DNA from: Alphaproteobacteria bacterium
GTDB lineage: Bacteria; Pseudomonadota; Alphaproteobacteria; JAUXUR01
NCBI GenBank assembly: GCA_030680745.1
Contig: JAUXUR010000079.1
Span: forward strand, 5,304 to 69,303
DNA length: 64,000 nt
Direction: 5' to 3'
The notes under the pieces are model-generated. The model was not told the origin of the DNA. It was given only the letters and a program-made list of their open reading frames with translations, and made no database searches. Shown in pieces: positions 1-64,000 of this stretch. A program made the translations under genes and the position numbers. Numbering within the stretch: the first letter of the stretch is position 1; every line of letters begins with the position of its first letter.

Positions 1-8660: not shown

Positions 8661-9809
8661 ATGACGGAAATTATCATCTTGTTAAATTTAAAAAAAATTA
8701 AATCCTTAGTGGCAATAAGCTTATCAATATTAAGTTTTAATGCATCTTCTGAAATTATTGACATTTCAATCGATAAGATAAGTGAATTAAGAGCTTATTA
8801 TGAAGCTCTTAATCCTCAGGAATCTGCGATTTTTGTTGATTTTGATGAAACAATTGCAAGGTCAGTTGGTATTTTTGCTGGAACAGAATATCAATTTTTA
8901 GGGTCACCTGATATTTTGAGAACATATAGAGAAACGACACAAGATGTTCTTTTGGTAGATAATTTACGTGATGTAGATTTTTTTAGAAAGCAAGACAAGC
9001 TTTTTATTAAAAAAGTACTTTTAGAAGGCGAAGACACTAAAATTATTATTCAAGAATTAATAGATCAATCAGCATATATTTCTGTTTTATCAGCACTTCA
9101 ATGCGATTTTAAAAAGAAAATCTTTCTTTCAGAGCATTGGGGTACATTTTTGTGCGCAAATAAAGGAAATGTACAGTTAAAACTGCCCTATGCTTATGCA
9201 AATGATAAAGCAGAGCGTGCGTTAGATCTAGTTATAGAAAAATTTAATGCTGAACATCCTATTAAAAATATTGTGCTTATTGATAATAGCTATGAATTTT
9301 CTTTACAAAAATTCAAAGATAATATTGTAAAATATATAAATGAAGAAATAGAAAAAAATATAGAAAATGCTTGGTTGAAAGATGTTAATATTGTCATTAT
9401 TCACTATAAATATTTTGGGAACGCGTTAACGCCAGAAAAGCTAAAACTTGAATATGATGATTTTCAAGAAAAACTTTCTAAAGCTACATCTATGCGTTCA
9501 AATGTAACGCATTCTATGCCCAATTTATTAGATTGCTTAGATAGTAGTAAGAAAGAAGAGAATGCTTTCCGTATGTCAGTGACACCATCTTTTTCTTCAA
9601 GCAATCTTTTATGTGTTGTTAAAGAGGATATTATATCATCTTTTAATAGCCCAATTATTGATGAAGCACGTCTTGGATCGTCTTGCGAGGATGAGGCATT
9701 AGATTGTTTTTTTGACAATCTAGAATTAAAGAAAAAATCTTTGCGTTGTTCATCTGACGTTGTTGAAATTGTAGATCTTCGATCTTCACAAGAAGAGACT
9801 TCATATTAA
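8661..9809 (+). CDS. Secreted hypothetical protein with a HAD-superfamily motif I (FVDFDETIA)
   Basis: N-terminal hydrophobic signal-like segment; the DxDxT motif; AT-rich composition. Confidence 0.45.
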   Translation: MTEIIILLNLKKIKSLVAISLSILSFNASSEIIDISIDKISELRAYYEALNPQESAIFVDFDETIARSVGIFAGTEYQFLGSPDILRTYRETTQDVLLVDNLRDVDFFRKQDKLFIKKVLLEGEDTKIIIQELIDQSAYISVLSALQCDFKKKIFLSEHWGTFLCANKGNVQLKLPYAYANDKAERALDLVIEKFNAEHPIKNIVLIDNSYEFSLQKFKDNIVKYINEEIEKNIENAWLKDVNIVIIHYKYFGNALTPEKLKLEYDDFQEKLSKATSMRSNVTHSMPNLLDCLDSSKKEENAFRMSVTPSFSSSNLLCVVKEDIISSFNSPIIDEARLGSSCEDEALDCFFDNLELKKKSLRCSSDVVEIVDLRSSQEETSY

Positions 9810-9887
9810 GGTAGTTTATTAAGAAATGAAGGGGCCTACTTATCAGGCATAGGTAATTATGTGCCCCTTGAAGGTCATAGTTTCTTT

Positions 9888-10313
9888 CTAATTAACATCT
9901 TGTTTTGTTATATTTATACTTAATGTAATTTTGGTTGAATTATCTAAAGCTTTTTGTAGGTTTAAATCACTTGAAGTTTGATTAATAATGTCAGATTGTT
10001 CATCAAAACTATAATTTGAAAATTGTTTATTTTCATAAATTTTTAAATTTATTGGTACAAAAGTACAATCAGGAAAGGGCCAATTTGTTTTTAATTTTTT
10101 ATTATTATTTAATTGAGTAGTTATTTCTTCTTTTAATGAATGGTCATTATTTATGTTAAATTTTAGATTTTTTGAAATTTGTGAGTTTTTAAGTGCAGGA
10201 AAGGCGCCAGGATTTGATCCAGAAACGACAATGGAGTCAATTTTTAATATAAGTGCTGAAATTTGGTGTGGACAGATTATTGCAATTAAAACAAGGGCGC
10301 TGAAAAATTTCAT
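9888..10313 (-). CDS. Small secreted hypothetical protein
   Basis: N-terminal signal peptide MKFFSALVLIAIICPHQISA; no known motifs. Confidence 0.4.
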   Translation of the reverse strand: MKFFSALVLIAIICPHQISALILKIDSIVVSGSNPGAFPALKNSQISKNLKFNINNDHSLKEEITTQLNNNKKLKTNWPFPDCTFVPINLKIYENKQFSNYSFDEQSDIINQTSSDLNLQKALDNSTKITLSINITKQDVN

Positions 10314-10533
10314 AATTTGAGCCTTTTCTATTGTTTAAGTTTAATAAAGAATCGATATGTTTAAAATTTAAAATATCGCGTTTATTTATAAAAAACAAAC
10401 TGTTTTCTTGGTAAGTCTAGCAATCTTTTATGTAATATATATTGACATTTTTGTGTAATTTCTTTAAATTAACCTTATATTAATTTTTATTTTTTATTAT
10501 TGAATTGTAACGTTTTTTATTATGGAGTTTAAA

Positions 10534-12315
10534 ATGAGAAAAAGCTCATTATTTGTAATTTTTATGACTATGTTTGTTTTGTTGGGGTTTCAAATTCAAA
10601 CTTATGCAAACCATATCCCAACGGAAGAAAGACTTTTTGATTTATTTCCTTCTAAATTTACGCAAGAAGAATTAGATAGATTGCGTGATCAAAAACCTGT
10701 TTTGCGTGGTGATCTTCTTTATTCTATGGATGAAGGTGAAGCTAAAAAATTAGCTGCTAATTATCCAAGTTTAACCTTATATGGATTTGCTGATCGTGTT
10801 GAAAAACAATCATCTTTTCTCAAAGATTCTGATTATAATGCGCGTGCTTTATATGGTGTTAAAAGTTCCTATTTAAGTTATTTTGGTGTTAACGAAGATT
10901 TTTACGTTAAAGTTGAGCGCATTATTGATACTTATTCGTCACTTTTGGATAAAAACCTTGATCAAAGTAGCAATGCAAGTCTTATTTTGATTAGAGATTT
11001 TGACGATGACTTTATTCAACAAACGGCTAAATACCATCCCGAGCGTTTAATGAATAATTTAGCGAGATTGATTATTGTTCTAGGTGCTCTTGAAGGCAAT
11101 ATTTTTCAAGGAACGGTTCAAGATTTATTTGAAACAGGTAAAAAATTATTGCTACCGTATATTGCGCAAAAAATTGTCGAAAATGTTCGTATGGATCAAG
11201 ACAATTTATTGTCTCTAGAGAATATCATGATTGTTGCAAATGCTTTAAAAGAAGATATTTTTCAAAAAATTGGTATTGACCGTTCATTAATTCCACAATT
11301 ACAGATTGTTCAACAATTTTTGATGGAAAATAATTTGTTGGGACGTATTTCAGATATGTCATTGCTTGAACGTTATGAACTTAATGATCCGAGTCTTGTT
11401 AAAATTGATTTGTTTTCCGAGTTTCAAAATTTACATCATTCTGGTGTGGCAAACATAATTCTTTCTTTATTTCCAGATCGTTTTACGCAAGCTGAGCTTG
11501 ATCTTTTGAAAAATCAACAGCCAGTATTTAAAGGTGATCTTGTTTATTCGTTGGATAAAGATAATGTAGATAAATTATACGCAAATTATCCTAATGGATT
11601 TCAATTTGTTACTCGTTCAGGATTTCCAGAACGTGTTGTGAAAAGTGGCAATGTTATAATTGAGTCGGATTACGTTGTTTATGCAAATTATATTGTTAAA
11701 AGTGCGTATGCAGGGAGACTGGATGGTTCTATAGGCTTTAATGTTAAAGTTGAACGCATTATAGATGCTAATATTCCTCTTTTAGGATTTTCAACAACGG
11801 GTGAAGATTTAGATAATCAGAAAGCGACGGCCCTTGTGCAGATCAAAGAATTAGATCGTAATTTTGTGCGTGGCGATAAACTTGTTAAAGGTAATGGATA
11901 TGATAAACGCTTGAATGGCAATTTGGCTAAATTTTTACTTGTTCTTCGAAAATTTGATGGTGAGGTTTTTGATGGTTCTTATGATCAAACGATTCTTTAT
12001 GGTCAGACTTTATTAAGGCAATATATTTTTGATAAAATCAAAAAAGATGTTGCAGTTGATGAAGATGTATTGATGGATGAAAATGTATTGATGGATGAAG
12101 AAGATTTTTATGTTATTGCTGATTCATTAAAACAAGCAATTTATCAGAAAATTGGTATTGATCCTGCAATGATTCCTTCAATGGTAGATTATGCTGTCAA
12201 TTTCTTGGATAAATTGGGAGATGATTGGTTGACAGGTATTGCTGATAAATCTTTGTCAGAGCGCTATGCTCATAACGATCCTGCGTTACTAAAGATTAAA
12301 TTGTTGCGCAATTAA
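10534..12315 (+). CDS. Secreted protein with an internal two-fold ~290-aa duplication
   Basis: SD GGAG before the ATG at 10534; signal peptide. The N-half motif FDLFPSKFTQEELDRLRDQKPVLRGDLLYSMD aligns with the C-half LSLFPDRFTQAELDLLKNQQPVFKGDLVYSLD. The pairs ...NVRMDQDNL / ...VAVDEDVL and ...RYELNDPSLVKIDL / RYAHNDPALLKIKL also align. Confidence 0.55.
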   Translation: MRKSSLFVIFMTMFVLLGFQIQTYANHIPTEERLFDLFPSKFTQEELDRLRDQKPVLRGDLLYSMDEGEAKKLAANYPSLTLYGFADRVEKQSSFLKDSDYNARALYGVKSSYLSYFGVNEDFYVKVERIIDTYSSLLDKNLDQSSNASLILIRDFDDDFIQQTAKYHPERLMNNLARLIIVLGALEGNIFQGTVQDLFETGKKLLLPYIAQKIVENVRMDQDNLLSLENIMIVANALKEDIFQKIGIDRSLIPQLQIVQQFLMENNLLGRISDMSLLERYELNDPSLVKIDLFSEFQNLHHSGVANIILSLFPDRFTQAELDLLKNQQPVFKGDLVYSLDKDNVDKLYANYPNGFQFVTRSGFPERVVKSGNVIIESDYVVYANYIVKSAYAGRLDGSIGFNVKVERIIDANIPLLGFSTTGEDLDNQKATALVQIKELDRNFVRGDKLVKGNGYDKRLNGNLAKFLLVLRKFDGEVFDGSYDQTILYGQTLLRQYIFDKIKKDVAVDEDVLMDENVLMDEEDFYVIADSLKQAIYQKIGIDPAMIPSMVDYAVNFLDKLGDDWLTGIADKSLSERYAHNDPALLKIKLLRN

Positions 12316-12396
12316 TCTTAGGAACGTTACAAAATCTTTTGTGGAAACTGGAAAATAAGGTATAAAAGAATATCTTATGAATGAGAGAGTTTTCAA

Positions 12397-13917
12397 ATGT
12401 CACGCCAAAAGCTTTATGTAACGTCCCCACTTTATTACGTCAATGATAATCCACATATTGGGCATGCTTATACCAATTTAGCATGTGATGTTTGGGCTCG
12501 TTTTATGCGCCTTGATGGACATGATGTTTTTTTCTTAACAGGCACAGATGAGCATGGTCAAAAGGTTGAAAAATCAGCAGAACTCGCGGGGCTAAGTCCC
12601 AAAGATTTTGTGGATGAAAAATCACAAAGTTTTCGGGATCTTTTTAAAGCATTTGATTTTTCGAATAATGATTTTATCCGTACAACAGAACCAAGACACA
12701 CAAAAGCAGTTCAACATATCTGGAATTTGTTGCTGGAACGTGATCAAATATATTTATCAAGCTATTCTGGTTGGTATGCTATTCGTGATGAAGCTTTTTA
12801 TAACGAATCCGAATTGATTGATGGGAAGGCCCCTACAGGGGCACCTGTAGAATGGGTTGAAGAACCTTGCTATTTCTTTAGATTATCCGCGTGGCAGGAT
12901 AGACTTCTTGAATTTTATGAAAAACACCCAGATTTTATGCACCCTAGGTCGCGTGGCAATGAAGTTTTATCTTTTGTACGTGGTGGATTAAAAGATCTAG
13001 CAGTTTCGCGTACGACCTTTAAATGGGGCATTCCTGTACCGAATGATCCAACGCATGTCATGTATGTTTGGTTTGATGCGTTAACCAATTATATTACAGC
13101 TTTGGGCTATCCAAACGCCGATTGGCAACAAGATTTTTGGGCCAATGCACATCACGTGATGGGTAAAGATATTCTTAGATTTCATGCTGTGTATTGGCCT
13201 GCATTTTTGATGGCAGCTGATCTTATGCCACCCAAACAAATTGTTGCCCATGGTTGGTGGACAAATGAAGGTGAGAAGATATCTAAATCCTTAGGAAATG
13301 TGATCAATCCTTTTGATTTAATTGAAAAATATGGTTTGGACCAAACACGTTATTTTTTAATGCGTGAAGTGTCCTTTGGGAATGATGGGAATTTTAGTCA
13401 TCAAGCTGTCGTTAAGCGGATGAATTCAGAGCTCGCCAATGATTTAGGGAACTTGGTACAACGTGTTTTGGTGCAAGTGTCAAAAAATTGTGCACAAAAA
13501 GTGCCTGAAAAGGAGACATTATTGTCTCAAGATTCGGTACTCATTGAAAAAGCTTATAAAACTTTGGAGCATGTTAGACATGAATTTTGGCATTGGGGCT
13601 TTCATAAAGCCTTAGATCAAATTTGGGAAGTGATTGGCGATGCAAATCGTTATATTGATGAACAAGCACCTTGGGGATTGAAAAAAACAGATCTTAAGCG
13701 TATGGAAACTGTTCTTTATACATTATGCGAGACTATTCGTGTCGTTGGTTTGTTAGTCCAACCTTTTATACCTAAAACAGCAAACCAAATATTAGATCTT
13801 GTTGGTGTAAAATCTGAATATAGAGATTTTGCACATATATTAAGTGCGCTTGTTTCAGGTGTTGATTTGCCTCAACCGAATGTGTTGTTTCCAAGATTTG
13901 TAGAGGAGGCAGCATGA
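12397..13917 (+). CDS. metG: Methionyl-tRNA synthetase, short form
   Basis: HIGH motif (NPHIGHAYT), KMSKS-type KISKSLGN, and anticodon-binding region. Confidence 0.9.
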   Translation: MSRQKLYVTSPLYYVNDNPHIGHAYTNLACDVWARFMRLDGHDVFFLTGTDEHGQKVEKSAELAGLSPKDFVDEKSQSFRDLFKAFDFSNNDFIRTTEPRHTKAVQHIWNLLLERDQIYLSSYSGWYAIRDEAFYNESELIDGKAPTGAPVEWVEEPCYFFRLSAWQDRLLEFYEKHPDFMHPRSRGNEVLSFVRGGLKDLAVSRTTFKWGIPVPNDPTHVMYVWFDALTNYITALGYPNADWQQDFWANAHHVMGKDILRFHAVYWPAFLMAADLMPPKQIVAHGWWTNEGEKISKSLGNVINPFDLIEKYGLDQTRYFLMREVSFGNDGNFSHQAVVKRMNSELANDLGNLVQRVLVQVSKNCAQKVPEKETLLSQDSVLIEKAYKTLEHVRHEFWHWGFHKALDQIWEVIGDANRYIDEQAPWGLKKTDLKRMETVLYTLCETIRVVGLLVQPFIPKTANQILDLVGVKSEYRDFAHILSALVSGVDLPQPNVLFPRFVEEAA

Positions 13918-14702
13918 GTGTACTTCAGTTTGTCGATAGCCATTGTCATTTAGATTATGACGAATTCCAAGCAGAGTTTGATGCGATCATAGAGCGTGCA
14001 CAAAATGTTGGTGTGACGCATATGACAACAATCGGTACGTCGCTGAAGACTTTTCCCAATACGCTGAAGATCGCAGAAAGATTACCTTTTATATATGCAA
14101 CCATAGGCATACATCCACATGATGCTGAAAAAGAAAAAGATGCGACTTACGAAGATTTGGCTGAGGGTGCTAAACATCCAAAAGTAATCGGTATTGGAGA
14201 AACTGGGCTTGATTATTTTTATGAGCATAGTCCAAAAGAATTGCAGCAACAGCTTTTTAGACTTCATATTAAAGTCGCGCGTGATTTTGGTTTGCCGTTA
14301 ATTGTGCACACACGTGACGCAGATGATGATTGCTTGCGGATATTACAAGAAGAAATGGCAATAGGTACGTTTAAAGGTCTTATACATTGTTTTACAGCAA
14401 GTAAAGAATTTGCAGACGAAGTGCTTAAATTAGGGTTTTATATTTCAATTTCAGGCATTGCAACGTTTAAAAAAGCATTGGAATTACGCGAAATTGTTAA
14501 AAATTTACCCTTGGAACGGTTGCTTATTGAAACAGATTCTCCATATCTTGCGCCCATTCCACATCGTGGTAAACGGAACGAGCCTTCTTTTGTTGTGCAT
14601 GTTGCAGAAGCGATTGCCGAACTAAAAGATTGTGCGCTTTCTAAAGTAGCAGAGCAGACGACTAAAAATTATTTTGATCTGTTTCAGAAGATTCCTAGAT
14701 GA
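13914..14702 (+). CDS. tatD: TatD-family metal-dependent DNase/hydrolase
   Basis: DSHCHLD motif; 4-bp overlap with metG; conserved metG-tatD synteny. Confidence 0.85.
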   Translation: MSVLQFVDSHCHLDYDEFQAEFDAIIERAQNVGVTHMTTIGTSLKTFPNTLKIAERLPFIYATIGIHPHDAEKEKDATYEDLAEGAKHPKVIGIGETGLDYFYEHSPKELQQQLFRLHIKVARDFGLPLIVHTRDADDDCLRILQEEMAIGTFKGLIHCFTASKEFADEVLKLGFYISISGIATFKKALELREIVKNLPLERLLIETDSPYLAPIPHRGKRNEPSFVVHVAEAIAELKDCALSKVAEQTTKNYFDLFQKIPR

Positions 14703-15463
14703 AGATTACTATTTTAGGCTGCGGTGGATCGATGGGCGTGCCCATTATTGGCAATCATTGGGGGCAATGTGATCCCACTGATCCTAAAAACTATCGAACG
14801 CGTGCTTCTATTATTGTTGAAAAAGAGGGGCAGCGGCTTTTAATTGATTCCTCGCCTGATTTGCGCACACAATTATTGCGTGAAAATATAGGCACTTTTG
14901 ATGCGGTTTTATATACACATGCCCACGCTGACCATATTCATGGACTCAATGATTTACGTGCTATTTGCAGGAACAGATCACAACCTTTAGATATTTATGC
15001 TGACCCAAAAGCGCTGAAAGAAATTATGGAGTCATTCGCATATGCTTTTACGCCTAATTTTATTGAAGGAATGTTTTTTAAGCCTGTACTTATCCCGCAT
15101 GAAATAATTGGAAATTTTAGTCATGGTATATTCGATATTATCCCTATTGATCAAGATCATGGCTATACATCATCCTTAGGTTTTCGCATTGATGATTTTG
15201 CGTATTCTACCGATGTGATGCGTTTGGATGAAGAAGCATTAAAGCAATTGGAAGGCATCAAAATTTGGGTTGTTGATTGCATTCGCATGAGTGAGCACCC
15301 AACGCATGCATCGTTAGATGTAGCACTTTCTTGGATTGAGCGTATAAAGCCAGAGCATGCTTATTTAACGCATATGAGTGAAGAACTTGATTATAATGCT
15401 CTTTCACAGATTTTGCCTAAAAATGTAGCGCCATGTTATGACGGACTTGTTGTTTTTCTTTAA
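14699..15463 (+). CDS. MBL-fold metallo-hydrolase
   Basis: HAHADHIHGL metallo-beta-lactamase motif; 4-bp overlap with tatD. Confidence 0.8.
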   Translation: MKITILGCGGSMGVPIIGNHWGQCDPTDPKNYRTRASIIVEKEGQRLLIDSSPDLRTQLLRENIGTFDAVLYTHAHADHIHGLNDLRAICRNRSQPLDIYADPKALKEIMESFAYAFTPNFIEGMFFKPVLIPHEIIGNFSHGIFDIIPIDQDHGYTSSLGFRIDDFAYSTDVMRLDEEALKQLEGIKIWVVDCIRMSEHPTHASLDVALSWIERIKPEHAYLTHMSEELDYNALSQILPKNVAPCYDGLVVFL

Positions 15464-15612
15464 TTTTATTCACATTTAAGGACATTGTTATTATTCTCAA
15501 TAAAAAAGCATAATTTATTTTAAATTATTATTATATTTTGTTGACATGTTATTCTGCAAAGAATAAAGATTATGTAAATTTAAATGATAAACTGGAGTCT
15601 GATGTGTTTAAA

Positions 15613-16497
15613 AAATATTTTTTTTGTACTTTTTCTTTTCTTACGATTGTGTCATCTGCTGATGCTATGTATCAAGAGCTAAAACCTAATCCTTTAGAAT
15701 CTTCTTCTTCATCTTTAGTTAACGAGAGGAAAATAAATTTTGTTCATGGGCTTTCTGAGTTTACAACACCAAAAATGTCTTCTTCAAGCTTGGCGTTCTT
15801 TAAAAAGCATGGTTGCTTGGCAGTATCGGAATTGAATAAGCCTGAAAATGTTGAGATATTCGGTTCTTATGCAGTTGATATTCAATCTGCTTTAGGAAGC
15901 ACTAAATCGAATTTAAATGTTCTTTTAGGACAAAATATAGAAACAAAGAATTTCTACGCATTTAAGCACATTAATGATCCCAGCCGTGAAATCAATGGAT
16001 TGGAAAAATTAAATAGATTTTACGAAATAATAAAAATAAATGGACACAATTATATTGCAATTGACTTAATTGATGGGGTCCCTATCACAAATTTTTTAAA
16101 AATAAGAGAAAAATGCACACCAGAAATCGTTGATTTACTAGTTAAAAATCTTCTTCTTTCGTTGAAAGAGCTATATACAAAAAAGATATGGCATGAAGAC
16201 CTAAATCCAGACAACATTATGATAGATGTTCGCAATTGGAGTGTTTCTTTTATTGATTTTGATTCTATATCAATAGATTTGGAGGATAATTTTTCTAGTA
16301 AATATAGTTTTTATAAGCAATATAGTATTGAAATTCCAAGGTATATTAATTACCTTTATTCAGAAGTGGGCTATTACATATCAACATTAAGACAGAAAAA
16401 TATTACAGCTGAAAGATTGTTATACATTGAGAATTGTCTTAAGGATATTTCTTTTGATCAATTGGGAACAAGTTGTTTTGATGATTACTTACAATAG
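15613..16497 (+). CDS. Secreted protein-kinase-like (PKL) fold protein. The ORF is open from 15538; the GTG at 15613 with an SD gives a signal peptide.
   Basis: Catalytic-loop-like WHEDLNPDNIMID followed by FIDFD (HxDxxxxN plus DFD). A GGAG sits 6 nt before the GTG. The N-terminus reads (M)FKKYFFCTFSFLTIVSSADA. Confidence 0.5.
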   Translation, partial: KYFFCTFSFLTIVSSADAMYQELKPNPLESSSSSLVNERKINFVHGLSEFTTPKMSSSSLAFFKKHGCLAVSELNKPENVEIFGSYAVDIQSALGSTKSNLNVLLGQNIETKNFYAFKHINDPSREINGLEKLNRFYEIIKINGHNYIAIDLIDGVPITNFLKIREKCTPEIVDLLVKNLLLSLKELYTKKIWHEDLNPDNIMIDVRNWSVSFIDFDSISIDLEDNFSSKYSFYKQYSIEIPRYINYLYSEVGYYISTLRQKNITAERLLYIENCLKDISFDQLGTSCFDDYLQ

Positions 16498-16605
16498 GTT
16501 TATGGTAACTTATTGAGTTTATACAAAAATATTAGCTGATTATGTAAGTAATGTTGATTTTAATATCGTGTTATTAAATCTAATATAAATAATATGTAAC
16601 ATTAT

Positions 16606-17829
16606 TTGGGGAAGCGTTTGGGTATTAAAATTCTAATCGTTGATAATCAGCCGAAGGTATATCAAGGGCTTAAAAGGGTGTTATGGACACAAAAGCCAGA
16701 TTGGGATTTGTTTTATGCAGAAAATGGTCAAAAGGCACTTGAATTAATTGATGAACAGAAATTTGACGTTATTGTTTCAGATATAAAAATGCCAGTGATG
16801 AATGGTTCTGAATTATTGAACCATGTATATACGAAACATCCAGATATTATTCGCATTGTTTTGTCAGGTCAATGCGACCAAGATTCCGCTTTTAAACTTG
16901 TTTCGACAACGCATTTATTTTTAGCAAAGCCATGTGATCATAAAACTTTTACTGATTTTATTGAACGTGCAATGAAAAATAAATTGATATTAAATAATCC
17001 TGATATCATTAAAATAATAAATGGCATACAAAATATCCCGTCTATGCCGTATACTTATTTAAAATTAAATCATATATTAGAACAAAAAAATGTGAATGTT
17101 AATACAATAGTTGATATTATTTCGAATGATGTAGCGCTTGCAGCTAAAATCCTTCAAATGGTGAATTCTGCATTTTTTAGTTTGAATTGGCGTGTCACAA
17201 ATTTGAATCAAGCGATTCATGTACTTGGCATTGATACACTTAAAATGCTTGTTTTGTCTTACGGATTGATTCAAAAATTTGAAGTGAAGCAAATAGGTAA
17301 GTTTTCAACAGATATTTTATGGCAAGAAAATATAAATGTTGCTTTTCTTGCTAAAGAATTAGCTATTAAATCCAATGAATCAGAAGATATTGTTGAAGAA
17401 GTTTTTGTTTCAAGCTTACTTTTAAAAATTGGCATTTTGCTTTTAGCTCAAAATTATTATTTAAAATTTGAAGAAGCTTTAAAATTAGCCATTGAAACAT
17501 CTTCTATTTTGATTGATGTTGAAAAGGATCTTTACGCTTGTTCACATGCAGAAATCGGTGCTTATTTGCTTTCAATATGGGGCTTGCCGAGTGAAATTGT
17601 AGAAACTGTTGCTTTACATATGAATCCACGATGTGAAGATTCTAAAACTTCTAACATATTGAAATATGCACATTACGCCTCATCTTTTATCGGCGCATCT
17701 TCGAAACTTATACCAAATCCGCATGCGCAACTTAAGACTGATTTTATTGAATTTATGAAAATTGAAAAAAAAATTAATGATTTTGATGTATTGAGCACAG
17801 ATTTTTTAAAAAATAAAATGGTTGCTTAA
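16606..17829 (+). CDS. Response regulator with a receiver domain and an HDOD domain
   Basis: REC motifs (ILIVDNQ...DVIVSDIKMPVMNG...K) and a C-terminal HDOD-like region; TTG start. Confidence 0.7.
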   Translation: MGKRLGIKILIVDNQPKVYQGLKRVLWTQKPDWDLFYAENGQKALELIDEQKFDVIVSDIKMPVMNGSELLNHVYTKHPDIIRIVLSGQCDQDSAFKLVSTTHLFLAKPCDHKTFTDFIERAMKNKLILNNPDIIKIINGIQNIPSMPYTYLKLNHILEQKNVNVNTIVDIISNDVALAAKILQMVNSAFFSLNWRVTNLNQAIHVLGIDTLKMLVLSYGLIQKFEVKQIGKFSTDILWQENINVAFLAKELAIKSNESEDIVEEVFVSSLLLKIGILLLAQNYYLKFEEALKLAIETSSILIDVEKDLYACSHAEIGAYLLSIWGLPSEIVETVALHMNPRCEDSKTSNILKYAHYASSFIGASSKLIPNPHAQLKTDFIEFMKIEKKINDFDVLSTDFLKNKMVA

Positions 17830-25652: not shown

Positions 25653-28010
25653 ATGAAGTTTATGAATTTATCTTTTTTATCACTAATGTTTGCATTTACA
25701 TTAAGTCATTCAACGCCCAGTACTGCTTTTGTGGTTGAGGGAACATTTGGTGTTGATCGTATTATGTATTGTCCTGTGAATGATCCGCTTCAGGCAAGAA
25801 TGGTTTTACCTTCAATTGTTGATCAAAGTTTTCGTATTGATGAAAATGATCTGATGCAGGGTCATTATCAAATAAATCTGTATAATAATGATCGTTGTGA
25901 AGGTATTAATCATTTTTATGTTTTGCCCTCTATTGATAATTATGTCGTTCAAATTAATCAAAATGGTCTTGTTTCCTTTGATAAGATTCCTGACGATATG
26001 GATGTTTATGTTCAATCTACAGTGGCACAAACAAACGATAAACTCGAATTAATTGGTAATAATGCTTTTTTTGATTCTTCAAATTTAGATGCAATAATAG
26101 TTATTCGATATGTAGTGTTTGGTGAGGCACAAATAGTTGAAATTCCCGTTTATCCAAATATTGTGAATCTTGAGCCTCTTGTTGTTGCGCCTCCTGTTGT
26201 TGCGCCTGTTATTGTGCCAGCAATTGTTCCTGTTCAGCCTCTTGTTGTTGCGCCTGTCATAGCACCAGCAATTGTTCGTGTTGAGCCTCCTGTTGATGTA
26301 CCAGTTGAAATCATTGAAAATGAGGTAATATTTGAACCTGTTCATCCTATTAACATTATGAAAAACTATGCGGAAAATGCTAGTCGTATTGAATATGGGC
26401 GTGTGGGTACAATAAATGATTTTAAAGTAATTCTTCCAAACGCAAATAAAGATTTTATTACTGATTTAGCTGAACTTGCTCCTGGTCATTATTACCTTGA
26501 TTTTTATCAAGGCGAGGTGCTTCAAACAACAAATTATCTTTATATTTTTCCCGGGTTATACCCATCAGCGATTCAAATACAGAGATACGATGATGGATTC
26601 ATAGATCTATATTTGACAGGCAATTTTTTAGGTAAAAAAATAATTTGTGGTTCTGATGTGGCTCAAGATTTTGAAGTTCTTGAGGGTGTTGGCCGTGATA
26701 ATCATATTATGGCTTGTAATTTTTTAGGTAAATTTTATGAGGATATGACCATTAAAGTTATAACAGCTTTAGATAGAAACCTTGAAGGAATTATTGAAAT
26801 ACCATTTTTTCCAGATGATCGATTTGCCGTAAGGGAATATAATAGAGAAACACAAGAAGTTGTTGAGCCTTTTCTACCAATTCAAAATCCGATAATTATT
26901 AATAAAAATTATGATGAATCTGATCGTATAGAATATGGACGTGTTGGTTCAGTAGATAATGCTAAAGTAATTTTGCCTAATGATCGCCAAGAATTTATTG
27001 TTGATTTAGATAGACTTGCACCCGGTCATTATTATCTTAATTTTTATCAGGGTGGAGATTGTCAAAAAACGAATTTTCTTTATGTTTTTCCTGGGCTGTA
27101 TTCATCAGCAATTCAATTGCATAGATATCCTGATGGTAATATGAGTTATGATTTGACGGGTGATTTTAGAGATAAAAAATTTAGCTGTGTTTCAGCGGCT
27201 AGAGCTCATAATGATATAGGACGTATCTATCAAAATAAACTTGCTTTTGATCGTACAAATTTTATTGATGAAGTGCTTGATTTAAAAATTGTAGTGACTA
27301 TGCCTGCAGGTGAAGATTTTGAAAGAATTATTGAAATTCCAGTCGTTCCTAATGAACAAAATGTTGTGAAAGATAACACTAAGGCTGTAGGAATTATTGC
27401 GTTGGTTCCAGCACCGGCACCAGTTATTTTGGCACCAATTCCAGCGCTAAATCCAATTGTTGTTGAGCAAGTACCTGTTAGATTTAAGCCTATATTTCAG
27501 CCTATCGATGAACAGCGTATTCAGGAAATGATCGAAGGTTTTCACAATGCTAAGGGTATATGGGGAAAACATGAAGATATTATGAATAAAGGGCCTTTTT
27601 GTCTTGGAAATTATGGTAGACTTCAAAATGTATCAGAAAAAGTAATTAAAAAAAATGATGTTGAAAAATTTAATTCTTACGAAGAAATGTTAAATTATTT
27701 TGATTTAAAAGATTTTAATTACAAAAAAATCTGTGAAAATCGTCTTAAAGAACGTAATAATATAATAGCAGGTACATTTATTATTGATCGACCTTATGAC
27801 CTTAAAGATTTTACGGATTATGATTATATGATTTTTGTGGCGTCATTAATTCGTCACTGTGAAAAATATTTGAGTGAAGTTGAAATTGAACATTTAAAAA
27901 CTCTTTTCAAAGGTTTTTTTGAAGATCAAATTGATCGTTGTACAACAGGTTTGTTTATTAGAATGTTTAATATGCAAACGCAAATTCTTACAAATTTCTT
28001 TAAAAACTAG
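25653..28010 (+). CDS. Secreted or surface repeat protein with a Pro/Val-rich linker and a duplicated ~190-aa domain
   Basis: AGGAG SD before the ATG at 25653; signal peptide MKFMNLSFLSLMFAFTLSHS. Linker PLVVAPPVVAPVIVPAIVPVQPLVVAPVIAPAIV. Duplicated block NYAENASRIEYGRVGTINDFKVILPN...LAPGHYYLDFYQG...FPGLYPSAIQ aligns with NYDESDRIEYGRVGSVDNAKVILPN...LAPGHYYLNFYQG...FPGLYSSAIQ. Confidence 0.6.
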   Translation: MKFMNLSFLSLMFAFTLSHSTPSTAFVVEGTFGVDRIMYCPVNDPLQARMVLPSIVDQSFRIDENDLMQGHYQINLYNNDRCEGINHFYVLPSIDNYVVQINQNGLVSFDKIPDDMDVYVQSTVAQTNDKLELIGNNAFFDSSNLDAIIVIRYVVFGEAQIVEIPVYPNIVNLEPLVVAPPVVAPVIVPAIVPVQPLVVAPVIAPAIVRVEPPVDVPVEIIENEVIFEPVHPINIMKNYAENASRIEYGRVGTINDFKVILPNANKDFITDLAELAPGHYYLDFYQGEVLQTTNYLYIFPGLYPSAIQIQRYDDGFIDLYLTGNFLGKKIICGSDVAQDFEVLEGVGRDNHIMACNFLGKFYEDMTIKVITALDRNLEGIIEIPFFPDDRFAVREYNRETQEVVEPFLPIQNPIIINKNYDESDRIEYGRVGSVDNAKVILPNDRQEFIVDLDRLAPGHYYLNFYQGGDCQKTNFLYVFPGLYSSAIQLHRYPDGNMSYDLTGDFRDKKFSCVSAARAHNDIGRIYQNKLAFDRTNFIDEVLDLKIVVTMPAGEDFERIIEIPVVPNEQNVVKDNTKAVGIIALVPAPAPVILAPIPALNPIVVEQVPVRFKPIFQPIDEQRIQEMIEGFHNAKGIWGKHEDIMNKGPFCLGNYGRLQNVSEKVIKKNDVEKFNSYEEMLNYFDLKDFNYKKICENRLKERNNIIAGTFIIDRPYDLKDFTDYDYMIFVASLIRHCEKYLSEVEIEHLKTLFKGFFEDQIDRCTTGLFIRMFNMQTQILTNFFKN

Positions 28011-28165
28011 ACTTCTTTCGACTCGCTAATGTGGGGCGAGTGATAGAAGATTCGGCACGGAAGACCGCAGTGTATTCTTCATACATGAGGATCTGAGTAC
28101 CGAAGCGACGCATCAATCGACCACAGTAGTAGAGTTTCGAAAGAAGTCTACTACTTGATGCGTTG
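28010..28165 (+). other. Highly structured intergenic segment with multiple crossing inverted repeats. It may be an sRNA or leader, or a repeat-element remnant.
   Basis: gacttctttcga (28010) pairs with tcgaaagaagtc (28137). gacgcatcaatcgaccacagtagtag (28107) pairs with ctactacttgatgcgt (28149). ttcggcac (28051) pairs with gtaccgaa (28098). Local hairpin actcgc..gcgagt (28021-28041). Confidence 0.35.
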
Positions 28166-28189
28166 AATTTTAGGCATCGATCACGTTGG

Positions 28190-28227
28190 ACCGCTTTATC
28201 GAAAAAAAGATGAAGCGGTTTTTTTTC
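28190..28227 (+). terminator. Candidate rho-independent terminator or attenuator (accgctt-N16-aagcggt followed by T8)
   Basis: 7-bp stem with a large loop, followed by tttttttt; lies between the surface-protein gene and valS. Confidence 0.4.
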
Positions 28228-28331
28228 ATTAAATTTTATCGTTAGGTTTTCGGCTATAACAATTGTAAATTAGTTGAGGCTATTATAGAATACGTTCATT
28301 AAATCGCATCCCCTAATCATACGAGTAAACG

Positions 28332-30986
28332 ATGTTAAATAAGAATTATATCTCTCAAGATGTTGAGCAAAAATGGTATCCTGTTTGGGAAAAATCTGGG
28401 GCATTTAAATGCGATCCTCAATCTTCTAAAAAGCCTTATACGATTATGATGCCACCGCCAAATGTGACGGGTTCGCTTCATATTGGTCACGCACTGACTT
28501 TTACATTACAGGATATTCTTATCCGTTTTTATCGGATGAAAGGATATGATGCGCTTTGGCAACCTGGGACGGATCATGCAGGTATCGCAACCCAAATGGT
28601 TGTTGAACGTGAACTTGCAAAACAACAATTATCACGTAGGGAATTGGGCCGTGAAAAATTCTTGGAAAAAGTTTGGGCTTGGAAAGAAGAATCTGGCAAT
28701 CAAATTACACATCAATTAAGACGGTTAGGGGCAAGTCCTGATTGGGATCGTGAACGTTTCACGATGGATGAAGGATTGTCGCTTGCCGTGCGTAAAGTAT
28801 TTGTTGATCTTTTTGATCAAGGTCTTATTTATCGGGATAAAAGACTAATCAATTGGGATCACAAATTGATGACGGCTATTTCTGATTTAGAGGTTGAAAA
28901 TCATGAAATAAATGGTTCATTCTATTATATAAATTATCCTGTGCAAGGAACAAAAGACCGATTCATTACGGTTGCAACAACGCGTCCTGAAACAATGTTT
29001 GGGGATATGGCAGTAGCTGTTCATCCTGATGATGATCGTTATCGTGATTTAATCGGTAAAAGTGTTTTATTGCCGCTTACGGATCGTTTAATCCCCATTA
29101 TTGCAGATCTGCATTCTGATCCAGAAAAAGGGACGGGGGCTGTTAAGATTACGCCTGCGCATGATTTTAACGATTTTGAAGTCGGGAAAAGACATAAATT
29201 AGAACCTTTAAACATCATGGATGAACATGCTTGTTTAAATGAAAACGTACCTGTTGATTTCCGTGGGCTTGATCGACTTGTGGCGCGTCCAAAAGTTGTT
29301 GAAATGCTGGAAGCGCAAGGCTTTATGCAAAAAATTGAGCCTCATATTTATACGGTGCCCCATGGCGATCGGTCTGCGGCAATCATTGAGCCTCGATTAA
29401 TGGATCAATGGTATGTTGATGCGCATACTTTAGCGCAGCCTGCTATTAAGGCTGTTGAAGAGGGGCGCATTCAATTTTATCCTAAACATTACGAAAACAC
29501 TTATTTTGAATGGTTGCGGAATATTCAGCCTTGGTGTATTTCCCGTCAATTATGGTGGGGTCACCGCATACCTATTTGGTATGGTCCAAATAATACATTG
29601 TTTTGTGCAATGGATGAAGAAGAAGCTATAGCTAAAGCACATAAACATTTCGGTAAGGATGTCGAGTTACGTCAAGATGAAGATGTTTTAGACACTTGGT
29701 TTTCGTCAGGTTTATGGCCTTTTTCAACTTTAGGATGGCCGAATGAGACACCTGAATTGAAACGCTATTATGCGACGGATGTATTGGATACGGGCGCCGA
29801 TATTATTTTCTTTTGGGTGGCGCGGATGATTATGATGGGGCTTCATTTTATGAAAGAAGTGCCTTTCAAACATGTTTATATTCATCCATTGATTCGGGAT
29901 GAGCATGGTCAAAAAATGTCCAAAACAAAGGGTAATGTTATTGATCCTTTGGATATTATTGAAAAATTCGGCGCTGATGCAATGCGTTTCACGTTGGCGA
30001 CTTTAGCTGCCCAAGGACGTGACATTAAATTATCGGAAAATCGTGTTGAAGGTAATCGTAATTTTGTGACTAAAATTTGGAATGCAGCGCGTTTCACGGA
30101 AATGAATGAATGCCGTTTGGATCCTGATTTTGATCCAAAAAAAGCAACATTATCTCTGTCGAAATGGATTATTTCGGACATTATGGATCTTGCCAAAAGT
30201 GTTGAAGAATCGCTTGTGGCTTATAAATTCAATGAAGCGTCTCAAAGTTTATACCAATTCACTTGGGGCACTTTCTGCGATTGGTATTTGGAATTTATTA
30301 AACCAATTTTCTTTGGGGAAGATGAAGAGGCCAAAAAAGAAATACGTGCTGTAACGTCTTGGGCATTTGGCCAATTGTTACATATGTTGCATCCTTTTAT
30401 GCCTTATGTCACAGAAGAATTATGGGAGAAACGTTTTGGTTCCCCTGATGGATTGCTGATTCAATCTTCATGGCCAGATTTTACAGCTTTTGAAAATATT
30501 AAAGATGTTCAAGCGCAAGATGAAATGCAATGGGCGATACGGTTTATATCAGAAATTCGTACATTGCGCGCTGAAATGAATGTGCCGCCATCGTCTTTCG
30601 TACCTTTATGCTTGAAAGATGTAAGCAAGGCAACAAATGATCGTTTACAACGTCATGATGTGCTATTGAAACGCTTGGCACGTTTATCTGATATTTCAAT
30701 TATTGTTGATGGGCAAATTCCAAAAGGCGCTGTGCAAAGCGTATTAGATGAGGTCACTCTTTTTGTGCCATTAGCAGATATTATTGATTTTGCTAAAGAA
30801 AAAGAAAGATTGTCGCGCGAAATTACGAAATTAAATGATACGATCGTGCGTCTTGATGAAAAATTGGGTAATGAGAGTTTTGTTGCTAAAGCACCAGCCG
30901 ACGTTGTTACACAGTTTAAAGTGCAAGTAGAAGAAGCGCATCTAAGACGGCAAAAATTAGAAAAGGCATTGGAACGATTAAGCTAG
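28332..30986 (+). CDS. valS: Valyl-tRNA synthetase
   Basis: HIGH motif (PPPNVTGSLHIGHAL), KMSKS (KMSKTKGN), C-terminal coiled coil; 884 aa. Confidence 0.95.
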   Translation: MLNKNYISQDVEQKWYPVWEKSGAFKCDPQSSKKPYTIMMPPPNVTGSLHIGHALTFTLQDILIRFYRMKGYDALWQPGTDHAGIATQMVVERELAKQQLSRRELGREKFLEKVWAWKEESGNQITHQLRRLGASPDWDRERFTMDEGLSLAVRKVFVDLFDQGLIYRDKRLINWDHKLMTAISDLEVENHEINGSFYYINYPVQGTKDRFITVATTRPETMFGDMAVAVHPDDDRYRDLIGKSVLLPLTDRLIPIIADLHSDPEKGTGAVKITPAHDFNDFEVGKRHKLEPLNIMDEHACLNENVPVDFRGLDRLVARPKVVEMLEAQGFMQKIEPHIYTVPHGDRSAAIIEPRLMDQWYVDAHTLAQPAIKAVEEGRIQFYPKHYENTYFEWLRNIQPWCISRQLWWGHRIPIWYGPNNTLFCAMDEEEAIAKAHKHFGKDVELRQDEDVLDTWFSSGLWPFSTLGWPNETPELKRYYATDVLDTGADIIFFWVARMIMMGLHFMKEVPFKHVYIHPLIRDEHGQKMSKTKGNVIDPLDIIEKFGADAMRFTLATLAAQGRDIKLSENRVEGNRNFVTKIWNAARFTEMNECRLDPDFDPKKATLSLSKWIISDIMDLAKSVEESLVAYKFNEASQSLYQFTWGTFCDWYLEFIKPIFFGEDEEAKKEIRAVTSWAFGQLLHMLHPFMPYVTEELWEKRFGSPDGLLIQSSWPDFTAFENIKDVQAQDEMQWAIRFISEIRTLRAEMNVPPSSFVPLCLKDVSKATNDRLQRHDVLLKRLARLSDISIIVDGQIPKGAVQSVLDEVTLFVPLADIIDFAKEKERLSREITKLNDTIVRLDEKLGNESFVAKAPADVVTQFKVQVEEAHLRRQKLEKALERLS

Positions 30987-31402
30987 TCCTGATGAACAAT
31001 GAAACTTATTTCGACATCAAATGATGCGTTAAACGAAGAAGGTCTGGGTTGTCTAGTTCACGCGAATAAACCAATCCAGATGAAGCACTTTCTACCTATT
31101 TTAAAAATGCGGTGGTTGTCGATTGCAGCATACATTTTCACAAGGATATACCCAAATAATCTAAAACTACCGTTTTTAGCCGATGACCTTTGGTCGTTTT
31201 TTGAACCAAAAATTTCTAAGGTAAAACAATTATCTGTCGAAATTTTCGGTAGCAAAAATCACCTCAAATCTCATGCCTAAAAATCGATATTTCCAAATCA
31301 TTTGGGTATAGAACTATTTTATAAAATTAATCTTTTTACTTATTTGACAAATGATTAAAAAAAATTGAAAATAAAGTTAAACTTAAAATCTTGGAGGCAA
31401 TA

Positions 31403-31888
31403 ATGAAAAAAACAAACACTTATCTAATAATTATATTCGCGATGTTTTCAACACCACTTTTTTCCGAACCCAATTATCCAGAAATTACACCTAATGACGC
31501 AGATAGCAAAGAAATAACAATTGCAAAATGCCAAAAATTTAGCGAGGAATATAAACATTTCCTTCAAATACGAGCAGCCGTAAAGAATTTACAAAACCTC
31601 GACAATGTGGCCATGATAAAAAATTATTTCCCGAATCATCCAGACATTTTAAATACAAAAGAATCTGGTGGAATGGGCGCAGATTACTACACAGATGCCC
31701 CAGGCAAAATTCGAGACGTAGGGAATAAACTCGTACTCATCCGTGGTCAATGTATGGCGGCTGAGAAGAAATTTAATGTTAAACTCGTCCATGATTCAAA
31801 ATTTGAACCTTCATCATCTTCATCGTCCAGATCTTCATCGTCCAGTTCCTCTAGCGCTGGCACAAGTCATTCCAGTCCTCGGCGCTAG
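31403..31888 (+). CDS. Small secreted protein with a Ser-rich C-terminus
   Basis: GGAGG SD before the ATG at 31403; signal peptide MKKTNTYLIIIFAMFSTPLFS; C-terminus SSSSSSRSSSSSSSS. Confidence 0.45.
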   Translation: MKKTNTYLIIIFAMFSTPLFSEPNYPEITPNDADSKEITIAKCQKFSEEYKHFLQIRAAVKNLQNLDNVAMIKNYFPNHPDILNTKESGGMGADYYTDAPGKIRDVGNKLVLIRGQCMAAEKKFNVKLVHDSKFEPSSSSSSRSSSSSSSSAGTSHSSPRR

Positions 31889-31898
31889 ATTGTAAACT

Positions 31899-31918
31899 CC
31901 ACGGGACTTGTCCCGTGG
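31899..31918. terminator. Hairpin ccacgggacttgtcccgtgg between convergent genes, a bidirectional terminator candidate
   Basis: Perfect 8-bp GC-rich stem with a 4-nt loop, located between the stops at 31888 (+) and 31930 (-). Confidence 0.55.
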
Positions 31919-31929
31919 ATTGGGAATTA

Positions 31930-34900
31930 TTAAAACAATCTATTATTTTCGTTAAGAGCACCGATAAGAATAAGCAAGTTTACAGTCCCTTCATCAGTAA
32001 TAGAAGGTCTATCTTCTTCATCTAATTCAATCGAGCCGTTAATATGATTGTCAAGTAATGTCCGTAATTCGTTATAGATTATCAAATTCTTTCCTTGATC
32101 CATAAATTCATTGATTTTTGAACGCGTGATAGAAATAAGGGTTTTAAGATTTAAATCCGCATATTTATAAAAAATATCAAGCGCTTCTTGGCGATTATAG
32201 GCAAGTAATTGTTCGTAATATAAGCCTGCATTCATATCAAATTTTATCTTATGGCGTGATCCAACTAAATCACCAATTAAGTTTCTTAAATAAAGGCCTT
32301 GGTGGACAGCCTCTATAATATCAGCTTCACCACACAATTCCTGTAATAATGGACTAACAGCAGTAAATAGTGGGTCAATAATATCCTGAATTGTATCTTC
32401 TAAAAAGGGGTATAAGTTTGGAGCGGTTTTTTTAATCCCGCCTATTTCTTGGGCGTCTAAATAATCTTGATCCTCTACATCTATAGGGATAAGAGTTTTA
32501 AGTTTATATTGGTGTGGTAGTAATGCATAGATATTAACAATGCCAGCATCACGACCTGTGCTGCATTCAAGAATAGAGCTAAGGGTGCTTAAAATAGCCC
32601 ATTCTTGGGTAGATAAAGTCTCTGCTGTAGCATCAGCATTTAGTGTTGTTAAATAATGTAGGATGCATTTAAATTGTGCTGCTATCCTATGCTCTTTGGG
32701 TTGGGTTAAAAGTTTTAGTAAATATCCATCGTCATCTTGACCTAAGGTTGTTAATTTAATACCACCAAAAGAAGGAAGTCCTTCAGATTGTATTACATTA
32801 TTTAGTATAGGGTTTAGAGCAATACGTGTTTCTATTGTTCCTAACATTATATTTATTAATTGAGGATGAATATTAGGCACTGAATCAAAATCAATTTGAT
32901 TTTGAGAGAGTTTTCTAAAAAATGTTGGGTTTAAAGCAATCTTGTGTTTAATGCTGTCACTATTTTTATCTGGAAAAAATTGCCAAGATGTTAAATTATA
33001 GAAATCAATATGTTCTTCTCTTTTTTTGAGTAAATCTCCATGAATTTTATAAGGACTTTTTGGATCATTTGATTCATTCAAAAGTATTTCAACACGAATT
33101 GCCAATTGAACAAGCGCATTATCTTCAATAAGATAAAGCTCTTCATAGTTATTACTAATAAAATAAGAAACATATTTTGCTGCTTGTTTATTATCTGATT
33201 TTAAAGCATCTTCCATTTGGTTGATAAAAAAATCTTTTTCTTGTGTGTTTTGATAAATGTTTAATAAATTTTCAGAAATATAAATACGCTCATCATCTTC
33301 ATCTTCACCGTCATCATTTAATATTTTTTTTAGTCCAATATTTGGTGAAAAAATAAGATTTGCAATATCCATATGTTTTTCTTCAGGAAATATTAAAAGA
33401 GTGTCAATAAAATATAAAAATTTTTTTCTATCAAACTTGTATATACAAATGAATTTATCCCAATCATTGTCTTGATCTTCATATCCTTCACCTTTCTTAT
33501 AGTAGGTAATATATTTTTTGACATAAAAATCATAATCTTTTGGAAAATATTTTATTATTTTCTCAAAAGGTTTCAAGTCCATTGGGTTAAGATCTTTTAT
33601 AGAATTCCATATATCTGAAATTATTTCTTTGTTTTTTATTTTTGAAATAAAAGTAGCGATAGGGCAGATATGAGAGTAATGTAAATTTTCTTTTTGAGAA
33701 ATAATATCATTTGTTTCGCTGATTATATTTTCAAATTTGTCTTCATCAATATTTATAAAAAAGTTTATTAAATCGCAATATAGGTTCCCATAATTAGAAA
33801 TATCATTATTTGGGTGTAAATTTGAAAAATGTGAAACAATTTTGTTTGCGTTGTTATCAAGAATCTTCCATTTATCAATACCGATTTTAATAAAAATGGA
33901 AATTAAGCTTTTTTTACCATAATAATTTATATTTTTGTTTTTATTAAAACAAGAAATTAGATATATGATATCATCATTGTTGTTAATTTTAGAAATTTCT
34001 GAAAACAATTCTACTTTTTCATTTGCATTACACTCTCCTAATGCAATTTCATTTTTGTATTCGTTTATAATATTTAGTTTTTCTTCTTTTATTGTTAATG
34101 CTTTTTTAAAATTTGATAAAAAGTTAGGATTTGAATAAGATTTTATGAGTTTGCTCCAAAATTTAATTTTTTGTATGTCGTTGTTAGTTTCAGGTTGGAG
34201 TGCAGAAATGAGTAAAAAAGTTGTAAGAAAACTACCAGATAATAAATTATTTTCTGATAATAAATCATTTGTTATTTCAATATATAAATCGAAATTTTCT
34301 TGAGTGATTTCATCTTTAATGTTTTCTAGTAAATATATATCTTCTTGTGAATATTTTGTATTTTCATTAAATTTATTTGATTTTTTAATTTTTTCCAATA
34401 ATGGTAAATAAAAATTTAAAAAAGTATAATTGGTATCATACTTTGCATTACGTATATATTGGATATATTCCCAAATGTTCCAATCAGGTTCGGCGATCTT
34501 TTTTACGAAATCAATTAATTTCTCTCTATATTCCTTTTCAATGTTCTGAATTTCTTTTATTAGTCTTTTACATTCGTTAAGTGAATATTTTTCAAATTCA
34601 ATCTTTTTAAAACAATCAATTAATGTATTGAAGTCTTCATCTGTTGGGAAATCTGTTACTACACCAATTAATTCTATTAATTCTTCAATAGACCAATCTG
34701 GTTGTAAAAGTGATTTTACGACATTGATAATATTCTCTCGTCCTGACGATTTTATCTTTCCAACTGCGTTAATTAATTTTACGCAATCTTCTTTTGAGTA
34801 TTTCGCAGGTAGAATATTTGTAACGTGGGCGCTTATGGTATTAACATATTCATCGATATTAATTTTGTCGATATTATGAATTAATTCATAAATATTTTCG

Positions 34901-42941: not shown

Positions 42942-43943
42942 TTATTTGTGTTGTTCTACCTTGATCCCAGTTTTAGCTTCTTGAGGCTGGGATTTTTCAT
43001 AAATCTCTTTTATTCTATCTGCAATTCGATTTATTTCAAGCAAAGGTTCGTAATGCCAATTTTCTAAAATGCCTTCAAAACGACGTGAAATGCCTTTATC
43101 ACGTAAGGATTGATGAAATTCTAGAAATTTAGGCGGCGATTCATCAAAATGATAAATATAAAGGGGTTTGCCGCTGGCCGCAGCTTCTGTTGCCATATTA
43201 ACGGAATCACAAGTGACAATAAGAAAATCTGAAAGAGCGATCATGCCAAAATAAGGGTTTGGATCAACACCCTCCCATAAATAATGAGGTATGTCAGTTA
43301 GTTCACTTTTTAGTTTAGAAATATAATGTGTAGGTGTTCTGCGAGATGGTGTTAAAAGAAGGCTACCACCATATTTTTGTTGAAGGTTTTTAAGATCTTG
43401 AATTAATGTTTGAAATACTTTTTCGCTAAAATCATGATGTTTACTGATACCACCAATAATAACACTTATGTGTGGTTTAGGTAGTTTTTCAACTAAATAA
43501 TTTAACTTTTGTCCTTCTTGTTTTAAGAATTCAGGATTAATCCCATGAATAGAACCTAACGCATTGATAACATTAGGTGCATTTAGATTGTCATGCAAAG
43601 GAGCCACAATCACATCAAATTTATTTAAATTTAATTTAGGGTCTTGAATGTGGATAGTGAAGGTCTTATTATTGCTTTTTTGACGAATTGCAGCTGAAAT
43701 TGCAACTGATTGTCTTCCGCATGTGATTAAAATATCAGGCCATGGTGGTGAAATTGGATCAGGATTGTTTTTGACAGAGCATAATGCTTTAAAACAAAGG
43801 GATGGCGGTAAAAAAAACCATGGATAAGAGGGCTTGATCCTTTTTAAAATTGGTGTAAGGTTAAGGGCATCTGCCAGGGCTAAGCATTGAATTTCAATGC
43901 CTCGGCGTCCATCGCTCATTATCCAACAGGTTTGAGTTGACAT
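42942..43943 (-). CDS. ELM1/DUF1022-family protein, a predicted glycosyltransferase-like protein
   Basis: WIMSDGRRGIEIQCLALADAL N-terminus and TPSRRTP motif, typical of the alphaproteobacterial 'mitochondrial fission ELM1' family. Confidence 0.5.
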   Translation of the reverse strand: MSTQTCWIMSDGRRGIEIQCLALADALNLTPILKRIKPSYPWFFLPPSLCFKALCSVKNNPDPISPPWPDILITCGRQSVAISAAIRQKSNNKTFTIHIQDPKLNLNKFDVIVAPLHDNLNAPNVINALGSIHGINPEFLKQEGQKLNYLVEKLPKPHISVIIGGISKHHDFSEKVFQTLIQDLKNLQQKYGGSLLLTPSRRTPTHYISKLKSELTDIPHYLWEGVDPNPYFGMIALSDFLIVTCDSVNMATEAAASGKPLYIYHFDESPPKFLEFHQSLRDKGISRRFEGILENWHYEPLLEINRIADRIKEIYEKSQPQEAKTGIKVEQHK

Positions 43944-44056
43944 TTTAGGCTCCGTATCAAGTCTTAGTAAGACATAAAATTATAAAAAACATTAGGCGCA
44001 CGAACTTTTACATATTAGTCTACTGCGCTGAGTACCGGTCAATTAAGGTTAAATAA

Positions 44057-44539
44057 ATGCGACGCACAAAAATTGATGCAATCGATCTTCAAATTTTACA
44101 TGATCTTCAAGATAACGGACGAATGACAAATGTTGATCTTGCTGATCGTGCAGGAATCTCAGCACCTCCTTGTTTAAGGCGTGTGCGAACACTTGAAGAT
44201 TCTGGCTTTATAACAGGTTATCACGCTGATATCAATGCTGAAGCTTTAGGCTTCACAGTCGTTATATTTGCGCAAGTACGTTTGCATTCTCATGCTGAAA
44301 ACGATTTAATCGCTTTTGAAAATCTCGTGCAAAACTGGGATATGGTGCGTGAGTGTCAAATGCTTGCGGGTGATACAGATTTTTTACTTAAAATAATTGC
44401 GCAAGATTGGGATTCATATCAACGATTTTTAACGACACAATTAACGTCAGCACCTAATGTTGCGCATGTTAAATCTTCATTATGTATTCGAAAATCCAAA
44501 AATTTGCCAGGACCGCCTATTAATTTGATTTTGAAGTAG
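44057..44539 (+). CDS. Lrp/AsnC-family transcriptional regulator
   Basis: N-terminal HTH (DAIDLQILHDLQDNGRMTNVDLADRAGISAPPCLRRV) and a RAM domain. Confidence 0.85.
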   Translation: MRRTKIDAIDLQILHDLQDNGRMTNVDLADRAGISAPPCLRRVRTLEDSGFITGYHADINAEALGFTVVIFAQVRLHSHAENDLIAFENLVQNWDMVRECQMLAGDTDFLLKIIAQDWDSYQRFLTTQLTSAPNVAHVKSSLCIRKSKNLPGPPINLILK

Positions 44540-44581
44540 GTTTCATTTTACTGAACAGCTTCAGGAAGTTAAGGGAAGGGC

Positions 44582-46408
44582 TTAATTTGCCGTTTCCCAT
44601 AAATCAATTGCCCATTCCTCACGGTTCAAATAAGAAAGTTTGCCTTGATTGGGATCTAATACATCAGGGATTTTAAATTTGTTCCAATAAGCGAAATGAT
44701 CTTTGTTCCAATAAAGAAGCGGTACAATATAATCACCAGACCATAAAACACGATCAAGACTTTGAATATAAGCAACATAATCATCATAATTGGTTTGTTC
44801 GATAATTTTTTGAATTAAATCATCGATAACAGGGTTTTTAATGCCTGCATAATTACGTGCGCCTTCTTTATCCGCAGCTTCTGTTGACCAAGAATGATTT
44901 AAATCTTTGCCGGGGTAAATAACGCCCCATAAATGGATCAGCGAATCAAAATCATATTCATCTTTTCGTTTGTTAAACTGGGTTGAATCAACATAACGCA
45001 CTTTAAGGTCGATACCTGCTTTTTGAAGCATATTGGCATAGCCTAAGGCTATTTTTTCCAATGGTTTTAAACCAATAAGCACTTCAAAAGACAGCTTTTC
45101 TTTTGTTTCGATGTTGGTAAGATTTTTGCCAATGATCTGCCAACCAGCTTCATCAAATAATTTCAAAGCGTTTCTTAAACGCTCACGTGAAGGAAGATTT
45201 TGAACCTTTGGGGCATCAAAAGCTGAAGGGGGTATTTTATCTTTATAGGTTTCAAGAATTTCTTTGACTTTACCTGTGGCAATACCTTTTGCTTCAAAAT
45301 CACAATTACTAAAAAAGCTCGTTGTTGGAACATAGGAATTGTTGTAGTAATTTTCGATCATCCATTTATGGTCAAAAAGTGTAATAAGGCCTTGGCGAAG
45401 TTTAAGATTATCAAAAGGGGGGCGGCGCATATTAAGGGCAATGCCAAACATGCCCATCGGACGTTTAAAGGGCATAACAATTTTTTTGATTTTGCCTTCT
45501 TTTATCGCTGGTATATCGTAATCTTTTTCCCATTTGGCAAAATCTGTTTCGTGAATAAGGTCATATCCACCAGCTTTAAAGGCTTCAAGGGCTATATTTT
45601 CATCTCTATAGCTTGTAACAATCAGATTATCAAAGTTATTTTGGCCCTTCATGCAGGGTAAGTTTTCTGCCCAAAAATCCTTGACGCGTTCATATTCAAT
45701 TTCTTTGCCTGGATTGAAACTTTTAACACGATAAGGACCAGATGAAAGAGGGAATATATGGCTGGATTCTTCAAAAACATGTTTATCAAAAAAATTTTTG
45801 GATAAAACTGGCATCATTGCTAAAAGTAAAACAGTTTCACGATCAGATTTTTCTTGATCAAGAATAAGTTTGACGGAAAGATCACCTAATTTTTCAATTT
45901 GTTTTGCTTTATTATAAAGCATTTTGATGTGGGGACCTGCTTTTTCTTTAAGCGTGTTAAAGGTAAAAACGACGTCATCAGCTTTAATAGAAGTGCCATC
46001 TTCAAATTTTGCTAAGGGGTTAATATGGAAAATGATATAGCTTCTGTCTTTAGGTGCTTGAATAGATTCTGCGATAAAACCATAAAGTGAAAAAGGTTCA
46101 TCCTTATTTCGTTTCATAAGCGACCCATAGACACGTCCCGTTAGGTAGGGTGAAGGTGTTCCTTTAAGCAAATAAGGATTAAGAGAATCAAAGGTCCCTA
46201 TATTACGTAAATGCAAATCACCACCTTTTTTGGCATTTGGATTGGCATAATCAAAAAACTTAAAGTCCTTTGGATATTTCAGGTCTTGATGCATTGAAAT
46301 GCCATGAACCTTTGGGAGGGGATCAATTGGGTTTGATGCTTCTTCTGCGAAGGCTAGGTTTGGAAGAAGTGCTAATGCAGAAAGAAGTACAATTTTTTTT
46401 AAGGTCAT
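44582..46408 (-). CDS. ABC transporter periplasmic substrate-binding protein, family 5 (YejA/oligopeptide-like), paralog 1
   Basis: Signal peptide MTLKKIVLLSALALLPNLAFA; SBP_bac_5 fold; paralogous to the two upstream genes. Confidence 0.8.
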   Translation of the reverse strand: MTLKKIVLLSALALLPNLAFAEEASNPIDPLPKVHGISMHQDLKYPKDFKFFDYANPNAKKGGDLHLRNIGTFDSLNPYLLKGTPSPYLTGRVYGSLMKRNKDEPFSLYGFIAESIQAPKDRSYIIFHINPLAKFEDGTSIKADDVVFTFNTLKEKAGPHIKMLYNKAKQIEKLGDLSVKLILDQEKSDRETVLLLAMMPVLSKNFFDKHVFEESSHIFPLSSGPYRVKSFNPGKEIEYERVKDFWAENLPCMKGQNNFDNLIVTSYRDENIALEAFKAGGYDLIHETDFAKWEKDYDIPAIKEGKIKKIVMPFKRPMGMFGIALNMRRPPFDNLKLRQGLITLFDHKWMIENYYNNSYVPTTSFFSNCDFEAKGIATGKVKEILETYKDKIPPSAFDAPKVQNLPSRERLRNALKLFDEAGWQIIGKNLTNIETKEKLSFEVLIGLKPLEKIALGYANMLQKAGIDLKVRYVDSTQFNKRKDEYDFDSLIHLWGVIYPGKDLNHSWSTEAADKEGARNYAGIKNPVIDDLIQKIIEQTNYDDYVAYIQSLDRVLWSGDYIVPLLYWNKDHFAYWNKFKIPDVLDPNQGKLSYLNREEWAIDLWETAN

Positions 46409-48243
46409 TTTTCCCACCATGTATGTAATGCCCACATACGTATATGTCTAAATCCGTGAGGTGGGGATATATCAGGAAATCCAAATTTATCCCAAAAGGC
46501 GCAATGATTTTCGCGCGGTTGAAATAACGGTATCACGAATTGATGTGCGCGTAAAAGTCTATCTAAAGCACGTGTTGATGCAAGATAAGTTTCAAGATTG
46601 GGTGCTTTAGGAATGTTGCTAATCAGATAATCAATAGCAGGATTTGCAATGCCTGCGAAATTTTTACTGCCTTTTATAGAAGCTTGTGTTGAGCCCCAAT
46701 AAAAATTTTGTTCACAACCAGGATAATAGGATTGATTCCAGTAATGTATAATCATGCCAAAATCATGGTCTTGAAGTCTTTTTTCATATTGGGTCGATTC
46801 AACCGTACGAATACTTGCTTTGATGCCCAATTTTGCAAGATTATGCGCATAAGAATGTACAATTTTTTCATAAAAAGGAAGTGCTAATAATATTTCAAAT
46901 TCCATTTTTTTGTTTGTTTTTTCGTGTATAAGTTCGTTGTTTTTGATAATCCATCCTGCTTCTTTGAGTAAATCTTTTGCTTTATTTAAATCTGCACGAG
47001 ATCTTTGCATATCTGTTGGGATAAATTCTTCAACGGGTTTTGAAAAAATAAAAGAAGGTAATTGATCTTTGAAAGGCTCCAACATAATAAGTTCTTCAGG
47101 TGTTGGTGTTGAGTGTGCAATCATTTGTGGATCAACAAAAAAACTATCTGTACGTTGATAGGCCTCATGGAGGTAATTACGATTAAGCCAATCAAAATCA
47201 AGCGCAAGAGTAAGTGCTTGTCTAACGCGATAATCAGCAAAAATTTCTTTTCGTAAATTCATGACTAAACCATGCATGTCGAGTGTATGTGCAACAGGAA
47301 ATGATTTACAAGCAACGCGTTTATCTTTAACGGCTTGAAAACTATATTCATGTGACCATTTCATGATGTTGGGTTCTTCACGGAAATCATAATCATGTTT
47401 TTGAAAAGCTTGTAAAGAAACAGCATCGTCACGAATGTAATTATAGTGAATCTCATCGAAATTGTAGTGTCCAACATTGATTGCTAGATTTTTACCCCAA
47501 AAATCAGGATTTTTTTTATAGATTATTTTCTTACCTTGATCAATTTTTGTAATAATATAAGGACCACTTGTAAGGGGTATATCAAGACCAGGACGATCAA
47601 AATCATGAGTCGTGTAGTATTTTTTTGATAAAATAGGCATAAAACCAATCATAAGGGGGATATGTCTATTGTTTTTCGTTTTTAGGTAAAAAACAATATC
47701 CCTAGGACCAAGAATTTCAACATGATGGATATTTTCATAAAAGGCGCGAAGATTAGGAAGTGATTTTGTGCTCATTAACTGAAAGGAAAACTCAACATCT
47801 TCAGCTGTAATAGGTGAATTATCATGAAATTTTGCTTCAGGCCTTAAGCTGAATCTTATCCAAGATCTGTCTTCAGGGATTTGCATTTTTTCAGCAATTC
47901 GGGCATACATGGTAAGAGGTTCATCAGCAGATTTTTGCATAAGGCTTTCAGCTGTTAAGAAACGTCCTTCTGCCGGGATGCCTTTAAGAATGTAAGGGTT
48001 TAAGCTATCAAATGTGCCAGGAAGGCGTAACTCAAAGGTGCCTTTTTGGGGGGCGTTTGGATTAATATAATCAAAGTGTTTAAAATTTTCTGGATATTTT
48101 GGCTCATTGTAAAGGGATAGAGCATGATGCCAAGGAAGTCCTTGATCATCAAAGGCGTCTAAGGTTGAACTTAAGAAAACAATAAATCCTAAAAACAATG
48201 CGTATTTAAAAAAAACTTTATTCAAATGTTTGACTCGTCTCAT
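46405..48243 (-). CDS. ABC transporter substrate-binding protein, family 5, paralog 2. Its start is at ATG 48243 (26-bp overlap with paralog 3) or at TTG 48225.
   Basis: Signal peptide MRRVKHLNKVFFKYALFLGFIVFLSS; aligns with paralogs 1 and 3. Confidence 0.75.
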   Translation of the reverse strand: MRRVKHLNKVFFKYALFLGFIVFLSSTLDAFDDQGLPWHHALSLYNEPKYPENFKHFDYINPNAPQKGTFELRLPGTFDSLNPYILKGIPAEGRFLTAESLMQKSADEPLTMYARIAEKMQIPEDRSWIRFSLRPEAKFHDNSPITAEDVEFSFQLMSTKSLPNLRAFYENIHHVEILGPRDIVFYLKTKNNRHIPLMIGFMPILSKKYYTTHDFDRPGLDIPLTSGPYIITKIDQGKKIIYKKNPDFWGKNLAINVGHYNFDEIHYNYIRDDAVSLQAFQKHDYDFREEPNIMKWSHEYSFQAVKDKRVACKSFPVAHTLDMHGLVMNLRKEIFADYRVRQALTLALDFDWLNRNYLHEAYQRTDSFFVDPQMIAHSTPTPEELIMLEPFKDQLPSFIFSKPVEEFIPTDMQRSRADLNKAKDLLKEAGWIIKNNELIHEKTNKKMEFEILLALPFYEKIVHSYAHNLAKLGIKASIRTVESTQYEKRLQDHDFGMIIHYWNQSYYPGCEQNFYWGSTQASIKGSKNFAGIANPAIDYLISNIPKAPNLETYLASTRALDRLLRAHQFVIPLFQPRENHCAFWDKFGFPDISPPHGFRHIRMWALHTWWEK

Positions 48244-50026
48244 TTTGCCACCAGGTCTGTGTATACCACCACTTAAGAAGAGGGAAGGCTGACACAGGTT
48301 GTGACTTAGGGTGCCCAAATTTGTTCCAATATGCAACAAAATCTCGCGTTTTTTGAGGAAGCGAGATGAAATAATAACCACTTTGTAATATGCGGTCGAG
48401 TGCATGTGTGATTGTTAAATGGTCAACTTTACTTTTTTGAGATATTAATTTTTCTAAAAGGTCATCAATAACAACGTGTTGAATGCCAGCGTAGTTTGCG
48501 CTTCCTTGTGTCATCGCCGCTTTTGATCCCCAATATCGCATTTGTTCAGCGTGTGGTGCAAGTGATTGTGACCAATTATTAATAATCATGTCATAATCAA
48601 AAACATTTAAACGTTTTTGATATAAAGCCGCATCAACAACACGAACATGGGTTGTGATGCCAAGTTTTTCAAGGCTTTTTTTAAAAGATAAAGCGAGTCT
48701 TTCATATTGTGGGTTTTGCAATAAGATTTCAAAGCTTATTGGTTTTTTTGATTCTTTTGGATAGAGGTTGTTTTGGCGAATTTCAAAGCCTGACTCTTTG
48801 AGCAAATCATGGGCTAGACTTAAATCATGTCGATGTTCAGTATGTTTTAAAAGAGGAAGGCTGAATTGATGGTTGCGAAGTTCGGCGGAAATTTTATCTT
48901 TGTAAGAAGAAAGTAGTTTTATTTCATCAAGACTAGGTGTGTCTGGTGCTGCAAGGTCTGTATTCCCAAAAAAACTGGGTATTGTTTCATAGGCATCATG
49001 GAAATAATTTTTATTGAGGCTATCAACATTTAAAGCGAGCGATAACGCTTTTCGAACATTTATATCGTTAAAAGGGGCGCGCCTTGTGTTAAAAACAAAA
49101 CCTAAAATGTTTGGGCGTTGATGGGGGATGTCTTTTAATTGGACATGTCCTTTTTTGGCAGCAGGAAAGTTATAATTTTTAAGCCAATGGCCAATATCTT
49201 CTTCTTGAAACAGATCGATGGTACCTGCTTTAAAAGCTTCAAAAGCTGCTTGATAATTACGGAAATACTCAAAACGAATGATATCGAAGTGGCTATGTCC
49301 TTTTTCTGAGGGTAAATCTTGTGCCCAGTAATCTTTAACACGTTCATATTCAACAAATTTATTGAATTCGTATTTACTTACCTTGTAAGGCCCATTGGCA
49401 AGTGAAGGCGTTGTAGCAAAATGGGTTAAATCTTTTTTTTCAAGATCTTTTGCTGGTAAAATAGGAAGAAATCCAATGAATAAGACAAGTGCGCGTTGAT
49501 TGGGCGTTTTGAATGTAAATTTGATTTCGTGGGTTGATATGATATCGATATGATCAATCTCTTTAAATGCTTCACGAAAAGTGAAGGGGCCCGCTTTTTG
49601 AATAGCTTCAAAAGTTTTAGCGACATCGTTGGTTGAGATAGGTGTTTGGTCGTGAAATTTAGCTTTAGGATTGAGTTTAAATATAACCCAAGATTCATCA
49701 TCACTTAGTGTGAATGTGCTTGCAATGCGGGGATAGCTGCTAAGGGGCTCATCAAGTGATCTTTTAAGTAAACTATCATATGTTAGGTAAACGCCTTCAG
49801 CCGTAATCTTATTCATAGGGTATGGATTAAAATTATCAAATCCACTAATAATCGCAAGACGAATTGCGCCTCCTTTTGGTGCATTGGGGGTGACATAATC
49901 AAAGTTTTTAAAGTCATTTGAATATTTTGGGGTGCCATAAAGAGATATAGAGGTCAGTTCAGTGGATGCTAAAACTGGTTTCGAAAAAATACATACAATA
50001 TAAAATAATTTAAAAAAAAAGTTCAT
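48218..50026 (-). CDS. ABC transporter substrate-binding protein, family 5, paralog 3
   Basis: Signal peptide MNFFFKLFYIVCIFSKPVLAS; SBP_bac_5 fold. Confidence 0.8.
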   Translation of the reverse strand: MNFFFKLFYIVCIFSKPVLASTELTSISLYGTPKYSNDFKNFDYVTPNAPKGGAIRLAIISGFDNFNPYPMNKITAEGVYLTYDSLLKRSLDEPLSSYPRIASTFTLSDDESWVIFKLNPKAKFHDQTPISTNDVAKTFEAIQKAGPFTFREAFKEIDHIDIISTHEIKFTFKTPNQRALVLFIGFLPILPAKDLEKKDLTHFATTPSLANGPYKVSKYEFNKFVEYERVKDYWAQDLPSEKGHSHFDIIRFEYFRNYQAAFEAFKAGTIDLFQEEDIGHWLKNYNFPAAKKGHVQLKDIPHQRPNILGFVFNTRRAPFNDINVRKALSLALNVDSLNKNYFHDAYETIPSFFGNTDLAAPDTPSLDEIKLLSSYKDKISAELRNHQFSLPLLKHTEHRHDLSLAHDLLKESGFEIRQNNLYPKESKKPISFEILLQNPQYERLALSFKKSLEKLGITTHVRVVDAALYQKRLNVFDYDMIINNWSQSLAPHAEQMRYWGSKAAMTQGSANYAGIQHVVIDDLLEKLISQKSKVDHLTITHALDRILQSGYYFISLPQKTRDFVAYWNKFGHPKSQPVSAFPLLKWWYTQTWWQNETSQTFE

Positions 50027-50170
50027 TTTGTAATTTGTTACACAATTCTCAAGTTAATATTACGAAACAGTATATCATGCGAATGATAGCGGCATAATAC
50101 TATAATTTTATGTTAAACGTCGAGAAGTATTTGAAGGGGAAATGTTTTCAAAACGGTGACCATATAATAA

Positions 50171-50247
50171 TGGTCGGGGAGGAGGGATTTGAACCCCCGA
50201 CATCCTGCTCCCAAAGCAGGCGCGCTACCAGGCTGCGCTACACCCCG
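50171..50247 (-). tRNA. tRNA-Pro (anticodon UGG)
   Basis: Reverse complement CGGGGTGTAGCGCAGCCTGGTAGCGCGCCTGCTTTGGGAGCAGGATGTCGGGGGTTCAAATCCCTCCTCCCCGACCA; T-loop GGTTCAAATCC; anticodon loop cTTTGGGAg; encoded CCA. Confidence 0.9.
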
Positions 50248-50365
50248 TTTTTTGTGTTTATAGATTTACATTATTTTCAATTGCTTTGCAAGAGGGTTTT
50301 AATTAATATTTAAACAATTCCTTAAGTTATTTTTTTGAGGTCTTAAAAATTGAAGGGGAGAAATC

Positions 50366-51040
50366 ATGGTTCACGTCCAATCATATGTCGATCATAATAC
50401 AGCCAGAATCAATATGGTTCATGGATTGTTACGTCCAAATCAAGTTGTTGAGGAACGCATTGTTGAGGCAATTCTTACGACACCTCGCGAAAAATTTTTA
50501 CCAAAGGAAGTGCAAAATATTTCATATATTGATAGCGATTTATCCTTAGGTGAGGGACGTTTCTTAATGTCTCCTTTAACGTTTTCACGTCTTGTGCAAG
50601 CATCGATGATTCAAGAAGATGATGTCGTTCTGGATATTGGATGTGGGATGGGTTACTCAACCGCGATATTGGGTAAATTAGCGTCAAGCGTCATAGGTAT
50701 TGATGAAAAACCAGAATTCTTGTCAAATGCTACAGAAGAGCTTTCAAAATTAGAGATTTTGAATTGTATTTTTCATTGTGCGCATTTAAAAGATGGATTT
50801 CCAAAAGGGGCGCCTTATTCATTGATCTTTTTAGAAGGTGCTGTAGACTTTGTGCCAGAGTATATCTTGAATCAATTGGCTGAAAATGGTCGTTTGATGG
50901 CGATTGTAACGATTAACGCACATCAGGCTGTTGCACGATTATATCAACGTATTGGTCAACATTTTGCGCATCGAGACTTATTTGATGTAAATGCCAAACC
51001 ATTGCATGGCTTCCAACAATTAAAGGAATTTAAATTATGA
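50366..51040 (+). CDS. pcm: Protein-L-isoaspartate O-methyltransferase
   Basis: SAM motif VLDIGCGMGYSTAILGKLA; conserved position upstream of tolC in alphaproteobacteria. Confidence 0.8.
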   Translation: MVHVQSYVDHNTARINMVHGLLRPNQVVEERIVEAILTTPREKFLPKEVQNISYIDSDLSLGEGRFLMSPLTFSRLVQASMIQEDDVVLDIGCGMGYSTAILGKLASSVIGIDEKPEFLSNATEELSKLEILNCIFHCAHLKDGFPKGAPYSLIFLEGAVDFVPEYILNQLAENGRLMAIVTINAHQAVARLYQRIGQHFAHRDLFDVNAKPLHGFQQLKEFKL

Positions 51041-51363
51041 TCGATATGGAAACAAACGTAACGGATTTAAAAAATTGTTTGGATAATAACACACCATGCG
51101 TTGTTCTTGATGTACGTGAAAAATGGGAACTGGATATTTGTTGTCTTGAAAATGCTAAGCATATACCCTTAGGATCAATATTATCAGATGATTATGCTGA
51201 TTTACCGAAAGATAAACCTTTGTTTGTTTTTTGCCATCATGGTAGACGTAGTTTGCAAGCCGTATGTCATTTAAGGGATAAGGGCTACGATAATGCTGTT
51301 AGTGTTAAAGGCGGCGTTCATGCTTGGGCGTGTGAAGCTGATCCAAATATGAAGACATATTAA
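51037..51363 (+). CDS. Single-domain rhodanese-like sulfurtransferase
   Basis: Active-site loop VFCHHGRRS; 108 aa; 4-bp overlap with pcm. Confidence 0.75.
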   Translation: MIDMETNVTDLKNCLDNNTPCVVLDVREKWELDICCLENAKHIPLGSILSDDYADLPKDKPLFVFCHHGRRSLQAVCHLRDKGYDNAVSVKGGVHAWACEADPNMKTY

Positions 51364-51383
51364 AAATACGCATCCAGATTATG

Positions 51384-51473
51384 GGCAAATTTGTCGTCAG
51401 AACTGCGTTTCCGGTACTCATGTACAAGGAGTACACTCCGTTCCGGTTCTCGTTCTTTCTAAACTTTGCCTCA
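51384..51473. repeat. Family-C palindromic repeat between the two rhodanese genes
   Basis: Terminal inverted repeat ccagattatgggcaaa / tttgcctcataatctgg; internal palindrome gtactcatgtacaaggagtacac; homologous to 20028-20118. Confidence 0.6.
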
Positions 51474-51507
51474 TAATCTGGGCGCTTACATGGTTATAGG
51501 ATTTGCA

Positions 51508-51894
51508 ATGTTTCGGTTTTCACGAATTTGTTGTTTGTTGGTATCTTTGTTTTCTTTTGAAAGTTTTGCTAACGATGAAGCGATTGATGTTTCAACACTT
51601 AATGAATATTTAATCAATGGAACACCTTGTTTTGTACTAGATGTTCGTGAAAAAAAAGAACTTGAGATTTGCTGTCTCAATAATATCATGCATATACCTT
51701 TAAATGAATTATTGTCGGGTGCTGTGGATGGTTTGCCAAAAGATGTTCTGTTAATTGTTATGTGTCGTAGCGGTATACGTAGTCAAAAAGCTTTTGATTA
51801 TTTAAAGAATAATGGGTTCGATAAAGCAGTTAATTTAAAAGATGGCATTTTAGCTTGGATAAAGGAAATTGATCCAACGTTAACGGCATATTAA
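51508..51894 (+). CDS. Rhodanese-like sulfurtransferase with a signal peptide, a tandem paralog of the upstream gene
   Basis: MFRFSRICCLLVSLFSFESFA signal; active-site loop VMCRSGIRS; a C-terminus parallel to the upstream paralog. Its start context, aggatttgcaATGtttcggttttcac, is duplicated at the tolC start. Confidence 0.65.
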   Translation: MFRFSRICCLLVSLFSFESFANDEAIDVSTLNEYLINGTPCFVLDVREKKELEICCLNNIMHIPLNELLSGAVDGLPKDVLLIVMCRSGIRSQKAFDYLKNNGFDKAVNLKDGILAWIKEIDPTLTAY

Positions 51895-51909
51895 AGAATA
51901 GGATTTGTA

Positions 51910-61072: not shown

Positions 61073-62184
61073 GAATTAACATAATTAGCATCTTCAACAG
61101 GATTTAAGCTTGAACCAAAATCAACAGCATCGCGTGTATCAATCATGACAGCAACCTCGTTTGTTTCTTTGCGTGCATGCTTAGCGCCTGCTGCAAAAGC
61201 TTTAGGATGGGGGCCATGTGTAAAGCCACAGGGGTGAACACTCATCATGCCGGGTCCAATATTGTCTCGGCTGAAAAATTCACCAGCATGATAAAAAAGG
61301 ATCTCGTCATAATCATCATTGTTGTGGAAAAAGGGAACCTTAAGCGCACCTGGATCTGATTCGATGGGTCTGGGGCAAAAAGTACAGACAACAAAACGAC
61401 TACTTAAGAAAGTAGTGTGAGCAGAGGGTGGTAAATGATAACGATGACTCATGAGCGGACGAATATCACGCCAATTAATGCGCACGGGATGTAAATTACC
61501 CTTCCAACCCATTGCATCTAAGGGAGAATGAGGGAAGGTGACTTTTGATATTTGATTGCGTCTTTTAATATGGACGGACCATTCTCTTTTGGAATGTTGT
61601 TGCTCTTTAAAAGCATCATCAATAACAGGTGTATCCAGCATGCCTTGATCGAAAATCGCTTGAGGGCCTAGAATTCCTTTTTCAGGCAAACGATAGGAAT
61701 CATTGGTCGCTTCAATAATAAGTGCTTTAACAGTTGAATCACATTCAATGCGCCACATTGAGCCACGCGGAAGCAGGATATAATCACCATCACGAAAGGT
61801 TAAATGTCCATAATCGCAAAAAAGATCACCTTGACCTTCATGGATAAAAAGAAGATCGTCACCATCACCATTACGGACTAAAAAATCCATTGATTGGTCA
61901 AGTTGCCAAAATTGAAGACGCATAAAATTATTTGTTAGAATTTCGGGGGCGTCGAAGGGCGATTGTGTCAAATTGCTCAGTTTATTTAAATCAAAGGAAC
62001 GAGGGCGCAAAGGGCCCTCCCATTTAATCCAACTCATAGGGTTTTTTTGGTGATACATATGCGTTGCAGGACCAAAAAAGCCTTCTTTGCCAAGCTCTCG
62101 TTCATAGCTTTCATTTGGAAAATCAGCATGCGCTTGGCGTGTTATAATGCCTTCTGATTTGGGGATGTTAATCCAAGTTTTCAT
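61057..62184 (-). CDS. hmgA: Homogentisate 1,2-dioxygenase-like cupin dioxygenase, a short form
   Basis: Cupin core GDYILLPRGSMWRIE; C-terminal GPGMMSVHPCGFTHGPHP resembling the HGD ...SLHNCMSPHGPD; embedded between hppD and the FAH gene. Confidence 0.5.
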   Translation of the reverse strand: MKTWINIPKSEGIITRQAHADFPNESYERELGKEGFFGPATHMYHQKNPMSWIKWEGPLRPRSFDLNKLSNLTQSPFDAPEILTNNFMRLQFWQLDQSMDFLVRNGDGDDLLFIHEGQGDLFCDYGHLTFRDGDYILLPRGSMWRIECDSTVKALIIEATNDSYRLPEKGILGPQAIFDQGMLDTPVIDDAFKEQQHSKREWSVHIKRRNQISKVTFPHSPLDAMGWKGNLHPVRINWRDIRPLMSHRYHLPPSAHTTFLSSRFVVCTFCPRPIESDPGALKVPFFHNNDDYDEILFYHAGEFFSRDNIGPGMMSVHPCGFTHGPHPKAFAAGAKHARKETNEVAVMIDTRDAVDFGSSLNPVEDANYVNSWRQS

Positions 62185-63275
62185 ACTTTAAGAACCCCAC
62201 GTTCGATTTGGTCGCGCTCTAACGCATCAAATAATGCTTGAAAATTTCCTTCGCCAAAGCCTTGATGGCCTTTACGTTGAATAATTTCAAAGAAGATTGG
62301 TCCAATGACTGTTTTGGTGAAAATTTGAAGTAAATAAGATTTTGTTGGGGTGTCACCATCAATAAGCAGGTGGCTACGCGCCATACGCTCAACATCTTCG
62401 CCATGCGCTGGAAGTCTTGTTTGCAACATATCATAATATGATCTTGGAACACTCATAAAGGGAATGCTATTTTCACGCATTTTTTCAACGGTTTCGTAAA
62501 TATTAGGGGTCGTTAAAGCAATATGTTGAATACCTTCGCCTTTATAAATTTCAAGATATTCGGCGATTTGTGATTTATCGTCTGTTGATTCATTGAGGGG
62601 AATTTTAATTTGGCCACAAGGTGCTGACATAGCGCGTGAAATGAGTCCTGTATGCGCGCCTTTAATGTCGAAGTAGCGAATTTCATGAAAATTAAATAGT
62701 TTTTCGTAATAATCAGCCCATTGATCCACGTTACCTTGATACACATTGTGCGTTAAATGATCAATAGATTCAAGGCCTAAGCCAATATGTTCAATGCCTT
62801 TGCTGCCAGGAAAATTGTCATTGTAAAGATCATTCATGCCATTTTGATCAATAAGATAAAGGTGAGCGCCTCCTATGCCTTTGATGGCAGGAATAGAAGC
62901 AGGAAAAAATCTTTTTCTTGATGAAAAATCAATGGGTTCAGCACCTTTTTCTTTTAATGCTTTATATGCGTTTTGTGCATCTTTAACTTTAAAGCCCATG
63001 GAGCATGCTGAAGAACCATGATCATTTCTGAAATCTTCAGAGAAATCATTGCGTTCAGCATTAACAAAAAAATGAATTTTACCTTGTTTGAAAAGCGTTA
63101 CATTTTGGGTGCGATGTTTCCCACAATTTCGAAAGCCTAAATTTTCAAATAATTTGTAAAGTTCTTGAGGTTTGTCGGTTGAAAACTCAACAAATTCAAA
63201 ACATTCAGTTCCAATAAAATTGGTTGCTTGTGCTTTGTTTTCGGATAATTTGGGTGAAAATTGTGTGCTTGTCAT
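62181..63275 (-). CDS. hppD: 4-hydroxyphenylpyruvate dioxygenase
   Basis: Two VOC barrels; C-terminal GPIFFEIIQRKG...GFGEGNFQALFDALERDQIERGVL signature; 364 aa. Confidence 0.85.
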   Translation of the reverse strand: MTSTQFSPKLSENKAQATNFIGTECFEFVEFSTDKPQELYKLFENLGFRNCGKHRTQNVTLFKQGKIHFFVNAERNDFSEDFRNDHGSSACSMGFKVKDAQNAYKALKEKGAEPIDFSSRKRFFPASIPAIKGIGGAHLYLIDQNGMNDLYNDNFPGSKGIEHIGLGLESIDHLTHNVYQGNVDQWADYYEKLFNFHEIRYFDIKGAHTGLISRAMSAPCGQIKIPLNESTDDKSQIAEYLEIYKGEGIQHIALTTPNIYETVEKMRENSIPFMSVPRSYYDMLQTRLPAHGEDVERMARSHLLIDGDTPTKSYLLQIFTKTVIGPIFFEIIQRKGHQGFGEGNFQALFDALERDQIERGVLKV

Positions 63276-63364
63276 TGAACGCTCCAGTTAAAATAAAGTC
63301 TGAAATCCTTTCACAACCTTGACGTAATTCTCAAAACCAGTCAAGTTAAGTATGGGAGGCAATA

Positions 63365-64000
63365 ATGAAAAAAATCTATTATTTTATGCTACTTTATATA
63401 GGTTGTTCTTTGAATCAAGGGCTTTCTGCCCAAGAATTATATTCTCATCGTTTTGGTGAAAAAGGTCCACCTATAGATATTCAGCGAGTTATTGATCGTG
63501 GTCGATTGGTGGTTGCGATGCATAAAAATAATTATGCGCCATTTTTTTCAGATGAATCAGGAACATTAAAAGGATTTGACGTTGATTTAGCATATGATAT
63601 TGCGAAAACATTGAATATTCCTGAAGTTGAATTTAATCGCACTTCTGATAGTTTTGACGATGTTGTTAAAAAGGTTTCTGAATATAAAGCTGATATGGCG
63701 ATTTCATATGTCAGTAAAACGCTTACTAGGCAATTAAAAGTCTTATATACAGAACCTTACATTAAGTTGAGAACGGGCATATTAGTGAGTCGGAGTTATG
63801 CCGCACAAAATAATATTACTGAAAAAAATTTACTAATGGCGCTTAATCGTAAAGATGCTACATTTGCTGCTGAAAGAGGTGGCGCTTTCCGAGAATTTAC
63901 ACGCAATGTTTTTCCTGAGGTTAAGCTTATTGAAGCGCCTAGTCGCCTTGATATTTATAAAAGTTTAGTGGATCGCAAAATAGATGCTGTTTATAACGAA
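63365..64000 (+). CDS. Partial (3' end beyond window) periplasmic amino-acid/solute-binding protein, family 3
   Basis: My own translation from the ATG at 63365 gives MKKIYYFMLLYIGCSLNQGLSAQ...LVVAMHKNNYAPFFSDESGTLKGFDVDLAYDIAKTL, an SBP_bac_3-like sequence. The frame runs open to the window end. Confidence 0.55.
   Translation, partial: MKKIYYFMLLYIGCSLNQGLSAQELYSHRFGEKGPPIDIQRVIDRGRLVVAMHKNNYAPFFSDESGTLKGFDVDLAYDIAKTLNIPEVEFNRTSDSFDDVVKKVSEYKADMAISYVSKTLTRQLKVLYTEPYIKLRTGILVSRSYAAQNNITEKNLLMALNRKDATFAAERGGAFREFTRNVFPEVKLIEAPSRLDIYKSLVDRKIDAVYNE

Follow-up and report, generated by a model that had tools for sequence, protein, structure and literature searches.

A 141-nt non-coding element upstream of valS in an alphaproteobacterial contig, very probably a MITE with an IS5-type partner

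Introduction

Non-autonomous DNA transposons (MITEs) derived from the IS5 family, whose transposases match the DDE_Tnp_4 and NF033581 profiles, are small, non-coding bacterial elements that occur in many dispersed intergenic copies and differ in presence or absence between close relatives. Tourist-like MITEs of the PIF/Harbinger group make a 3-bp A/T-rich duplication and are short elements that a related autonomous element amplifies to high copy number. REP/BIME sequences have a hairpin unit of 20-40 nt with a 5' GTAG-type tetranucleotide, make no target duplication and are linked to a Y1 transposase. Correia elements (CREE) of Neisseria measure ~100-200 bp, carry terminal inverted repeats and reach hundreds of intergenic copies; they are characterized by a TA duplication, 26-bp ends and a central IHF site (see also PMC10969869), are transcribed into hairpins that are cut by RNase III, and can alter the expression of neighboring genes (PMC10969869). 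The ERIC/IRU elements of enterobacteria are imperfect palindromes of ~127 bp within intergenic regions that are transcribed, frequently at the 3' ends of genes, where they change mRNA stability (PMC10969869). Rickettsia palindromic elements (RPE) are palindromic repeats of ~100-150 bp, which form several families in the AT-rich genomes of intracellular alphaproteobacteria (PMC10969869).

Here we present a description of a 141-nt element found in a stretch of 64,000 nucleotides of alphaproteobacterial DNA (the window), together with its family, its full-length partners and its bearing on the neighboring gene valS. The element shares with the IS5-derived MITEs the small size, the lack of coding capacity, the many dispersed intergenic copies and the presence/absence differences between close relatives, and its family has 16-nt ends and the target triplet ANT in common with two full-length elements (at loci L112 and L136); unlike in those MITEs, the interior of the family is a full-length rod with an asymmetric core and not just an IS remnant. 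Correia elements resemble it in length, terminal inverted repeats and intergenic position, and in that a functional signal arises at the junction with the target (a stop codon in the window copy, a promoter in Correia), but the end sequences are unrelated, the present family duplicates ANT, and no consistent match to a central IHF site (WATCAANNNNTTR) was seen by eye. With ERIC/IRU it has the imperfect palindrome and the position in common, but there is no sequence relationship, no partner IS is known for ERIC, and the hosts are different. As in genomes with RPE, several other unrelated GC-rich palindromes are found in the window; RPE are set apart by their description as in-frame insertions in genes with no defined ends, duplication or transposase, whereas the present family is intergenic (at least 63 of 72 copies) and has defined ends, a duplication and a transposase partner. 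Tourist-like MITEs are connected to it by a related transposase fold family (Pfam DDE_Tnp_4), but have eukaryotic hosts, TWA instead of ANT, and unrelated sequences.

Features of the element and its locus

The element occupies positions 28009-28149 of the window (+ strand), as delimited by the covariance model R1 and by its absence from the closest relative (L081), and forms an imperfect rod, the 'forward' orientation of which is defined by the asymmetric central motif of the family. On the + strand R1 gives it a score of 101.6 bits (E = 1.4e-21), compared with 44 bits on the - strand. Its terminal inverted repeats, placed by alignment, have the form AGACTTCTTTCG(AA)AC / GTTTCGAAAGAAGTCT: the left one (28009-28022, + strand, AGACTTCTTTCGAC) has two A fewer than the family consensus AGACTTCTTTCGAAAC, and the right one (28134-28149, + strand, GTTTCGAAAGAAGTCT) equals the consensus. 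On both sides stands a 3-bp duplication, ACT at 28006-28008 and again at 28150-28152. The asymmetric apical core (CCGCAGTGTAT, a TCTTC loop and ATACATGAGGA), taken from a 43-sequence alignment of the family, lies at 28065-28091 (+ strand). The longest internal frame started by ATG has three codons (ATG AGG ATC TGA), and no conserved ORF was found across the family copies in the 43-sequence alignment. The conserved ATG of the core was considered as the start of a small ORF and rejected, because the frames stop after 3-20 codons and differ among subfamilies.

The structure that the initial annotation had reported here is real, i.e., inverted repeats, GC contrast and terminator are all present. 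The GC content is 47.4% in 28010-28165 and thus higher than in the flanks (~27-30%; 26.9% in 27500-28009), the value for the whole window being 34.3%. Folding of 28005-28235 gave more structure than shuffled sequences on both strands: the + strand reached -85.7 kcal/mol vs. -54.9 +/- 4.3 kcal/mol in 200 shuffles (z = -7.1, 0/200 as good), and the - strand had z = -6.75. In the minimum-energy fold, 28008-28150 forms a simple imperfect rod of 143 nt; a small hairpin and then a terminator come after it. Taken alone, the window copy folds equally on both strands (-57.5 kcal/mol).

The inverted repeats had been described as crossing one another and had been read as a pseudoknot or as mutually exclusive structures. 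As to the repeats themselves, the 12/12 pair (28010-28021 with 28137-28148) lies inside a pairing of 28008-28028 with 28130-28150 (21 nt, 86% complementary), the crossing '26/16' pair corresponds to 28108-28116 with 28155-28163 (9/9) plus 28125-28136 with 28144-28155 (12 nt, 92%), and a 6-bp local hairpin was found at 28021-28026 / 28036-28041; an 8/8 pair, reported without coordinates, was not assigned a unique match. The reading built on them is not supported: one of the arms belongs to flank that is specific to the locus, and forcing the crossing hairpin makes the fold worse by 28 kcal/mol (-57.8 kcal/mol vs. -85.7 kcal/mol for the rod). The crossing hairpin bases 28150-28163 lie outside the element, 28150-28152 being the duplicated triplet and 28153-28163 ancestral flank. 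The complementarity of flank to interior (-18.3 kcal/mol) is equalled or beaten by the flanks of 9% of the other family copies; on the energy and this empirical distribution, the crossing hairpin was rejected as a switch. Since the interior pairs with a locus-specific flank at a cost of 28 kcal/mol, the crossing repeats are probably a coincidence.

The upstream ORF (25626-28010, + strand; 794 aa, no Pfam match) now holds the element in its 3' UTR. Its TAG stop (28008-28010) consists of the T of the left ACT and the first bases of the element, AG; by reading-frame arithmetic, the frame without the insertion would continue for four further codons (Y L M R) to a TGA at 28164-28166. The sequence thus shows that the junction T+AG now supplies the stop codon of the upstream gene, which loses four C-terminal codons. 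Downstream of the element follows ancestral intergenic DNA (28153-28187, + strand), which aligns to L081 and contains a weak hairpin (28155-28180) as well as one arm of the crossing repeat (28155-28163). The stem plus T8 noted in the initial annotation is an intrinsic terminator at 28188-28226 (+ strand), with a stem at 28188-28221 (13 pairs by scan), the 3' arm of which enters the T8 run at 28219-28226. Because this terminator is conserved in L081, which is without the element, it belongs to the upstream gene and lies outside the element. A promoter-like site for valS (TTGTAA, 17 nt, TAGAAT; 28263-28291, + strand), a consensus match only but conserved in L081, precedes the valyl-tRNA synthetase gene valS itself (28332-30986, + strand). 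Placed between the upstream stop codon and the older terminator, the element should be transcribed in the 3' UTR of the upstream mRNA.

Comparison with related genomes

L081, the ValS of which is 93% identical to that of the window, agrees with the window in upstream gene, terminator and valS promoter but carries no element there. After removal of 28009-28152 (the element and one ACT), the window aligns gap-free to the L081 site, the one comparison genome for this purpose. The properties of the family, rather than an outgroup, suggest an insertion in the window and not a deletion in L081. In more distant relatives the gene order is lost and other genes are found upstream of valS; in those with 74-80% ValS identity these genes are unrelated and divergently transcribed. 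An exact-sequence look-up of the window ValS returned no record, and the matches listed in a ValS search of genome contigs were all relatives at <=63% identity. BLAST with the element yielded no second copy, either in the window or among 84 loci retrieved with ValS (80 from other alphaproteobacterial valS regions, four contigs from close relatives). The same 84 loci, 812 kb in total, were the negative control for R1, which gave no score above 18 bits there.

Family and full-length partners

Metagenomes were searched with a pattern of two 11-nt ends, 100-130 nt apart, which returned 95 loci from more than 30 samples, holding ~120 copies with lengths of 136-146 nt; family copies score 100-154 bits with R1. 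Common to nearly all matches, beyond the pattern, are an extended end GAAAC, a flanking A-W-T and the central core. The extended ends (GAAAC) are near-invariant in the 43-copy alignment, a set that was itself retrieved by the 11-nt ends. Target triplets are ANT, identical on both sides in 49 of the 67 copies outside a very high-copy subfamily, and tandem dimers show matching outer triplets (e.g., AGT...AGT in L122). A first reading as a 2-bp TA duplication was rejected in favor of 3-bp ANT, because positions -5/+5 are invariant A/T, the two sides agree at the middle base far more frequently than expected by chance, and it takes the 3-bp model to obtain a gap-free empty-site alignment and to explain the dimer junctions.

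Most copies lie just past the 3' ends of genes, and in 6 of 72 the flanking ORF terminates at the TAG of the junction, as happens with the window copy. Some uncultured bacteria have a very high density, with up to eight copies per 15 kb; tandem arrays occur among them, as do dimers that seem to move as units. The copies nearest to the window element (L129, L126 and L128, 75% identity) are from a Legionellales genome, which carries its own subfamily of the element. That a low-GC alphaproteobacterium and Legionellales share the family fits an exchange of mobile DNA among bacteria presumed to live in the same hosts. With ends AGACTTCTTTCGAAAC, a 3-bp ANT duplication and a length of ~140 nt, the family appears to be undescribed. 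A blastn search of a plasmid collection with a query of 146 nt based on the L129 copy found no match, and the end sequence occurs once in the literature, in an unrelated paper on human hypoxia signalling.

The same ends are carried by full-length elements. The element L112:1491-2349 (859 bp) has ends AGACCTCTTTCGAAAC / GTTTCGAAAGAAGTCT and flanks AAT/AAT, and encodes HTH_Tnp_4 (8.7e-11) and DDE_Tnp_4 (5.8e-13) according to Pfam. Compared with the IS5-family model NF033581 (NCBIfam), its transposase yields fragments that cover positions 2-73 and 163-284 of 285; as the gene is broken up over three frames, none of these fragments by itself reaches the full-length cut-off. A second partner, L136:1062-1753, has the same ends, AAT/AAT flanks and an IS5-family transposase, and a plasmid of Legionella anisa carries a related IS with the end GGTTTGGAAAGAGGTCT, followed by ATT. 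L112 and L136 provide the family with cognate autonomous elements, and the DDE transposase of the partner matches the profiles expected of the IS5 family. Duplications of 2-4 bp are made by the IS5 subgroups ISL2, IS1031 and IS427-like. No cognate transposase was found in the 64-kb window. Since two bases of the left end have been lost and the window encodes no matching transposase, the window copy is probably a fossil.

The region 28009-28149 is thus very probably a non-autonomous DNA transposon (MITE) with an IS5-type partner, inserted at ACT at the end of the 794-codon gene. A decayed repeat element had been among the options of the initial annotation, and this was essentially right, in that the structure belongs to a mobile inverted-repeat element, of which it is one copy. 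A full-length IS5-family IS with the same ends would supply the DDE transposase that binds AGACTTCTTTCGAAAC and its inverse in trans, and a stagger of three bases between the cuts in an ANT target would produce the 3-bp duplication. In mRNA the element would form a long hairpin of ~-57 kcal/mol which, by analogy with Correia and ERIC, could alter stability or be cut by RNase III.

Conserved core and orientation

The core module comprises C-G-n-A-G-T, a 5-bp hairpin and A-T-G-A-G, plus the internal loops CAAGG and GACG; the columns of the apical core (28065-28091) are invariant or nearly so in the 43-sequence alignment. The module persists in subfamilies with fully rewritten arms, with different ends, and in alpha- and gammaproteobacterial hosts. 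Besides the one canonical copy, the 64 kb of the window contain three diverged relatives with the same core. Two have different ends and lie at 51367-51488 (- strand; R1 49 bits, E = 2e-9) and 20008-20129 (+ strand; R1 37.7 bits, E = 8e-7); the third, at 23357-23458 (- strand; R1 25.6 bits, E = 5e-4), is shorter, has the ends AGCGAAATGAG / CTTATTTCACT and was also found as an inverted repeat (I3). As relatives of the element they were found by the covariance model only, so sequence search alone missed them. All three are anti-oriented to the flanking genes.

Family copies are co-oriented with the gene they follow in ~70% of cases (29 vs. 11 between same-direction genes, p = 0.006). Arm sequences turn over with compensatory changes (31/48 pairs; covariation score 0.449 vs. 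0.138 in shuffles), and the forward strand folds better than the reverse by 5.8 kcal/mol, which holds for 63 of 72 copies. A hand tally of the pair tables gave ~47 G-U vs. ~41 A-C, outside one conserved G-U. Transposase binding explains the conserved ends, but not the invariant asymmetric core or the ~70% co-orientation; replication-strand bias could be a source of the latter. It is conceivable, if unlikely, that the conserved unit of the family is the strand-asymmetric central module and not the transposon ends, i.e., a mobile 3'-UTR RNA or ssDNA module that binds a conserved host factor.

Alternative interpretations

These observations bear on a reading that we consider improbable for the window copy, namely that the element serves, from the start or by later adaptation, as a functional, strand-specific RNA module within the 3' UTR of the upstream ORF, with mobility serving only for delivery; it might be an mRNA-stabilizing or protein-binding hairpin, or give rise to an sRNA processed from the 3' UTR, with its end at the terminator. 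Its place between stop codon and terminator, where it should be transcribed, is as such a module would require, but the absence from L081 means that there is no conserved function at the locus. The invariant asymmetric apical motif and the compensatory arm changes are in keeping with an RNA, but G-U pairs are not enriched over A-C, so that selection on one strand is not favored. Similarly, the better fold of the forward strand in the family is set against the equal folding of both strands in the window copy, and the co-orientation of 29 to 11 against the three other core copies of the window, which are anti-oriented, and against a replication-strand bias that could underlie it. Known MITEs affect transcripts in such ways (PMC10969869; PMC5896051).

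Less probable still than an RNA module, and in our view very improbable, is an assignment to another kind of palindromic repeat, i.e., REP/BIME (RAYT, Y1), an IS200/IS605 hairpin, or an RPE-like repeat without a DDE partner. Such an assignment would accommodate a hairpin that extends over the whole element and not its ends alone and that is kept by compensatory change, an orientation bias as in single-strand transposons, and the further unrelated GC-rich palindromes of the window. The direct 3-bp duplication around single copies and dimers argues against it, as elements with a Y1 transposase are not known to make a target duplication, and so do the DDE-type IS5-family elements with the same ends and duplication; no Y1 transposase was noticed in passing at the loci. 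A REP/BIME unit in particular differs from a 141-nt rod with 16-nt ends, a 3-bp duplication and a DDE partner.

An independent sRNA gene, also suggested initially, would have its own promoter and terminator and be conserved. No promoter-like site was found upstream of the element on the + strand (27800-28010), the element is not conserved at the locus, and the Rfam search suggested in the initial annotation gave no family match: only tRNAs, RNase P RNA and noise were returned for the whole window (gathering thresholds), the region (E up to 10) and eight family loci, the best match to the region being BTnc049 (18.4 bits vs. a threshold of 81.9). A 6S or SRP-like rod RNA, which the shape had suggested, was dropped in view of the missing Rfam support and the absence of the element from the close relative.

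Virtually no credence is given to a cis-regulatory leader of valS that acts through mutually exclusive structures (attenuator- or riboswitch-like), a reading invited by the position upstream of valS, the crossing inverted repeats and the terminator-like stem with a T run: the conserved terminator and then the promoter-like site stand between element and valS, L081 has both without the element, the alternative fold is 28 kcal/mol worse with a 3' arm that is flank of unremarkable complementarity (top 9%), Rfam yielded no match (T-box included), and relatives with 74-80% ValS identity have unrelated divergent genes upstream of valS, so that the element is predicted to lie outside the valS transcript and is not conserved with the gene.

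Conclusion

The element is best regarded as an ordinary kind of mobile DNA and is not supported as a regulator of valS. For the locus, this means one candidate regulator fewer: valS has a putative promoter of its own, and the structure is very probably transposon debris in the 3' UTR of its neighbor. In addition, an apparently new MITE family with an identifiable IS5-type partner is described. Annotators would otherwise flag such rods as candidate sRNAs, and the covariance model R1 would mask them. The asymmetric core and the orientation bias raise the question of what, besides its ends, a 140-bp transposon needs. If the conservation of the core reflects function, the family would be a horizontally spreading 3'-UTR module rather than a purely selfish MITE.

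Structure of the spacer upstream of valS

The spacer between valS (28332-30986) and an upstream ORF of 794 codons (25626-28010), which has no Pfam match, measures 321 nt and holds three structures in series on the + strand: an imperfect rod (28008-28150, 143 nt in the fold), a weak hairpin (28155-28180) and a stem of 13 pairs (28188-28221) in the form of an intrinsic terminator, with its 3' arm entering a T8 run (28219-28226). A promoter-like site (TTGTAA, 17 nt, TAGAAT; consensus match) lies at 28263-28291. The fold of 28005-28235 has an energy of -85.7 kcal/mol, compared with -54.9 +/- 4.3 kcal/mol for shuffled sequences (z = -7.1). The inverted repeats given with coordinates in the initial annotation were all found, as were the GC content above that of the flanks (47% in the rod, compared with 34% in the window and 27% in the adjoining coding DNA) and the stem with its T run.

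Classification of the element

The ends of the rod form a perfect inverted repeat of 12 bp. A metagenome collection was scanned for both 11-nt ends with 100-130 nt between them, which yielded 95 loci, the chance expectation for this 22-base pattern being about one match (our own rough estimate). Nearly all matches measured 136-146 nt and shared features outside the search pattern, namely ends extended to AGACTTCTTTCGAAAC, A-W-T flanks on both sides and a conserved central motif. R1, a covariance model of this MITE family trained on 43 oriented copies, scored 101.6 bits on the window element (28009-28149; E = 1.4e-21); the scores of family copies ran from 100 to 154 bits in one orientation, against about 45-85 bits in the opposite one. 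No match above 18 bits was found in an 812 kb control (80 other alphaproteobacterial valS loci and four close-relative loci). The earlier suggestion of a decayed repeat element is essentially borne out.

The copies nearest that of the window (L126, L128 and L129) share 75% identity with it over the whole element and 69% over the interior; they belong to an assembly with proteins matching a groundwater Legionellales genome (OGV32379.1). For the other hosts, the labels go no further than Pseudomonadota or uncultured bacterium. Judged from its sequence, the window organism looks alphaproteobacterial: its ValS is 63-64% identical to that of Azospirillum, and a Tim44-like protein and class A RNase P RNA are present. 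The only two Rfam matches in the window were this RNase P RNA (36436-36825 (-), 298 bits) and a tRNA (50174-50247 (-)).

Conserved core and orientation

The hairpin is upheld by compensatory change: 93.9% of the cells are paired, compared with 76% in shuffles and 35-47% when the partners are slid; double changes occur in 31 of the 48 pairs, with a covariation score of 0.449 versus 0.138 for shuffles. Inside the invariant ends, subfamilies have almost wholly different arm sequences. The apical motif is invariant and asymmetric, with C-G-n-A-G-T on the 5' side, A-T-G-A-G on the 3' side and a 5-bp hairpin between; G.A/A.G mismatches could form in it, as could a G.T pair, which is conserved. Lesser motifs are also kept (CAAGG in the left arm, AACG/GACG in the right arm). 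Three more intergenic hairpins in the window, matched by R1, carry the core (CGGAGTGTAC..GTACATGAG, GACGA) within different or shorter ends: 51367-51488 (-; 49 bits), 20008-20129 (+; 37.7 bits) and 23357-23458 (-; 25.6 bits).

The copies show an orientation signal: the forward strand, as defined by the asymmetric motif, folds better than its complement (by 5.8 kcal/mol on average; 63 copies vs 8), copies within same-direction gene pairs tend to be co-oriented (29 vs 11; p = 0.006), and divergent promoter regions are avoided (3 copies, compared with 17 in convergent spacers). The first two would favor a simple RNA function, an unlikely reading. Against it, a hand tally shows no enrichment of G-U pairs (about 47) over A-C mismatches (about 41), an A-C mismatch on one strand being a G-U pair on the other; neither strand of the window copy folds better than the other, and the three other core-bearing copies of the window are anti-oriented to their neighboring genes. 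Possible causes are a site recognized by a host bending factor, which so short an element would need for synapsis of its ends, a role of one strand as RNA or single-strand DNA, or a replication-strand bias.

The window also contains GC-rich long palindromes that are intergenic and unrelated: 3658-3859 (202 nt, -96.5 kcal/mol), 21889-22003 (115 nt, -65.3 kcal/mol) and 59716-59906 (191 nt, -107.8 kcal/mol), each arm of the last being itself a hairpin (CCTCTCCC..GGGAGAGG), along with a near-perfect hairpin at 19640-19676 (37 nt, 16-bp stem). Since R1 does not match them, these may represent other repeat families.

Comparison with relatives

An exact look-up of the window's ValS returned no entry on record; a protein search gave four close relatives (ValS identity of 93, 80, 76 and 74%), the contigs of which were fetched. 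In the closest (L081, 93%), the upstream gene is the same as in the window, and the alignment keeps the ORF end, the terminator and the segment with the promoter-like site, whereas the rod is cleanly absent. The window without 28009-28152 reads ...AAAAACTACTTGATGCGTTGAATTTTA and aligns without gaps to ...GCAAATTAGTTGAGTGATTGAAATTTA in L081; judged from this alignment and the properties of the family, the rod is most probably an insertion. Because L081 keeps the terminator and the promoter segment without the rod, the terminator can be assigned to the upstream ORF, a separate promoter region serves valS, and the rod is an additional piece, which argues against the regulatory leader for valS that had been suggested. 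In the 80% and 74% relatives, valS is preceded by unrelated, divergently transcribed genes, and the short spacers upstream of it show no similarity to that of the window.

A weak R1 match in the 80% relative (L082:8416-8541 (-), 18.1 bits, E = 0.34) may stem from chance or from a copy that has diverged very far. The last 155 residues of the upstream ORF show only 43% identity to L081:14-469 despite the ValS identity, so that this ORF is evolving very fast.

Target duplication

Initially the duplication was read as TA, which is at odds with the flank statistics. All 72 copies have A at flank position -5, and 67 of them have T at +5; the middle bases (-4/+4) are identical in 52 of 72 (about 30 by chance). 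When the element is bounded as AGAC...GTCT, it is flanked by a 3-bp direct repeat ANT, ACT and AGT being far rarer than AAT and ATT. Regarding the 67 copies outside the very high-copy subfamily, the triplets of both sides are identical in 49; the mismatches in that subfamily are mostly tandem dimers of the form triplet-E-ATT-E-triplet (E, one copy) with matching outer triplets (e.g., AGT...AGT in L122). Some contigs are densely filled with copies: L177 carries eight within 15 kb, of which four follow one another head to tail. Such arrays, with a period of 145 nt, occur in one metagenome organism (Ga0210402 contigs), as at L177:9541-10119; L087, L102, L117, L122 and L143 of this organism likewise carry arrays or dimers E-ATT-E with one matching outer 3-bp duplication. 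The match of the outer triplets as one duplication suggests that dimers transpose as a whole.

The window copy has a perfect ACT/ACT duplication (28006-28008 and 28150-28152). The stop codon TAG of the upstream ORF consists of the last T of the duplication and the AG of the element; without the element, the frame runs four codons more (Y L M R) to a TGA at 28164-28166. The junction TAG closes the flanking ORF in 6 of the 72 family copies as well.

The second repeat pair, the crossing of which was taken to imply a pseudoknot or mutually exclusive structures, joins 28108-28116 and 28125-28133 of the right arm with 28147-28163, partner bases that include the duplicated triplet (28150-28152) and ancestral flank recognizable in L081 (28153-28163). 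When the crossing hairpin is forced, the region reaches -57.8 kcal/mol, compared with -85.7 kcal/mol with the rod. The best duplex of each family copy with its own 18-nt flanks served as an empirical null: the window's right flank (-18.3 kcal/mol) was equalled or bettered by 9% of 268 flanks, and the match owes part to the palindromic end itself. The crossing arrangement is treated as a probable coincidence, and neither implied structure is supported.

Putative autonomous partner

Longer elements with the same ends were found at two loci. The element at L112:1491-2349 (859 bp; ends AGACCTCTTTCGAAAC...GTTTCGAAAGAAGTCT; flanks AAT/AAT) encodes HTH_Tnp_4 and DDE_Tnp_4/DDE_Tnp_1 domains on the minus strand, its fragments covering positions 2-73 and 163-284 of the 285 of the IS5-family model NF033581; the transposase gene is split over three frames, through either decay or frameshifting. 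The element at L136:1062-1753 (ends AGACCTCTTTCAAAAT / ...GCAAGAGGTCT; flanks AAT/AAT) carries a related transposase (50-70% amino acid identity). The best annotated relative of the L112 partner is an IS5-family transposase of a Legionella anisa plasmid (L180; NZ_CP082853.1, 39220-40045; 64% identity), where the right end GGTTTGGAAAGAGGTCT is followed by ATT and the left end, adjoined by a Tn3 fragment, is not recognizable and possibly truncated. Plasmids from symbionts of insects and isopods (Fukatsuia, Spiroplasma, Rhabdochlamydia) carry more relatives. Shared ends and a shared duplication are the usual argument for movement of a MITE in trans by the transposase concerned, and we infer that an IS5-family transposase with the same ends and duplication would move the present MITE in this way. 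The window copy itself is probably immobile, since no matching transposase is encoded within the 64-kb window and its left end is without two A.

Effect at the locus and comparison with known elements

The element sits between the upstream stop codon and the conserved terminator, so that it would be transcribed as 3' UTR of the upstream mRNA, as an RNA hairpin of about -57 kcal/mol. RNase III cleaves Correia elements, and mRNA decay is altered by ERIC elements that lie at the 3' ends of genes (PMC10969869); by analogy with these precedents, a similar effect on the mRNA of the upstream gene is plausible. No effect on valS is expected.

Most bacterial MITEs have inverted ends of 4-30 bp with a TA dinucleotide at the termini and typically measure 100-400 bp; they have no protein-coding capacity, and their transcripts fold into highly stable stem-loops (PMC5896051). 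The present family differs in ends, duplication and sequence (presumably so for the sequence of RPE) from Correia, ERIC, RUP, RPE, QMITE1 (300-400 bp, 2-3-nt repeats) and QMITE2 (about 190 bp, 7-9-bp repeats) (PMC5896051 for both QMITEs). Neither Rfam nor a plasmid collection, queried with a single 146-nt sequence based on the L129 copy, gave a match, and a literature search with the end sequence only returned nothing relevant; the family may already be catalogued in ISfinder as an IS with its MITE. MITEs as a kind are well known, and the finding has an explanation and is of an ordinary type; noteworthy are the cross-class distribution of the family, its dimers, which seem to be mobile as a whole, and its asymmetric core, which is conserved.
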